In this document: positions 1 through 64,000 of the stretch, piece by piece | Position numbering within the stretch: the first letter of the stretch is position 1 | How the letters are laid out: every line of letters starts with the position of its first letter | Source of the DNA: a virus | Taxonomy: Duplodnaviria > Caudoviricetes | DNA: 64,000 nucleotides | Direction: 5' to 3' (one strand) | Virus record (IMG/VR): IMGVR_UViG_3300021167_000258 | Span: 6,162 to 70,161 of that record | The notes under the pieces: generated by a model | Databases searched by the model: none | Seen by the model: only the letters and a program-made list of their open reading frames with translations | Told to the model about the DNA's origin: nothing | Position numbers and translations under genes: made by a program

Positions 1-1
1 G

Positions 2-145
2 AGAATACTCCATAAAGACGAGAAACCTCTGCCTCCTAAGCGTAGAGCAAAAACTAACAACGCAACGTGCAAGCGATGTGCTAATATATCTAGGATACCT
101 GAGTGCCAAGAATGTGTGGATTTTGGTAACTTCAAGGCATATTGA
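2..145 (+). CDS. 3' end of a Cys-rich protein (5'-truncated by the window)
   Basis: Frame 2 is open from base 2 to TGA at 143-145: ...ATCKRC...ECQECVDFGNFKAY*, with two CxxC motifs. Confidence 0.5.
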   Translation, partial: RILHKDEKPLPPKRRAKTNNATCKRCANISRIPECQECVDFGNFKAY

Positions 146-208
146 GTAATAAAACAGGGGATGGCGAAAACCTGTAACAGAGTAGCCTATTTATAAATAC
201 ATGAACAA

Positions 209-503
209 ATGAAAACAACTAAGAAAACAGACGATTGGGCAAACTTCGTGTTGCGTAGAATCGAGAACGGCGTTGAAACCGATACCATGCTGGGAGGGTT
301 TCTACTCCTACATTGAGAAAGAGAAAAGCCCTAAAGAGTTCGCAGAAGCGACTAAGGAGTGGCATGAGGGATACGTGGAAGGGTGCTACGCCGTAATTAC
401 GTTCTTTGAGGATGCGATTATGCCTTTATATGAAGGATCGTCCTACTACGTAATGACCGATACGGGTGGAACCGTGGCGAATAGGACCAAGAAAGTGGGG
501 TAA
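209..503 (+). pseudogene. Hypothetical protein split by a +1 frameshift near 299-302
   Basis: ATG209 ORF (MKTTKK...FVLRRIENGVETDTMLGGF) stops at 316. The +1 frame (273..503) continues FYSYIEKEK...YYVMTDTGGTVANRTKKVG and has only a TTG start. Confidence 0.5.
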
Positions 504-749
504 TATCCTAAAAATAGGCTTAGAGTGGGCTAGTTAGTCCAGTGGGGGTGTGGTCGCAAGATTGCACCCCTTTTTCGTGGTTTAAATAGGTGTCCAAAAA
601 TTGGACAGTGTTCCATAATGGTACACATTTTCCTAAAATTTGTGTTTCTATGCGCCAGATACTGTGTCGTGTCGTGTGCCCCTCCCCCCTTCGTAACCGA
701 AACTCGATCCCAAAACTCATCATTGCCCCTAAATTCAATTACTAAATTC

Positions 750-1359
750 CAAACCATTGATTTTTAAACATTTACGCGCGTGTGTTTGCGTGTTTGTGCT
801 GATTATCAATGTATTATCATATGTTATTCTATTTAACATAATACTAATTATGGGACTGATAGAAAAAATGTAAGTATTTATAAATCAATATGTTATGCTG
901 TGTGGTTTGTGTGGGCTGAATCGTGGGCAAATGGGGGAAATAGGGTGATTTATTCTCCTAGTTAGTCACTAGGATATATAGGACAAGTAGGACAGTGGTC
1001 ACATTTCCGCGCATTTGTCATAATATGCCATAATAGACTAACTACAATTTACCCTCATTATTTACCCATAACTTACAATCTGTAACTAAATTGCTCATTT
1101 TACTTCTAAACTGTAAATGTTTTCCCGTGACCACTTCGCATAATTGTAACCAAACCACCCCATTTGCCTTACATATTGTTACAATTGCCCCCACTCAGCC
1201 CAATTAGCCCACATCCTAATCTCTATTTTACCATTTAAACCCTATCAAATTAGTGTTTAAAAAATTATTTTCATTTTTAACTCATTGATTATCAACCAAC
1301 TAAAAAATAATTTCAAAACAGTGTTTTTTATTTGTATCATGTTGATATACAGTTTATTA
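750..1359. repeat. Five 25-bp quasi-palindromes (TAAnnnnTTGATWWTCAAnnnnTTA) containing IHF-like WATCAANNNNTTR sites
   Basis: Copies at 750-774, 792-816, 871-895, 1278-1302 and 1335-1359. Perfect WATCAANNNNTTR at 750-762(-), 804-816(+), 883-895(+) and 1278-1290(-). Confidence 0.6.
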
Positions 1360-1407
1360 TAGTGACAAATTTTTTACTAATGCCTTACAACTCACTAAGT
1401 TAACAAA

Positions 1408-1439
1408 TTTGCATTTAGATAAATCCTGTATTATGTTTG
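1408..1439 (+). promoter_or_regulatory. Bacteroidota housekeeping-sigma promoter (early)
   Basis: TTTG(1408-1411), 20-nt spacer, TATGTTTG(1432-1439); matches the -33/-7 consensus. Confidence 0.8.
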
Positions 1440-1477
1440 CATTGTCAAAACATCACAAACAAACTAATCTTTATACT

Positions 1478-1567
1478 ATGACAACACACGCAGCACAACA
1501 GGCATTTAAGGCAGCAGTTACTTGCACCTTAGTATTGATTACCGTTCTCTTCCTTATTAACCTTTAA
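1478..1567 (+). CDS. 29-aa hydrophobic peptide, first gene after the early promoter
   Basis: MTTHAAQQAFKAAVTCTLVLITVLFLINL*; A/C-rich leader; single hydrophobic segment. Confidence 0.6.
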   Translation: MTTHAAQQAFKAAVTCTLVLITVLFLINL

Positions 1568-1584
1568 TTAACAGTTTTACTCCT

Positions 1585-1850
1585 CATTCCCTTTGATCGG
1601 GGATTGGGGAACACCAGGGCGAAATGCTCTATAGTGCTCGTAAGTCTACCATGCCTTTGGATTGGTAGCAACCTTAAGCAAACGGCGAAGGTGCACGGCT
1701 TGGATTCTTTGACGTATTGGTAAAAATAGGTAAGCTGTTTAACAATGCACCTATATGTAGGAAGTGAAAAGAAATTTCGGTAAGGTGTTAATGCCTTGCC
1801 TAGCCTATAGAGTTTGATCGCTCTATAGGTATCTAAGGCCGGAAAGGCTA
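1585..1850 (+). ncRNA. Candidate structured non-coding RNA or long leader
   Basis: No ORF. Hairpins: AGGGC/GCTCT, CTACCA/TGGTAG, AGGTGCA/TGCACCT, GGTAAGG/CCTTGCC, CCTATAGAG/CTCTATAGG (1804-1829), GCC-GGAAA-GGC. Confidence 0.4.
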
Positions 1851-1883
1851 TTTTGTTAATCGTTTAATTTAATCCTTATTAGT

Positions 1884-2273
1884 ATGTTTACTCAAGTATC
1901 TTTAGATCTTATCCAAGGTGAAAAGATTTATTCTATCCACGTGAAGTTCGACGAATCAGTTGAAGAGATTAGCACAAAGAAAATAGCGGGTTACTTAACT
2001 GCTAGACTATTCACCAAGTTGAATCTATTTACTAAGAAACCTATCAATATTGGTAGAAAGTGTTTAGTAAAGTTAAGCATTGAAGGCAATGACATGTTTG
2101 CGCAATTCATTGACAGTGAGCAAGATAACGAAATTTTCTCAAAGAAAACAGGACATTGGGCAAGTGATGAAAAGGATTTCGCCCAATGGTTACTTGAGAG
2201 GCTTAACGCTGCTGCAATGCCAAACGGCAATACATTTGAAAAGTGTGTTAGCCCTGAGAAAAATGAAAACTAA
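1884..2273 (+). CDS. Hypothetical early protein
   Basis: 129-aa ORF with ATG and AT-rich leader. Confidence 0.7.
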   Translation: MFTQVSLDLIQGEKIYSIHVKFDESVEEISTKKIAGYLTARLFTKLNLFTKKPINIGRKCLVKLSIEGNDMFAQFIDSEQDNEIFSKKTGHWASDEKDFAQWLLERLNAAAMPNGNTFEKCVSPEKNEN

Positions 2274-2484
2274 CCTACCTAATTCTATTACCTCTATTGA
2301 AGAGGCTAAAGAGTTTTTAAAAAATCTTAAGCATAACGGGGAATTATTTCACCCTGAGGACAACGCCCATGAGATAGCTTGGAGTTGTGCCGCCCCGACT
2401 TACGAGGAATGCGAGAAGCTTAATAAGCTCATGGAGGAGATTTATTCCTTTGGGGATGCATGCAAGCTTATTAGCGAAGTTTAG
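2263..2484 (+). CDS. Hypothetical early protein (73 aa; start moved to ATG2263)
   Basis: MKTNLPNSITSIEEAKEFL...FHPEDNAHEI; ATG overlaps the end of the previous gene. Confidence 0.7.
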   Translation: MKTNLPNSITSIEEAKEFLKNLKHNGELFHPEDNAHEIAWSCAAPTYEECEKLNKLMEEIYSFGDACKLISEV

Positions 2485-2532
2485 TATTGTGGGGGCTTGG
2501 TTGTCCCCACAATAGCCAAAAAGCGAAAGGCT
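2485..2532 (+). other. 12-bp hairpin immediately after a stop codon, followed by AGCC...GAAAGGCT
   Basis: TATTGTGGGG(2485-2494)/CCCCACAATA(2505-2514); no U-tract, so more likely a processing or stabilising hairpin than a terminator. Confidence 0.55.
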
Positions 2533-2565
2533 TTAATCTAATTGTTTAACTTAACAACTACGATC

Positions 2566-2691
2566 ATGAGTAATGAGGTCTACAACTCAGAAACTCAAGA
2601 AACGCTATTCTTTGAGGAGGGGACAAAGATAGTAGCAACATGGATCGCGGTAAAGAAAGCAATTGAATGGATTAACAAACAACCTAAATAG
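2566..2691 (+). CDS. Hypothetical 41-aa protein
   Basis: MSNEVYNSETQETLFFEEGTKIVATWIAVKKAIEWINKQPK*; fills the gap between genes. Confidence 0.6.
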   Translation: MSNEVYNSETQETLFFEEGTKIVATWIAVKKAIEWINKQPK

Positions 2692-2699
2692 CTACACCC

Positions 2700-3002
2700 A
2701 TGAAAGGATATATCTTTTATTTAGAATTTCCCACAGCTCAGGCAAAGAGGAAAGCAACACGGAAAAATCTAGTAGGGCACTCAGGTAACTGTATAGCGGT
2801 TACCTCGGATAATAACGAGCGATGGGAACAATACAAAATGAATAGAGGTTATCCAGCTATAGCAGCAGTGCAAGAAATTCCCAATAGTCCATGTTGCTTT
2901 GACTCGGTTAATTCTAATTACCTTAAAGAAAGGTGCAAGCGCATAAGCGAGGCACAGGCTAGAGAAATACACCCTAATTTGTTTTATAGACTAGAAAACT
3001 AA
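2700..3002 (+). CDS. Hypothetical early protein
   Basis: 100-aa ORF ending CKRISEAQAREIHPNLFYRLEN. Confidence 0.75.
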   Translation: MKGYIFYLEFPTAQAKRKATRKNLVGHSGNCIAVTSDNNERWEQYKMNRGYPAIAAVQEIPNSPCCFDSVNSNYLKERCKRISEAQAREIHPNLFYRLEN

Positions 3003-3013
3003 CAACTAAAGTC

Positions 3014-3310
3014 ATGAGAAAGATTACAGAAAAGTCGGTAAGTTGCTTTATGAAAGCTACTAAGTTTAGCGAAGGCAACACAACGGTAGCCGTAACGGAA
3101 GAGGTTGTAACGTTAAACCTACACGGGAATACCGTCGCATATATGTATCAAAACCCACATAGACTAATTGTAACTACGTGCGGATGGAATGGTCCAACTA
3201 CTAGAGAAAGGTTGAATGGCTTACCCGGCGTTAGCACATACCGCCGAAAAGGCCAATTGTATCTAAATGGGGAGAAGTGGGACGGTAGTAAAATTGAAGT
3301 AAAAGATTAA
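3014..3310 (+). CDS. Hypothetical early protein
   Basis: 98-aa ORF, MRKIT...LHGNTVA...GWNGPTTRERLNGL. Confidence 0.75.
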   Translation: MRKITEKSVSCFMKATKFSEGNTTVAVTEEVVTLNLHGNTVAYMYQNPHRLIVTTCGWNGPTTRERLNGLPGVSTYRRKGQLYLNGEKWDGSKIEVKD

Positions 3311-3353
3311 CTGATGATGGCTTTATTAGCCGAAACCCCGCAAGGGGTATTAA
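3307..3353 (+). ncRNA. Type I hammerhead ribozyme
   Basis: Stem I UUAA(3307-10)/UUAA(3350-53); CUGAUGA 3311-17; extra U3318; stem II GGCU/AGCC; GAAA 3332-35; stem III CCCC-GCAA-GGGG plus A-U; GUA cleavage triplet 3347-49. Confidence 0.8.
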
Positions 3354-3368
3354 CCAACAATTAAGAAT

Positions 3369-3506
3369 ATGAAACTAATAGCGCAAAATAAAGGCTTTTG
3401 TATATACTTTAGCCCTGTTACACAAAGCTATTCTGTATATAAAGATGGCAGGTTCTTAATAGGTGACAAATATAAATTTTCTCAAGTATCAATTTATCTA
3501 ACATAA
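3369..3506 (+). CDS. Hypothetical 45-aa protein downstream of the hammerhead
   Basis: MKLIAQNKGFCIYFSPVTQSYSVYKDGRFLIGDKYKFSQVSIYLT*; TAATG coupling to the next gene. Confidence 0.65.
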   Translation: MKLIAQNKGFCIYFSPVTQSYSVYKDGRFLIGDKYKFSQVSIYLT

Positions 3507-3757
3507 TGGCAATGAAAACATTATTCTTAGTAACCGCAGACTCCCAACCAATAGGGGTGGCGGAGCTACCAGCCTATGAGGATGGGCCAGCCTTATCTAA
3601 AAAGGTAACGCAAATACTGGAGAACCACTTCGACGTAGCTGTAGAGATACCCGACCTGGATATGCACGCGCTAAAGATGCAGAACTTCTTTGCGTTTGCG
3701 TTGGAGGTGGATGGGGTTGATACGGTAGTAAAGGTAGAGGAAATTTATTTTGCTTAA
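3506..3757 (+). CDS. Hypothetical protein
   Basis: 83-aa ORF, translationally coupled. Confidence 0.7.
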   Translation: MAMKTLFLVTADSQPIGVAELPAYEDGPALSKKVTQILENHFDVAVEIPDLDMHALKMQNFFAFALEVDGVDTVVKVEEIYFA

Positions 3758-3768
3758 CACGTACGACT

Positions 3769-4359
3769 ATGCAAGAAATTAAGGTAAACGTTTACTCGCT
3801 GAATGAGCTAGACGAAAGGGCTAGGAATAAAGCCCACAATGATTATTTGGAAGGGTTATATATTGATGCTTACGAGTTTGAAAATACTATTGAAGCATTT
3901 GAAAATGTATTCCCTATTAAGCGAGTAGGGGACTTTTTCAACGTGCCAGGGTATATTGAATTGAAGGGGGCTAGGCTTATGGCATACATTTGGAACAACT
4001 ACAAATCTGCTCTATTCAAAGGTAAGTACTACCCGGTTAAGAACAACGAGAAAGTTACCCATCGTAGGGTAAAGGCAAAGCAGTTTAGGAACGGGTGGTT
4101 TAATGCTTACTACTCCGCCATAACCATGGAAAACTCATGCACCCTTACTGGAGTGTGCTACGATAATACCATGCTTCAACCCGTTTACGATGCGTTGGAG
4201 GGGAAGTTCAACGGAACCTTTGATGATATGCTCAGGGCGTGTTACAGAGAAATAGACGCGGCGTGGGAGCAGGAATGTGAGTATAGGCAAAGCTACGCTG
4301 CATTCGAGGAAGACAGTGAGGGTAAATTATTCTTTAAAGATGGGAGAGTATATGAATAA
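3769..4359 (+). CDS. Early phage protein of unknown function
   Basis: 196 aa, VYSLNELDERARNKA...CTLTGVCYD...acidic C-terminus. Confidence 0.75.
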   Translation: MQEIKVNVYSLNELDERARNKAHNDYLEGLYIDAYEFENTIEAFENVFPIKRVGDFFNVPGYIELKGARLMAYIWNNYKSALFKGKYYPVKNNEKVTHRRVKAKQFRNGWFNAYYSAITMENSCTLTGVCYDNTMLQPVYDALEGKFNGTFDDMLRACYREIDAAWEQECEYRQSYAAFEEDSEGKLFFKDGRVYE

Positions 4360-4561
4360 CATAACTATAGCCCAGTTTGATTTTGCTCAGGTAGGATACG
4401 GGCACGTAAGGGTAACCTACACCTCCCCCGTAACGGGGAAGCGATGGGAGAAGGTCACCAACAACATGAAATTGATCGACAACACTAAGAATGCAGACCT
4501 ACCAAAGAGGAAGGACTTGCTTAGGCTAATGAAGGAGGTAAAACATGGAACTATACACTAA
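4352..4561 (+). CDS. Hypothetical protein (start moved to ATG4352)
   Basis: MNNITIAQFDFAQVGYGHVRVTYTSPVTGKRW; overlaps the upstream stop. Confidence 0.7.
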   Translation: MNNITIAQFDFAQVGYGHVRVTYTSPVTGKRWEKVTNNMKLIDNTKNADLPKRKDLLRLMKEVKHGTIH

Positions 4562-4832
4562 GGAACCGGACAAGATTGTTAGGGTTACCATAATTTCAGG
4601 CAAGGCCAGGATAAACTTTGCCTACATTCACGCCACAGCGGATGAGGTTATAGCCAAGGCTAAGACTATCATCAAGGATAATATTGCCGTGGATATATTC
4701 TCCAAGACTAGTAGAATTACAGTGTCTGTTAGGGAGTGCGAAGGAGGTAAGAATGGGAAAACAAAGCAATTTAGTTTCCCTTGCACAGATATAAATAAGG
4801 TTCACAATTTATTGCTAAAAAATTTAAAGTGA
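4545..4832 (+). CDS. Hypothetical protein
   Basis: 95-aa ORF in a tightly packed operon. Confidence 0.7.
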   Translation: MELYTKEPDKIVRVTIISGKARINFAYIHATADEVIAKAKTIIKDNIAVDIFSKTSRITVSVRECEGGKNGKTKQFSFPCTDINKVHNLLLKNLK

Positions 4833-5059
4833 TGGGATATAAAGTAACGTGGGAGATAGACTTCGAGGATGAAGTTAACTCCCCAGAAGAGGCAGCAAAG
4901 CTAGCCCTAGACTACATTGTAAACGGCACCGCTAGGGTGTTCAACGTAGAGACGCTGGATACTGGTGGGAAGAGAATGGTTGTGCCTACGGTGACCATTG
5001 ATGTTGATGCGTTGGAAGAGGAAGAGTGTGAATCTACAGAGGAGGACGTGTCATGTTAG
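4829..5059 (+). CDS. Hypothetical acidic protein
   Basis: 76 aa, GTGA overlap. Confidence 0.65.
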   Translation: MMGYKVTWEIDFEDEVNSPEEAAKLALDYIVNGTARVFNVETLDTGGKRMVVPTVTIDVDALEEEECESTEEDVSC

Positions 5060-5292
5060 TAACGGTAAGACAGAGGGTAATTATTATTGCTGAGTTTCAG
5101 CTAAATGTTCCTACAGGGGTATCCCCAGAATCATTTGTAGAGGATATATTATCAAATGATCCAGCGTGTAACAACCAACCTGAGGAGTTTGATGTAGAAT
5201 ATGATTACAACACAGAGCAAGTAATCAGCACAACCATAGAGGACGAGGATGGAAACGTGCTGGGTAAGTGGGTTGCTAATACCGGAAAGTGA
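5053..5292 (+). CDS. Hypothetical acidic protein
   Basis: 79 aa, overlapping start and stop. Confidence 0.65.
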   Translation: MLVTVRQRVIIIAEFQLNVPTGVSPESFVEDILSNDPACNNQPEEFDVEYDYNTEQVISTTIEDEDGNVLGKWVANTGK

Positions 5293-5570
5293 TGAAAGTA
5301 GTGAGAATGATACAGGTAAACGACGTAGTAGTGGTAATGACTCAGCGTAGCCGTCACCACTACTGCTGCTACTTTAAGGCCGATGCTCTCCCAACTGAGG
5401 ATGAAGCGGTGCAGAAAGTATGCGAGCTCGAAGCTAAGCACGGGCGTAAGGGATTTGATTCTTACATACGCCCAACACCAATGAGTAAGAGGGATGCAGT
5501 GAAGAAGTTCAACAATTTAGTTAAGATAATACCTAACATTGAGTTCTATGACACGCCGACAAAGAGATAG
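5289..5570 (+). CDS. Hypothetical protein
   Basis: 93 aa, GTGA overlap. Confidence 0.65.
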   Translation: MMKVVRMIQVNDVVVVMTQRSRHHYCCYFKADALPTEDEAVQKVCELEAKHGRKGFDSYIRPTPMSKRDAVKKFNNLVKIIPNIEFYDTPTKR

Positions 5571-5787
5571 ACAGCTAGAGTTTTTATCCTTGTGCTTCTC
5601 CCTGACTATGCAAGGGTTTCATTTTACTAAGGACAATAATGGGTTCTTAGAAATGGATTGGGTAGAGGCTAAGAGATTAAATAGCCCATACACCAGATTA
5701 CCTTACGTTAACTACCAAGGTATAGTAAGGGTTAATTCCACTAAAGTTAAGGTATATTTTAAACTTTGGAGCGATGTTACAGGCTGA
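5548..5787 (+). CDS. Hypothetical protein
   Basis: ORF-track 5539..5787; first ATG at 5548. Confidence 0.6.
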   Translation: MTRRQRDRQLEFLSLCFSLTMQGFHFTKDNNGFLEMDWVEAKRLNSPYTRLPYVNYQGIVRVNSTKVKVYFKLWSDVTG

Positions 5788-6097
5788 ATTTTGTGACTTT
5801 GTTGAGGCAATGGGGTTCAGGGGAACCTGTGCTACAACCTTGGAGTCGCTATATGGGGCGGGCGTAATCTGCCACTACCATCAGAACACGGTTGATGTTA
5901 TTCACACCGTTCCGCTTTTATACATGAACGGGGAGCCTAAGCTTGGGTTTGTATCCATTCGACAGGATGTGCTGAGAAGGATAGCCAAGAACTTTGGCGA
6001 AGAAGGGTTACCACACGATTGGCTACCGGCTAGGCTGGAGCAAATAGAGTTGGGAGAAGTTGAATATTCACAAGACGAAATACTGGAGATGTTATGA
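5774..6097 (+). CDS. Hypothetical protein
   Basis: 107 aa, packed operon. Confidence 0.65.
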   Translation: MLQAEFCDFVEAMGFRGTCATTLESLYGAGVICHYHQNTVDVIHTVPLLYMNGEPKLGFVSIRQDVLRRIAKNFGEEGLPHDWLPARLEQIELGEVEYSQDEILEML

Positions 6098-6474
6098 TTA
6101 GCGATTTGAATAGAGCAGATAAGCTAGAGTTCATAAAGAACCTACTGCCTAAAAGAACCTTACAAAAGGCCCATTTAGTATGTTTAACTACTGATAAGGA
6201 TGTAATAGGTAGGATGCTATATGATCTAAGTTGGATGGGAACTGATGCATTTTTGCAGGGATTCCCGGACCATTCGTTAGACATAATGGCTGAGGCATTG
6301 CACGAAATGTATGGAGGTAAATTACCGTCCATTAAAGAGGTAGAAACAAGACTCCAGCAGTGGGAATACCTTCCTACCACTCACCCTGATGTTACTGAGT
6401 GTGGTAGGAATGGGTGGGAGTTGGTGACTATTTACAACGGAACGTTTTACTTCAAACGCCCATGCAATGGCTAA
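6094..6474 (+). CDS. Hypothetical protein
   Basis: 126 aa, ATGA overlap. Confidence 0.65.
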   Translation: MISDLNRADKLEFIKNLLPKRTLQKAHLVCLTTDKDVIGRMLYDLSWMGTDAFLQGFPDHSLDIMAEALHEMYGGKLPSIKEVETRLQQWEYLPTTHPDVTECGRNGWELVTIYNGTFYFKRPCNG

Positions 6475-7186
6475 CTACTTTATATTCGACACCCGTCTAG
6501 GCTACGAGGTAGCTACGGTGGACTGTAAGTTCTTCAAGTATGACTACACAACGTTACTTGAAAGCGGGGACACCCTACCCAAGCAAACCAGAGAGGGGTG
6601 GACCGGCAAAAGAAGGTGGAGAAACTACATGGCTGGGCTGGGTTATGAGGAGGTGGATGTGTTCTCCCTTCCTAAGACGATAAAGGAGCATTTACTCCCT
6701 ATTCTTATTGAGGAGTGCCAGCTACCCAACAGAAAGTTGATGCTGGATAAACTAACGTTTAACGTAAGGGATGAGTATCCTATGATAGAGTTCAACACTG
6801 GTAATAAGTTAGAGGTTAAGCAATGCCTCAACGAATTTCAGTGGGGTATGAGAAAGGGAAACTACTACTTGACTCGGGAGAAGGTGCAGCAAATCATAAC
6901 CCGCGCATTGGAGCCGCTAAAGCGGTATAGGCTGAGGTTGGATATGCTGGATGGGTTAGAGATTACGTATAGGGTGCAGCAACCCGAGAGCAACCATCCC
7001 TTTTACCTTCTCTACACAGAGGTAACGCTGACTTACTACGAAGGTATTAAGTCATGGGCCATAACTAGATTAAGGCATCGAACACAATTCACCGGACCAA
7101 AGGGGGAGTTTGTTACGGCTACGTTTAGAAACCCTAAGAAGATCCCCATTCAAGTTTTGAAAGCATTCACTAAATTAAAGTTATGA
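6467..7186 (+). CDS. Hypothetical protein
   Basis: 239-aa ORF. Confidence 0.7.
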   Translation: MANYFIFDTRLGYEVATVDCKFFKYDYTTLLESGDTLPKQTREGWTGKRRWRNYMAGLGYEEVDVFSLPKTIKEHLLPILIEECQLPNRKLMLDKLTFNVRDEYPMIEFNTGNKLEVKQCLNEFQWGMRKGNYYLTREKVQQIITRALEPLKRYRLRLDMLDGLEITYRVQQPESNHPFYLLYTEVTLTYYEGIKSWAITRLRHRTQFTGPKGEFVTATFRNPKKIPIQVLKAFTKLKL

Positions 7187-7416
7187 AGTGGTCCACACTA
7201 TCGGGGCTGATGGGCATGGCATCGTTATACCCCCTACCAAGGCAGCTGGTCCTAGCCCTAACCGATCACGGTTGGGAGGGGGTGTGCTTGTGCGTTGGCT
7301 TATTTTGTATCTTTGTAGTATTAACTAATTACTTGTATAAGCATGAAAACATTTGTAAAAGGCATGATGGTAAAGGTGGGGCTCAGGGTCCCAACGCTAA
7401 AGATGGTAGCCGTTAA
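7183..7416 (+). CDS. Small putative membrane protein
   Basis: ATGA overlap; hydrophobic VCLCVGLFCIFVVL; overlaps the next gene by 74 nt. Confidence 0.5.
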   Translation: MKWSTLSGLMGMASLYPLPRQLVLALTDHGWEGVCLCVGLFCIFVVLTNYLYKHENICKRHDGKGGAQGPNAKDGSR

Positions 7417-7774
7417 GAACGGGCTGGTGCCGAAGTATGAAACCGGTAAAGATTTAAGACAGGTTAGGGCCGACATTAGGGAGAATAAAATCCTAGCCCC
7501 AGGGTCTAGGCATATCATCCCTACCGGGTTCTACGTTGACGTTCCCAAGGGCTGGATGCTCACCATTCACCCCTCCCCTGGTTGTGCTATTCATAAGGGG
7601 TTGATTCCTATTATGATTCCGGTATTACCCGATCATAAGCAGGAGGTGGTGGTTATCCTAGTCAACACCTCAACGAGAACGGAAAAGATTATTCCCGGAG
7701 AAATTGTAGGGCAGCTGGCGCTGGAGAGGGCACCGAAGTTCTACTTTGAACGGGTAGCAAACCTACCAAAATGA
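7343..7774 (+). CDS. dUTPase-fold protein, predicted catalytically inactive
   Basis: TGKDLR (motif 1), LAPGSRHIIPTG and GEIVGQL are recognisable. Motif 2 RSG is SPG, motif 3 IDxDYRG is LPDHKQ, motif 5 is absent. Confidence 0.7.
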   Translation: MKTFVKGMMVKVGLRVPTLKMVAVKNGLVPKYETGKDLRQVRADIRENKILAPGSRHIIPTGFYVDVPKGWMLTIHPSPGCAIHKGLIPIMIPVLPDHKQEVVVILVNTSTRTEKIIPGEIVGQLALERAPKFYFERVANLPK

Positions 7775-7968
7775 TACTCCCTCCCGTATTCGAGACGTGG
7801 GGAGAGCTGGCGTTGGCTATGGCGGTTATGTATAGGGATCGCCCATTCCCTTCTAAGTTTAGGATCAGGAACCAAGGAAAATCTTTTCTTATAGATACGG
7901 AAGAGGTTAAGTATAGATCGTGGCAAGAGGAAAAGGAAGCAGAAATTTTCACCATTTACGTAAACTAA
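7771..7968 (+). CDS. Hypothetical protein
   Basis: 65 aa, ATGA overlap. Confidence 0.6.
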   Translation: MILPPVFETWGELALAMAVMYRDRPFPSKFRIRNQGKSFLIDTEEVKYRSWQEEKEAEIFTIYVN

Positions 7969-8141
7969 TGAAATACGCGGTTAACATTGATTTAAAGTTT
8001 AGCCAAGACTTTGAGGTTGAGGCTACGTCTGAGGCTGATGCCAAGAGAAAAGCGCTGGAGAAGTTTAAGCGTGACACCCCTAAGAAGGACTTCTCCTTTG
8101 CGGTGGAAATGGTTGTTCCTAAAAATACTGGTCAAAATTAA
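7968..8141 (+). CDS. Hypothetical protein (57 aa; start moved to ATG7968)
   Basis: TAATG coupling; MKYAVNIDLKFSQDFEVEATSEADAKRKA. Confidence 0.65.
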   Translation: MKYAVNIDLKFSQDFEVEATSEADAKRKALEKFKRDTPKKDFSFAVEMVVPKNTGQN

Positions 8142-8173
8142 TTTGCAATTGTTAATTATTTGATGTTACTTTG
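8142..8173 (+). promoter_or_regulatory. Promoter, variant -7 box
   Basis: TTTG(8142-45), 20-nt spacer, TTACTTTG(8166-73), upstream of the helicase. Confidence 0.65.
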
Positions 8174-8194
8174 AGGCTAATAAACTAGGATAGT

Positions 8195-9616
8195 ATGATA
8201 GTATACCTCAACCCCGTAACTTCCCAGCTAGTCCCAGACTCCGTAGCGCAAATGCAGGAGCTGAGGCACTGGTTCAGCATTCCCGTAAAGGGGGCCTACT
8301 TTGCCGGATCGTATGGTCGGGGTAAGTGGGATGGTCGTAAGTATTACGTCACCGAAAAAGGAAGCATTGCTACTGGTATGTTACCCATGCTTGGGAGGTG
8401 GGCTGAGGAAACAGGCACAGAAATTATTCTCGTAGACCAGCGTCCCGTCGTAGATTTGGAAGTTATTCCTTGTCAACCCTTGGAAGGGATGGATTACTGG
8501 GATTACCAAGAGGAGGCGGTGGAGAGGTTGCTCACCAACACGTTAAAGTTAGGGGATACGCCAGTGTATTTCCCAATAGGTAGCTACGATGTGGCTACCA
8601 ACGCGGGTAAAACTTTAATAGCCTATAACCTTCATAGGAGAGTAAAGGGGAGGACCTTGCTCTTAATTTCAAGTAGGGAAACGTATAAAGATTTAGTCCG
8701 GTCATTATCTAAGTTACTTGAGGTGGGAGAGATTTGCTCTACCAAGTTAGTAGTAAAGGACTTGACTATATGCATGAGCAAGACCCTACTCAACAGATGT
8801 AACGATAAGAAGTTTCTAAAAGAGCTGAACCTATCCACCACTAAACTAATCGTAGACGAGGGGCACGAGGCAGGTGGGAGGGACTACATGAAGCTACTAA
8901 AGAAGCTGAATCACCCTCCGGTTAGGGTGTTGATGTCCGGGACGTTGTTCGACCATAGTAGTCAAGTGTTATCCCTCAACGTCATGGCTATGGGAGGGGA
9001 GCCTTTGATTAAAGTAAGCAAGCGAGAATTAATGGATAGGGGAATAAGCCTCAACGCCAAGGTTAGGATACTCAAACACGTACCGGACACGGTGATGATG
9101 GGTAAAAGTTTCAGAGAAATCATGGAGTTAGGTGTCTTATTCTCAGATAGTAGGAGACAACTTATTGTCAATTTTGTTAATAACAACCCTGAAAAATACA
9201 TCTTAATTTCAGTCAAGGAGAGTAAGTCCGGGCAATTTATTTACGAGGGGTTAAAAGAACTAGGGGCCGAGGTAGTTCACGCTTCCGATAAGGACAGGGA
9301 CGAGAAGGTGGACCGATTCCGAACCGGTGATACAAAGGTATTGGTCTCAACGATGATGATTAAACAGGGGGTGAATATGCCACTGATTAACGCTATTGTT
9401 ATGGCTTTTGGGGGTAAGGATATTCTCTCCATTAAACAGGTCAGCGGTAGAGGTGAAAGAACTGATGGGTATAATGATTCGTTTGAGATTGTAGATTTCC
9501 TGGATGATTGCGATTACCTAAGAGAGCACAGCCAAGCCAGAATTAAGGCTTACATTAAGGAAGAGTTTGAAGTTGATTTTGATTACGCACACGATAAAAG
9601 GTATTTACCAATTTAA
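8195..9616 (+). CDS. Superfamily 2 (UvsW-like) DNA helicase
   Basis: ATNAGKT Walker A, LIVDEGH (DExH), MSGT, QGVNMP, QVSGRGER. Confidence 0.85.
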   Translation: MIVYLNPVTSQLVPDSVAQMQELRHWFSIPVKGAYFAGSYGRGKWDGRKYYVTEKGSIATGMLPMLGRWAEETGTEIILVDQRPVVDLEVIPCQPLEGMDYWDYQEEAVERLLTNTLKLGDTPVYFPIGSYDVATNAGKTLIAYNLHRRVKGRTLLLISSRETYKDLVRSLSKLLEVGEICSTKLVVKDLTICMSKTLLNRCNDKKFLKELNLSTTKLIVDEGHEAGGRDYMKLLKKLNHPPVRVLMSGTLFDHSSQVLSLNVMAMGGEPLIKVSKRELMDRGISLNAKVRILKHVPDTVMMGKSFREIMELGVLFSDSRRQLIVNFVNNNPEKYILISVKESKSGQFIYEGLKELGAEVVHASDKDRDEKVDRFRTGDTKVLVSTMMIKQGVNMPLINAIVMAFGGKDILSIKQVSGRGERTDGYNDSFEIVDFLDDCDYLREHSQARIKAYIKEEFEVDFDYAHDKRYLPI

Positions 9617-9628
9617 AACTCAGGACTT

Positions 9629-10003
9629 ATGGATGATTTTTGGTTAACAGGTATGGGAGGTATATGGGTTCATAATCCTATGGGAGTATGGTCAAGCCCA
9701 GAGGTTGTATTTCCAATAAACAAATCCCTTCAAGCCAAGCGTAGGGATGCTATGGTTAGAGAGATATTACGCAGGAAGTGGCTACTCACTTACACTTTGC
9801 TCATACTAGTCACAAGTTTACTATTTTCAGTGGCATTGGTAGGCATATTTATGCTATCTACTATAGTGCAATCGTCGTTGTATGGCATATTGGCTGTTGA
9901 AATTGTAGTAATTATTTACTTATTAGTTAGGATGGTTATCAACCCAGAGGAGGTTACCTACAAGCACAAGAAAAATAAGTATTGGTATTATGATTACTTT
10001 TAA
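9629..10003 (+). CDS. Membrane protein (2 predicted TM segments)
   Basis: Two long hydrophobic stretches; flanked by the junction repeats. Confidence 0.7.
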   Translation: MDDFWLTGMGGIWVHNPMGVWSSPEVVFPINKSLQAKRRDAMVREILRRKWLLTYTLLILVTSLLFSVALVGIFMLSTIVQSSLYGILAVEIVVIIYLLVRMVINPEEVTYKHKKNKYWYYDYF

Positions 10004-10015
10004 AACTCAGGACTT

Positions 10016-10213
10016 ATGGGAGAGTATCACTTTGGATCAGTAAAGAAGCCCCCATTAGGGGTAATGCCTAGAGATATTTATGAAAGGAATTGCAAAGTAA
10101 CTAGGCTAAATGCTATCGCTGCCGCTATAAGTAGATACCTACAGCGTGAGATGAAGGTGCCGGTGGAGTGGATTCAAGAGTATAATGAATTAGCAGAAGA
10201 AATAAACCTATAA
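10016..10213 (+). CDS. Hypothetical protein
   Basis: KPPLGVMPRDIY...VPVEWIQEYNEL; flanked by the junction repeats. Confidence 0.75.
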   Translation: MGEYHFGSVKKPPLGVMPRDIYERNCKVTRLNAIAAAISRYLQREMKVPVEWIQEYNELAEEINL

Positions 10214-10225
10214 AACTCAGGACTT

Positions 10226-10450
10226 ATGAAAATTTGGTTGATTATTAATGCCCTTGCTATGGAAGAAATAGGGGGCTATAATGCCTTAGGTGCAGTGGCT
10301 GAGAGTGAGGACCATGCTATAGAATTGGCATTAGAGGTAGATCCTACCGTCACTAGAGAGAATATCCATCTAGTGGATATGGGTATAGCCCATGAGGACA
10401 AAAAAGCAGTGGTATTTTTGGTAGATTCTAAACGAACTAATATTTATTAA
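10226..10450 (+). CDS. Hypothetical protein
   Basis: 74 aa, preceded by the junction repeat. Confidence 0.7.
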   Translation: MKIWLIINALAMEEIGGYNALGAVAESEDHAIELALEVDPTVTRENIHLVDMGIAHEDKKAVVFLVDSKRTNIY

Positions 10451-10454
10451 GACT

Positions 10455-10640
10455 ATGGTAGAACAACATGATTTAGTTCCCGCAATTACTAAGTTATTGG
10501 AAGGGATAGAAGAGTTCAACGAAGTGGCTAATAATAGAGTTGTTAGCGGACAGTTTTCCGTTGGGCATATGGGAGAGTTAAACTTGGCTAGAAAAACTCT
10601 CCTTGATTTGCAACTTACCCTGTTAAACTTACTAGAATAA
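10455..10640 (+). CDS. Hypothetical protein
   Basis: 61 aa, helical. Confidence 0.65.
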   Translation: MVEQHDLVPAITKLLEGIEEFNEVANNRVVSGQFSVGHMGELNLARKTLLDLQLTLLNLLE

Positions 10641-10659
10641 ATAATTAATATCAGGACTT

Positions 10660-10905
10660 ATGGAAACGGAAATCACACGTAGGGATTATTTTGCCGGGCA
10701 AGCTATGCTGGCAGTTATGCAAGAAACACAAGAGGTTGTCCCTGCCTCTTTCTTTGATTGGGTAAAACATTTATTATTTAACCATGCTGGGGCAACCTTT
10801 CTAACAGTAAGGTATAAAGAAATTGAGGGCATATACGAAGAGGCTGCTAAAAGGGCCCACAAATACGCAGATGCTATGATGCAAACATGTCCTTATCAAT
10901 CATGA
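10660..10905 (+). CDS. Hypothetical phage protein
   Basis: ITRRDYFAGQAM...AHKYADAMM, a pattern I recall from small phage proteins. Confidence 0.75.
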   Translation: METEITRRDYFAGQAMLAVMQETQEVVPASFFDWVKHLLFNHAGATFLTVRYKEIEGIYEEAAKRAHKYADAMMQTCPYQS

Positions 10906-11192
10906 CACCAAAGGACGTAAACATTCTCGTCACTACTGCTTTGTTTAAGGCAACGGTGGCGCACACAACCACACTAAAGGATGAGTTTCACGCCAACATG
11001 GGCAAGAAGCTGGAGAAGTGGTTCAAAACCGGAAGAGAGTCGGTGAAGTCCATGAACTTTCACTTTGGCAAAACGCACGAGGAGACGGTGGATACGCTGG
11101 CAGCGGTAGCAATTGATGTGCTACGGGAGCTAATTAAGTCCGAAAATCCACAGCATTTTGTGGAGTATATTAACAAGTATAAACCTAAATAA
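10902..11192 (+). CDS. Hypothetical protein (start moved to ATG10902)
   Basis: ATGA overlap with the upstream stop. Confidence 0.65.
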   Translation: MTPKDVNILVTTALFKATVAHTTTLKDEFHANMGKKLEKWFKTGRESVKSMNFHFGKTHEETVDTLAAVAIDVLRELIKSENPQHFVEYINKYKPK

Positions 11193-11201
11193 TCAGGACA
11201 C

Positions 11202-11530
11202 ATGGAAAAAGTTAAAGCAAGATGTTACACCCTAAGAAAAGAAACAGGTGGGTGGTTGGCACAAGTAGTAATTACAAGTGATGGTATGTTCTCTGCCGTA
11301 AGTGATTATGGTAATTTTTGCTATGCGTGGAGAAGCACAGGTGAGGAGGATTTCAGAAACTTTTTACTCAACATCAACACTTCTTATTTTGGGGGAAAAT
11401 GTATTCCGGGATAGCCTTTGTGGCTTACGGTAAGAAGTTTGAAAAGAGTGCTGATGTATTTGCCGTGGAAATTTTACCTCCTTTACAAAAATTGTTAAGG
11501 GAAGATGTAGTAACCAATCCAGAATTTTAA
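11202..11530 (+). CDS. Hypothetical protein apparently requiring a -1 frameshift at G_GGA_AAA (11393-11399)
   Basis: Zero frame stops at 11414. The -1 frame MYSGIAF...EILPPLQKLLRED...PEF* runs 11399..11530 and abuts the next ATG at 11533. Confidence 0.55.
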
Positions 11531-11532
11531 TT

Positions 11533-11922
11533 ATGAAATACAGACTAGTTGAAATAACCACTACCGATAGGTGGGGAGTTAGCAGGAAATCTATAGAACT
11601 ACAGTGCAGGAAATGGTATGTAAAGTGGGTAACTGCTGCAGGGGCCCCAACTAAAATAGGAGGACCATTTCCAGCATTTCATTTACTGGACGCTGAGGGT
11701 ATTGAGGTTATAAAAACCGCTATTTCGCAAACCCCTGAAAAATATAAAGGGTTTACTATAATTAAACGTCCTAGATTTAGTTTGAGTAACTCAAAATTTC
11801 TTGAATGGGAATATATAGCTTTCCATAATAATTGTAAGGTGCTAACTGTGTATGATTTAAGTAATTTACTACTTACATTAGATAGCGTTAAACCAGAAGT
11901 TAAAACCGTGAGAGTATTATGA
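11533..11922 (+). CDS. Hypothetical protein
   Basis: 129-aa AT-rich ORF. Confidence 0.65.
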   Translation: MKYRLVEITTTDRWGVSRKSIELQCRKWYVKWVTAAGAPTKIGGPFPAFHLLDAEGIEVIKTAISQTPEKYKGFTIIKRPRFSLSNSKFLEWEYIAFHNNCKVLTVYDLSNLLLTLDSVKPEVKTVRVL

Positions 11923-12302
11923 GAACACCTCAGGACATTTCAAGTAACATAGACATGAGCCGACCCTACACCCCCCAAGACATGGGAGATTGCTTTGGTG
12001 TTGAATACAGCCCCAAGGCAAAGGAGTGCGAGATTTGCCACGCCTATCCCATGTGCTTAAACGCCTTAGAGCTAGCAAACAAGGCTAGAAAGCCAGAACC
12101 TATCTTAGCCAAGGCTGACTTCTCCCTAGTGAAGTGGGAGGAGATTTACACCAAGGTAGGGGAGATTACTACCGATGAGCTAATAAACTTAGTTCAAACC
12201 CAAAGCCGGTGTAAGGACGAGGAAACCCTTCTCATTCATATCAGAAGGTTCTTTGCCAACTACAAAGTAAAGTCTAAAGAGGGGAGGATAGTGCATGTCT
12301 AG
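11919..12302 (+). CDS. Cys-containing protein coupled to the DNA polymerase gene
   Basis: DCFGVEY...ECEICHAYPMC, a putative metal-binding cluster. Confidence 0.7.
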   Translation: MRTPQDISSNIDMSRPYTPQDMGDCFGVEYSPKAKECEICHAYPMCLNALELANKARKPEPILAKADFSLVKWEEIYTKVGEITTDELINLVQTQSRCKDEETLLIHIRRFFANYKVKSKEGRIVHV

Positions 12303-14856
12303 GCTATGTGAAGGGTGTGGCTACGCCCAAGATACACAACACTTTTCTGGGTATGGGGGAAAGACACCGGACGTATTAATTGTGATGGACTACCCAGGAG
12401 GACCGCGAAAGCTGGAAATGCTGGAGACGCTGGTAAGGATAGCCCAATTGACTAAGAAGGACTACGCCTACACCTACTTGATTCGGTGCCAGCCCAAGGA
12501 CTTTGATCCGGAAACGAATAAGATTTGTGGTCCACTGCACTTCGACAACTGGATGATTAACCAGTGTATAGATGGTAAGTTTCCTAAGGTTATTGTAGCA
12601 ATGGGGGTGGAGCCGTGTAAGTTCTTCCTAAACGCTGACTCAGTTCCACAGGGAAGGAGTAAGAATCAAACCTACAAGCTTAAGCTGGAATCAAAACTCA
12701 CCAAGGATACTATGGAGTTCTCTATCCCGGTGGTGGCTACGTATAGCCCTGCTCAGGTGTGTGCTGATCCCTCTTTCTTAGAGCCTACGGCTACCGATAT
12801 TGACCGCGCCCACACCATGACCTTAAAATCAGACGTATCCAAGCTAACCCATAGGGTGTTTGTAACTACTCAAGCTTTACTGGATGAGCTGTGCTACTAC
12901 GCTAGGACTAAGGGTAGGATTACCTTCGACGTGGAGACTACTGGGTTGGAGTGGTGGAACGTGGACCAATATTTAAGACTACTTTCTATCTCCTTCCAAG
13001 CCGGATCGGGATGGGCCATACCTTGGGTAAAGGACCAAGAGAAGTTGGGAATCTCCCTAGATTTACAACCTGTATATGATTTATTCCCTAACCCAGACAT
13101 AGAGAAGATCGCCCACAACGCTAAGTTTGACTGCCACTGGTTAATTAGATACGGGGTTGAATTTAAAGGGATAATACACGATACCATATCCATGCACCAC
13201 CACTATTGCAATACGGCAGAACACGGGCTGAAAAAGATAGTTCCAGATATGTTTCCGTTGTTGGCGGGGTATGATTCGGAGATTAGGGATAAGGATTGGG
13301 AAACCGTGGACATAGAAGCGCTATGGCCTTACGGGGCTACCGATGCAGACATGACCTATCGTTTGTTTATTGCGATGGAGAATGAGCTGTTACAGGACAT
13401 CCCTTCCTACACCTCCTATATGGAGATATTCTGCCCGTCCATGAAAGCATTACTTCAATCCGAGCACGATGGGGCGTGGATTGATAAGAACGTCCTTCAC
13501 CAAGCCATTGTAAAGGCCATAGGGTTGACGGAGAAGTTGGAGCAGGATATGCTTGGAGTACCTGAGCTGGTTAGGTATGAAGAGGAGCATAGGAAAGAGT
13601 TGGTGGAGAAGAAGGTGGCTGAGATTAAGGCTAAGATTGAGGCCAGCACCAAACCTAAGCAAGTAGAGACGTGGAATACAAAGCTGGTAGCAGCTAGAAA
13701 CGGAGAAGGGATTGAGTATAAAATAAACCTCAACTCCCCGGTTCAGCTAAAGGACTTCCTCTACACCAAAAAGGGGCTGAATCTCCCCCTTCCGCTGGAC
13801 CAGTGGGGTAAGGCTGTGGCCTCAACCGATAAGGACTTTTTATCGGAGATAGATCACCCCTTTATTGAGACGTTGTTGATGCATAGGCAGGTGAGCAAAA
13901 CCCAAAGCACATACTTACAGGGGATACTGGATAGGGTAGATTTAAACTCTATGCTACACGGCAGCTTCAACCAAAGCGGAACCAAAACATTCCGGTTAAG
14001 CGCCTCCTCCCCAAACCTTCAAAACATAATCTCACGAACTAAGTTCGTGGAGGTGGAGGAGATTGTGGCTGCGGTGAAGCGATCCTTTGTAGTCCCTGAG
14101 GGTTGGATACTGTTACAAACTGACTTCTCCCAAGCGGAGTTGAGGGTAATGGCCCACTTCGCCAACGAGACTAACATGATACAAGCCTACAACGATGGCA
14201 AGGACTTGCACGAAATCATGGCCGCGGATAGCATGCACCTCACCCTTGAGCAGTTTCACGAGCTGGATAAGGCAGTTCAGAAAAAGAAGAGGCAAGAAGG
14301 TAAAGCCGGTAACTTCGGGTTTATCTACGGCATGAGCGCTAAATCTTTTGTTGCCTACGCCAGAATAGGATACGGGGTTAGGTTTACCGAGGAGGAAGCG
14401 GAAGCGCTTAGAAATTCATTCTTTAGGAGATACCCGAACTTGCTGAGTTACCACCAAACCTACAAAGGGTTGGCTAACAAGCAAGGCTATGTTAAAACTC
14501 TGTTCGGAACCAAATGCTACATCCCAGACATATACGCCTTTAACAAGCAAGTGAAATCAAAGGCAGAGAGAAACGCCATCAACTCCCCCATCCAAGGCAC
14601 AGCGGGGTTGATTACGGAGGCAGTGATAGGGCTACTTCACCACAGATTACCAGAAGGGGTGAGGATGATTACCACCGTCCACGATTCAATTATCCACGCC
14701 ATGCCGTTGGAGATGCTTAAGCCTGTTGCGGCATTGATTAAGCACACAGCCGAGCACGTTCCTTATCATATCTTTGGTGCTAGGTTCGACAAGGTGGTGA
14801 TGAAGGTAGATCAGGAAGTAGGAACAAACTGGAAAGATTTAAAACCGTTGGAATAA
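12295..14856 (+). CDS. polA: Family A DNA polymerase with N-terminal UDG-like domain and 3'-5' exonuclease
   Basis: Exonuclease: FDVETTG, HNAKFD, YGATDA. Polymerase: DFSQAELR, KAGNFGFIYG, VHDS. N-terminus: CEGC...MDYPG...RC...YSP. Confidence 0.95.
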   Translation: MSRLCEGCGYAQDTQHFSGYGGKTPDVLIVMDYPGGPRKLEMLETLVRIAQLTKKDYAYTYLIRCQPKDFDPETNKICGPLHFDNWMINQCIDGKFPKVIVAMGVEPCKFFLNADSVPQGRSKNQTYKLKLESKLTKDTMEFSIPVVATYSPAQVCADPSFLEPTATDIDRAHTMTLKSDVSKLTHRVFVTTQALLDELCYYARTKGRITFDVETTGLEWWNVDQYLRLLSISFQAGSGWAIPWVKDQEKLGISLDLQPVYDLFPNPDIEKIAHNAKFDCHWLIRYGVEFKGIIHDTISMHHHYCNTAEHGLKKIVPDMFPLLAGYDSEIRDKDWETVDIEALWPYGATDADMTYRLFIAMENELLQDIPSYTSYMEIFCPSMKALLQSEHDGAWIDKNVLHQAIVKAIGLTEKLEQDMLGVPELVRYEEEHRKELVEKKVAEIKAKIEASTKPKQVETWNTKLVAARNGEGIEYKINLNSPVQLKDFLYTKKGLNLPLPLDQWGKAVASTDKDFLSEIDHPFIETLLMHRQVSKTQSTYLQGILDRVDLNSMLHGSFNQSGTKTFRLSASSPNLQNIISRTKFVEVEEIVAAVKRSFVVPEGWILLQTDFSQAELRVMAHFANETNMIQAYNDGKDLHEIMAADSMHLTLEQFHELDKAVQKKKRQEGKAGNFGFIYGMSAKSFVAYARIGYGVRFTEEEAEALRNSFFRRYPNLLSYHQTYKGLANKQGYVKTLFGTKCYIPDIYAFNKQVKSKAERNAINSPIQGTAGLITEAVIGLLHHRLPEGVRMITTVHDSIIHAMPLEMLKPVAALIKHTAEHVPYHIFGARFDKVVMKVDQEVGTNWKDLKPLE

Positions 14857-14870
14857 TTTAACCTAAATAA

Positions 14871-14902
14871 TTTGCAATTACCAATTTTTAATTATTACTT
14901 TG
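14871..14902 (+). promoter_or_regulatory. Promoter, variant -7 box
   Basis: TTTG(14871-74), 20-nt spacer, TTACTTTG(14895-902). Confidence 0.65.
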
Positions 14903-14950
14903 TGCTATGCTTTTAGCGTTCAACTAACAATTTAAAACAAACAAAACAAA

Positions 14951-15904
14951 ATGGCAATCGACAAAAGAATGCTTGCAGAAGCCCAAGAGGGTGAGCTCAA
15001 GCAAAACGGACAAGTATTAAAAGCCAAGGACTTCAAAAGTAGCCCTCGGGAATTTCGTCCCCTACCAAACATCCACAACGAGCTGGACGGGATTTGGTAT
15101 AAGCAGGTAAATACCTGGTGGTTCAACAAGAAAGCGTTCGTAGCCGCTACAACCTTTAACAAGGATGCAGAGGATGTAATCCTTGAGGAAATTGAAACCG
15201 CTAAGGAGTGGTTAAAGAACAAGGACAACGCCAACTCCAAGTTGGGGCAAAGCGTGCTCAGACTTCTGAACTCTCAAGAAGGTCCTAAGCTATCCACTTC
15301 GTTTGTGTTTGCAGCCCTTCTTTTCAACGAGTATGGTGCAAACGTTGTGAACGCTAAGGTTAGCGCGGCTAAGCTTATTGAAGGTCCTAGGACGTTCATC
15401 GCCGCCATCAACTCCATTGCCATCTCAAAGAATGCCGATAACGGCACCGAGAACGGTATCATGGACCGCGAAAAAGGGTATAACCTTGCTCCTTCTGTAA
15501 CCGGGGAGAAGATTGATACCAAGTACAACGTAACCCTTATTGCCCAATCGGTGAACGTGGACATTGATGAGGAGTGGTATACCGAGAAGAAGGTTCCTTC
15601 GGTTATGGACTACTTGAAGAAGCGCAAGAAATCGGATGCATTCCTTCGCGCCAGCATTCGCCACTTCCTATGGAACGAGCCTGAGCCTACCGAAGAGAAT
15701 GATGTAGACGTAGAGGAGGATCAAACTCCAGCCCCTACCGCTGCACCCTCTGCTAAGAAAGCAGAAGCGCCAAAGCCGGAAAAGTCTGCGGAAGCTGCGC
15801 CAGCCCCACCTGCATCTTCCCGCGCTGCCTCTGATCCTACTCAGGCAAAGGGGTTTGGTCTGGCCGGTAAGCTAGACGAAATGACTAACGACATGCCTTA
15901 CTAA
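14951..15904 (+). CDS. Probable single-stranded DNA-binding protein
   Basis: Own promoter; follows the polymerase; acidic and Ala/Pro-rich tail ending DMPY. Confidence 0.5.
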   Translation: MAIDKRMLAEAQEGELKQNGQVLKAKDFKSSPREFRPLPNIHNELDGIWYKQVNTWWFNKKAFVAATTFNKDAEDVILEEIETAKEWLKNKDNANSKLGQSVLRLLNSQEGPKLSTSFVFAALLFNEYGANVVNAKVSAAKLIEGPRTFIAAINSIAISKNADNGTENGIMDREKGYNLAPSVTGEKIDTKYNVTLIAQSVNVDIDEEWYTEKKVPSVMDYLKKRKKSDAFLRASIRHFLWNEPEPTEENDVDVEEDQTPAPTAAPSAKKAEAPKPEKSAEAAPAPPASSRAASDPTQAKGFGLAGKLDEMTNDMPY

Positions 15905-16362
15905 TGGTTCAGGAGTATTGCTTCTTGTGTAGCCTTACTCCTGACCTCACTATCCAACTCCCGGGAGGCCCACCAATGCAGCGAGCGTTGGCAGGGCTTA
16001 CCCGGGATGGGGTGGAGGTAGAGGTCACGGTTAGGAGGCATACCAAGCGTAGAACTGCTGCCCAGAATAGGTATATACACGGGGTGATTGTGCCGGTGGT
16101 GCAGCACTGGCTAAGAGAGAGCCAAGGCGAGAACGTGAACCACGACAACTGCTACTACATGCTTCGACAGATTGTTGGGGATAGCCTACAAATAAAACTA
16201 GTAGGGGGAATACAGGTAATATCCTTAACCGGTAAGCGATTCTCAGAAATGAATACCCAAGAGTTCGGGGAGGCAGTGGAAAAGATTAAGTTGTATTTTT
16301 CTCCAAAAGGGTGTGCAATCCCAGACCCTACCCAGCATAACTTTATAAACGACTTCTTATGA
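15904..16362 (+). CDS. NinB-like recombination protein
   Basis: RTAAQNRYIHGVIVP; C-terminal FSEMNTQEFGEAVEKI...IPDP. Confidence 0.65.
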   Translation: MVQEYCFLCSLTPDLTIQLPGGPPMQRALAGLTRDGVEVEVTVRRHTKRRTAAQNRYIHGVIVPVVQHWLRESQGENVNHDNCYYMLRQIVGDSLQIKLVGGIQVISLTGKRFSEMNTQEFGEAVEKIKLYFSPKGCAIPDPTQHNFINDFL

Positions 16363-17306
16363 AATTGGTAATATTCTCAGACCTACACCTACACAACTTT
16401 CGGGACTTCAATAAGGTCCCAGATGGGAGGTTAATAACTATTGGCAACTGCTTCAAAGAGATTGTGGATTATGCCAAAAGTATTGACTCTCCTATACTAT
16501 TTGGGGGAGACTTAACCCAAATTCCGGGTATGATTCCTACTAAGGTGAGTAGGATGTTGAAGCATTTGGACACTTATCTAACGAGTAAAACTACATCAAT
16601 ATTTTATATTAGTGGTAACCACGATCATGCTGTTAAAAATATTAGCCAAGGGCCAAGATTGGTAACTAGTTTGGATTCGTTAGGGTCATTATGGCATAAT
16701 GTAGACCATTCAAGATATACTGTAGGTGCCAACAGTGCTACAAAATTGGTAGATATTTATGGTATCTCCCACTACGATGATATGAATTTATTTCATGCTC
16801 GTTTGGAGGCAGTTGCTGAGGAGGCACCACAGGATAGCATCCTAATGATTCACCAAACCCCTTCCGGTATATCCAACTCAAACATTCCCGGAGATGTTGA
16901 TCCGCACTCACCTTTGTTCGACAAATTCTCATTAGTTCTGTGTGGGCATATTCATAAGCATGAGCAACTAACAGATAAGTTTTGGGTAGTAGGTTCGCCA
17001 CTTCACCACGACTTGGGTGATAAGGGGCAGAAGAAAGGTTTCCTAGTTTACGACACCCGCACCAGAACAATGGAGAGGATACTAACAAACTACCCAGAGT
17101 TCCGAACCAAACCTGCAGGGGAGCCTGATCCGGATGATTTTCACTACTACGTGGAGATACCAAGCATGCTTCAAGACGTTACCACCGACCAAGAGTTCTA
17201 CGCTACTACCAAAGCCCCCGGAGAGGTGGTGCTAAAGTACTGCCAGGACATGGGCGTGGACGAAAAGCGAACGCAGGTGGGGTATGACCTAGTAAAAAGG
17301 TTATGA
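16359..17306 (+). CDS. sbcD: SbcD/Mre11-like nuclease (metallophosphoesterase)
   Basis: FSDLH, GGD, GNHD, GHIH, VGSP. Confidence 0.9.
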   Translation: MKLVIFSDLHLHNFRDFNKVPDGRLITIGNCFKEIVDYAKSIDSPILFGGDLTQIPGMIPTKVSRMLKHLDTYLTSKTTSIFYISGNHDHAVKNISQGPRLVTSLDSLGSLWHNVDHSRYTVGANSATKLVDIYGISHYDDMNLFHARLEAVAEEAPQDSILMIHQTPSGISNSNIPGDVDPHSPLFDKFSLVLCGHIHKHEQLTDKFWVVGSPLHHDLGDKGQKKGFLVYDTRTRTMERILTNYPEFRTKPAGEPDPDDFHYYVEIPSMLQDVTTDQEFYATTKAPGEVVLKYCQDMGVDEKRTQVGYDLVKRL

Positions 17307-17947
17307 GAGTCCTGCTGTTTCTGCTCTTACCGCTGGTAGGTAACTGCCCTACTCATGAAATAAATCCTTCACACAATAGGATACTCTACCTCTCCCACGT
17401 TATCTTTTACCTAGAGTCTAAGCACGATAGCACAAGAGTAGGCGATGGGGGTAGGGCTGTTGGGATAGGGCAAATGCATACGGTAGCGGTAAGGGAAGCA
17501 AACAGGCTAAGCGGTAAGTCCTACACCTATAAAGATAGGAAGAGCGTAAAGAAAACGCTGGAGATGTTTGAAATAATTCAGCGCCACCACAACCCCACCC
17601 TAGATTTAATTATAGCGGCTAAGGTGTGGAACGGGGGACCTGATTTAAGTGCGAATACTAAACCTTACTTAAAAAGATTATATGCTTACATTCAACTACA
17701 TAGACATAGAGGGCTTCGGGGCTATAGTCCAACCCTTCCACTACCCCTTGAACGAGCCGGGTATAACCATTTACAGAGCCGGGAACGGGACTGGGAAAAC
17801 CACTATATTCTCATCCACAGTTTGGGCCCTTTTCGGAGTAAATTTAAAGGGAGTTGTACAGGCCAAAGTAGTCTCGTGGAAATCAAAACGGGGCCCAGGA
17901 TTCAGGGGCACCAGAGTTATGGTAGGAATAAACGTAAACGGAAGTGA
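17303..17947 (+). CDS. Lysozyme-like/lytic transglycosylase protein with N-terminal hydrophobic signal
   Basis: YLES...GDGGRAVGIGQM...WNGGP; last 88 codons overlap sbcC. Confidence 0.65.
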   Translation: MRVLLFLLLPLVGNCPTHEINPSHNRILYLSHVIFYLESKHDSTRVGDGGRAVGIGQMHTVAVREANRLSGKSYTYKDRKSVKKTLEMFEIIQRHHNPTLDLIIAAKVWNGGPDLSANTKPYLKRLYAYIQLHRHRGLRGYSPTLPLPLERAGYNHLQSRERDWENHYILIHSLGPFRSKFKGSCTGQSSLVEIKTGPRIQGHQSYGRNKRKRK

Positions 17948-20132
17948 CTACGTTATTGCTAGGCACATTCGGTTTAAAGGGGAAACCCTAGGTTACGAGG
18001 GCGGGGATTCCTTAATGGTGTTCCAAAATGGAACACTTTTGATTGATGATACCGGAAAAGATAAGGGCCAAGTCCTAATCAACGAGCTGTTGGGCATGGA
18101 CGAGAGGCTGTTTCTTAACACAGTATTGTTTGGGCAGCGCATGAAGAAATTAATATCCTCTTCCTCGGACGATAAGGCCAAGGTGTTTGAAACCATGTTC
18201 GATTTGGACTGGTTGCCAAAGGCAAAGGAGTTGGCTAAGAAGAAGCTGGACGAGAAGAAGGTAGAGGGGGCTGAGATTGACTCTAGGGTTAAGGTTGTTC
18301 AGGCCAAGCTAGAGTCAAAGAAAGAGCAGATTCGCTACATTGAGGCTGAGGTTACAGAGGCTACACGTAAGATAGAAACTGAGTTAGAGGATATAAATTC
18401 CTCTATATTAACTATCACAATGACCCTTGGGAATAGAGAGGCTGTGCAGGACACATTTCAGGACCTTAAGGAAGAACTGTCTATAGGTAGTCTAGAAGTA
18501 GGTATTTTTTACGATGAGTTGACAGCCTGTAAGGCTGATGCGGATAAGTTTAGGCAGGAGTATGATGCTGCCAATACTGAATACACATCCATAACCAGAG
18601 AGTGGGATCAGGCTAAATTCGATAAGGAGTCTATAGAGAAGGAGTTGAAATCTGCCCAATACCTACAAGAAACTAAGAACACCCGAATCAAAGAAGTTGA
18701 GGGTAGGATTGCTAAAGCTTCTGAGGTATTCGATACCAATAAAAATTCATTGGTATTTGCAGAGGAGGAGTTGGCTAAGGCTGAGGAGATTTTGCTGAGT
18801 TTACCAGATCAGGGGAGGACTGAGCAGGAAATAAACACAGTTATTCTAGGGCATAAATTGGCTAAGAATACCTTGATTCAAGACTCTCTAACCATATCAA
18901 AAAGTATTACAGAGTTAGAGAATCAAATAAAAGATTTCAACACATCTGTATGCCCTCACTGTGGGGCCGCACCTGAGCATAAGAACACAGAGTCTGTGGA
19001 GGAGATGCAGGAGAAAGTTACTAACTACTTACTAAAGGTTGCGGATAATGCTAAATCAGAGGAAACCCTATACAACTCTATTGAAGTTGAAACAGGTAAT
19101 CTTGAGTATGTAAAGAAAAGATACTTGGCCGTAGAGGAGGTTAGTAAACTGTCGAAGGAGGTAGGCTTACTCACCAAAGCATGCAAGGATTCCGAAGCGA
19201 TTCTGTATGATCTACAAGTATCTAAGCAAAAGATTGAGACTGAGGAAGTAGATACCACTGACGAAATCAAAGGTAGGCTTAAGGTTGCAGAGGATAGATT
19301 AAGCAAACTAACTAATCTTAAGGAGTATAATTTCTCTCATACTACTGACATATCAGAAAAGTTGCATATCTCAAACCAACTGGTATCCAATAAAACTACT
19401 CTATACAACGTCGCCAAAGCAAAGGAGGCTGACCTACGTGCTAAGGTGGATGAGATGTCGCTACTGGTGGCTGTGGATGAGAAGGTGTTGATTCGAGATG
19501 CTGAAAAACTACAGGCTAGAAAAATGGAGTTAAACTCAGAACTAGCCCTACTCCCCATAAAAACCAAGAAACTCAACGAAGAGTTGGGTGAACTCATGGC
19601 TGAGAACAACTTAGTCCTGGAAGAGTTTAGGGTAGCCGATGAGGACATGGAGCACTTAAAGTGGTGGAACGGGACCGCATTCTCCGCATCGGGTATTAAG
19701 GCACAGATTTTTGATGCTATGCTCACCAACCTCAACGTTCACGTAGATAAGTATGCGGGAATGGTGGGAATGGGAATTAAGTTTGGGGTTGACTTGTCCA
19801 AGGCTAGGAAGGATTTCTTTGTAGAGGTTCTTTACAAAGGAGAGAATGTTAGTTACGATGAGCTCTCTGGTGGTGAACAACAAAGGGTAGATATTGCCAC
19901 GGTGTTTGCTTGCCATGAAATGCTTGCAGCCAAGACAAATATCAACGTCCTAATCATGGATGAGATCTTTGAGGGGCTGGATGCGGAGGGCAGGGAGTTG
20001 GTATTTACCATGCTTCGGCAGCTGATTAAACCCACCATGAGTTACCACGTTATCACCCACATGGACATCAACTCCATGTATTGTAAAGTAAAGGAGTTAA
20101 CCAACACTAACGGATACTTGGAGGTAAGATAA
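17682..20132 (+). CDS. sbcC: SbcC/Rad50-like SMC ATPase
   Basis: GNGTGKT, CPHCG zinc hook, LSGGEQQR, LIMDE, coiled coils. Confidence 0.92.
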   Translation: MLTFNYIDIEGFGAIVQPFHYPLNEPGITIYRAGNGTGKTTIFSSTVWALFGVNLKGVVQAKVVSWKSKRGPGFRGTRVMVGINVNGSDYVIARHIRFKGETLGYEGGDSLMVFQNGTLLIDDTGKDKGQVLINELLGMDERLFLNTVLFGQRMKKLISSSSDDKAKVFETMFDLDWLPKAKELAKKKLDEKKVEGAEIDSRVKVVQAKLESKKEQIRYIEAEVTEATRKIETELEDINSSILTITMTLGNREAVQDTFQDLKEELSIGSLEVGIFYDELTACKADADKFRQEYDAANTEYTSITREWDQAKFDKESIEKELKSAQYLQETKNTRIKEVEGRIAKASEVFDTNKNSLVFAEEELAKAEEILLSLPDQGRTEQEINTVILGHKLAKNTLIQDSLTISKSITELENQIKDFNTSVCPHCGAAPEHKNTESVEEMQEKVTNYLLKVADNAKSEETLYNSIEVETGNLEYVKKRYLAVEEVSKLSKEVGLLTKACKDSEAILYDLQVSKQKIETEEVDTTDEIKGRLKVAEDRLSKLTNLKEYNFSHTTDISEKLHISNQLVSNKTTLYNVAKAKEADLRAKVDEMSLLVAVDEKVLIRDAEKLQARKMELNSELALLPIKTKKLNEELGELMAENNLVLEEFRVADEDMEHLKWWNGTAFSASGIKAQIFDAMLTNLNVHVDKYAGMVGMGIKFGVDLSKARKDFFVEVLYKGENVSYDELSGGEQQRVDIATVFACHEMLAAKTNINVLIMDEIFEGLDAEGRELVFTMLRQLIKPTMSYHVITHMDINSMYCKVKELTNTNGYLEVR

Positions 20133-20527
20133 TGGATAAGCCTACACATGCTAAACCTAGCCTATACGCTTTTTATTTTGAAGTAATAAAAGATATAGGT
20201 AAAACCTATGGATATAATATAGTGCTTCACGGGTCTATGAATAGAGACTTGGATTTAATTGCTATCCCTTGGGAAGAAGTTCTTGGGGATAGGGAAGAAA
20301 TGGTGGACGCTATATGCGATGTTATAGGGGGATTTGTTTTACCTCAAAACAGAAATATATCTAATATTGATGGGGATAGATATGGAACTAGGCCTCATGG
20401 GAGAATAACATATATCCTTAATATTAATAGGAGTTTTGATATGCAATTTAATGGAATGGACACTTCTATTAAAGAGTATGCTGACCCCCAATACTATATA
20501 GATTTGTCAGTAATGTTGCCTAAATAA
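20132..20527 (+). CDS. Small nucleotidyltransferase-fold protein
   Basis: VLHGSMNRDLDLIAIPW (GS plus DxD); AT-rich insert. Confidence 0.55.
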   Translation: MDKPTHAKPSLYAFYFEVIKDIGKTYGYNIVLHGSMNRDLDLIAIPWEEVLGDREEMVDAICDVIGGFVLPQNRNISNIDGDRYGTRPHGRITYILNINRSFDMQFNGMDTSIKEYADPQYYIDLSVMLPK

Positions 20528-20533
20528 ATTATA

Positions 20534-21061
20534 ATGAGCCTTAAAACGCAAATGTTTGGCGGGAGTGAGGATGCATTCCAATCCCGCCTAAAAGGAAATA
20601 GAAACGAGGTAATCCTAGCCAAGTTGCTAACGGATTGGACTGGGGTAAAGTTCCAGCGCACTCCCAGAAGTGGGGGTATTCACGCCCTAGCGGAGTTCTG
20701 TTGCGGGGATGTGATGTGCGTGAGCCGGGAGTTTATTTTCCCTTTCTCGGTGGAGACTAAACACTACAAGGTCATAGGCTCCCCCAACGGGGGTATGTTC
20801 TTTAGGAAAAATTCTAAGATGCTTAAGTTCTGGAAACAGGCGCAAGCAGATGCGGATAGATCTAAAAAGAAGCCTATGCTCTTGGCTAGGCAGAACGGTA
20901 TGCCCAAGGGGGAATACTACGTATGCTTACCCATCACCCTAGAGGATAAGATTGGCATCCCTGTGGTGGCTTACCTCAGGGATAGGGATGGATTTACGAT
21001 AGCGTTCTGCGTAATGGCTACTAGGTTGTTTGCTAACCCTTACTCAAGCTATGGAATATAA
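20534..21061 (+). CDS. Holliday junction resolvase (PD-(D/E)XK)
   Basis: KGNRNEVILAK, RTPRSGG, GDV, SVETK. Confidence 0.8.
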   Translation: MSLKTQMFGGSEDAFQSRLKGNRNEVILAKLLTDWTGVKFQRTPRSGGIHALAEFCCGDVMCVSREFIFPFSVETKHYKVIGSPNGGMFFRKNSKMLKFWKQAQADADRSKKKPMLLARQNGMPKGEYYVCLPITLEDKIGIPVVAYLRDRDGFTIAFCVMATRLFANPYSSYGI

Positions 21062-21251
21062 ACAGGAGATTGTGTGCAAAATACCGGTAACTACGGTAGC
21101 GGAGTTTGCCACGCAGCACAAGTGCACTCCCTTGGCCATCTACTCTGCCATAAAGCAGGATAGGGTGGATTGGATGCAGGTGGGTGCCCACGCTAAGTTA
21201 ATTTTACTAACCGATAAAACGAAGGAGTATGCTCCAAACAGGAAACGGTAG
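21051..21251 (+). CDS. Small putative DNA-binding protein
   Basis: TTVAEFATQHKCTPLAIYSAIKQDRV resembles a helix-turn-helix; start moved to ATG21051. Confidence 0.5.
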   Translation: MEYKQEIVCKIPVTTVAEFATQHKCTPLAIYSAIKQDRVDWMQVGAHAKLILLTDKTKEYAPNRKR

Positions 21252-21720
21252 GGTCTGGACCATTAACACAGACGGAAGCGCCCCTAAAAACGGGAAAGAG
21301 GATAGCCCTACCGGGGTAGGTGCAGTTATTAAGTGTGACGGTATAGAGGTGGCTAGATTGGCTGCATTTACCGGGCAAGGTTCGGTAAATACTGCTGAGT
21401 TCACAGCCATTCTATTCGGGTTGAGAATGCTCACTGCCGTTTACGGGTATAAGGAGTTGGACCTAGACACCGTAGAGATAGTCGGAGATTCAGAAGTAGC
21501 CATCAAAACCTTGAGAGGGGAGTATGAAAACCGCTACTTCAAGGATGTGGTGGCTGCGATTTGGCTGGAGCTGTCCTACCTTTTGAACCTTCAAAAGTCT
21601 AAGGTTACCCAGTTCCAAACCAGCACCGATTTTGCTTGGGCGGGTAGGGTTGTATTCAAGTATGTTCCACGCTTAGAAAACAAAGAAGCAGATGAGCTAT
21701 CGGGACTCTACACGCGTTAA
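21229..21720 (+). CDS. rnhA: Ribonuclease H
   Basis: NTDGS, NTAEFTA, GDSE, NKEADELS. Confidence 0.88.
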   Translation: MLQTGNGRVWTINTDGSAPKNGKEDSPTGVGAVIKCDGIEVARLAAFTGQGSVNTAEFTAILFGLRMLTAVYGYKELDLDTVEIVGDSEVAIKTLRGEYENRYFKDVVAAIWLELSYLLNLQKSKVTQFQTSTDFAWAGRVVFKYVPRLENKEADELSGLYTR

Positions 21721-23056
21721 CCTAGATTCGCTCACCCCTGACCAACGGGAACTCTACTATAAGATAGAAGAGTTTAAGAACTCAGATCAGAAGATGATGA
21801 GCGTAACCGGGTATGCCGGAACAGGTAAAACCTACATGCTTAACTGTGTGAGCGATAGGAATACTGGAATTTGTGCCCCCACCCACAAGGCTGTAGCGGT
21901 GCTGAAAAACAAGGTAAACGTTTACTCGTTTGCTGCTACTCTCCACTCTGCCTTAGGGCTAAGGGAGCAGAGGGATGGGGAGATTATTAAGTTTGTTCCG
22001 GATAGGAATGCTACGTTTGCTTTAGAGAGGCTGGAGGATATTGATTTACTTATAGTGGATGAGTCCTCTATGGTAGATGATACCCTTTTTGGTTACTTGG
22101 ATGAATACTCGGATGATGCTGATTTCAAAGTGTTGTTCATGGGAGATCCATTCCAGATTCCTCCAGTAAACTTAGGCAGTATTTCCATTCCCTGCGACAC
22201 AGAACAATGCCATTCTAAGGATATGCCTACCTCTTCCTTAACTAAAATAGTTCGCCAAGCAGAGGGTAACCCCATTATTCACCTGTCGATGATGGTTAGG
22301 CAAGAAGGGTTGGATTACGTTAGGGCTAACTTACAGAGGCTGGCCGTGGAGAATGAGATGGGCGGGGTGGAGAAAATTAGTAAATCTGATTTAGGAGATT
22401 TACTGGATAGTCTTTACCTTTCCCCGGAAGCAGAGGATATTGACTACGTAAGAACCGTAGCATACACAAATAAGGTAGTGGACAACCTCAATAAATTAAT
22501 CCGTGACTCGGTTATGGATAGCAGGGGCAAGGTTCCTACCGATGATGTAATGCTTGGTGATTACTTGGTAATGTCTAAACCTTACCTTGAAGGGAAAAAG
22601 ATCCTCCTCAACAACAACGATGAGGTGGAGATAGTTCAACTGGAAGAGGTTAGGAACGATGTGGATATTATCAACGACGATTACCCTATTACCTACTTTA
22701 AGGCTACAGTAAAGAACCTAGCCAACGAGGGAACGGTAGTGGTTAAGATACTATCCAAGAAATCCGAGCCTATCTATAAAGAGGTGATGGGGTTGTTGCT
22801 GGCAGCGGCCAAGTCAAAGAAGAAAGGAAGCCTAGAAGCCACCACAGCGTGGAAGGAGTTCTACCAGTTCCAGGAAATCTTCATCGACTACAAGCACGTA
22901 TTCGCAATCACCGCGCACAAGAGCCAAGGCAGCACCTACAATACTACAATAATTATGTTAAATGACATAATGAAGTGTGGGAATGTGTGGGAGAGGGATA
23001 GAATTTTCTACACCGCTGTCACCCGAGCATCGAAGAAAGTTTACATTGTAACATAA
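21692..23056 (+). CDS. SF1B helicase (RecD/Dda-like)
   Basis: TGYAGTGKT, VDESSM, GDPFQIPPV, RQAEGNPI, TAHKSQGST, YTAVTRA. Confidence 0.92.
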   Translation: MSYRDSTRVNLDSLTPDQRELYYKIEEFKNSDQKMMSVTGYAGTGKTYMLNCVSDRNTGICAPTHKAVAVLKNKVNVYSFAATLHSALGLREQRDGEIIKFVPDRNATFALERLEDIDLLIVDESSMVDDTLFGYLDEYSDDADFKVLFMGDPFQIPPVNLGSISIPCDTEQCHSKDMPTSSLTKIVRQAEGNPIIHLSMMVRQEGLDYVRANLQRLAVENEMGGVEKISKSDLGDLLDSLYLSPEAEDIDYVRTVAYTNKVVDNLNKLIRDSVMDSRGKVPTDDVMLGDYLVMSKPYLEGKKILLNNNDEVEIVQLEEVRNDVDIINDDYPITYFKATVKNLANEGTVVVKILSKKSEPIYKEVMGLLLAAAKSKKKGSLEATTAWKEFYQFQEIFIDYKHVFAITAHKSQGSTYNTTIIMLNDIMKCGNVWERDRIFYTAVTRASKKVYIVT

Positions 23057-23057
23057 G

Positions 23058-23080
23058 AAAAGGCCCGAGAGGGCCTTTTT
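23058..23080. terminator. Bidirectional intrinsic terminator at the strand switch
   Basis: AAAA-GGCCC-GAGA-GGGCC-TTTTT between convergent genes. Confidence 0.9.
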
Positions 23081-23459
23081 ACTTTTCATACCCGGCCTCT
23101 CTGAGCCGGTATATCATTTTAGAGTAGGCATCGTAGTCTACCTCCTTTACCTTCTCCAGCAACCTAGGAAGGTATGATTTATGGATTAGGATAGGTAAGG
23201 GTAGGCTGTGGTAACCATTTGGACCGGTGTGGCAGCTAGGGTGAGCACAAACAATCCCTTTAGGGTTGACCATATTCTCCCCATCCCTACCGGCTACGTG
23301 GTGGTGATCTATTCCGGTTCTTTGTTTATCAATTTCGGTTAAGCAAAAGAAGCAGGTAAGCTCTCCATAGTGTTGGATGCTTTCCTGCTCTACTTGTTTA
23401 CACGCTTTAGCGTAAGCTACGTCCTGTAACTTACGCTTTTGGCTTTTCTTGGGTATCAT
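23079..23459 (-). CDS. HNH/NinG-like nuclease
   Basis: CFFC...HHHVAGR...CAHPSCH. Confidence 0.65.
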   Translation of the reverse strand: MIPKKSQKRKLQDVAYAKACKQVEQESIQHYGELTCFFCLTEIDKQRTGIDHHHVAGRDGENMVNPKGIVCAHPSCHTGPNGYHSLPLPILIHKSYLPRLLEKVKEVDYDAYSKMIYRLREAGYEK

Positions 23460-23650
23460 CTTCTAGGGGTGGTTGCCGTAAGTCTTTTTATTTTACCACA
23501 TTTCTGGCATTTGTAATCAGTCACAATCCTACGTGTAATAGAATTGCTGGTTTTAGGTATTTTTCCGGAGAGTATTACAATATCATACTCAGATTCCATT
23601 TCAAAGTTATTGACTAGCAAGTAGTCATGTTTACAGAATAAGTTTACCAT
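23456..23650 (-). CDS. Small Cys/His protein
   Basis: LFCKHDY...YKCQKCGK. Confidence 0.7.
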   Translation of the reverse strand: MVNLFCKHDYLLVNNFEMESEYDIVILSGKIPKTSNSITRRIVTDYKCQKCGKIKRLTATTPRR

Positions 23651-23684
23651 ACCTCAAAAGTATTAAATGTCCTAAAATATGACA

Positions 23685-24164
23685 CTATTTATTGTGAATA
23701 CTCAGTTTCATGTGGCACATACGGAGCATAGCTAACCTGCCTAACTCTCCATACTCCTTGTCGGTGATGGGCCTACAGTCCTTAATTTGGGTGGCGTTTC
23801 TGTATACCTCCACCTCAACCCTATATCCTGATATTGTTTTGGCGGGGATTAATTTAGCCATGAATATACCCGCCCCGGCAGGGATGAAGGTATCGGCCCC
23901 GCTTTTAATCATCTCCTCCGGCATAGCAAACCAGAGATACTTCAACCGGTTTTGCTTGTCCTTGTGTTGGTGGGGTTTTAGCAAGTCCTTCTTTAGATCG
24001 GACATGCTCACCTTTATTTCAACTTCGTAGCAAAACCTGTTCTTATTTACTATAAGAAGGTCGCACTCGTGAATACTCCACCCCCAGCTTACGTTGGGAA
24101 TGATGAAGTTCTTTTGCGGATCGTAGTAGCGAATCAGCGCCACCTCTATGTCTGTGCTTGTCAT
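23685..24164 (-). CDS. PD-(D/E)XK endonuclease (MmcB-like)
   Basis: ECDLL...EVEIKVSMSDLKKD. Confidence 0.7.
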   Translation of the reverse strand: MTSTDIEVALIRYYDPQKNFIIPNVSWGWSIHECDLLIVNKNRFCYEVEIKVSMSDLKKDLLKPHQHKDKQNRLKYLWFAMPEEMIKSGADTFIPAGAGIFMAKLIPAKTISGYRVEVEVYRNATQIKDCRPITDKEYGELGRLAMLRMCHMKLSIHNK

Positions 24165-24970
24165 TTGTCTTGGTTTAGTTTCTTAATTTTATCCCAGTAG
24201 CTACCGGTTCTTGCTTCTTCCTCCGGTTTCTTATACGCCCTGAATCTTTCCTTGGCGTTGTCCCCGTATAGGTTTGAGGTGTCAATGGGTTCCCCACTCC
24301 ACTCCAACCCCGCTACCTGCGCTTTTATATACGTCCGGTAGTCAGCGCCTAGGGAGTCGGCATCAGTCCTTCCCTTAAACAGCTCCATCTTTTTATGGAG
24401 GCTATTCACGGGCGCGTAGGTTCCGTATTCTAGTTTAATAACTTCCTGGTAGATGAGCGTGAACGTCTCGGTGGCCTCAAAGTTATCATCATCGGCAAGC
24501 GTTTTCTCCTTGTTCTTAATCTCTACAATGGTGTCGCGCATGCCCAAGAACTTCTGCAGGGCATACTTGTCCCGCATCAACTCAATACCAATCCGAATAA
24601 AATCGGTGTAGGCGTGGCGCTTGCTATCGTATTCCAGCGCGTCGCAGAACTTGTTTGCATCCTCTACCACCTGACCTAACCTTCTCCACAGCGCATCCTG
24701 CTTCTGTAAGGGTATGAACCTATGCTTAAGGTTCTGCCTATACATGGTTAGGATGGCGTTGAACAGTTCGGTATCGGCAACGTCCACCACCATGTTCACC
24801 TTCTTCAAGGCTTTTTTGGTAGTGGTGGTTACGCTTAACGTTCTGTTTGTGCACGCCACGGCCCTGCCCTCCCTGAGCAGGATCATAGCCACCCTTTCCG
24901 GATCTTCCACAACCCCCGCCAACAACCTCACTACCGTAGAAAACCGGAGATTAATCGAGGGATCGCGCAT
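24161..24970 (-). CDS. Hypothetical replication-associated protein
   Basis: 269 aa, conserved-looking position downstream of primase. Confidence 0.7.
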   Translation of the reverse strand: MRDPSINLRFSTVVRLLAGVVEDPERVAMILLREGRAVACTNRTLSVTTTTKKALKKVNMVVDVADTELFNAILTMYRQNLKHRFIPLQKQDALWRRLGQVVEDANKFCDALEYDSKRHAYTDFIRIGIELMRDKYALQKFLGMRDTIVEIKNKEKTLADDDNFEATETFTLIYQEVIKLEYGTYAPVNSLHKKMELFKGRTDADSLGADYRTYIKAQVAGLEWSGEPIDTSNLYGDNAKERFRAYKKPEEEARTGSYWDKIKKLNQDK

Positions 24971-25142
24971 CTTTCAACGATCTAAACGTTTTTGGTTTAG
25001 GGCAAGGGTTGGTAGGAACAGGCCCAACGGCCACGGTCCTAATGGTTGAGTAGGAGATACGGTAACCAAGCCTACACTCGAAGTTACCCTTGTTTGTGAT
25101 TAGGGCTTTACAGCCGGTGCATTTACTTTGCTGCTTAATCAT
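24951..25142 (-). CDS. Small Cys-rich protein
   Basis: CTGC...ECRLG...NPCPKP. Confidence 0.6.
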   Translation of the reverse strand: MIKQQSKCTGCKALITNKGNFECRLGYRISYSTIRTVAVGPVPTNPCPKPKTFRSLKDARSLD

Positions 25143-26083
25143 ATAAAATCCTCCACGTTATTAACAGGTGTTTTGTCAATGATTTCCATAATAGGGTCTA
25201 TCCCTACTGTGGTATAAATTTTATTCACATCCTTACCCCACTTCACTAGGGGAGAAAGGTCTACAAATTTAACGGGTGTGACTCCGTATAGCCTAAGGGC
25301 AATGTCCTTTCCCTTATCCAACAAATCGGGGTCTGGGATTATTACTTTTATGGCCTTGCTATCCACTGCCGTCTCTAGCTGAGAGTCCGACATAGACCAT
25401 CCCTGCATTGCCGTCCCCCTAGGTCCTAAAGTCCGGGCATCAATAGCCCCCTCTAAAATATAGACCTCTGGTTGGGTTATGAATGCATCTTGGTTGTAGT
25501 AGTAGTCTCCCCTACCCACCCCAAACTCTTCTGTGGTGGGGATTCTATACCTATCCGGAGCGTCAATGAAGGTTCTACCAATGTAAGATTTCAATTTCCA
25601 TCTAAACGTTATGGGTATGAATATCCGACAAAACATAGGCCCGTCAATAAGACAATACCCCCACCCTTCTTGGGCTAAGACATCAGGGTTTAATCCCCTA
25701 GACTCAATATACTGCCTAGCCCTGTCCCCCAACGCTTCGTAGGATACATCCAACGGAAACAACCCTTCTGGTAGGGGAACTTCCTTAGTCCGTTTTATGA
25801 ATTTGGACTTGAGTTGGCTGGTATCTACGGCCTGATCTCTGGCACCCTCAAGAATCTCAATAGCCTTTTTGTAGTCAACCCCCTCCCGACTCTGAACCAT
25901 ACCGGAAACAGATGCAGAAAAGCATCCCCTCCAGCACCGGCTAAACCCGTAGGAGAAGTTCACTGCTGCCTTATCCCTTACCCCACAAATAGGGCACGTA
26001 AAGGTATACCAACCATTAGTGCTCTGCTTTAGGTCTGGGAAGGATGCAGCGAAATAGGATAGGGCTTGTCCAGGGCTATACAT
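25139..26083 (-). CDS. dnaG: DNA primase (Zn finger plus TOPRIM)
   Basis: CPIC...CWRGC; LEGAIDA; IPDPD; KDVN. Confidence 0.88.
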   Translation of the reverse strand: MYSPGQALSYFAASFPDLKQSTNGWYTFTCPICGVRDKAAVNFSYGFSRCWRGCFSASVSGMVQSREGVDYKKAIEILEGARDQAVDTSQLKSKFIKRTKEVPLPEGLFPLDVSYEALGDRARQYIESRGLNPDVLAQEGWGYCLIDGPMFCRIFIPITFRWKLKSYIGRTFIDAPDRYRIPTTEEFGVGRGDYYYNQDAFITQPEVYILEGAIDARTLGPRGTAMQGWSMSDSQLETAVDSKAIKVIIPDPDLLDKGKDIALRLYGVTPVKFVDLSPLVKWGKDVNKIYTTVGIDPIMEIIDKTPVNNVEDFI

Positions 26084-26302
26084 CTAGTAATTACCGTTTT
26101 TTAAAAACCAGTCCTTAAGAGAATCATAATTACCACAAGATTGCCACCCATCAGGTATCCCCATTTTCCTAACTTGTGTTTCAGCATATTCCCTAGAATA
26201 TTTAGATATATCCTCCTCCCATTCTGTATCAAGCTGATACACATGGGCATATGTAATCAATTTAGCAAACTTTTTTCTATTAATAATAGGTTTACATGCC
26301 AT
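26084..26302 (-). CDS. Hypothetical AT-rich insert (72 aa; start moved to ATG26302)
   Basis: TAATG coupling with dnaB; MACKPIINRKK... Confidence 0.6.
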   Translation of the reverse strand: MACKPIINRKKFAKLITYAHVYQLDTEWEEDISKYSREYAETQVRKMGIPDGWQSCGNYDSLKDWFLKNGNY

Positions 26303-27633
26303 TATATTTCCTCCACCGTTGTTTCTTTGATTTGCATAATGTCCTTTTCCATTCTCAAAATACACCCATACCCTCCACCTTTGCTGGTGACGTGGCTCTT
26401 GCCCTCGCGCTGAACTATGGGCTCAATCCTAGCCAATCCAGCCATCTCTTCTTCGGGGGTTTGGCATATGGCGAACGAGGCGTGGCAGTTGGCTACCTTA
26501 GCGAAGCTTCCCCCTAGGTCGCTCATTTTAAACGATTCCTTACCTACGGCTTCCTTAGTCACCTGAGAAGGGGCTATGGCAAAATATCCGTATCGCTTGT
26601 TTAGGTTGATGGCCTCAAAGTAAACTATCCCTATCTTCTCATACTCCTTCTTATTTCTATCGTAGGGGTTAGTGGGTATGAAGTGGTCTATGCTGTCGTA
26701 GATGATTACGTTCGGGACGAATCCATGAACCTCCTTAAGTTCTGCCAACCTTTCCTCAACGTCCCCCATAGAGGCCCTGAATGTGGGGTAAGAATCCACC
26801 CACATATTTCCCGTAGGTGCAAACTTACGAATCAGTGCAGCCATTGGCGCGAACTTGTAGGGGTCGTTGTAAACATCTACCGCTTTCGCTTCTAGGAAGT
26901 GCTGCATAGACCGGCGTAGAATAGACTTCTCCCCGTTCTCCGCATCTGCATAGTAAACCTTCAACCCCTGCTTTACAAGCCCTAGGGCTAAGTTTAGCAT
27001 CACCCCCGTCTTAAACGACTTTGGTGCGGCTGCGAATATGATTAGCTGAGGTGTGTAGAGTCCCCCTAAAGAGGTCATTTGGTTAAGTCCGTGCCAAGGC
27101 GTGGCGTATACTATGGTGGGATCGTTATCTAGCTTGGTGTGGGCATCGGTTAGGAGCCCTCCCTCGTTGATAAAGATACCGTTCTCGCCTCTACCCTGCA
27201 CTAACGCCCCTAGTTTGGCCTTACACGACAGCGTTAAATCCGCTACCTCGTGGGGTTCGGCTTCCCTCAACTTCCTAAGGAACTCCGCTACCTCTAACCC
27301 AGCCAGACTTCGCGTAACCTCCCCGTCTAGGTGGGATTGCACCTGCTCTAGCGGAACCTGCGGAACTAGGAATAACTGAGGAATGATTTCCTTTAGCTTG
27401 TGGTAGCTCTCCTCTACGGCCTTATCCCCTTCCAATTGCTCGGCAAGGAGTTCAAGTGCTCCCACTTGGGATGGGAGCACTTTATACCTAGCCACGTAGT
27501 CCTTTAGCAACTCCATTGCGGCTTGGTGCAACGGTTTGGTAAAGGTTTTGGCCGGTAGGTCCTTGACGTAGCGCTTGAGTTCGCGCTGCTGGTATAAGGA
27601 TTGCAGCAGCGCTACTTGAAAGTCTAGCGTCAT
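26302..27633 (-). CDS. dnaB: DnaB-like replicative helicase
   Basis: AAPKSFKT (Walker A variant), DAENG, IIYDSID, APSQV, DLGGSFAK. Confidence 0.85.
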   Translation of the reverse strand: MTLDFQVALLQSLYQQRELKRYVKDLPAKTFTKPLHQAAMELLKDYVARYKVLPSQVGALELLAEQLEGDKAVEESYHKLKEIIPQLFLVPQVPLEQVQSHLDGEVTRSLAGLEVAEFLRKLREAEPHEVADLTLSCKAKLGALVQGRGENGIFINEGGLLTDAHTKLDNDPTIVYATPWHGLNQMTSLGGLYTPQLIIFAAAPKSFKTGVMLNLALGLVKQGLKVYYADAENGEKSILRRSMQHFLEAKAVDVYNDPYKFAPMAALIRKFAPTGNMWVDSYPTFRASMGDVEERLAELKEVHGFVPNVIIYDSIDHFIPTNPYDRNKKEYEKIGIVYFEAINLNKRYGYFAIAPSQVTKEAVGKESFKMSDLGGSFAKVANCHASFAICQTPEEEMAGLARIEPIVQREGKSHVTSKGGGYGCILRMEKDIMQIKETTVEEI

Positions 27634-28650
27634 TTAGAATAGGATTACGGCATCGTCACTTATGGATACAGTTGAAATGGTAGCCCCAGCCGCACCAGGA
27701 TGTCCTCCCCCACCGTAGGCTTTACACACCTTACCCCAATCCTTCACGTAGGGGGACTTGTGGTTGTGGTCAAAATACATTCCAATCTTAACCTGTCCGG
27801 GACCGCTATCGCAGTAGCATAGCACACCCACAATTGAAGCAGCCTCGTCCTCGCTTAAGTGATCGGCTACGGCTGAGGTGAAGTCGTTGGCGTTGATAAC
27901 AAACATCTTACCTAAACATGGAATAGGTAAGGCGCTTTCGTGGTCACCCAAGATTGCGGTGGGAATACCCTCAACCTGCCGGTCTAAGTAAACGTCTAGG
28001 ATCTTACCTAAGCGCCCACGCTTGGTTAGGTCAGCCTTACGATAAGAGACAATGGCTTTACCGAAGTCGATCCACGACGCACCCTTTTCGTAGGTGGTCA
28101 AGAAATCGCCCTGAAAAAAGTCCCACTTACCGAAGTCAGGAACTGATTGTAATTTAGTTCTGGCGTAGAGCTGGAATGGTAATACATGTTCAGCATAACC
28201 AGCCTCTGCGTCTGTGGGGTTCTTATACCTCCACGTATCATACATGCCCAACAATTGAACTTGTGGAAGCATGCCCATGTGCCCAAAGAAGTAGTCCCAC
28301 GTCAACTCACACGCTGCTTTGGATATGTCTTGGATACCGTCGAACTTAACTCCGGTGTCAGCCATTTCTTTAATGCTGGATAGGTGGTGGTCTAGCCATA
28401 CCATAGACTCAGATAGCTCCTGCATTCTAAGCATGGTTGCTTTGGTTAGGCAGAAGTCCACAATCACTACCAACGCATCATTAGAAGCGCGTAATACTTT
28501 TTCCTCTGCCTCTCTAGTCAGGGGGTAGTCCATACCAATAAGGGTAATCGGGACTGGATTTGTTTTGGATTGCATAGCCTTTTCTGCTATAGCTGCGGAA
28601 CACAGACCGTCTAGGTCTGCTGAATGATAAATAATTAATACTCTTTCCAT
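27634..28650 (-). CDS. DHH/DHHA1 phosphoesterase
   Basis: YHSADLDG, VDF, LDHH, GGGGHPGAAG. Confidence 0.88.
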   Translation of the reverse strand: MERVLIIYHSADLDGLCSAAIAEKAMQSKTNPVPITLIGMDYPLTREAEEKVLRASNDALVVIVDFCLTKATMLRMQELSESMVWLDHHLSSIKEMADTGVKFDGIQDISKAACELTWDYFFGHMGMLPQVQLLGMYDTWRYKNPTDAEAGYAEHVLPFQLYARTKLQSVPDFGKWDFFQGDFLTTYEKGASWIDFGKAIVSYRKADLTKRGRLGKILDVYLDRQVEGIPTAILGDHESALPIPCLGKMFVINANDFTSAVADHLSEDEAASIVGVLCYCDSGPGQVKIGMYFDHNHKSPYVKDWGKVCKAYGGGGHPGAAGATISTVSISDDAVILF

Positions 28651-29084
28651 AGGTCCTAAAATTAAGATTCGATAATATGAAAAATATTCATTCCTTTACA
28701 TCTTGGGCATTCAAGCACTAGGGGCTCACTCTCTAATAATTCAGCCGGGAATACAGCCACATGGGTATCTCCACACAAATCACATTTAACTAACTCTGAG
28801 CACCACTTACCATTCTCCTCAGATTCTGGGTTTAATTGGTTCTGCCAGTATTCGTTTAATTGATTCTCTAATGAGTCTATAGCAACCAATGCATCAGCCT
28901 CGTTAAGAGTAGCTACTCCAATAGTAAGGGTTTGGAACATGGCAGAACATCCTAAGAAGAATGCTCTTCTCATTTCTCTACGCTGGGTAGCGGGCAATTT
29001 TTTCTCTGCCAACCCTAATCTACGCAGGTGAATTTGGTAAATTTCTTCTAAGTTAAAGGTGGTTTTCATACGTCCTAAAATTAA
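28648..29084 (-). repeat. 18-nt direct repeats TTAATTTTAGGAC(G/C)TATG flanking gene 28662..29069
   Basis: Copies at 29067-29084 and 28648-28665, one mismatch. Confidence 0.8.
28662..29069 (-). CDS. Hypothetical protein with C-terminal Zn ribbon
   Basis: CDLC...CPRC; AT-rich. Confidence 0.7.
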   Translation of the reverse strand: MKTTFNLEEIYQIHLRRLGLAEKKLPATQRREMRRAFFLGCSAMFQTLTIGVATLNEADALVAIDSLENQLNEYWQNQLNPESEENGKWCSELVKCDLCGDTHVAVFPAELLESEPLVLECPRCKGMNIFHIIES

Positions 29085-29087
29085 AAA

Positions 29088-29113
29088 TTTGGGATAGAAT
29101 TAACTACCCCAAA
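29088..29113 (-). terminator. Intrinsic terminator of the late/lysis transcript
   Basis: TTTGGGGTAG-TTAATT-CTATCCCAAA followed by TTTTT on the minus strand. Confidence 0.65.
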
Positions 29114-29141
29114 TTAATATCAAAATATTTACAATTGCAAA
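29110..29141 (-). promoter_or_regulatory. Promoter for the primase/helicase block
   Basis: Minus strand TTTG, 20-nt spacer, TTAATTTG. Confidence 0.65.
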
Positions 29142-29161
29142 CTTTTTGCAAAATTTATTTT

Positions 29162-29710
29162 CTAAAAATCTAGGCTTCCTTTTATAAGGAAAGCAGTAGA
29201 ACTTTTAAATCCCACCACCTCAGCACCTAAGCGGTAGCGTCCGTGTATAACCCCGCCCCCTGCGCTCCAGCCCCATCCAATACCTACTTGGACGTATTTG
29301 TTGTGAGTAGGGTCTTTATTCGGGCAAGGAATTGGCACGGGCACGAAATCCTTCACGGTGGTAGTGATGTAGCGCGGAACCTTTAGGGAGTAAGTGACCC
29401 CTCTATTTAGTATTTTCCCCTTCACGGAATCAGAAACCACGATTAGAATATCATCTGTTTCGGTGGTGTCCTTGTAGAAGCTAACGCTATCCTTTACGCT
29501 TACCGGAACTGGGGCCTTTACAGGCACCTCCACATACGTTGGAACGTAGGTGGTATCTCTAATGGTATCGTTGGGAAGGTTAGCTACTGTATACAGGCTG
29601 TCCATGAAGTCGGTGCTTACCACTACCGTTCCCGGTTTTACAACAGGAAAGAAGAATAGGTAAGCACATACTAGCAACAATGCTACGACTAGTCCGGAAA
29701 GTATTTTCAT
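29162..29710 (-). CDS. Candidate spanin (N-terminal TM, C-terminal beta-strands ending in Phe)
   Basis: Last gene of the lysis cassette; MKILSGLVVALLLVCAYLFFF...AFLIKGSLDF. Confidence 0.5.
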   Translation of the reverse strand: MKILSGLVVALLLVCAYLFFFPVVKPGTVVVSTDFMDSLYTVANLPNDTIRDTTYVPTYVEVPVKAPVPVSVKDSVSFYKDTTETDDILIVVSDSVKGKILNRGVTYSLKVPRYITTTVKDFVPVPIPCPNKDPTHNKYVQVGIGWGWSAGGGVIHGRYRLGAEVVGFKSSTAFLIKGSLDF

Positions 29711-30159
29711 TGTGGGAATAGTTTATCTCTTTTGGCTTTAAGTATAGTAGTATGGTTCTTACCAAACCCCGCGACTCGATCTAGCCCAAATCCCCACAGC
29801 AATGCCGTAAACGGTGTTAGGTCCACTCCCACTATATCCGAGAAGAACCTAAGGCATACGAAGATTAAAAGAATAGTGGCTATAAATCGCTTAATATTGT
29901 CTAGGGTAAAGAACTGCCAACTCCACGTATAGGGAGTCTTGGGCGAACTCTTGTCCCGGTCGCGCACATCCAGCCATAAATGAATTACTGCCCCTACTAG
30001 GGCCATGAGAAAGTATCCCAGAAATTGGCCTACGCTGAGGTCACCTAGGAAGATTACTTTAACGTCCTGCAGCGGCACTTGCGCCAAGACTGGGGAAATA
30101 ATCAGGCCCAGAAAGGCCAGAATACTTGCCACCACCACTGCTACTTTAAATTTTTGCAT
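29707..30159 (-). CDS. Holin-like multi-TM protein
   Basis: Three to four hydrophobic segments, basic C-terminus, adjacent to the endolysin; start moved to ATG30159. Confidence 0.55.
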   Translation of the reverse strand: MQKFKVAVVVASILAFLGLIISPVLAQVPLQDVKVIFLGDLSVGQFLGYFLMALVGAVIHLWLDVRDRDKSSPKTPYTWSWQFFTLDNIKRFIATILLIFVCLRFFSDIVGVDLTPFTALLWGFGLDRVAGFGKNHTTILKAKRDKLFPQ

Positions 30160-30169
30160 AGTGAGTTGA

Positions 30170-30631
30170 TTAAGGATTAACAATAACTAAGGACTTGGTA
30201 TCGGTAAAGGATACAGCCGAGTGCAGCCACGATACGTTGTCCTCGATAATAGTAATGCCCAAAGATACATAATTTTCTTTTATGTAGTCACGGATAACCT
30301 CGGCATCGAAGTTTTTGAATACCTTATCGGAAGCGTTACCTTCCCGGTGGTCGCTTAACTCTCCCCCTTCTTTGTACCACGTTGGCCTCCATCCCCTAAA
30401 CTGGAAGCGTCCACCATCCCACCAATCGTTCAGCGTAACGGGGCCAAACTTATCCCTAAGCATTTGGTCTGATTTGATTAGGTTGGGGTTGATTTTTCTT
30501 TTTAGGATGCTCATGTAAGTCATGTAGGGCATGCCGTAGAACTTGCTTCCCTTGGTTTGGAAAGCCATGTAAGTATCCTTGGGAATATATTCATCTAAGA
30601 ATAGATTCTCCGATAACTGAATGCGTATCAT
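30170..30631 (-). CDS. Endolysin, peptidase M15 family
   Basis: SDHREGNASD (H-x6-D) and WLH Zn ligands. Confidence 0.8.
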   Translation of the reverse strand: MIRIQLSENLFLDEYIPKDTYMAFQTKGSKFYGMPYMTYMSILKRKINPNLIKSDQMLRDKFGPVTLNDWWDGGRFQFRGWRPTWYKEGGELSDHREGNASDKVFKNFDAEVIRDYIKENYVSLGITIIEDNVSWLHSAVSFTDTKSLVIVNP

Positions 30632-30930
30632 TTCTTGTCCTTTTTTAATAAGTAATCGTAAATGGCCGTAACCTTCTTATCCATGTTATCCCACTTATCG
30701 TTGTTGGATACTTCTACATCTTTAATCCTGGTAGATACCTCCTGCTTGTAATCCTTGAACTCGGATTTTTCCACCTTCTGGTCTACCTTAGCTTGCATCT
30801 CTTTGCTGTCGGATCTGCTATACCCCCATGCGGCCATGCCTATACTAATAAGTAGGGAGCATGATATGTTTACAATTATCATAGTGCGCTGGAATCGCTG
30901 TTTTTCTCGCTCGGTCATTTCTTTTTCCAT
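30628..30930 (-). CDS. Single-TM coiled-coil lysis-cassette protein (holin/antiholin-like)
   Basis: One TM segment followed by a charged coiled coil. Confidence 0.55.
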   Translation of the reverse strand: MEKEMTEREKQRFQRTMIIVNISCSLLISIGMAAWGYSRSDSKEMQAKVDQKVEKSEFKDYKQEVSTRIKDVEVSNNDKWDNMDKKVTAIYDYLLKKDKK

Positions 30931-31250
30931 AATAGTAAAACAATCAGTGAGATAACCAGTAGAGAAACACTTGTTACTATAGACCAGTTATTTACCCACC
31001 TATGGGAATAGTCATAATCAATGACAAAGAACACCGTTAATGCTAGGGTAAAAATAAAGGCTATACAGAAGGTCACTTTCCTGTAGGTAATAATCTCGTC
31101 CGACATAAGCGCTAGAAGCAAGAATAGGATAAACACCTCCTTGTTTACTTGATAGAATGTCCACCATACTGGCGAAGAATCCCCGAATATCCAGTACAAG
31201 CTCATAGCAAACAGGTAAATATTTACCCAAATTCCTACCTTAGTTCTCAT
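30915..31250 (-). CDS. 4-TM membrane protein
   Basis: Four hydrophobic segments in 111 aa. Confidence 0.7.
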   Translation of the reverse strand: MRTKVGIWVNIYLFAMSLYWIFGDSSPVWWTFYQVNKEVFILFLLLALMSDEIITYRKVTFCIAFIFTLALTVFFVIDYDYSHRWVNNWSIVTSVSLLVISLIVLLLWKKK

Positions 31251-31253
31251 CGT

Positions 31254-31316
31254 CTACCTTTTAGGTCCAGGAGGACGAGTTTCTTGTGGCACATATGTTT
31301 TAGGTTTCTTCTTCAT
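31254..31316 (-). CDS. 20-aa basic, Pro-rich peptide
   Basis: MKKKPKTYVPQETRPPGPKR*; stop 3 nt before the next ATG. Confidence 0.45.
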   Translation of the reverse strand: MKKKPKTYVPQETRPPGPKR

Positions 31317-31328
31317 ACTATATAGGTA

Positions 31329-31547
31329 TTAAGTTGGTGTGTATGCGAGGTTAAGGGATTCTATCTCATCCAGCACTTCTTGCTCAGTATTTTTAGCAAT
31401 TAATCCGCTACCTGTTTTAAGCGCAAGAACTGCTTCGTTACCTTCGGGGATGTGCGTAATCATATTATCTACTACTGCACCATTCTCGTAGATAGCAATA
31501 TATGCTTCTCCTTTTATTACTTGCAGCTGTCTCGTTACTAGTTCCAT
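31329..31547 (-). CDS. Small protein following the fibre gene (possible chaperone)
   Basis: 72 aa. Confidence 0.6.
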   Translation of the reverse strand: MELVTRQLQVIKGEAYIAIYENGAVVDNMITHIPEGNEAVLALKTGSGLIAKNTEQEVLDEIESLNLAYTPT

Positions 31548-31551
31548 GTCT

Positions 31552-31767
31552 TTAAATATAAGGGTTTGTTATTCCGTCGGCTAAAATCTTAGCCTCACAC
31601 AAGGCTGCATTCGTGCCTTGGTATAGGTGCTTTTCTGTGTCTTGGTAGTTGGATATGAACATTGCTGTCCCGTCCAGCTCTATTATTGGGGTCTCCATTA
31701 CCTTCGTAATAGGGTCAAATACAAACAAGGCACAACACACTTTATCTACTATTGCTAATGTTGCCAT
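31552..31767 (-). CDS. Small protein following the fibre gene (possible chaperone)
   Basis: 71 aa. Confidence 0.6.
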   Translation of the reverse strand: MATLAIVDKVCCALFVFDPITKVMETPIIELDGTAMFISNYQDTEKHLYQGTNAALCEAKILADGITNPYI

Positions 31768-31768
31768 A

Positions 31769-33037
31769 TTATACAGTTCTTACTATTATTGTTGCGGTAA
31801 ATCCTGCTGCGGTAAACTTGGCTAAAATTCCGAGCAAGTCAATATTACTTCCTGCACCTGTTGGAATACCCATTGTGGCTCCGCTAAAATTTATAGTTAT
31901 TGATTTTGTCGGGATATTAGAAGCATGGTAACTATTGATATACGCTAGGATAGAATCTATCATAGTAGAATTAAAATAGGCGTTGCTACAATTAAATGAA
32001 TTAAAGTTTTTAGTATACACTTTGCTTACATCAGCTATCCCCGTTATTTGAGTATCAGCCACAAGTATTCCTACGCAACTACCAGTTAATTCCGCATACA
32101 ACAACCCACTAAAATTAGTTTGTTGAACATTAAACGTGTTCGGTGAATAAACAGACTTAAAGGAAGGGTGGCTGCCAAAGAATGGGTTAGTTCTGATTTG
32201 CCAAGTATTTATAAGAGTCAATGAATCTGTTGCGGATACTGTGATAATCCCAGCATTACCTCCTTTTGAATATGCCGGAAGTGAGTTCTGCGAAACAATA
32301 ATCCCATCAAAATTCCACTTCAATGCTTGCCCAGTTTTCGCAACTACCCTTGTAGTCAAATCTCCGCTGGTGGTCAGTAAGTAAATCCAATCAGCCGTAG
32401 TCTTATTTAATCCAGATGGGCCGAAGGTTTTGAAGTAGTTCTGGGAGACGTTAGTGGTTACAGTTATGTTTCCAATCTCAAACCAATCTCCAACCTGAGC
32501 AGCTGCAACGCCCCTACAATAGAACACTAGTAGGGCCGTGGTCGAAGGGTTGGTAGAAATTATTGTTTCCTGTTTTGCTGCCCCAGTATTCGCTGGGAAA
32601 ACTGGAAGGACAACATTTGACCCTACTAAGTTAAGCGCAATACCATTATTGCTCCTATGAGTAAAAGTGATGTTATAAACTATACCAGTGGGAAAAGAAA
32701 ATTCCGAATATACTAAAGCATTTGTTCCTGTTGACAATATTCTCTGTGCCCTACCTAAAAAGCCGTTGCCAGTCACAATAGATGTTGTCCCTCCAGAAGA
32801 AGTAAATCTATCGGCCAAACCATCCGCATTAGTATCTATCCAATCCGTAGCATTTAGCCCTCCCCCATTAGGCACAAGGTTTTCCACATAGTCAGGCTTC
32901 ATCCTTCGCTTAAACTCTGTAGCGATAGCATCAGAGTATGTTCCGGGGTTTAACTGGACGTAGGAGGACCACATCTTTGATGCAAAGTCCCCAGAAGGTT
33001 TGCTACTTAATACTCCTAAGTTTACTCCTAACGACAT
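31769..33037 (-). CDS. Putative receptor-binding or fibre protein
   Basis: Gly/Thr/Asn-rich and beta-rich, jelly-roll-like middle, AT-rich. Confidence 0.55.
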   Translation of the reverse strand: MSLGVNLGVLSSKPSGDFASKMWSSYVQLNPGTYSDAIATEFKRRMKPDYVENLVPNGGGLNATDWIDTNADGLADRFTSSGGTTSIVTGNGFLGRAQRILSTGTNALVYSEFSFPTGIVYNITFTHRSNNGIALNLVGSNVVLPVFPANTGAAKQETIISTNPSTTALLVFYCRGVAAAQVGDWFEIGNITVTTNVSQNYFKTFGPSGLNKTTADWIYLLTTSGDLTTRVVAKTGQALKWNFDGIIVSQNSLPAYSKGGNAGIITVSATDSLTLINTWQIRTNPFFGSHPSFKSVYSPNTFNVQQTNFSGLLYAELTGSCVGILVADTQITGIADVSKVYTKNFNSFNCSNAYFNSTMIDSILAYINSYHASNIPTKSITINFSGATMGIPTGAGSNIDLLGILAKFTAAGFTATIIVRTV

Positions 33038-33047
33038 ACCCGTAGTA

Positions 33048-33362
33048 TTAAACTGTTTCGGCTACAATATCCCCAGCCACTGAACCGTTAACCGATCCAT
33101 TTGAAGCGCTGGTCCATACCTTCTTAATTAGTTCTACATTCAAACCCTCATGGAATGGAGTTAATACAGCCTCCCCTACTGTAGCATGAGTTTCCCCCCA
33201 TAAGGTGACCATCAACTTGGTTGAGGCTGCACACTTTAACTTAAACGGTTTTAGGGTTACGCCATCGCTCATGGTGTAAGTAAAATCTGCCGCTGAAACG
33301 TTAACGGCTTTATGTTTGGTAGGACACGCTAGCGCGTTTACGTCCCCTTGGTATATTTCCAT
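33048..33362 (-). CDS. Small structural protein (putative)
   Basis: 104 aa in the tail region. Confidence 0.6.
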   Translation of the reverse strand: MEIYQGDVNALACPTKHKAVNVSAADFTYTMSDGVTLKPFKLKCAASTKLMVTLWGETHATVGEAVLTPFHEGLNVELIKKVWTSASNGSVNGSVAGDIVAETV

Positions 33363-33368
33363 GGCTAC

Positions 33369-33384
33369 AATTTTTGTAAAGATA
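33369..33384 (-). promoter_or_regulatory. Late promoter-like element
   Basis: TATCTTTACAAAAATT; similar elements at 37136-37151, 48000-48015 and 63984-63999. Confidence 0.45.
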
Positions 33385-33388
33385 GTAA

Positions 33389-33583
33389 TTATTCAGGTTC
33401 CATATCTTTTTTAGGCACAAATTCTGCTGCTAAAAGTTCATCTACTACCACAATAGCCCCCTCTATCCTAAATATGGTTTTTGTTACTTCCGTAACTAGG
33501 CTTTCGTAGTGGTGGAGTTTGGCCATGTTTTGATCCATGCTAGCCACTAGTTCTTGCTTCTTTGCTTCTAATACTTCTTTCAT
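33389..33583 (-). CDS. Coiled-coil protein (start moved to ATG33583)
   Basis: MKEVLEAKKQELVASMDQ...; heptad pattern. Confidence 0.6.
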   Translation of the reverse strand: MKEVLEAKKQELVASMDQNMAKLHHYESLVTEVTKTIFRIEGAIVVVDELLAAEFVPKKDMEPE

Positions 33584-33584
33584 A

Positions 33585-35627
33585 CTAAGGATTTGCCATA
33601 TTAACCTCAACTGCTTTATCCCAGTGCGGGGAAGCAGTGTTATGCGCTAGTAGTTTCAAATACAAAAAATATGCCCCGAAAAAGTATACTTTACCATTAG
33701 CAATGGTACCTACTAAGTAATCATTTCCAGAGGTATAAATACTTGCCGTCTTATTACCAATTGAATCTATGTTTATATCAATCTCACACCTATCATACGT
33801 GCTACTAATTAAAGGTAATTTTATAGCACAAATATAACTACTTACAATAGATACTATCTTACCATAATCAGCAGAAGTTAATACAATTGGAGTTACTACT
33901 GTGGACGATAATCCGTTGTAGTAACTAGCATTTAAGGTCACGGATGGGTATATCCTATCTGAGGTGTTTGAGGATATGGTGAATACATCAGACCCTACCA
34001 CTAAAACTTTCCCAACAAAAGCATTAGGGGTAAAATTGGATGTATTATAATAGAAAGAGGCGGTATCGTTATTAGTAATATTCCCTGTATACAAACTAGC
34101 CGAAGCAGTATATGTAACCGCAGTTTTTTTAAAAGGTATCCCTTGACCTATAATCCCATTTACGTTGTCGTAAGTTATCCCAGTAATTCCTCCAAACACT
34201 CCATCAGCATTATACTGTAGTTGGGTAGTCAATCCTCCAGGACTTCCCCCTGATAATATCTGTGTAGCAAAGACAGTATCAAAAGCAGACGCTACCTCTA
34301 AAGGAGTAGTTGAACTTTTTTCACTAATAATCCTGCCCACTAATATTGTATGGGAAGTAATAATTGGGGGAAGATCACTAGGAACAACAGATGCCTTAGC
34401 CTCGGACTGAGAATAATCCCCGGTTCCATAAACGTAATAAATATGCTTGTTGGTTTCCACACCCCTAAATACAAACACCACACAATACCTATTGTTGGTT
34501 AAGGTGGCTACGTTGGCACCATTTTGATATAAGGTGGTATCGAACACATTGGTTACGGTAGAAGTCCATACCCCTGCCACCTTTGTAAGTGCTAAAGTAG
34601 TTCCCCCTGCGTCCCCTTGAGTGTATTGATCTATGACACGTTTAACACCTCCTATCCAGATCACCCCAGAAGTTAACGATATTTTGTTGGTAGCTACCAC
34701 TGATATAGCTATCCCACTCTCTCTCCTATACCGCTGAGTTTTAACTATAGACTGATGAATCTTATCTACCTTAGCGTTGCCTAAAGTATCCCAAGGAGTA
34801 GTATGTAACCTAATACCATCCCTATAAACAGACATAACCGGGAGAATGGTAGTCTCGTTTATACTTGATACATCTGTAATTAATTGTAGTATAGGTGTTC
34901 CTGAATTGTAGTTGGCTACAACGTAAGAGTAAGCATTATTGGTAGGGGTAAACGTTGCCCCTGCTACTGTATATTCTAATGCGTACCCACTTCCTTCTGG
35001 GTTGTCGTAAATAGAGTATTTTTTAGTTGGGATAGTGAAAGTCCCGTTACCATTATCAGTGAATGAATCATCATCCAAACAACCACTACTGGTATACCTA
35101 TTGATTAACCCCAATGTAACCGATTTTCCACCTCTCCATCCAGTGGATAACAGATTAAAGAACTTTATGCCGTCTCCTAGGGTTACCTTAGTTAGATTAA
35201 CCTCATCAATTCCAGTTCCAACTCCATGGAATCCGCGATGCCTCCAGATTATATCCTTCTCTATTGGAAGGGCGTAGTCTATAGCCGAGGCATCCAACCT
35301 TCTATAATTTACCGGGCTAACGTATGGGGACTGACCACTTCCCACCGACTTGTATACGTAGGCACTCCTTCCCTGCTGAGGCCCCATATCCTCCCCAAAA
35401 GAATCCAATACCCTAATAACTTTAGTGAGCGTTCCCGATACTACTTGAGTAATCTCAAATATATGCCCAACGTAATCCATTAAGTAACACTCCCCCACTA
35501 TAATTTCAGCAGTATACCCACCAGGCTCATTTGGGTTGGTGGGGCTAACCGTGCATTCGTAGTGGGTAGCATCTATTTTGATTACGCTAGCTACCTGAGT
35601 CTCCCAGTTTAGTTCAGGTAAGTACAT
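33585..35627 (-). CDS. Tail fibre/spike protein
   Basis: 680 aa, Thr/Ser/Gly-rich; SPGGLTTQLQYNADGVFGG linker. Confidence 0.65.
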   Translation of the reverse strand: MYLPELNWETQVASVIKIDATHYECTVSPTNPNEPGGYTAEIIVGECYLMDYVGHIFEITQVVSGTLTKVIRVLDSFGEDMGPQQGRSAYVYKSVGSGQSPYVSPVNYRRLDASAIDYALPIEKDIIWRHRGFHGVGTGIDEVNLTKVTLGDGIKFFNLLSTGWRGGKSVTLGLINRYTSSGCLDDDSFTDNGNGTFTIPTKKYSIYDNPEGSGYALEYTVAGATFTPTNNAYSYVVANYNSGTPILQLITDVSSINETTILPVMSVYRDGIRLHTTPWDTLGNAKVDKIHQSIVKTQRYRRESGIAISVVATNKISLTSGVIWIGGVKRVIDQYTQGDAGGTTLALTKVAGVWTSTVTNVFDTTLYQNGANVATLTNNRYCVVFVFRGVETNKHIYYVYGTGDYSQSEAKASVVPSDLPPIITSHTILVGRIISEKSSTTPLEVASAFDTVFATQILSGGSPGGLTTQLQYNADGVFGGITGITYDNVNGIIGQGIPFKKTAVTYTASASLYTGNITNNDTASFYYNTSNFTPNAFVGKVLVVGSDVFTISSNTSDRIYPSVTLNASYYNGLSSTVVTPIVLTSADYGKIVSIVSSYICAIKLPLISSTYDRCEIDINIDSIGNKTASIYTSGNDYLVGTIANGKVYFFGAYFLYLKLLAHNTASPHWDKAVEVNMANP

Positions 35628-37126
35628 TACACTAGAGTTAGGTATATTATTATAGGTGTGGAAATGGTAGCTAAACTTTCTATCTTAGCCACATCCTCAC
35701 TAACTTCTACTAGATTGGAGTAGGCATCGTTGTTTTGAAGCAACCTTTTATCCCCAACTGAGACAGACCATACCCTACAATCAGAAAACCCTTTGTTTAG
35801 GTTGTGGGTAATTACCAAGTCTACCGGATTACTACCCGCTGTTAATACCCACCCTGTAGGCCAGTTAGTCCCCTCTACTCCTCCGGCTATTCTAGCAGCT
35901 ACGCTAGCTCCCACTGGAAGAGTAAGTTTGTATGTATCTTTTTCTCCGAATTTAGGACCTACAAATTGCCACAGCCCCGCAAAATCTGACGCTGCCGGAG
36001 ATTCTATATAGTAGTCCGTTGCTAACGTAGCTTGCCAATACTTGCCGGTGGAGAATGTGGTAGTAAATCCTGTTCCACTGGCATCATCCGCGTAGGCTAT
36101 ACGCAGGTATGCGTTTGTGCCGTTGGTTCCGTTTGTTCCCACTACTTGCCCTAGGCTAATATAAGTGGTATCTCCAACATACCTATACTCCAGATTAACT
36201 CCATTTATTCTCAACTGAATGGCTCTCCCATCAGCACCAGCAGCACCTGGACTACCTAAAACTGCCCCCAACACAGTCCAACTCAAATCCCCCGGAAACT
36301 TTACTTCAAGGTTAGGGGAGTTAAATCTAAACTCCGGAGTTAATCCGTTAGTCCCATTTGTGCCGTTATTGCCATTTGTGCCGTTATTGCCATTTGTGCC
36401 GTTATTGCCTTTAGGGACTAGAATAATTGGGATGGTTATGTATAGCGTAGCAGTTCCAGATTTAACTGCCTTTACCACTACGTAAGATAATCTGTTGGTG
36501 CTGGCTGTTACGGTGACCACATTGCTTAGAATGGATGCGGTAACCCCTGCCCCTACTGAATCAATGGATAATACATAGGTGGACGTAGCATCAACAGCCC
36601 CTTTAATAACTTTTAGGGTGGTCTGTGCCTGAGAAAAATCTCCCCCGCTAAGATCAGAGTTGGTTGGGATAGGTAGAACGTATGAAGAAGCAAACAACCC
36701 TGCCCCATCCACCCCGTTCACCACTGGTATAAAGTTACCCAGCACCGCGTTGTAAACGCTATACCTTAGTGTAATCTTCTCATCTCCCTTAGTGGCAGTA
36801 ATATCTACAAACCCTACCGCAGTGGTGAGGTTGGTAACAGTGATTCTATTTTGGTATAGGGTAGCCTCTACCCCCAACGAAGTGGAGATAGCGAATGTCC
36901 ACGACTTAGTATTCTCATCCCTACCATCAAAGATATGCATGAAAGTAGAAGCAGCGGAGAAGTCAGAAGTAGACTCGTCCACTATCACCGGGGATACTGG
37001 AGTGGATAAGTATGCATAGTATCCAACCCCCACAGGAATATCGTAGGCGTTGGATCGAGTTCCCTCCACTAGCGTATTTACTTCCGGGGATTGCTCTGGA
37101 AAAAAGTTAGACCTAGAATTGACCAT
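35627..37126 (-). CDS. Tail fibre with collagen-like Gly-X-Y repeats
   Basis: GNNGTN repeats, GSPGAAGADGRAIQLR. Confidence 0.7.
   Translation of the reverse strand: MVNSRSNFFPEQSPEVNTLVEGTRSNAYDIPVGVGYYAYLSTPVSPVIVDESTSDFSAASTFMHIFDGRDENTKSWTFAISTSLGVEATLYQNRITVTNLTTAVGFVDITATKGDEKITLRYSVYNAVLGNFIPVVNGVDGAGLFASSYVLPIPTNSDLSGGDFSQAQTTLKVIKGAVDATSTYVLSIDSVGAGVTASILSNVVTVTASTNRLSYVVVKAVKSGTATLYITIPIILVPKGNNGTNGNNGTNGNNGTNGTNGLTPEFRFNSPNLEVKFPGDLSWTVLGAVLGSPGAAGADGRAIQLRINGVNLEYRYVGDTTYISLGQVVGTNGTNGTNAYLRIAYADDASGTGFTTTFSTGKYWQATLATDYYIESPAASDFAGLWQFVGPKFGEKDTYKLTLPVGASVAARIAGGVEGTNWPTGWVLTAGSNPVDLVITHNLNKGFSDCRVWSVSVGDKRLLQNNDAYSNLVEVSEDVAKIESLATISTPIIIYLTLV
36354..36407 (-). repeat. Three perfect 18-nt tandem repeats encoding GNNGTN
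   Basis: ccatttgtgccgttattg x3. Confidence 0.9.
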
Positions 37127-37343
37127 AGCTGGTTAAGTTTTTACAAAGTTCTAGCTGAGATTCCATAGCATCCAACTCCCTGCCCATAACTACTTGTAGC
37201 TCGGTGTTGGCATCTAACGCATCTACTAGCATTTGCCTGAGCACTAGTATGTCCCAATCAGGTTCAGAGAACTTGAATAAAGCATTATTACAGGCAGCAC
37301 TAACATCGTGGGCCAGCGCTGTAGTAGATTCAGTTAGGTTCAT
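37113..37343 (-). CDS. Hypothetical coiled-coil protein
   Basis: 76 aa, coupled. Confidence 0.6.
   Translation of the reverse strand: MNLTESTTALAHDVSAACNNALFKFSEPDWDILVLRQMLVDALDANTELQVVMGRELDAMESQLELCKNLTSYGQF
37136..37151 (-). promoter_or_regulatory. Late promoter-like element
   Basis: GAACTTTGTAAAAACT just upstream of the fibre gene. Confidence 0.35.
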
Positions 37344-38041
37344 AGCGTTTTGGCGTAGTTAATGAGTTGAGTTACTTTTACCCAATTCCTAGCCCCAGTT
37401 TCCACACCCACTGCATTTAGAATCAAGTTTAATCTTGATGCTTTCATATAGTAGGGGTTAGTTTTGGTTAGCTTCAAATCGTTGACGTTAAGCGTCTCTG
37501 CTGCTTTTCTTACCGCTTCTATCCACGACACTTCCGTATCGTAGGTAATGGCCCACGTAATCTCCAAGGCATATCTAGCAGGTAAGGTTGTAATCTCTAC
37601 CCACTTAGTAGGATTAGATTCCGGAGCATGGTTTAGGGTATTGGCCAATACTTGGTAGAACTTACCTAACCTATACACCACGCTCCCATCTACCAGTAAA
37701 TAGCTGGCAGAAGCATTCCACGTAGGAACTGCTTCTATGAGTAATGAGTAAACGTAGTCGCCAAACCCTGAGTAATCAAATGATATTGGCAATACCTCAA
37801 CGGATGGGGCAGGTATGAGTAAATCCTTAACAGCGACTACCGAGGTTCCTTGAATATACTTGGACGTATCAGGTAGGGTCAACTGAACGCGCTTATACTG
37901 AGAAAAATCAGATAAAGCATGACCAGGTTCTGTATTGGCGGAATAGTTTGAATTATCTACTGCTGCTATAACTCCCTCTCTACCAACTATATTTGGCACT
38001 GATTCTCCGGGAGTTGTAAACGAAACTTGAAATAATGCCAT
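37340..38041 (-). CDS. Tail-associated protein with a carbohydrate-binding-like module
   Basis: TWNASASY...VVYRLGKFYQVLANTLNHAPESNPTKW resembles CBM5/12. Confidence 0.55.
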   Translation of the reverse strand: MALFQVSFTTPGESVPNIVGREGVIAAVDNSNYSANTEPGHALSDFSQYKRVQLTLPDTSKYIQGTSVVAVKDLLIPAPSVEVLPISFDYSGFGDYVYSLLIEAVPTWNASASYLLVDGSVVYRLGKFYQVLANTLNHAPESNPTKWVEITTLPARYALEITWAITYDTEVSWIEAVRKAAETLNVNDLKLTKTNPYYMKASRLNLILNAVGVETGARNWVKVTQLINYAKTL

Positions 38042-38067
38042 GGCTGTAGTTTTGGTAAAGTTACTAA

Positions 38068-41000
38068 TTATTTTTTATTTTCCATGTCCTGCATGCGCTT
38101 CTCTGCTTCCTTCATTTTCTCCTCTGCCCGTTTCTCGGCTTCGCGCATGCGCTCCTCTATCTCATCCATCTTCTCCTTCATCTCCTCATCGGAGGGTAGA
38201 CCTAGGGAGTTCAGTTCATCCTCAGATAGAACTTTGCCGGTTCCCTTGGCAGCGGCTTTAGTAAGCTTCTTCATGTCTTGAATGAATGGGGCTCCGGTAG
38301 CCATACCAAATACGTTATACCCCGCGTTTATCAAGTGGCTTGCATCTGATTCAGATACATCTCCATTGTATAGAGAAGGACCGTAAGTAAATACATCAGC
38401 AAACACTTCGGCCGGCACAGATATACCTCCGAACAACGGGGTGTAGGATTTTATTGCCGTTGGAGAATCAAACAACCGTGTAGGAGCAGACATCACCAGT
38501 TTATCCTTGTAAGGATCGTAAGGCTTGCCCTGCACATTCTCTGTTATTTCCTTATTGCCCAACTCTATCCCCAACCCTATCAAGGATTTCACCGGGCCAG
38601 CCCACCTACCTAGAGGAATGCTTATGGCCGTGGCCAAGGCTTGCCTAGCGTGGTAGTCTGAGGTGGTCATATCTATATACTTACTATCATCTTCCTCTCC
38701 TAGAGCAGATTGATACAAGTTATAAATATACGTTCCTAAAATATTATAAACATGGTTTCTAGCCACGATCATACTCATTTGCCTAGCCCCATCCCCTGCA
38801 CTTTCTAGCGTGCCTTTTCCGTATAGGCTCTTGGCTGCGTTGGAAAAGTTAGCCGCGTCGTTGAACGGATAGGAGCGCATGAAACTCCAGAACGCTTTAC
38901 CCATGGTGGTCATGTAGTTGGTAGATCTTGATCTTAAAATATCTGCCACATCGTAAGTAGATGAGGCGTTGAACAGCACATTGATATTACCATCGGCTTT
39001 ATCGCTGGCGGCTTGTATTTCCTTTTGGAATTTAAACCGGTAGTTGGGATCATTCATAAACTTATCCCCATCAAACTTCTCCCCTGTTTGCTTGGAGAAC
39101 TCTCGAGAGAAACTACCTACCCATACAGGTCTGGTAATAACCGAGTCAGATAACCGAATCAACGAGTCTGCTAAATCCTTACCCTTACCCACTACTCCTC
39201 CTACAGCCTCCCCTACCTTCTCTGAGGCTTTACCGGCTAAGGTAGATTTCAAAGTCCCTTCTGGAGAGATCATGCGCTTTGTGAATGCATTCTCCCTATC
39301 AAGGTTGCTGCTACCAAATCGTATTTGATGGGTTCCTCCAGTGAACTGCATGATACTTCTGAGAATACCCTCGCCCTCATACATTTTACCATACTCTTTT
39401 AGCATGGATATTCCCTCATGGAACTCCGCTGGGTAGAACATAGCACCGGCAACGTTAGAAGGCAACTCCTTTAATATTCTAGGGGCTGAGGCTAATGTGA
39501 ACCTGTAGGTGTTGGAGAGTATTTCCTTAACCATTTCATCGGCTATAGTCTCCTTTGTGCGTTGGGCCACGTATTCTCCTTGAATATTATTCTTAACGTA
39601 AGAAGTCAAGGAGTTAATAAACGACGCGTCCTTACTATTTTTCAACCCATCCTTTACCCTACCAAACGTCCCGAACACTTCTTGTATTGCTGGGGTCATA
39701 TGATAATCAGTCAAAGCATCCCTATAAGCACCTAAGAAATTTTTGGTTGGGGAGAATCTTATTGTGGGGGTTCCTACTCTTTCCTTTGCTGAACCTGCGG
39801 CAAAACTAACGTGGGACTTGCCACTCTGCAGCATGTCTACTAGATCAGCAAACTCCTTATCTGGAGTAGTTTTAATTCCATCCGCTACTATTCTAGCGTA
39901 GCTGTTTATTCCCTTAAACGCACCACCCCTATACATAGTCTCTGAGAACCTAAGAATTGGAAGTATATCCTCCGTAGAGGCCCTATCCATTTCCTTTACC
40001 AAGGCTTTCTCTCCAGGAGTCAACACCTCTGCCTCCATCTTAGCCAAGTCTATATTGCCTTGGGCATCCCTTGGTAAGAACTCGTATAAGGCGCGTAGGC
40101 GTTCCTTTTCCTTTGGGCTGTATGATCCTTCGTCTAGGTTCTTGATATAGTCTGGGAGATGGGTAGGTAGGTCAGGGTTCGCCCTATCCTCCCTAGTTCT
40201 AAGATACATTTCCAGTATAGCCTCGGAGTCAAATAGGGATCGTCCTCCCAAAGCAGTAGTCCCAACTACCTTGTCAAAGCCGGTAGTTTCCCCTAGATGT
40301 TTACTCCTAAGCTCGCTAATCTTTTTTGCGTAAGGGTCAAATGTTACCCTTACTTTAGAATCTGCGTTGGCAATTTTCTTATAGCTGGAATCGTATACTA
40401 CAGAGGTACCGTCAATGCCATGTATACCATCTATTAAGTATTTCTGAACCGGTCTGAATGACTTGGCCCACTCTTCTACCGATTTTTCCTTAAACCCTTT
40501 GGTAACTTCCGGAGCAGTTTCCCTTAATGCCTCTGCTAATTTACGATCCGTAGGAGTCCATACCTCTCTAGCAATTCCCAACTCTCCCCCCATTTTAGCC
40601 GCAGCCTCTCCAACCTTAGCCTTAAGCACAAAGTCCTTATAAACTTTGGGGCTAATCCAGTTGTTCTTGTTCACGGCCTCAACTACTCTGGAGAGCATGT
40701 TCAGTTCTTTTGGGCTGAACTTCTTTACCATCTCTGGAGATAACAATTGTTTAAACTCTCGGAGTAGGTCTGCTTCCTTGGCATCAAATACCCTATCTGC
40801 AGTTTTATCCGTAGCATTACCAACTACCTTATCTGGGTTGATTTCTTTTATAGCCAAGGTTAGTTCTGGCTCCATCATATCCGCAATTAACCTCTCTGCT
40901 ACTTTAGCATCGGCTATATCGGATACGCTTTCCTCTACCTGCTTCCAGCGCTTGTTGGCACTAACATCCAATAGCTTTTCTACTACCGGGCGTATCTCTT

Positions 41001-44000
41001 CGTATAGATTGGTTAGCCTCTCCCTAGATACATCGGGAACTGCTGAGGTAGCCAGTTCCTTCATGGCAAGGTTGTAACGGCTCACGGTTTCTGCGGGGAG
41101 TAGGTCATATGGTGCGTCTACTAGCTGCCTTACTATCGGTGATAGCGATCCAAACTTTTTACCAGATTTAAGGGACTTAGTTACCTTAGCAATGTTCTCC
41201 TCGATACTTGCTACTTGGTTAGCAAATGTTTTCTTGTTTAAAACTTTAGTCAAGTAGGTCTTGAATGAATCTGCTTGCTCTACAGTCTCAACCCTATTTA
41301 ATTTTTTAAGCAGGGCCGCGCTCAACTCTGGGGCAGCGTTGTCTATGGTAGACTTGTGCTCATCAATAAACCCGGCAATATCTATCTTAGCCTGTTTAAC
41401 TTCTTGTAATCTTTCCTTATTCGCGTCCCCTTCCTTACGGGCAAACGCTACTTCCCAACGCTCTTTTAGCTTCTGCTCCTTTAACTTTTCTCCTAGGGCT
41501 ACCTTTTCTGCTTCTGATTTAGCGTTCTTAATGTCCCTCAAAAGATTCTGTTCTGCTGCCTTGAATGATTCTATCCTTTCCTGTTCGGCTTTACCTGCTT
41601 TGAATGCGGCCTTTTCTACTCTGGACTTTCCCTTAAAATCTGCCCACTGCATGGCTATAAGCTTATCGCTTTTACCTGCCTTTGCAGCAATGTCTATGCT
41701 CTTCTGTATATCCATACCCTCTGTGGCCATCACCTCTTTCAAGGTGTAAGAGGTCCCTTCTAACTTAGTTTCTAGTAAGGACTCAACATCGGACATTTTA
41801 ATATCGGTAGCGAAGTATTCCTTCATCTCCCTAGACAGCTCCTTGAATAGAATCTCGGAAGATTTTACCCCTTGCCTTACGTAAGAACCCGCCAGCTTAC
41901 CCATTAGCTCAATACGCTCTTGGGTAAGTCCAGGGACTATGGTAGCGCTGAGGGATTTATCCGCAGTTCTGTAGGACTCTATAAGGTTTTGGCGATAGCT
42001 GCGCTCCCTCTCAGCCACCATTTTTATTTGGCGCTTGGCTCCTAATGGGGCAGCAGCCACTTGCTCGGTGGCAAAAGATTCCTTTACTACTTCAACAGGT
42101 TTTCCGGTTCCGGTTGGCCCTGCAACTTTCTCTTCTTGAACTCCTTTAGGAGCAGGAACTTCGCCATTTGGAGCTTTTGCTTCTTCGACTCTTTTGGTTG
42201 TCTCATGGTATAGTAGTGTTAATTCTTTATCGTCCATGGCTGAGATTTCCCTCTCGGTTTTTCCCAACACCTTTTCTGCCACTGCATCCGGAACTGCATC
42301 AAGTTCATTCTTTATGCGCTTGATCTTAGCCATTACGGCCTCCTCGGTGAGATACATGATAGGCATCTCGTTAGGGTCCTTACTATCCCCACGCTGGTAT
42401 CGTTGCTCAACGGCACGAAGTATACTCTCGCTTGCTGGGGTTAGTTCGGCTACGCCCATTCGGTAATCTCGAATGTTTGCGGAGGCAGCGTTAAACTCCT
42501 TCTGAGGCATATTCAAAAAATCAGACGCAATAAAGTTTGACTCTGCAGGGTCGTAGGCTTCCATGAAATCCAACGCCAGCTCTCTGGAATCTGTGGCTCT
42601 CAGCTGCTCTAATGGAATATCTAAAACCTCTTGGGCTTCCTTCTCGTATTTCTCTTTTCTTGGAACATCCTTTTCTGTAGTAGATAGCGACTCGTAGAAC
42701 TCTTGTAGTTTAGTTCTATAGGCTAAAGCAGAGTCTACATTCCCTCCAAAGAACTTACCTACACCCTTGTCTATGGCAGCATCTACAAACCTAAGTTCCG
42801 CGGATACATCCCCTACTGCCTTATCTCTTGCTTGTTGAGATAGGGGTAACCCCTCTCTTGATCTGGATATAGCCACAACAGACGAAGGGGATAATACCAC
42901 ATCCTCTGGGCTGACCTTACCGGCAAATTCCCCTGATAAAAATGAGTAAGATTGGGAAGTATGCGCGTTTACCCTATCCTCAGCAGCGCGTAGCGTAGCG
43001 TTATCATTTCTTACTACTAAATCACCTACAGCGGAAGGAGGGTTTTCATCTATGGCTTTTAGTAAATCTTCCTTAGAAGAGTATCGCTTTCCTCCATAGT
43101 AGTAGTAAGGCTCCCTGAATAGGTTAGCCACTTGCTTTTCCTTGGAAGCAATCTCCCCTTTTATAGCATCAGCCCTCAACTTAGAAGTCTCTGTTCCTGC
43201 CCCTTCTAGCTCTACCTGCTGAGTTTTTAAATCCTCAATTTCTTGTAATCCTTTTCTGGCCTCGGCTGATACAGGATCGTAGGTATCTAGTAATGAGTTA
43301 ATCCTACTCACCACTTCCTTCTCACCTATCTTCTGCTCTCTAGCAATAGCCTTTACTGCCTCTGGATTTCTTAGGGCATTGTTCAATTGATCTGCTACCA
43401 TGATTAACTCAGAAGCAGTTCTCTTTCTCCCCATGGACGCTTCTTGGCTTCCACCGGTTAGTTCAGCCATGCGGCTATCCCTAATCTCCATAACTGCCAC
43501 AGAGGTGGGGTCGGTTTTAATGGCATTGGCCTTATCCATGAACTGCTCACTTCCCTCTAGGAAACGCTTATTGGCACTCACCCTAGCCGCGCTAATATCT
43601 AGTGCAGCCATAGACTTCATATCCTTGGCCCCAAACGCTATAGCCATTCCCATAGCGTTATATAAATTTTCTTTTCTTACTTCCCCTTCGGTGATTAAAT
43701 CTTTGATAGCAGCCTCTGCCCCGAATACTGCCGTAGAGGTTGCCGTGCCGGTCACCCCAGCGGTAACACCAGCAACCTTATTCCAGCCCTTCGCCTCGGT
43801 TGAGAGTTTACCTCCGGCTCTTTCCAACTGCTTGGCAGCAATCTTAGACGATACCATATGCCCAGGTTGTCCCAAACTCTCCCACCACCACGCATCAACA
43901 GTAGCCCCTAAGTAAGTCTTAGCAGCCTCCGAAAAGTCTGCCCCTTCCTCAGCGGCTTTACCTGTTTCTAAGGTAGCATGAACCAATGGGAACTTGCCAA

Positions 44001-45081
44001 ACTCTAAATTTGTTAAGTAGGAGGCAGTATGCTTTAAAGGGTTTTTAGTCCCTTGGAATATCTTAGCGTAAGTAGGTATCCTAATGGAAGATCCACCCAT
44101 GGTCAAAGCAGTGAGGGCTAACTCCCCACCTACGTAGGATAACGATTTTATTACACTGGAAATAGGATCATCTGGTAAGTCGGGAACCCCTGCCACTACT
44201 ACATCTACCTCTTGTAAAGCTTTATTTGAAGCAAATAAAGGATCTCCTAAATTAGTGGCATACTCTATATACTTAGGAATATCGTCGACATATTGTTCTA
44301 ATAACTTTACCTGCTCTGTGTCCCCACTTCGCTTGGCTCGTTCTATGTTTAATTCTAGCCCATATCGGATTATAGGCTCCATCGTAATGTCCCTAAGATC
44401 CCTTTTAGTGTTATCCAGTATTTTACCAGCCTCCACGAATACCCCTGCTGCCGGTTTTAATGCGCTGGCTACATACTGTATTCCCTTTTCCGCTACCATG
44501 CCGGTAACGGTTTTACCCAACCCTTCTGAAATCCATGCATCTATCTGCTGAACCATGGTAGGATCAGCCGTAACTGTTCCGGTTTTTGGTAAATTAACTG
44601 GAAGTGGTAAATCATCATCGGTAAATACCGACTTCTGCTCCTTACCTACCAATGGGGATTTTATTCCCTCTAGCGCGTCCCTGCGTATAACCATCTCTGG
44701 GGTATCGTTTGGATACCTAAACTCTCCGGGAGTATACTCTAACTTAGGGACCGCTGGTATACTGGTATCAATAGGTAATTCTTCCCCTATCTTTGGTGCT
44801 TGCATATTCCTACCAATAGCACCTAAAGGTGAGCCCATAGCGTTCATACTTTGTGTCATGCTAGATACAACTGGAGGCTGGTTTGGTAGTTGTATATTCG
44901 GAGAAATATCTTTTAGGAATGTTGGTAAGTCTGGAACCTCATACCCATCATTTACTAGGGTAGCGTGTAACTTCTCTACCTTGGAGGGATCAGACATATC
45001 TTTTTCAAACGAGGTAGTATCTGGAACCTCATACCCATCATTTACTAGGGTAGCGTGTAACTTCTCTAAATTGTTGGGCAT
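38068..45081 (-). CDS. Large internal virion/DNA ejection protein
   Basis: 2337 aa, largely helical; third of three genes after the muzzle; no intact DxDxD RNA polymerase motif. Confidence 0.65.
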   Translation of the reverse strand: MPNNLEKLHATLVNDGYEVPDTTSFEKDMSDPSKVEKLHATLVNDGYEVPDLPTFLKDISPNIQLPNQPPVVSSMTQSMNAMGSPLGAIGRNMQAPKIGEELPIDTSIPAVPKLEYTPGEFRYPNDTPEMVIRRDALEGIKSPLVGKEQKSVFTDDDLPLPVNLPKTGTVTADPTMVQQIDAWISEGLGKTVTGMVAEKGIQYVASALKPAAGVFVEAGKILDNTKRDLRDITMEPIIRYGLELNIERAKRSGDTEQVKLLEQYVDDIPKYIEYATNLGDPLFASNKALQEVDVVVAGVPDLPDDPISSVIKSLSYVGGELALTALTMGGSSIRIPTYAKIFQGTKNPLKHTASYLTNLEFGKFPLVHATLETGKAAEEGADFSEAAKTYLGATVDAWWWESLGQPGHMVSSKIAAKQLERAGGKLSTEAKGWNKVAGVTAGVTGTATSTAVFGAEAAIKDLITEGEVRKENLYNAMGMAIAFGAKDMKSMAALDISAARVSANKRFLEGSEQFMDKANAIKTDPTSVAVMEIRDSRMAELTGGSQEASMGRKRTASELIMVADQLNNALRNPEAVKAIAREQKIGEKEVVSRINSLLDTYDPVSAEARKGLQEIEDLKTQQVELEGAGTETSKLRADAIKGEIASKEKQVANLFREPYYYYGGKRYSSKEDLLKAIDENPPSAVGDLVVRNDNATLRAAEDRVNAHTSQSYSFLSGEFAGKVSPEDVVLSPSSVVAISRSREGLPLSQQARDKAVGDVSAELRFVDAAIDKGVGKFFGGNVDSALAYRTKLQEFYESLSTTEKDVPRKEKYEKEAQEVLDIPLEQLRATDSRELALDFMEAYDPAESNFIASDFLNMPQKEFNAASANIRDYRMGVAELTPASESILRAVEQRYQRGDSKDPNEMPIMYLTEEAVMAKIKRIKNELDAVPDAVAEKVLGKTEREISAMDDKELTLLYHETTKRVEEAKAPNGEVPAPKGVQEEKVAGPTGTGKPVEVVKESFATEQVAAAPLGAKRQIKMVAERERSYRQNLIESYRTADKSLSATIVPGLTQERIELMGKLAGSYVRQGVKSSEILFKELSREMKEYFATDIKMSDVESLLETKLEGTSYTLKEVMATEGMDIQKSIDIAAKAGKSDKLIAMQWADFKGKSRVEKAAFKAGKAEQERIESFKAAEQNLLRDIKNAKSEAEKVALGEKLKEQKLKERWEVAFARKEGDANKERLQEVKQAKIDIAGFIDEHKSTIDNAAPELSAALLKKLNRVETVEQADSFKTYLTKVLNKKTFANQVASIEENIAKVTKSLKSGKKFGSLSPIVRQLVDAPYDLLPAETVSRYNLAMKELATSAVPDVSRERLTNLYEEIRPVVEKLLDVSANKRWKQVEESVSDIADAKVAERLIADMMEPELTLAIKEINPDKVVGNATDKTADRVFDAKEADLLREFKQLLSPEMVKKFSPKELNMLSRVVEAVNKNNWISPKVYKDFVLKAKVGEAAAKMGGELGIAREVWTPTDRKLAEALRETAPEVTKGFKEKSVEEWAKSFRPVQKYLIDGIHGIDGTSVVYDSSYKKIANADSKVRVTFDPYAKKISELRSKHLGETTGFDKVVGTTALGGRSLFDSEAILEMYLRTREDRANPDLPTHLPDYIKNLDEGSYSPKEKERLRALYEFLPRDAQGNIDLAKMEAEVLTPGEKALVKEMDRASTEDILPILRFSETMYRGGAFKGINSYARIVADGIKTTPDKEFADLVDMLQSGKSHVSFAAGSAKERVGTPTIRFSPTKNFLGAYRDALTDYHMTPAIQEVFGTFGRVKDGLKNSKDASFINSLTSYVKNNIQGEYVAQRTKETIADEMVKEILSNTYRFTLASAPRILKELPSNVAGAMFYPAEFHEGISMLKEYGKMYEGEGILRSIMQFTGGTHQIRFGSSNLDRENAFTKRMISPEGTLKSTLAGKASEKVGEAVGGVVGKGKDLADSLIRLSDSVITRPVWVGSFSREFSKQTGEKFDGDKFMNDPNYRFKFQKEIQAASDKADGNINVLFNASSTYDVADILRSRSTNYMTTMGKAFWSFMRSYPFNDAANFSNAAKSLYGKGTLESAGDGARQMSMIVARNHVYNILGTYIYNLYQSALGEEDDSKYIDMTTSDYHARQALATAISIPLGRWAGPVKSLIGLGIELGNKEITENVQGKPYDPYKDKLVMSAPTRLFDSPTAIKSYTPLFGGISVPAEVFADVFTYGPSLYNGDVSESDASHLINAGYNVFGMATGAPFIQDMKKLTKAAAKGTGKVLSEDELNSLGLPSDEEMKEKMDEIEERMREAEKRAEEKMKEAEKRMQDMENKK
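44930..45068 (-). repeat. 49-nt perfect direct repeat (90-nt period) at the start of the ejection protein gene
   Basis: 44930-44978 = 45020-45068; encodes EKLHATLVNDGYEVPD twice. Confidence 0.9.
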
Positions 45082-45083
45082 AA

Positions 45084-46943
45084 TTAGTAAGCTTTTTTAC
45101 CAGATTTTTTCACGGGCTCAGAGGACTTCATATACTCTGCATCCTTTGAAAATATGTTAACTCCCTTTGAATCGGCTATGGCTATTTGATTTCGCATAGT
45201 CTCATTTCCTTTAGTGTTGGCTATGGCTCTTACCATTCTCTCATCCCCTCCGGCCAACACTGAGTAAGATACCCCTGCAGGTATATCCATAGTTTTTACT
45301 TCCGTTAATGTCCCGTCAGGGTTGAGTTCTCTATAAGAGAACGGAACTGGGGAGGAGGATTGTCTACTAGTGGCCGTAGTAGACTCTTTGGCATCCTTTT
45401 CGGAATACCTAGATACCATAGTATTACTCTTACCTTGGGGTGTGAACGTAGCTTCTACTACTCTAGTGTAATTAGAGCCATTATCTCCCTTCCATAAAAC
45501 GTTGGCCTCATCCTTAGCAGAGGTAGAATAGTTTTTACCTAAGCCTCTATTCACTTCTGAGATATTAACTAAACCTGTTCCTTTTGCGGTAATGGTCATA
45601 GGCTCATTTGGAACTACCCATTTACCTAACTCTGAGATATATACCGCATTTGTCTTTCTCATCTTATCGAATGAATCTCCAGGACCTGCCGGCATAATAG
45701 TCAGGGGGGCTGGGGCAAATGCTTGATAGTTTCTGGCTGGTAGCGTTGTGTAGTTACCATAAGGGGTTACTACTGGGATGCTTCCATCTCCCCCACCTAT
45801 AGTCCCATCAGGATTTAATCCAGCTTTAGCCAACTCCATTTCATCGTTCTGTAGTTGATCGGAGTCGCGCTTTATTTCTTGCTTGATGCCAGTTTCTATG
45901 AACTCCTGCATCATGCTCTGTAACTTCTTACCCTCCTCTGTTAAAGAGTATTTTCCGTTGGGTGCCCACGATTCCACTAATGAGGGATCATCTTTGTAGT
46001 TAAACATAGCCGAGTCCAACATCTTAGGCATATACTCTTTAATAATATTATCTGAGTTGGTTGAGGTATAGGTGGCAAATAGTTCTGCCGACATATTCCC
46101 AGCCTCTTTTCGTAACTTGCCTACAACCTGTTTGGAGAATCCTCCGCTAATATCATCCGCAACATCCTTAGCAGCAACATTACGCTTAAACGTATTCACT
46201 AACTGGTAAGCCTTGTCTAAGTCAATTGCCCCATTAGCAGGTAGCACTGTTAGTTGTGCTGCTAATGATCTGGTTTGCTCAGAGTAATATCCACCACTAC
46301 GTTCCTTACCATCTACCTTAGTAGTCATTGGTAACGTTTCCAACACATCTGTAGCCTTGGTTAGAACATCGTCCATACCCTTAGCCAGTGTTTTGTATCG
46401 CTGTATTCTGAACTGGTAATCGAAATCTTTTGTGGACGCAATCCTAGCCCTATCTGCAGCAGTTTCGGGATCTATCTTTGAGAAATGGTTTAGGTATGCA
46501 TCATACCTACTCATAGTCTCAGAATACAAGGATTCGTTCAGCGCCTCTTGCCAGTTCTTGTGGCTCATGTCCACAAACTCCAGCTTAGTTTCCTCCGCTG
46601 CTTTTCTAGCCTTGGCCACCTCCATTGACCTAGCCTGTTGCTTAGCTAAATCAAGTTCCCTATTATACTGAAATTCCCTATCCAATAAGGCCAGTGGGTA
46701 TGCCCCACCCCTCGATACAAAAATAGGATCTCCGCTACTGGAAGTTCCTACATTTACTGGTAACCCATAGTTAGGGTTTATATCTACTGGACTTGGGGTT
46801 TGTATATTTCTTGGGGCGGTTGGTGCTGACATTACCATTTGAGAGGATTTTGTCAACAACTCATCTAACTGCTGTTGGTCAACGCCTCGTCCTAACGAAT
46901 AGTTAGAGCCATTTGGATCATTTACTACGGAATCTGTTGACAT
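45084..46943 (-). CDS. Internal virion/ejection protein
   Basis: 619 aa, position. Confidence 0.6.
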   Translation of the reverse strand: MSTDSVVNDPNGSNYSLGRGVDQQQLDELLTKSSQMVMSAPTAPRNIQTPSPVDINPNYGLPVNVGTSSSGDPIFVSRGGAYPLALLDREFQYNRELDLAKQQARSMEVAKARKAAEETKLEFVDMSHKNWQEALNESLYSETMSRYDAYLNHFSKIDPETAADRARIASTKDFDYQFRIQRYKTLAKGMDDVLTKATDVLETLPMTTKVDGKERSGGYYSEQTRSLAAQLTVLPANGAIDLDKAYQLVNTFKRNVAAKDVADDISGGFSKQVVGKLRKEAGNMSAELFATYTSTNSDNIIKEYMPKMLDSAMFNYKDDPSLVESWAPNGKYSLTEEGKKLQSMMQEFIETGIKQEIKRDSDQLQNDEMELAKAGLNPDGTIGGGDGSIPVVTPYGNYTTLPARNYQAFAPAPLTIMPAGPGDSFDKMRKTNAVYISELGKWVVPNEPMTITAKGTGLVNISEVNRGLGKNYSTSAKDEANVLWKGDNGSNYTRVVEATFTPQGKSNTMVSRYSEKDAKESTTATSRQSSSPVPFSYRELNPDGTLTEVKTMDIPAGVSYSVLAGGDERMVRAIANTKGNETMRNQIAIADSKGVNIFSKDAEYMKSSEPVKKSGKKAY

Positions 46944-47701
46944 TACCTACGGGGTATTAGTTGATTCTCTGTAAGGGGTGTAGGAGTGCTAAGTAAATTT
47001 GAGAATGTTGGATTAGGGGGCGTGGTATTTATGGTAGGCGTGGTAGCAGCTACTGGTGTGGCTGACTTTGATGCCAGTAACTTTTGAATAAAAGGAACAG
47101 TCCCCTCAGCCCCACCTGATACCATACTCATAACCGCTGGACTACCTATGGTGCTCATAAGTTGGGAGTTAGATTCTGTGGTAGCTACCGCAGTTTGCGC
47201 CTGTGCCTGTGATCTTAAACTATTTTGAATACCCAACTTACGCTGAGACATTTGGGTTATGTAGTTGGCAATTAAGTTGGAGTATCCTAACTCCTGCGCG
47301 GTCATTCCAGTATACAAAGAATTTACATTTGCTCCTGCTGCTCTGGTAACTCCTTCTGCCCCGGCCAATGCTGACCCTACATCCCCTCCGGTAACATCAG
47401 TTATAGTGTCAAGAGATTGGGCTTTTGTTTTGTTTATGAGATCAGAAGCAAACGTAAACTCTGGGGTTACTCCAGAACGTATGGCATCCCTAGTTCTTTC
47501 CAACTCGGACTTGAACTTTACCATCTCTACGTCTACCAGCGGAACTTCTGGAATATTCGCTTTTTTAGGAGCAGTTAGAAATCCTGATACGGCCCCAACT
47601 ACTCCCCCTGCTGCAGCGCCCCAAGGACCTGCTGCTGATCCAGCGGCTGCTCCCGATGCGGCTCCCGATGCTCCTGAAATCCATTGCTCCCTAGTAGCCA
47701 T
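46943..47701 (-). CDS. Ejection/pilot protein
   Basis: N-terminal GASGAASGAAAGSAAGPWGAAAGGVVGAVSGF Gly/Ala segment. Confidence 0.65.
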   Translation of the reverse strand: MATREQWISGASGAASGAAAGSAAGPWGAAAGGVVGAVSGFLTAPKKANIPEVPLVDVEMVKFKSELERTRDAIRSGVTPEFTFASDLINKTKAQSLDTITDVTGGDVGSALAGAEGVTRAAGANVNSLYTGMTAQELGYSNLIANYITQMSQRKLGIQNSLRSQAQAQTAVATTESNSQLMSTIGSPAVMSMVSGGAEGTVPFIQKLLASKSATPVAATTPTINTTPPNPTFSNLLSTPTPLTENQLIPRR

Positions 47702-47703
47702 GA

Positions 47704-47994
47704 CTATACTTCTTTAATAGCGCGTGCTTTAAACGTGCGGGTTATGGACGATGATAACTTGCACTTCATAGTGGTGTGCTCTGGAATAAAGATATTCGTG
47801 TAAAGGTTAGACCTTCTAGCCGTAACGGTACAAGGGAAAATTCTAAACAAATCCTTTATCACCACTGCTTCACCTTTGCAAGCATGCTCCTGTATGGTTT
47901 CAATAAAAGTATCAATAACTACGCTGACCTCCTCTGGGCCAAGCTTAGTTTTCTTTGAAACTTCCCTAACCAAAATATTCTTTGAAATAGCCAT
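47704..47994 (-). CDS. HU/IHF-like DNA-binding protein
   Basis: ISKNILVREVSKKT...VIDTFIETI...GEAVVIKDLFRI...ARR...IPEHTTMKCKLS. Confidence 0.8.
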   Translation of the reverse strand: MAISKNILVREVSKKTKLGPEEVSVVIDTFIETIQEHACKGEAVVIKDLFRIFPCTVTARRSNLYTNIFIPEHTTMKCKLSSSITRTFKARAIKEV

Positions 47995-47999
47995 AATAC

Positions 48000-48015
48000 A
48001 GTTTTTACAAAAATA
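48000..48015 (-). promoter_or_regulatory. Late promoter-like element
   Basis: TATTTTTGTAAAAACT with ATTG 20 nt upstream. Confidence 0.5.
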
Positions 48016-51000
48016 CTATTTTATCTTCGCATAACCAATTGTTAGCATAGTAATTTTAAACTTTTCTATTAGTGTCTTTAGCACTTTAGCCTCTAAGTAG
48101 TTACCTTGAACTCGGTATCTATTACCTCCTAACTTTCTAGGGATGTATTGCTCCCATGATTTTCCATAAAGATTAAGGTCTGCATTATACACAACAGCCG
48201 TATCCGTATCCCCTTCCTCAGAAGCAAACCTAAGTTCAGTAGGATCTCCACCGCTTATTCTAAACCACGCAAACTCCTTATCCACATCCCCCTCAGGGTT
48301 GGCTATAAAAGTAGCCTCGGTTTGAATAGCACTACCGTTTAAGGTTACCCCATTCTCCATAGAGAAGGATAGCCCTTGCCTAAATCCATGGCTTGTTTGG
48401 GTCTTATCCTTAGCCCCTACCATGTGGTCGAACACATAGTCTCGTAGTCCCTGTGAAGTTTTTGCCCACAGGCTATAGGATAACACCACCTTGGTAGAAC
48501 CATTATCCCCAGCCATTACCACCTCATCAAAATCAGAGGAGTAGTAAGCAAACATACCCCGCATAGGAGATGTATATTTATTCATTATAGTGGTAAGAAT
48601 ATTCATTCCCCCAAAGGATATATCCTCGGCAGCACCTACTCCGGATACCAATCTCAACCTACCTGTCTTGTCTAAGAATACAAATCCCATTGGGGTTTCA
48701 CAAGCTAACTCTCTATGCACTGGTAGCATTCCTACACCTTTAACCCACATCTCCTGTTGTATAAATCCTATATCAGACTTTATTAAAGCCAGTTGACTTG
48801 TATCCAAGTTCTGTAGCATTATTGCCCCTGATACTAGAAAACATATTCCCTCCTCAGCGACCACTACTACAACGTTACCACCTGGGCTGCTTATGGACCC
48901 TATCCTAGCCCCTGCACCATATCCCCCTTTTAGGTCATATACTGAACTAGCCAAGAATGTCCTTAGGTTAGGGCTGTCCTGAACGCTAGGGTTACGCTTA
49001 CTGGAATAAATAACTCTATTTGGGAAATCAGTTACCCTAGTAAATCCTACAGTGGGAAGGGATGTAATGCTTGGTTGCTTTACTTTAGCGTAATCCAAAT
49101 TATGGCTATGCACAAAATGGAAGCCTCCCCTGTCCCAGTTTAACGGCTCATCTCCATAATCGAGGTAGTATGAGTAGGACATGCCATTATTAGTTAAAAA
49201 TTCCTCCGGTTTTGCTACATCATATTTACCTACAGCATACCTTAATCTAGGAACGTAGTTCCTGTTTGGGAAGCTGTTGCTATATATTAATGGCACATTT
49301 ACCCTAGTCACCGAAGGGTAAACCATAATCCACTGAAATATTCTATTTAAGGTATACCTAAAACAGCTCAATCCTAGAGTCGCATCATCCTTATCAAATA
49401 TCTGCTTAGTAACCATAGAAAATACGTTATTTTCTATATTGGTCCACCTATCTTTGGCCGATTGCCCGAAGTATGAAGAGTAAGGAAATGAGGTATTGAA
49501 TCTCATACATACCCTCCTTAGTTGGTTACTGCCTGTAGCATCAGCAGACGTATACCCAGCGCTAGCATCCTTCCAATATTTACCGTCAATGGCAGCAAAG
49601 CTAGCTGTGCCTACATACCCCTCTCCCCCAAATACCCGCAAAGGCAAACGGGAATCATACCTAACCTCTACTGCATCCCCTACATTTGGTATAGTGAATG
49701 GCCTATACTTTACATCTGTGTCTGCTATAAATTTTATACTATTCCCGGAAGAAAAGTATAATCCCCATACCACCTTATACCCATCAAACGCCCCTGTCTC
49801 TGCTAGGAACATGGTATTAAGAATAGTGGATATATCCAATAAGGACATCTTAGTAGCATCTTTCCACGCCTTACCGTTAATATAAATATACCTACCCGGT
49901 ATAGTAGTATCCAAGTAAGAAATAGTGCCTATAATACAATCCTCTGCTCTTTCATCCACTAAAGGTATTGTTTGATCTTCGCCGGTCCCGTAACCAATTA
50001 TGGAGGATAACTTTTGGAAATGCCCGAAATCTCTATACTGGCGTATATTATTTCCGGCTGTTCCTACCCCTTCTAGCAGTAAGTTAGCTAAGTAAAAAGG
50101 CTCGTGAAAATTCTTAGTTGCTGTAGCCTCTGTATTTAAGACTCCAGGATTGGCGGTTGTTTTATATACTGGATTATCCAACGTGATCTCTACTACTACA
50201 CCTCTACCATGCATAGATGAATCTAGCCCAAACGTAGATGGGTAAGGATTCAACGTGGCATCTACTACTTTAAACTTCATCGCCTCCTTAGAAGAGGATA
50301 CATCCTTAGTTTGGTAATCAGTATTTCTATACTTGGAGAAGCCAATATACCCACTGTGTCCTACATTACCTGTGGTAAAGGTAGGATTTATGGTGCCATC
50401 CTCTTTGTTAATGTTGGTATAGGTAGCCATTTGAACAAACCCTTTACCGGCATCCACACCACCGTCACCAGACTCTGCTGCCTGATTGTTGGCAGAATAC
50501 ACCTCAGAAGCAAATCCTAAGCTACTTACTAATTGTAGGGAGTATCTAGTAGGGTTGTTTACTATGTCTGCCAAAACTCCTGATATTCCTGCAGCCGGAT
50601 CTACATCAGGGGAGTAAAACCACACCTTATTAGCGTATTTAGACGGAACCCCATTAATTAAATCTGATGGGGGCTGAAAGGCATACATCACCATCCCCTG
50701 TGCTACTACCCTCATATAGTCCTTAGTCTTAACTATAGAGAACGCTTTTACCCATGGGGGTAAGGATGAAGTGTCTATGCTTGGTATAGCCATACCTAAG
50801 CTGTGCTGAGTCTGGCTGAATAGTTTAGGATTATACTCTGCCCTATCTGCTGGAAGAGTCAATAGTAAAGTAGCATCAGTAGGAGCTACCCACCCATTTA
50901 TACGATTACTTAACCCATCTAACTTGTTAGCCTTCTTTGTAGGAGTTAATGGGTTATATGGAACTTCCTCTGCACAGTAACTAATCATATTAGATTGAGG

Positions 51001-52425
51001 GGTAGTTCCTTTAGCCAATCCATCGTTGGCAAACATTTCAAACGTATCATCAAGAGTAGCACTACCATCACCGGACATTACTGTAGCGTTGTAGGTATTT
51101 ACAGCTGATGAGAAATCTTTACTCCCTGGGTAAGAAGTCATAGATTCCCTGTTGTTGGGATTTCTATACGTGGCTTCAAGTAAAAATGGTTCTGTTTTAT
51201 TCCCAGCCCCATCATAAAATACTATGGCAACCCCACTCTCCTCTCCGGGAATCTCCGACTTATAGTAAGCTTGGTTAAAGATGGACTTATGCCCTATCCT
51301 ACCCAATGATTGTAAGCATGGGATTATTTTCTTACCTCCCACAGTGCCAATTGTGAAGGATAGGCTTAGGTCGGTTGTCTTGTATTTTATTCCATAGTAT
51401 AAAAGTCTACCCTCATAAAATAAAGTTTGGCTTGCACCAGAAATACTTGCTTGTCTGTCCGATATTTGAACTGCATCAGTCAACCAAATTTGATTGGAGG
51501 TGTCTACAAAAGATACTGTAGTTAGGTTGTCTAGGTTAACCGCTACCCCGTTGGCATCAAAAGCTACTTTAACATATTCAAGTTGTGGTTGGTAATCTCT
51601 AGGGGTTCCAGTAAAATTACCTAACCTAACCACCTCCATATAAGAGAACCCTACCGCATTGGCCCGTATTCTTAGTCTTACCCCGTAGCTACTAACATCT
51701 CCGGGGGCTCCTCCAATAGTTTTAAATCCCTTCCTTACCCCACCATTCCCGTCGGAACTATACGCCCCTGCACTTATCTCATCCCACTGCATAGGCACAT
51801 TTATGTATGGGGTAAATGGTCCAGTGACAGTTTTATTTCCGTCGGCATCTACGAACCTAACTGCGTAGGCATAGGACCCTACTTTTAATCCTGCTCCCCC
51901 ACTATCCACCAACCCCTCAAACATTGGTATGGTTACAGACTGTTCAGTAACAGGTCCGAAAGAATCGGCATTATACCCAGAAAAATACTTATCCGTTGCA
52001 ACGTTATCCAGCATATCCTGCACATCCAACAACTGTGGAAGGTTGTCTATGTGGCAAAAGCTAAGAAAAATCTTAGTGTCCTTATACAGATCCACGGATA
52101 ACTTATTTCCAGATATGGGAATATTAGCTGAGCTAGCCACGGCTGTCCCGTTTACTGTGATAGTTTTTAGGGTAGGGGATGCATACCATAAGGCTATAAC
52201 ATACCCAAACTTATAGATAGCCCCCACACAAATATACCCTGAGTTGGATAATGAATGCGTTTGCTGCTCTCCCATAATAGACACCAAATCCCCCTTATAC
52301 AAGGGGTCGTAGCGCATATTTTTTAGCCCTCTTACCATGCCCGGCTGCATAGCCATTGGGGTAATGTCCACATTTTGGGATATAGGCTGTAGGCTGACCT
52401 GCTGAGTATGCTTAGTATTTCTCAT
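48016..52425 (-). CDS. Tail muzzle/nozzle (stabilisation) protein
   Basis: 1469 aa, beta-rich; RGLKNMR N-terminus, GNYLEAKV C-terminus; crAss-like position. Confidence 0.7.
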   Translation of the reverse strand: MRNTKHTQQVSLQPISQNVDITPMAMQPGMVRGLKNMRYDPLYKGDLVSIMGEQQTHSLSNSGYICVGAIYKFGYVIALWYASPTLKTITVNGTAVASSANIPISGNKLSVDLYKDTKIFLSFCHIDNLPQLLDVQDMLDNVATDKYFSGYNADSFGPVTEQSVTIPMFEGLVDSGGAGLKVGSYAYAVRFVDADGNKTVTGPFTPYINVPMQWDEISAGAYSSDGNGGVRKGFKTIGGAPGDVSSYGVRLRIRANAVGFSYMEVVRLGNFTGTPRDYQPQLEYVKVAFDANGVAVNLDNLTTVSFVDTSNQIWLTDAVQISDRQASISGASQTLFYEGRLLYYGIKYKTTDLSLSFTIGTVGGKKIIPCLQSLGRIGHKSIFNQAYYKSEIPGEESGVAIVFYDGAGNKTEPFLLEATYRNPNNRESMTSYPGSKDFSSAVNTYNATVMSGDGSATLDDTFEMFANDGLAKGTTPQSNMISYCAEEVPYNPLTPTKKANKLDGLSNRINGWVAPTDATLLLTLPADRAEYNPKLFSQTQHSLGMAIPSIDTSSLPPWVKAFSIVKTKDYMRVVAQGMVMYAFQPPSDLINGVPSKYANKVWFYSPDVDPAAGISGVLADIVNNPTRYSLQLVSSLGFASEVYSANNQAAESGDGGVDAGKGFVQMATYTNINKEDGTINPTFTTGNVGHSGYIGFSKYRNTDYQTKDVSSSKEAMKFKVVDATLNPYPSTFGLDSSMHGRGVVVEITLDNPVYKTTANPGVLNTEATATKNFHEPFYLANLLLEGVGTAGNNIRQYRDFGHFQKLSSIIGYGTGEDQTIPLVDERAEDCIIGTISYLDTTIPGRYIYINGKAWKDATKMSLLDISTILNTMFLAETGAFDGYKVVWGLYFSSGNSIKFIADTDVKYRPFTIPNVGDAVEVRYDSRLPLRVFGGEGYVGTASFAAIDGKYWKDASAGYTSADATGSNQLRRVCMRFNTSFPYSSYFGQSAKDRWTNIENNVFSMVTKQIFDKDDATLGLSCFRYTLNRIFQWIMVYPSVTRVNVPLIYSNSFPNRNYVPRLRYAVGKYDVAKPEEFLTNNGMSYSYYLDYGDEPLNWDRGGFHFVHSHNLDYAKVKQPSITSLPTVGFTRVTDFPNRVIYSSKRNPSVQDSPNLRTFLASSVYDLKGGYGAGARIGSISSPGGNVVVVVAEEGICFLVSGAIMLQNLDTSQLALIKSDIGFIQQEMWVKGVGMLPVHRELACETPMGFVFLDKTGRLRLVSGVGAAEDISFGGMNILTTIMNKYTSPMRGMFAYYSSDFDEVVMAGDNGSTKVVLSYSLWAKTSQGLRDYVFDHMVGAKDKTQTSHGFRQGLSFSMENGVTLNGSAIQTEATFIANPEGDVDKEFAWFRISGGDPTELRFASEEGDTDTAVVYNADLNLYGKSWEQYIPRKLGGNRYRVQGNYLEAKVLKTLIEKFKITMLTIGYAKIK

Positions 52426-52435
52426 AGTAGTAAAG

Positions 52436-52468
52436 AAAAAATGCCCTGTCCCTTAATGGGATAGGGCA
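52436..52468 (-). terminator. Intrinsic terminator after the capsid-associated genes
   Basis: TGCCCTATCCC-ATTAA-GGGACAGGGCA-TTTTTT. Confidence 0.85.
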
Positions 52469-52489
52469 CAATGGTTTATTGTGATAGGT

Positions 52490-52786
52490 TTACAGTCCTA
52501 GGAAAACCTTAGCCGATGCCTCATCTCCCTCAAATACCTTACGCCTAGCCGGTGATACCTTGCTGGTATGCTCATACACTCTAGTAGAGCCTCCAACAAA
52601 CGTAACCGCAGTAGTATCCCTAACAAAGTAAGGGAATGAAAAGTATCCACCATCTGCCATAGGAGAAAACTCCCGATGCAAGTTTATAAAACCAGCATCT
52701 GCTAGCACTACTGTGAATGCTTTTTCCGGAACGGGTGCAGCAGCTGTAGCAGCCTTGGCCTTGTCTGCCTTTTTAAAACCAAACAT
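52490..52786 (-). CDS. Hypothetical protein
   Basis: 98 aa. Confidence 0.65.
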   Translation of the reverse strand: MFGFKKADKAKAATAAAPVPEKAFTVVLADAGFINLHREFSPMADGGYFSFPYFVRDTTAVTFVGGSTRVYEHTSKVSPARRKVFEGDEASAKVFLGL

Positions 52787-53073
52787 TAGGCCATCAATAC
52801 CTTACAAAAGGTAATCACCTCTGCTGCAGTTAGACCCGACGCAAGTCTGTGGACTGGTTTTGGACTCTCCATGGTGCCGTTCTTAACCTTAAAAACGATC
52901 TGGCGCTCATCGTCGAACATAACAGCAACGCTACGCTTGGTAGTGGTGTTGTGCTTAACGTAGTAGTCCTTGGTAACCTTTCCACCCGGGGCATACTGAG
53001 ATGCCTCGTTATTCAGGTTTGTCCACCCCGTATCGGTGTCCATTGCGGTTATAATTTGTGCCTTAGTAGCCAT
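52786..53073 (-). CDS. Hypothetical virion protein
   Basis: 95 aa, coupled. Confidence 0.65.
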   Translation of the reverse strand: MATKAQIITAMDTDTGWTNLNNEASQYAPGGKVTKDYYVKHNTTTKRSVAVMFDDERQIVFKVKNGTMESPKPVHRLASGLTAAEVITFCKVLMA

Positions 53074-53075
53074 AA

Positions 53076-53603
53076 CTATGAATTTTTAGAGTAGACAATA
53101 ATTTGAAACTTATACCCATCGGCAGCGTTAGCCCCAGTGGTTAGGGTAATAGTGGAAGCATCTGCTCTCACACCCTTAGCTGATAAGGCAGTAGTTCCTT
53201 CAAGTTGGTTAACCTCGATGAGATCCGTGGTGCCAATTGGATATACTGCTGTTGCAGTGTCCGTGGTAGCAGCCCCACCTGCCCAGGTATGGGTAATAAC
53301 TTCTTTTAGGGTGTATCCCTTACTGATGGCTGAGGTAGCCTCTACCACGTAGTAGAGAGTAGGGCGTAGGTTTTCCCTAGCACCTTTCTCACGATACCCT
53401 ATTGAACCAGTGAAAACACTACCAGTGTAGTTGCTTCCTGGCTCAGCGTAAGCTATCACCGAGTTGGCAGTAGCAATGTTTGAACTGTTGCTTGCAGGAA
53501 CGTAGGTTTTCATCTCCTTGATCCTGTCAGTATCGAACTCCTTAGTGGTTGCTGTAACCGCTTTACCGTTGATACCTACTACATTTAACGTTATTTTAGA
53601 CAT
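53076..53603 (-). CDS. Putative auxiliary capsid or head fibre protein
   Basis: Thr/Ala-rich, 175 aa. Confidence 0.55.
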   Translation of the reverse strand: MSKITLNVVGINGKAVTATTKEFDTDRIKEMKTYVPASNSSNIATANSVIAYAEPGSNYTGSVFTGSIGYREKGARENLRPTLYYVVEATSAISKGYTLKEVITHTWAGGAATTDTATAVYPIGTTDLIEVNQLEGTTALSAKGVRADASTITLTTGANAADGYKFQIIVYSKNS

Positions 53604-53618
53604 ACTCGAATTTTTAGG

Positions 53619-54284
53619 TTAATAATTTCCCCTATCCCAATGCCTACGCATTAGCTCTTTTTGATCCCGGGTTAGCTCGTTCATAAATCTTTCAGCCATT
53701 GGCCATAGCCCAGCATAGGGCCTATATAACTCGTTACCCAACTCTCTGGCCATTCCTACCAACTGAGGGTTTCTAATACGCATAGACCTACAAAACTGTA
53801 GGGTAGTATATGTCCTCAACACCTCGTGTAAGTAGGATGGGATGGCTTCCTTTCCGGTTAGTTCCGTTATGGTCAACCTAACCTTGGAGAAATTACATGC
53901 GCTGCTTAAAAGCATAACCCCTTCTTGTAGGCTGTAAAAGTGTAGCGATGATGCATCATCTCCCACATGGTGGCTATCAGTATGCTTACCATCATCCACA
54001 AAATCCTTAGGGTATATTTTAGTAGCTGTGGTTGAATTATACTCCTCATCATATCCATACACGGCATGAATATCCATCACCTCCCTAGGTATAGAAATTC
54101 TGCCCTCAACCACGCCCAACTCAATAACGGAGTCTTTCCCCTTTCTAGTTTCATATCCTAGCTTAGATAGGCCATGGCCTAAATGCCAAGAGTAAAATCC
54201 TGGGGTACGCAAGCGCGTAGCCTCATCATCGCAGTCTAGCAGCACGTCGGCTAGGATAGAGTTTATGGTTATGAAATCATTCAT
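53619..54284 (-). CDS. Tail ring/tubular protein
   Basis: 221 aa; adaptor-like helical ends; crAss-like synteny. Confidence 0.6.
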   Translation of the reverse strand: MNDFITINSILADVLLDCDDEATRLRTPGFYSWHLGHGLSKLGYETRKGKDSVIELGVVEGRISIPREVMDIHAVYGYDEEYNSTTATKIYPKDFVDDGKHTDSHHVGDDASSLHFYSLQEGVMLLSSACNFSKVRLTITELTGKEAIPSYLHEVLRTYTTLQFCRSMRIRNPQLVGMARELGNELYRPYAGLWPMAERFMNELTRDQKELMRRHWDRGNY

Positions 54285-54948
54285 TGGTTATAGGGCCTGT
54301 TTGTTTCTGTGTGGGCACATTCTCCACCGCAGCGTTACCATCGTTTCTTAAATTCTCTGGGGTCATTAGCACCATCCTACCCATATTCAAAATTTCTTGT
54401 TTTAGTATGGGAAGTAAATGTGCAGGGAACCTAAACTCTGAATCAAGGTTAACAGATGTTATAGGGTCAAAGGTAGTGAAAATTCCTAACTGAACTTGAG
54501 TTAGGGGGATATTTTCTACTCCTAAGAAGTAAATGCGGTTGTTTAGTAAGTAAGCGTATGGGTTTGTTGCCGATGGTCTCTCTTCGTCCCTGTAGTATAA
54601 TCGTCTAGCTGATTCTATCCTAGTCATGGTGAATGGGATAGAGTGCATAGGATTTCTATTCCCTACGGCAAAGTCTCGGGTATAGGTAACGTAGGATACT
54701 CCCCCATCGTTGGCTAGATCGTAGATTGGTGAGGGCATTACTGAATACTTATCCACACCGTCTTTCACTACATCACAAACAAATGGGGATACATAAATAT
54801 TATCCCTACTCTTTGCTAAATGCTGCGGTTTTAACCTATCTCCTCCAACGTGCATCCAATACACTATCTGTGCCGGAGTGATGTCGGCATCATCAATTAT
54901 CTGCTTTAAAGCAGATTGAATATCGTCTACAATTGGTCGGTAAAGCAT
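54277..54948 (-). CDS. Tail ring/tubular protein
   Basis: 223 aa; FRFPAHLLPILKQEIL adaptor-like end. Confidence 0.6.
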   Translation of the reverse strand: MLYRPIVDDIQSALKQIIDDADITPAQIVYWMHVGGDRLKPQHLAKSRDNIYVSPFVCDVVKDGVDKYSVMPSPIYDLANDGGVSYVTYTRDFAVGNRNPMHSIPFTMTRIESARRLYYRDEERPSATNPYAYLLNNRIYFLGVENIPLTQVQLGIFTTFDPITSVNLDSEFRFPAHLLPILKQEILNMGRMVLMTPENLRNDGNAAVENVPTQKQTGPITNE

Positions 54949-54949
54949 A

Positions 54950-55687
54950 CTAAACCATTAAGCTTATTAATTCCTTTACTTCCTTGTCCGAGATTGCTGC
55001 AGCATTTGTCTGATCCCCCTGCTTGTAGGCTATGTAAAACAATGCCTTATCGGTAATCATGTTGGTCAATACTTGAGGGAATTGAATTGAGTCTGCCTCT
55101 GAGGTGATATGGGTGGGATATGATAGTATTCCCACTCCTACTAGTTCCCCGGCTACGCTTGGGCGTATAGCAATTTCTTTATCTGTGGTGGTGCCGTATC
55201 TGGCAAAATTCAAGAAAGCGTAAGTAACTAGGCTTCCTGTAAGTGTCGTGTTCCCGTGGGAAAATAAATTCAACCTACCCTTGCTCCACTGCTCTTGGGT
55301 AAGCCTTTTAGCGTCGTGTTCGCTATCTGTAAAAAATACATCAGGGATCAACCCCTCATTCATGGCTGCTACCTCTGCAACAGTTTTAGTTGGGGAGGTG
55401 ATGGGCTTTGGGAATATAGAGGTTACGCTCCAAATCTGATCCGATGCTGCGGCTGAAAACTTAAGTGTAGATGCCTGAGTAGCCTTATAGATTCTAACGG
55501 TAAGCAACTCTCTGAGATTTTCCTCAGAGAGTTTCTTTTCCGCAAAAGCCGCGTTAAACAGCCCAGTAACAAAGTCAATGCTACGGTTTATAGCATACTT
55601 ATAATCCTGCTCAAAGGTGTAGTAATCGCTACCCTCTGCGTCCAAGTGAGACTTTAAGTTATTTACTATATCCGCTACTGCTATCAT
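54950..55687 (-). CDS. Tail ring/head-tail adaptor protein (start moved to ATG55687)
   Basis: TAATG coupling; IQFPQVLTNMITDKALFY. Confidence 0.6.
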   Translation of the reverse strand: MIAVADIVNNLKSHLDAEGSDYYTFEQDYKYAINRSIDFVTGLFNAAFAEKKLSEENLRELLTVRIYKATQASTLKFSAAASDQIWSVTSIFPKPITSPTKTVAEVAAMNEGLIPDVFFTDSEHDAKRLTQEQWSKGRLNLFSHGNTTLTGSLVTYAFLNFARYGTTTDKEIAIRPSVAGELVGVGILSYPTHITSEADSIQFPQVLTNMITDKALFYIAYKQGDQTNAAAISDKEVKELISLMV

Positions 55688-56517
55688 TACTTTTGTGCTA
55701 AAGATTCTGCTGCTTTCTCCCACCTATCCTTATTCTGGTTTATCTCTTCTATGATAACCTTCTCGGTTAACTTAGCCGAAACCAGCTGGCGTAACTCTGC
55801 CAAGGGGGAAGCTGCTGTGCTAATGCCCAACTCTCTGGCGTTACCCAATACCGCATCAGGAGACATTGCCTGAACCGCGGATACGATACCTGAGAACTTA
55901 GCAGCAAATGCGTTGCTAGGCATAGACATAAGTTGATCCATGCTGTGCTTGAATACAGTGCTACCGTAGAATGGGCTGTTTTCAATAAACTCAACCTCTT
56001 TCTTAAGGTTGGTGGTGTAGGAGCTTACGTAAACTACTGCTTCCTCATTTCCGGATTGGCGCTTGTGTGCGTTGTTCAGCACAAACAAAATAGACCGGAA
56101 AGGGGCGTATCTTCTGATACCATTGTTTAAGTAAGATGTGAAGCAATACCCGAATCCCCGGGTAAAGTAGGTTACCTCTTCCCCGTTAGGCAACAAATCG
56201 TCCTCCTTAGGGTCAGCGAACTTCACCTTGGAAGAGTTGTTGTTTAGGAGGTTGATTTCCCCGAATGTCTTAGCTATCTGCTGGGATAGCTCATTTACTC
56301 CATTGCTGTTTCCATTGGTAACTGCTGCTGCCAGTAGCTCTTGGGTTTTAGCCATCTGCTGTAGCAACATAACCAGTGCAGGATCTCCTGCCGGTTGTGT
56401 GGTTGGGGTAGCCTCTGGTATAGGACCCGCCTGAGTAACCTCATCCGTCTTGGTTACATCCTCTTTAGGGGACTCTTCTCCACCCTCTAATTTACTCGCT
56501 AATTTTCCTTCGCCCAT
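55687..56517 (-). CDS. Conserved protein downstream of the major capsid gene
   Basis: 276 aa, disordered N-terminus. Confidence 0.6.
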   Translation of the reverse strand: MGEGKLASKLEGGEESPKEDVTKTDEVTQAGPIPEATPTTQPAGDPALVMLLQQMAKTQELLAAAVTNGNSNGVNELSQQIAKTFGEINLLNNNSSKVKFADPKEDDLLPNGEEVTYFTRGFGYCFTSYLNNGIRRYAPFRSILFVLNNAHKRQSGNEEAVVYVSSYTTNLKKEVEFIENSPFYGSTVFKHSMDQLMSMPSNAFAAKFSGIVSAVQAMSPDAVLGNARELGISTAASPLAELRQLVSAKLTEKVIIEEINQNKDRWEKAAESLAQK

Positions 56518-56531
56518 AATAGATATAGTTA

Positions 56532-56561
56532 AAGTTCTCCCCCATTTCTGAGGGAGAACTT
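56532..56561 (-). terminator. Terminator or hairpin after the major capsid gene
   Basis: AAGTTCTCCC/GGGAGAACTT 10-bp stem. Confidence 0.75.
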
Positions 56562-56565
56562 GAGA

Positions 56566-57858
56566 TTACTCTTGGTCTAACCAGAATCCTCCTAGTGGGT
56601 TGTGGTATCTGGTTCCCAACATCGCCTGAATCCAGAAGTCCTGGTAATCGTTGATGCTGCCATTTACCCCCTTAGGGTCGGTTTCCCCAGTTTCAAAAGG
56701 CATATACCCGGTCATGCACATCGGAGTGACGGCTTCGGGGTCAATAACCAATAGACGTTTAGCCCAATCGGTGGTGAACATCGAAGTTTCCTTGAACACC
56801 TCAACTTCAATCGGAACGAAACGCTGGCTACCGATTCTGTACTCTCTCAAGTTCAGATCAGCAATAGTATCGTTCGGGGTGTAGTTGATTGCTGGTTCCT
56901 TCCACAACTTCGATAGCTCATACAGCCTTTCACTAGTTCCAAGAACGTAGCGAACGCTGCCCTCTTTCAAGTAGTTGGTAGCAAATGCACCTTGCTCGAA
57001 ATCGGTGAGTAGGGTTGATGCAGAGGTGGTGGCATGCCAAGAACCGGCATCCTGCATGGTGGTGAACAAACCATCGGTAGACTTAGCTACGGTGGTTCCG
57101 CCTCCAGGAAGGGTAACGGTGAACTCGCCCTTCTTTCCAGTGAACATGGAGATGAAGGTGTCTTGGAATAGGAGTTCAGTCTTATACAGCTTTTGTTGAG
57201 CCATATAATCCGTAACGCCTTGGTTCATGTGCTTCTGCTTCTCCATTCTGGTCCAGCGCTCGTCACGTTGGCAGAGTTGGATGTAGTTGGTTCTGCTAAT
57301 CCAAAGCAAGCGGTCGTAGTGCATCTGCACGTTCAAACCGTCGGCTATGATGCCCATTTGAATAGGAATCAGAGTGTTGGCTGCAATGGATGCAGGAAGA
57401 ACAGATCCGTTAGGAGCTTTAAGCGCCAACGTATCGTCGGTGGCGTTAACGGTAATACCGGTAACAATGGCCTTAGCCCCACCAGGGAGTTGGAGAATCT
57501 TGTTTACTGTAACGTTGTCGGCTGCACCGCTAACGCACACAAGGTTTCCAGTAGCACTACCTCCAGAGAAAGTAGTTTTTACCTTAATAGGGGCACGGCC
57601 AATACCACGCTCCAAGTAGGTAAACACATCATCCCCTACATACTCTACGGGTTTGTTGAGGATTGCCCTCATGGACTCATAGGCTTTAGGGGTTGAGTTG
57701 AAGATCTTATCAGAGATAACCCTGCGCAGCAACTCAGTCTCGGCGTAGCTATACGCGGCTGCGTATGGGCTACCTTCCGGGTTGGTTGTGTGAGCTGCGT
57801 ATGGTGATTGTCCTACACCCATATTTTGTGGGTTGGGTACGGCTAAATATGAAGGCAT
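56566..57858 (-). CDS. Major capsid protein
   Basis: 430 aa after portal and scaffold, followed by a hairpin; RTNYIQ segment typical of HK97-fold MCPs. Confidence 0.8.
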   Translation of the reverse strand: MPSYLAVPNPQNMGVGQSPYAAHTTNPEGSPYAAAYSYAETELLRRVISDKIFNSTPKAYESMRAILNKPVEYVGDDVFTYLERGIGRAPIKVKTTFSGGSATGNLVCVSGAADNVTVNKILQLPGGAKAIVTGITVNATDDTLALKAPNGSVLPASIAANTLIPIQMGIIADGLNVQMHYDRLLWISRTNYIQLCQRDERWTRMEKQKHMNQGVTDYMAQQKLYKTELLFQDTFISMFTGKKGEFTVTLPGGGTTVAKSTDGLFTTMQDAGSWHATTSASTLLTDFEQGAFATNYLKEGSVRYVLGTSERLYELSKLWKEPAINYTPNDTIADLNLREYRIGSQRFVPIEVEVFKETSMFTTDWAKRLLVIDPEAVTPMCMTGYMPFETGETDPKGVNGSINDYQDFWIQAMLGTRYHNPLGGFWLDQE

Positions 57859-57871
57859 TTCACATTAAGTA

Positions 57872-58906
57872 TTAAGAACGAAAACCACCTTTACCTCCTT
57901 TCAGAAACGACAGCGTTTTATCTGCTGCTTCTGAAATAGGGTTGGAGGGTGGAACTCCTCCCCCTGCTGCTGGACGAACAGGTTGAACTGCCCTTCCGGC
58001 TAGATTTTCAAGCGCCTTTGAATCAGAGGCACTAGTGGCTTTAGCCATATAGTCCGATAATGTTTTTTGGTAGGTTTGGATTATAGCATCCCCATACTTA
58101 GCCATGGCTATTTGGGAAGCTGCCTCCGGTTTGAATGACCCATCAGGGTTAGTGAATGCGCTAGCAATTCCCCCGGCCATAATGGTAGCAATTTCCTGCT
58201 CCTTTGCCTTATCCAGCTGAGGATACTGCTTGCGAAGGTTTTGCAAAGATGTTTCAAAGCTGGCTTTGATGGTGGCTGAATTTACAGAAACGCGATCACT
58301 GGCCTTTACTGGGGATACCGTAGCCGATGCTTTAGCTCGTTCAAATTCCTTTTTAGCCATGCTTGTTATAGCCGACTTGGTAACTGGGTCCAGCGCCTCG
58401 TATCCTTCCTTGGTGAATTGCTGACCGGTATACTTGTTGATTAGGCCAACCTGATCCTGCGCCTCAAAAGGAATGTTGTAGTTCATGGAGGAGGCGTTAA
58501 CCATCTCCGACATCAGAGATACCGCATCCTTACCGTCAAGGTGGGCAGCAATTAAGTTCTGCAGCGGCTCTGGTAATGTGTTCAAAGTAGACATCACCGT
58601 ATTGTGGGCTAGCATAGCCTCGTTAGCGGCATCTATCTGACTCTGGGTATCTGATAGCCTAGATACTACATCCATGGCCTCAGCCAAATTGGTGTAGTTG
58701 GTTTTTAAAACCTTGTTAACCTCGGCAATATAAGCCTCTGGTGTGCCGATAATAATCGGGGCCTCTACGCTAAGGGGCACATCTCCTAGGGGAGTAGTTA
58801 GCATTACTGCCTGACCTTCCGGAGCAGGGGCTGGTGCCGCTGCCTGACCTTCAACTGGAGGTATTGCTACTCCCAAATCCTGTGGTGTTGATGTTCGTGG
58901 TTGCAT
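57872..58906 (-). CDS. Putative scaffolding protein
   Basis: Pro/Ala-rich N-terminus, helical, located between portal and MCP. Confidence 0.6.
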   Translation of the reverse strand: MQPRTSTPQDLGVAIPPVEGQAAAPAPAPEGQAVMLTTPLGDVPLSVEAPIIIGTPEAYIAEVNKVLKTNYTNLAEAMDVVSRLSDTQSQIDAANEAMLAHNTVMSTLNTLPEPLQNLIAAHLDGKDAVSLMSEMVNASSMNYNIPFEAQDQVGLINKYTGQQFTKEGYEALDPVTKSAITSMAKKEFERAKASATVSPVKASDRVSVNSATIKASFETSLQNLRKQYPQLDKAKEQEIATIMAGGIASAFTNPDGSFKPEAASQIAMAKYGDAIIQTYQKTLSDYMAKATSASDSKALENLAGRAVQPVRPAAGGGVPPSNPISEAADKTLSFLKGGKGGFRS

Positions 58907-58923
58907 AGTCTTTTCGATTAGTG

Positions 58924-58931
58924 CAAAATTA
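58924..58931 (-). promoter_or_regulatory. -7 box upstream of the scaffold/MCP genes
   Basis: TAATTTTG matches TAnnTTTG. Confidence 0.45.
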
Positions 58932-58951
58932 AAATATATTTATTTAATAAC

Positions 58952-61144
58952 CTACTGTTTAGGAATTAATTTTGATTCTAGCTGCGCTTCTCTATCGAGC
59001 TGCTTGTTTATGTCCTCCCTATCCTCTACGCGCAGCTGCTCCTCTCGCATACTTTGAGCCACCTGAGCCTGTTCTTGAGATTTCATCTCAGCGTTAGCTT
59101 GCGCGGCTTTGGCTTGCATTTTCTCCAAGATTTCTCCCTCTTCAATGGTTTCCCTAACCGCTTCATAAACCTCAGCCATGGTAGATACTCCTACTACCCG
59201 AGCGAATCTCTTTTTATCCAGCAACCCTATCTGTAAGAATTGAGTTGCGGTCTGGGTTGCCAGCTGCTTTTCTTGCTCGGGGTCAGCAAACCTAACCACC
59301 TCCGCTAAGAGTTGTTCGTAGCGTATGTCCTTGGTCAGCTTGAATACCTCAACAGCCCCCATTCCGGACATATCGTGCAGCACCTCTGAGTTATCGGTAT
59401 ATAGTTTTCTGCCTACAGATAGAATGCATTGTGCCACCCCTTTGAATGCGGACTCAATAGCCCCATAGAAAGGTTCTTGTATAACCGATCCCTTCTGCAT
59501 CATCAGCTGCATAACCCCTACCAACTGGTCAGGACCTGCCCCACCTTTTAGGGCTTGATTAACCCCAGATACTTCCTCCATTCCGCGCTTATAATTTTCA
59601 GCTAAGGATGAGAGAACCATGGTAGCGTTCTTGATTGTGGTGTCGTAGGTTCCAACCGCATTTTGAACTCCCATTCCCTTAGCATGTAAGAAAATTGGTG
59701 CCCCCTGCTTAACCCTACGCTGTAGATCCATCATATCCGCATTACCTACCTGATCTTGGTCGATAACAGGACCGGCTCCACCCGAGTTGTTGATCTGGTT
59801 CTCCATGATAGAGTAGAACCTATTAACCAACCTCTGGGGGTTTATCATAGCCTCCACTGGAGAAATAACATCCCCTCCCGCATACACCCATGTCCCAACT
59901 TTATAGGGAACAACGGTGCTGGTAGGCATGAATATATCCTCCTCTTGGTATTCTACCTCCCCGTGGGAAAGAACAATATCCCCTAAGTTCTTTAGCTTAC
60001 CCCCTGCTGAGGTATACTCGGCTGGGATAAACTTACAAAATCTCCAAACATCGCAGGGAATCATTACCTTGCTGATGCCTTTATTTCTTACTACCTTCTT
60101 TTGGTAAGGGGTTAGACTAGTGTAAGGAAGTAGGTCTGCTTCTGTATACTTCTTTGTCTCATCATTACCGTATGGGTAATCTAACCGCTTGAATACTACT
60201 TGACCATACTCGTCCATTACATACCCACACCACACCACGGAAATATCCCTCCACGTTGTTGTGTATACGTGGGCTCTGCCGTTTATATCAAACCCTACTC
60301 CGTTGTTAGACCCTACGGCCTTGCTAGAGATGTTCTCCAACTCTCTCCTCAATAGAGGGTCTATATCATAGTGCTCCTCGAAAATATCCGAAAGTAACTC
60401 AGAACTATACTCCATGAAGTATTCGCTATCGCGTAGTCTAGGGTCTAATGCCCGTCTATCCCAGCCAAACCTATCTGGAATAACCCTACGAACCAGCTGC
60501 CTACCCCCACGAATGTATGGGTAAAGTATGCATATTCCGGCAGTGGCTACGTCCATGGCCAAATCCCCCTTAAGGGAATCTAACTCCATGTAGGAGTAGG
60601 AGGCGTTTAGTAGCCTATTACCCTCCCTTACAAATTCGTCTCTATAGAACGTGCTGAATAGTTTCTTTGTATCCTCTGGAGTTTCCCCAACGGCTGGATT
60701 GACCTTGGCTAACCACTCCTTGAACATAGGAACTTGGGAAGCAGTGAATCCTAGCGTAAGCAACCGGTTTAACCTATCATCATACCTACTCCTTGCTCCG
60801 GGGGACATATTCCTGCACCCAAACCTAAAGCTCATATTCATGGCATTACCACGCCACTGCTCAACCATGGGCTGTACAAAATTTCGTATTGCCCGGATTC
60901 TATTGTTAGTCTCCCCCTGATCGTCTATGAAGAACGTGGCTATATCCTCCTGATCTATCCACTGGTTACCCATGTAGAAGCTCATACACTTGGTGAACAT
61001 ATCCACGTATCGGCTTTGTTGGGAGTTGTTGCACGCCCCTACTACAAACCTACCATACTCGGAATGATACTTCTCATCCTTTTGTGATTCGGGAGTTGAT
61101 ATTCTGTCCGGTCTAGTGCTCTGAGTTATGAGAAGATTTACCAT
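58952..61144 (-). CDS. Portal protein
   Basis: 730 aa; FYMGNQW, NRIRAIRNFVQPMVE, QRLVNRFYS, EEVSGVNQALKG; Gln-rich crown. Confidence 0.85.
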   Translation of the reverse strand: MVNLLITQSTRPDRISTPESQKDEKYHSEYGRFVVGACNNSQQSRYVDMFTKCMSFYMGNQWIDQEDIATFFIDDQGETNNRIRAIRNFVQPMVEQWRGNAMNMSFRFGCRNMSPGARSRYDDRLNRLLTLGFTASQVPMFKEWLAKVNPAVGETPEDTKKLFSTFYRDEFVREGNRLLNASYSYMELDSLKGDLAMDVATAGICILYPYIRGGRQLVRRVIPDRFGWDRRALDPRLRDSEYFMEYSSELLSDIFEEHYDIDPLLRRELENISSKAVGSNNGVGFDINGRAHVYTTTWRDISVVWCGYVMDEYGQVVFKRLDYPYGNDETKKYTEADLLPYTSLTPYQKKVVRNKGISKVMIPCDVWRFCKFIPAEYTSAGGKLKNLGDIVLSHGEVEYQEEDIFMPTSTVVPYKVGTWVYAGGDVISPVEAMINPQRLVNRFYSIMENQINNSGGAGPVIDQDQVGNADMMDLQRRVKQGAPIFLHAKGMGVQNAVGTYDTTIKNATMVLSSLAENYKRGMEEVSGVNQALKGGAGPDQLVGVMQLMMQKGSVIQEPFYGAIESAFKGVAQCILSVGRKLYTDNSEVLHDMSGMGAVEVFKLTKDIRYEQLLAEVVRFADPEQEKQLATQTATQFLQIGLLDKKRFARVVGVSTMAEVYEAVRETIEEGEILEKMQAKAAQANAEMKSQEQAQVAQSMREEQLRVEDREDINKQLDREAQLESKLIPKQ

Positions 61145-61147
61145 ATC

Positions 61148-61744
61148 CTACCTTTTTTGCTCGTTGAAAAATCGCTGGGCTACCGAATCTCCTGTCTCCT
61201 CTGACATGGATTCGTCTACCTCCTTAACCCCAAAGCCATGCTCTAGCTGGGCTATGATACTTGGAAGGGTTTCCGATAGATTCTTAGCGGCTCGCATATA
61301 CGCCCCCATATCGTATTCAGAATCCTTATCCTTGTAGTTATCTATATCCTCAACTTTCTTTAAGTTGTTGAATACATTTACAAGCATGGTTCTGGCAGCG
61401 TCCCTAATTCCTGGTTGAAACTCTGCCATCTTATCCATGGCAATTTTTATATAATCCGGAAATACTAGATCAAGGTAGTTATCCAACTCCCTTGAGTTTA
61501 AGTATTTACCTATATCGTTTGAATCTTTTGGCTTAATCATCTCCGCCAACTGTAATGCTCTCAAAACTCTGTTCTCTGGGAGCATGTTTGTGGTGATTAG
61601 CGGGGATGTTTTGTTTGAATAGAACCAGACAAAAACCAGCTCTTTTCCGGTCAATGGTTTAAACTCCGGAGTATCCGAAAGCTCTTTGTAGCTGGCTTTA
61701 TACTTTTGTGGGTTTATTCCCCTTGGGTCGAAAACGGTTATCAT
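61148..61744 (-). CDS. Hypothetical protein between terminase and portal (possible small terminase subunit)
   Basis: 198 aa; position only. Confidence 0.5.
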   Translation of the reverse strand: MITVFDPRGINPQKYKASYKELSDTPEFKPLTGKELVFVWFYSNKTSPLITTNMLPENRVLRALQLAEMIKPKDSNDIGKYLNSRELDNYLDLVFPDYIKIAMDKMAEFQPGIRDAARTMLVNVFNNLKKVEDIDNYKDKDSEYDMGAYMRAAKNLSETLPSIIAQLEHGFGVKEVDESMSEETGDSVAQRFFNEQKR

Positions 61745-63819
61745 GCTACTGGAACTTTAGTTGCTTTTCTTACAAGGCTACCGTCGCTGTTGCGGTATAG
61801 CTTTTGAACAATTTGATACTGCACTTTCTTGTCCTCTGAGTCCTCACACCTATCGTGAGGGAAACACTGTGTGCAAATATACGAATAAACTAGCGAATAT
61901 AGCGTATCATCTTGATAGTATCTGTGATCCTTGGTTGCCCACGTTATCTTACCACCAGAAGTTTGCTTCTGCTCGAAGGTAGCAATCTGGGTGAAGTAGG
62001 TAGGGATTTCTATGGCTTCATGGTATACGCGCATGTATTCAGCCAACTCTGAGGTTATCAACTCCGCACGGTGCCCGTGGTTGTCTATACCATCCATTCT
62101 AGCCCCACCCATGAATCGAATCGGAAGTTGGGTGTTGAACACAATACTTAACCCATACCCCATGCTGGTTACAAACTCGATGTAGGAGGTGCCAATATTG
62201 GCCTCCACCAATTCCGGACACTTACTCAACCCTCCGGTGGCGTAATACATGCCCATGAGTAAACTCTGTAGGAATGTTATCTTCGGGTCGTGGTCCTTTC
62301 TAAAGTTCAGTAGGCATGCTGGGGTGTAATCAAACTTGTCTAAGACAGTTGAGCTGAACTTGGAGCTACCGGTGTTGTCTTGAATCGGGTCAGTTCCTTG
62401 GTAGTATCTATGCTTCCACGACTTCTGCACATCCCTTCGCATGGTAATCATGGCCTTATCGGGATCGCAGGGAACAAACTCTGCCCCGATTATCTTGAAT
62501 GGGACGTAGGAGTTGCCATCGAACTTTATGGACTGATCGTATATTGGCATGAAGTTACCATACTTGAGTGTGGCCGGAGCCAAATCTCTACACCGCTTAA
62601 CCCCTGCTTCGTATGCAACTCTGTCCATAATCATCACCGAAGATGAGGTGAACATATCCTCGAACGTGGTAGGGTAGTGCTGGTGGAATTGAATCTTTGT
62701 CTCCTCTACTGAAACGCCCATACTTGCAGCCCGGCTTCCTCCGTAGTAGGCTAATTTCTCTCTATCATACTCCTCTTGGGTAAACTTACAATCCCATGAG
62801 AAGAATATCGGAATCATACACGAATGGTAGGCTTTATCCTCCCACAATGAGAGTTGAGTATACCACTCGTTCTTGTATGCGCCCTTACCCTTCAACATTT
62901 TTCCACCCGTTCCGAATGCTATTACCTGACGGGCCATTACGTATCTACCGTTTACGTCCTTGGTGTAAAGGGTTGGTCTACCTTCCGCAAGCATGGCTGT
63001 GAGCATGGGTATTTCCCCAATCTCGTCAATCATAACCCTACTAGGGCTACCCCCGTTTATAGCGGTGGTTGAAGGGGGTATGGTGGTGGTTAGTGAGTTC
63101 GGTGCATCGTATCCTCCGCTTTTGTTCTTCTTCCCAATACGGAAGGAGTCCATGGCTGATGAAGAAACGGTTGGGCGCATCCACACCGGTAACTTGGCGT
63201 AGGGCCATTTTATCTTTTGGTCAAAAATTTCCTGACCGGTGGCATCGTCTTGGCAAATATACTTGCAGAAGTAGTTCGGACGAACTAACATGTCCCGAAG
63301 GTTGGCTATTCCCAAACAGGTGGTTAAACCTATCTGCCTACCCTTCCCAAGCATGTATGAGTAACCACAGTCGGTTATGAAGAAAACAACCTTATGGTGC
63401 TCATCCGCTACGTATCGCTCCTCACCAGAAGTTCCGGCCTCATCCCTGCGCCACGCATACCGGTTGGCAAAGTAGTAAGTGTTGGTGGATATGCGCTCAT
63501 ACTCTTGGAAGTGGAAGTCAAACCTATCCTCAGCAGACATGGAGTGGTAATCCACGGATAAACTTAGCCACGACTCGGCTTGCTTCTTATACATCTCGAA
63601 CGGAGCGTATCCTACCTTGTCCGAGAACCTACCGTAGAGCATGGAGTTTATCCACGCCACAAACTCAGGGGTGTGATCGAACTTACTCTCGGGTAGCCAT
63701 AGCTTCTCCGCTACTGAAACGTCTTTCTTACTTGGTAGTAAAAGCCGTTCCTGAGGAAGTAGAACCTCCCCAAGAGCAGCCTTTTCCTGCATGAGCTTAC
63801 TGAGCCGTCTTTTCGCCAT
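61741..63819 (-). CDS. terL: Terminase large subunit
   Basis: KGRQIGLTT Walker A, MIDEIGE Walker B, GTGG, GTDP and DDTL nuclease residues. Confidence 0.9.
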   Translation of the reverse strand: MAKRRLSKLMQEKAALGEVLLPQERLLLPSKKDVSVAEKLWLPESKFDHTPEFVAWINSMLYGRFSDKVGYAPFEMYKKQAESWLSLSVDYHSMSAEDRFDFHFQEYERISTNTYYFANRYAWRRDEAGTSGEERYVADEHHKVVFFITDCGYSYMLGKGRQIGLTTCLGIANLRDMLVRPNYFCKYICQDDATGQEIFDQKIKWPYAKLPVWMRPTVSSSAMDSFRIGKKNKSGGYDAPNSLTTTIPPSTTAINGGSPSRVMIDEIGEIPMLTAMLAEGRPTLYTKDVNGRYVMARQVIAFGTGGKMLKGKGAYKNEWYTQLSLWEDKAYHSCMIPIFFSWDCKFTQEEYDREKLAYYGGSRAASMGVSVEETKIQFHQHYPTTFEDMFTSSSVMIMDRVAYEAGVKRCRDLAPATLKYGNFMPIYDQSIKFDGNSYVPFKIIGAEFVPCDPDKAMITMRRDVQKSWKHRYYQGTDPIQDNTGSSKFSSTVLDKFDYTPACLLNFRKDHDPKITFLQSLLMGMYYATGGLSKCPELVEANIGTSYIEFVTSMGYGLSIVFNTQLPIRFMGGARMDGIDNHGHRAELITSELAEYMRVYHEAIEIPTYFTQIATFEQKQTSGGKITWATKDHRYYQDDTLYSLVYSYICTQCFPHDRCEDSEDKKVQYQIVQKLYRNSDGSLVRKATKVPVA

Positions 63820-63976
63820 GTTCGTCTATATCCTTTGTAGCTTTCTCGATGATGGTGTCCACGCACGCGTTGAAGTATTGCTTTTGGTTCAGCCCATAGT
63901 AGGCCAGGCAATCCTCCAGCAGCGGTTTCTTCTCACCATCAATGAGATCGAATACAATTTGCACTCTCTTAGCCAT
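63797..63976 (-). CDS. Ribbon-helix-helix-like small DNA-binding protein
   Basis: MAKRVQIVFDL...LLEDCLAYYGLNQKQYFNACVD; start moved to ATG63976. Confidence 0.55.
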   Translation of the reverse strand: MAKRVQIVFDLIDGEKKPLLEDCLAYYGLNQKQYFNACVDTIIEKATKDIDEHGEKTAQ

Positions 63977-63983
63977 ACTAGCA

Positions 63984-63999
63984 AGTTTTTGCAAAGATA
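63984..63999 (-). promoter_or_regulatory. Late promoter -7 element
   Basis: TATCTTTGCAAAAACT. Confidence 0.6.
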
Positions 64000-64000
64000 A

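Follow-up and report, generated by a model that had tools for sequence, protein, structure and literature searches.

A type I hammerhead ribozyme motif between two early genes of an uncultured virus and its family in phage intergenic regions

The motif and its locus

We studied a 64-kb stretch of DNA (hereafter called the window) that makes up most of a 70-kb record of an uncultured virus, whose DNA polymerase is less than 28% identical to that of any phage in the searched collection. A run of small genes precedes the helicase and DNA polymerase genes, and it is the strand of this run, i.e., the strand of the early genes, that carries an element with the parts of a type I hammerhead ribozyme at 3304-3357 (+). 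The element lies at the junction of two ORFs; the coordinates of all features are listed in Table 1. With regard to the neighbours, the protein encoded upstream (98 aa) matches the Pfam family PF23790 (Kyano_Gp96) with 42.3 bits as well as PHROG 554, where it is not assigned a function. For the ORF downstream (45 aa), no Pfam or PHROG match was found.

Table 1. Features of the hammerhead locus (positions are those of the window; hammerhead numbering is used for nucleotide names).
Feature	Position	Strand	Remark
Upstream ORF, 98 aa	3014..3310	+	TAA stop at 3308-3310, within the 5' strand of stem I
Conserved unpaired A, position -7 relative to C3, directly 5' of stem I	3304	+	candidate tertiary-contact nucleotide
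Stem I, 5' strand, GAUUAA	3305..3310	+	partner is 3350-3355
Catalytic core C3-A9, CUGAUGA	3311..3317	+	columns of alignment A1 invariant except N7
Extra U between A9 and G10.1	3318	+	insert relative to model R1
Stem II, GGCU/AGCC, with 5-nt loop UUAUU	3319..3331	+	formed in the MFE fold
Core G12-A13-A14 (GAA)	3332..3334	+	invariant in alignment A1
Stem III, A15.1-U16.1 pair and CCCC/GGGG, with GNRA loop GCAA	3335..3348	+	formed in the MFE fold
Predicted cleavage site, H17 = A3349, scissile bond 3349/3350, triplet GUA	3349..3350	+	from hammerhead numbering
Stem I, 3' strand, UUAACC	3350..3355	+	sequence read and match of model R1
Conserved unpaired AA directly 3' of stem I	3356..3357	+	family conservation
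Leader of 19 nt, predicted 5'-OH after cleavage	3350..3368	+	sequence read
Downstream ORF, 45 aa, ATG at 3369	3369..3506	+	ORF list

The hammerhead core, i.e., C3-U4-G5-A6-N7-G8-A9 together with G12-A13-A14, is complete in the window copy, with one extra U after A9. The required closing pairs G3319-C3331 (G10.1-C11.1) and A3335-U3348 (A15.1-U16.1) are both present, H17 is not a G, and the helices comprise 4 pairs (stem II), 5 pairs (stem III) and 5/6 pairs (stem I). The letters therefore agree with the original prediction, which had claimed a complete type I hammerhead at this place. We searched both strands of the window with a descriptor that asked for the core followed by at most one inserted nucleotide, for stems I and II, for GAA, for a stem III closed by A...U and for an H17 other than G. 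The motif is the sole type I hammerhead that this search reports in the 64-kb window, and the same descriptor yields 0 motifs in 400 dinucleotide-preserving shuffles of the window.

Further details of the prediction hold as well. The putative cleavage after A3349 follows from the hammerhead numbering, and the GUA triplet, which had been described as cleavable, is natural and active, namely in ELVd constructs (PMC1636495). The next ATG lies 19 nt past the predicted cut, in agreement with the leader length given before, and the UAA that had been placed inside stem I as the stop of the upstream gene is indeed where the ORF ends.

Some observations on the surroundings are reported for completeness. 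Upstream of the small-gene block, a strong hairpin resembling an intrinsic terminator is located at 544-571 (+), with 12 pairs, a GCAA loop and a U-run. At the site of the element itself, an intrinsic terminator was rejected, given that no U-tract follows the hairpins and that the site is absent from the terminator scan. The window also holds two very large ORFs without Pfam match, i.e., 38068-45081 (-) with 2337 aa and 48016-52425 (-) with 1469 aa; the former has no PHROG match either.

The family in unrelated phages and the membership of the window copy

A pattern derived from the window's own stems hit one other contig (L042), whose copy lacks the extra U and thus has a canonical core, forms all 6 bp of stem I and is preceded by an ORF with its TAA stop at the same place; L042 has no protein in common with the window. 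Using looser patterns, we found the canonical form in at least 120 viral contigs, many of which carry 2-7 copies that are a few hundred bases apart. An 18-mer covering the window's stem II, loop II and the GAAAC thereafter retrieved 25 further unique hammerheads from metagenome contigs (the stem II-chosen sample), and these contigs show no likeness to the window outside the ribozyme. Finally, a dedicated scan for the form with the extra U reported 93 viral contigs with 77 unique hammerheads. Of 109 sites retrieved with the 5' part of the extra-U pattern alone, 106 feature all three helices.

The family is sharply defined. Stem I comprises exactly 6 bp, i.e., no further pair follows in 166/176 unique copies. 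The position directly 5' of it (-7) is an A in 94% of these 176 copies, in 25/25 copies of the stem II-chosen sample and in 73/77 copies of the extra-U subtype, and of the two bases that follow stem I on its 3' side, the first is an A in 90% and the second in 80% of the 176. The modal stem II has 4 bp and a 5-nt loop that starts and ends in U, with GGCU/AGCC being its commonest sequence, and stem III is free in length and sequence across the family and covaries freely. H17 is a C in about 85% and an A in about 15% of the family (A in 29/195 canonical-form and 14/77 extra-U copies).

The helices are supported by covariation in the homologues, next to a nearly invariant core (Table 1). In alignment A1, changes on both sides are observed for 13/16 pairs, and the pairing of 98.6% drops to 30-37% when the partners are slid. 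Since the members of A1 were chosen for pairing, the sample chosen by stem II (and GAAAC) alone provides the fairer covariation test. Here, we find 17 different stem I sequences, each of which is complementary at no fewer than 5/6 positions. A hammerhead-like sequence with the window's stem II, a GUA-UUAACC 3' side and a disrupted 5' core was observed at about 8880-8960 of contig L292 (CUGUGAUGA); this copy may be a decayed member of the family.

For the covariance model R1, we used 61 members of the family and left out the window copy. R1 matches the window copy at full length (model positions 1-68; 3297-3363) with 59.3 bits (E 2.9e-12), which is within the range of 35-80 bits scored by family members, and the second-best match in the window has 14.2 bits. 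The window copy also carries the signature of the subfamily, i.e., A3304, A3356-A3357, GGCU-UUAUU-AGCC and a six-position stem I, the latter with one A.C mismatch. With regard to placement, we asked whether the copy is on the coding strand, directly follows the stop of an ORF and precedes the following start codon by about 15-45 nt. The window copy has its stop at -3 relative to C3, is located on the coding strand and is followed by an ATG 19 nt after the cut. We are nearly certain that the window motif truly belongs to the phage intergenic type I hammerhead family.

R1 reports 162 copies of the subfamily in 99 loci, with a maximum of 7 copies per locus. No second copy was found with R1 in the window or in the preceding 6.4 kb of the genome. 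That is, unlike the clustered copies, the single copy of this genome does not bracket a gene.

A run of the Rfam hammerhead models had been proposed as a check. It was carried out with Rfam 15, and the expected match is missing: the locus is not reported at gathering score, nor at E values up to 10 when searching 3250-3420. Likewise, no match at gathering score is reported for ten loci where canonical members of the family are found, and for these the best weak Rfam scores are 18.5-19.9 bits to RF03152 (RAGATH-1; gathering threshold 56.3). Because the canonical relatives fail as well, the silence of Rfam reflects its models and not the window copy. As a side observation, Rfam 15 misses at gathering score a very abundant phage type I subfamily, present in the viral contigs L161-L271 and L339-L417 and in the metagenome contigs L273-L338.

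Relatives of the locus

Close relatives of the virus were found neither in the phage collection by DNA nor in the viral contigs via the 196-aa neighbour protein, and a hammerhead follows none of the 40 distant homologues of the 98-aa upstream protein. Metagenome contigs of wastewater, aquatic and freshwater origin resemble parts of 1800-5800 at 80-99% in a mosaic fashion. In 4/4 public runs, the bin that contains the ribozyme (3274-3407) is covered, and the bin 3140-3273, i.e., most of the upstream gene, is uncovered. The relatives are mosaic over 2250-3510, where they lack both the gene at 3014-3310 and the 45-aa ORF (3369-3506) or have something else in their place; for the latter, the joints observed in runs X3 and X2 (3359>3506 and 3374>3505) indicate that the ORF is apparently replaced or absent. 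The relatives thus cover the ribozyme while its flanks differ, i.e., the ribozyme is kept and its neighbours change.

The relatives' copies are not identical to that of the window. Two contigs break at 3319, and their unaligned ends show the canonical GGUUAA and CUGAUGA with no extra U. In one contig, GAAAC is followed by another stem III, which is fully complementary, and then by GUC, and one 14-kb contig seems to hold two ribozyme copies where the window has one. We did not adopt the idea that the ribozymes act as recombination junctions of gene cassettes: based on 67 related locus pairs, homology does not break more frequently across the ribozyme than at control positions (26 vs. 26% and 43 vs. 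36%).

Extra U, stem I and upstream stop codon

The extra nucleotide after A9 had been claimed to be tolerated, and the family confirms this on a broad basis. One extra base is present at this position in 12/25 unique hammerheads of the stem II-chosen sample (U in 10), and the 77 unique viral copies of the extra-U scan all show 6/6 stem I pairs. The lower insertion count of 4/176 for the canonical form is an artefact, since the respective pattern demanded a G right after A9. Given that the extra U is frequent in both corrective samples, it is no defect; as far as its distribution in these sequences tells, it is a common, conserved and widespread phage subtype. In the 2001 CChMVd study by De la Pena and Flores, an extra U at the same core position reportedly raised the rate. 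Among near-identical loci (L278, L310, L294, L320), the extra U is polymorphic, i.e., CUGAAGA-U, CUGAUGA and CUGAAGA are all observed. The insertion furthermore goes with a purine at N7 (7/12 with vs. 2/13 without insertion, in the small stem II-chosen sample).

For stem I, the original prediction needs correction. Instead of four pairs, the family register gives six positions, namely G3305-C3355, the A3306.C3354 mismatch and then four A-U pairs, i.e., five paired positions and one mismatch. The distal extension of stem I by a helix of AAUUG (3292-3296) and CAAUU (3358-3362) was rejected, because the flanks of the family pair no better than shuffled flanks (longest flank helix 5.30 bp vs. 5.33 bp). 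Copies with a mismatched stem I are rare, with 3/176, 2/25 and 0/77 in the three family samples, which suggests selection against such mismatches. We considered whether the window copy is a chimera of a GAUUAA-type 5' half and a UUAACC-type 3' half, and did not adopt this, since one G-to-A transition is an equally good explanation of the mismatch.

Taken together, the analysis shows the motif, its place in the family as well as the conservation and covariation of the latter; self-cleavage of the window copy and its biological purpose are inferred. We think it likely that the copy is active and cleaves the early transcript at 3349/3350. Once the RNA is transcribed, stems II and III would fold and the weak six-position stem I would close round the core, upon which self-cleavage between A3349 and U3350 would most likely take place. 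The upstream message would then carry the folded ribozyme at its end, with a 2',3'-cyclic phosphate, and the downstream message would start with a 5'-OH and the short leader. By analogy to the clustered phage hammerheads, the likely effect would be a split of the polycistronic early transcript, such that the neighbouring genes could differ in stability or translation.

Due to the rare A.C mismatch in stem I, the window copy may be slower at cleaving than its relatives. A stronger version, which we regard as unlikely, states that an active ancestor was damaged, i.e., that the G-to-A change at 3306 weakened stem I to an extent that cleavage at cellular Mg2+ is poor or does not take place, leaving a neutral relic or merely a stabilising pair of hairpins after the gene. 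This would fit the nearest-neighbour energies, according to which stem I closure costs +3.1 kcal/mol in the window copy compared to a family median of -3.7 kcal/mol (weakest 2% of the family). It would also fit the MFE structures: the hammerhead fold is the MFE in 138/176 members and not in the window, where stems II and III alone are formed. Mismatches of stem I are found in about 2% of the family, and a related contig shows the canonical GGUUAA at the same locus. However, nearest-neighbour energies omit tertiary contacts, and all catalytic nucleotides as well as the A at -7 and the AA are intact; a single transition is the sole defect. Moreover, an A.C opposition can form a wobble pair.

Next to the strength of stem I, its overlap with the upstream stop codon has to be considered. 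In nearly all family members, the end of the upstream ORF falls into the range from about -22 to +12 (counted from C3), with a clustering from -15 to +12. Within a sample of 185 copies, which is biased to TAA by the search patterns, the stop is found at -8 to -10 (just 5' of stem I) in 53 copies, at -3 (the TAA in stem I) in 52, at +1 (the UGA inside CUGAUGA) in 29 (29/185) and at +11 (inside stem II) in 12. The stem II-chosen sample shows stops at -9 (5 copies), -11 (5), -3 (4) and +1 (3); a TAA in stem I is present in 12/25 of its copies and is used as stop in 4/12. The ribozyme itself carries stops in more than one frame, i.e., TAA in stem I and UGA in the core. On the 3' side, the following start codon is located 26 nt past the cut in the median of the family, compared to the 19 nt of the window. 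Because the registers vary across the family, the stop overlap is a packing trait with no fixed wiring. With these registers at hand, the overlap of stop and stem I in the window copy is one of several ways of packing rather than a conserved design.

The overlap can also be read as a switch. A ribosome that terminates at UAA 3308-3310 would cover the 5' strand of stem I and the core, such that cleavage would take place only after, or without, translation of the upstream gene, which would provide a timing switch. The stop codon within stem I points in this direction, and so does the family: in nearly all copies, the upstream ORF ends on the 5' strand of the ribozyme or within about 20 nt of it, and a terminating ribosome would cover stem I in most copies. 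Still, none of the observations calls for such gating, and we consider it rather improbable for the window copy. The registers vary (-3, +1, -8 to -11, +11), the TAA of stem I is the actual stop in just 4 of the 12 stem II-chosen copies having it, and tight packing of phage genes alone predicts the same proximity. In addition, no competing fold was seen, and irreversible cleavage needs but one brief ribosome-free moment. We give an equally low chance to the family-wide form of this reading, in which ribosome occupancy at the upstream stop would set the time of folding, such that the family members would be translation-sensing cutters and not constitutive ones. If it were true, the weak mismatched stem I would make the window copy especially dependent on ribosome clearance.

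Finally, the locus might hold no ribozyme at all, but a pair of common hairpins between genes, serving as terminator or RNA stabiliser, that look like a hammerhead by chance. The lack of an Rfam hammerhead match and the two hairpins of the MFE fold might point to this reading. It is left with a negligible probability and is effectively refuted by the shuffles (0/400), by the R1 match (E 2.9e-12) and by the stem II-chosen sample; hundreds of homologous copies with covarying stems in unrelated contigs speak against it as well.

Self-cleavage at 3349/3350 remains the reading that we prefer for the window copy. On its own, this copy adds little, and the results at family level are more useful. They provide (i) a clearly delimited and highly abundant subfamily of phage type I hammerheads below current Rfam thresholds, (ii) the extra U after A9 as a normal and widespread core variant and (iii) the proximity of the upstream stop, which falls on the 5' strand of the ribozyme or no more than about 20 nt away from it and sometimes is the UGA of CUGAUGA. 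A family that compact and abundant is good material for studying the purpose of bacterial and phage hammerheads, which is still open (PMC6765202).

With regard to known systems, RAGATH-1 (RF03152) is the best weak Rfam match of the canonical members, covering stem I, core and stem III. Its upstream hairpin and its reduced stem II are absent from the phage family, and it does not match the window. The type I hammerheads of Schistosoma and newt satellites (RF00163, clan CL00010) share with the window copy the open stem I and the core, and their stem I likewise has about 6 bp, with unpaired nucleotides behind it for which a contact to loop II is conceivable. They differ in that the window copy (at E values up to 10) and the canonical members have no Rfam type I match, that the phage copies show no second stem I segment past the unpaired As, and that the latter are part of phage mRNA instead of satellite repeats.

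CChMVd(+) has one extra nucleotide at the same core position. It is A10, located between A9 and G10.1, and it is tolerated (De la Pena and Flores 2001, via PMC1636495). In the window, the extra base is a U, and the subtype is widespread in phages.

The closest comparison is given by Perreault et al. (2011), who described hammerheads between the genes of phages and prophages. Frequently, a locus holds several of them, placed around single genes, and they cleave in vitro and in E. coli (PMC3088659). The authors proposed that long transcripts are cut into gene-length mRNAs (PMC3088659), and later reviews repeat the link to phages and call the function still open (PMC6155905, PMC6765202). The window copy resembles these hammerheads in its canonical core, its location on the coding strand and its position between small, poorly conserved phage genes. 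It differs by its single copy in the genome, the extra U and the A.C mismatch in stem I. The combination of a 6-bp stem I, the A at -7, the AA tail and a 5-nt U...U loop II was not found stated in the phage-hammerhead literature (Perreault et al. 2011 and the reviews). Intergenic phage hammerheads have thus been known since 2011, and the window copy is a further member, special in its single copy, its extra U and its mismatch.
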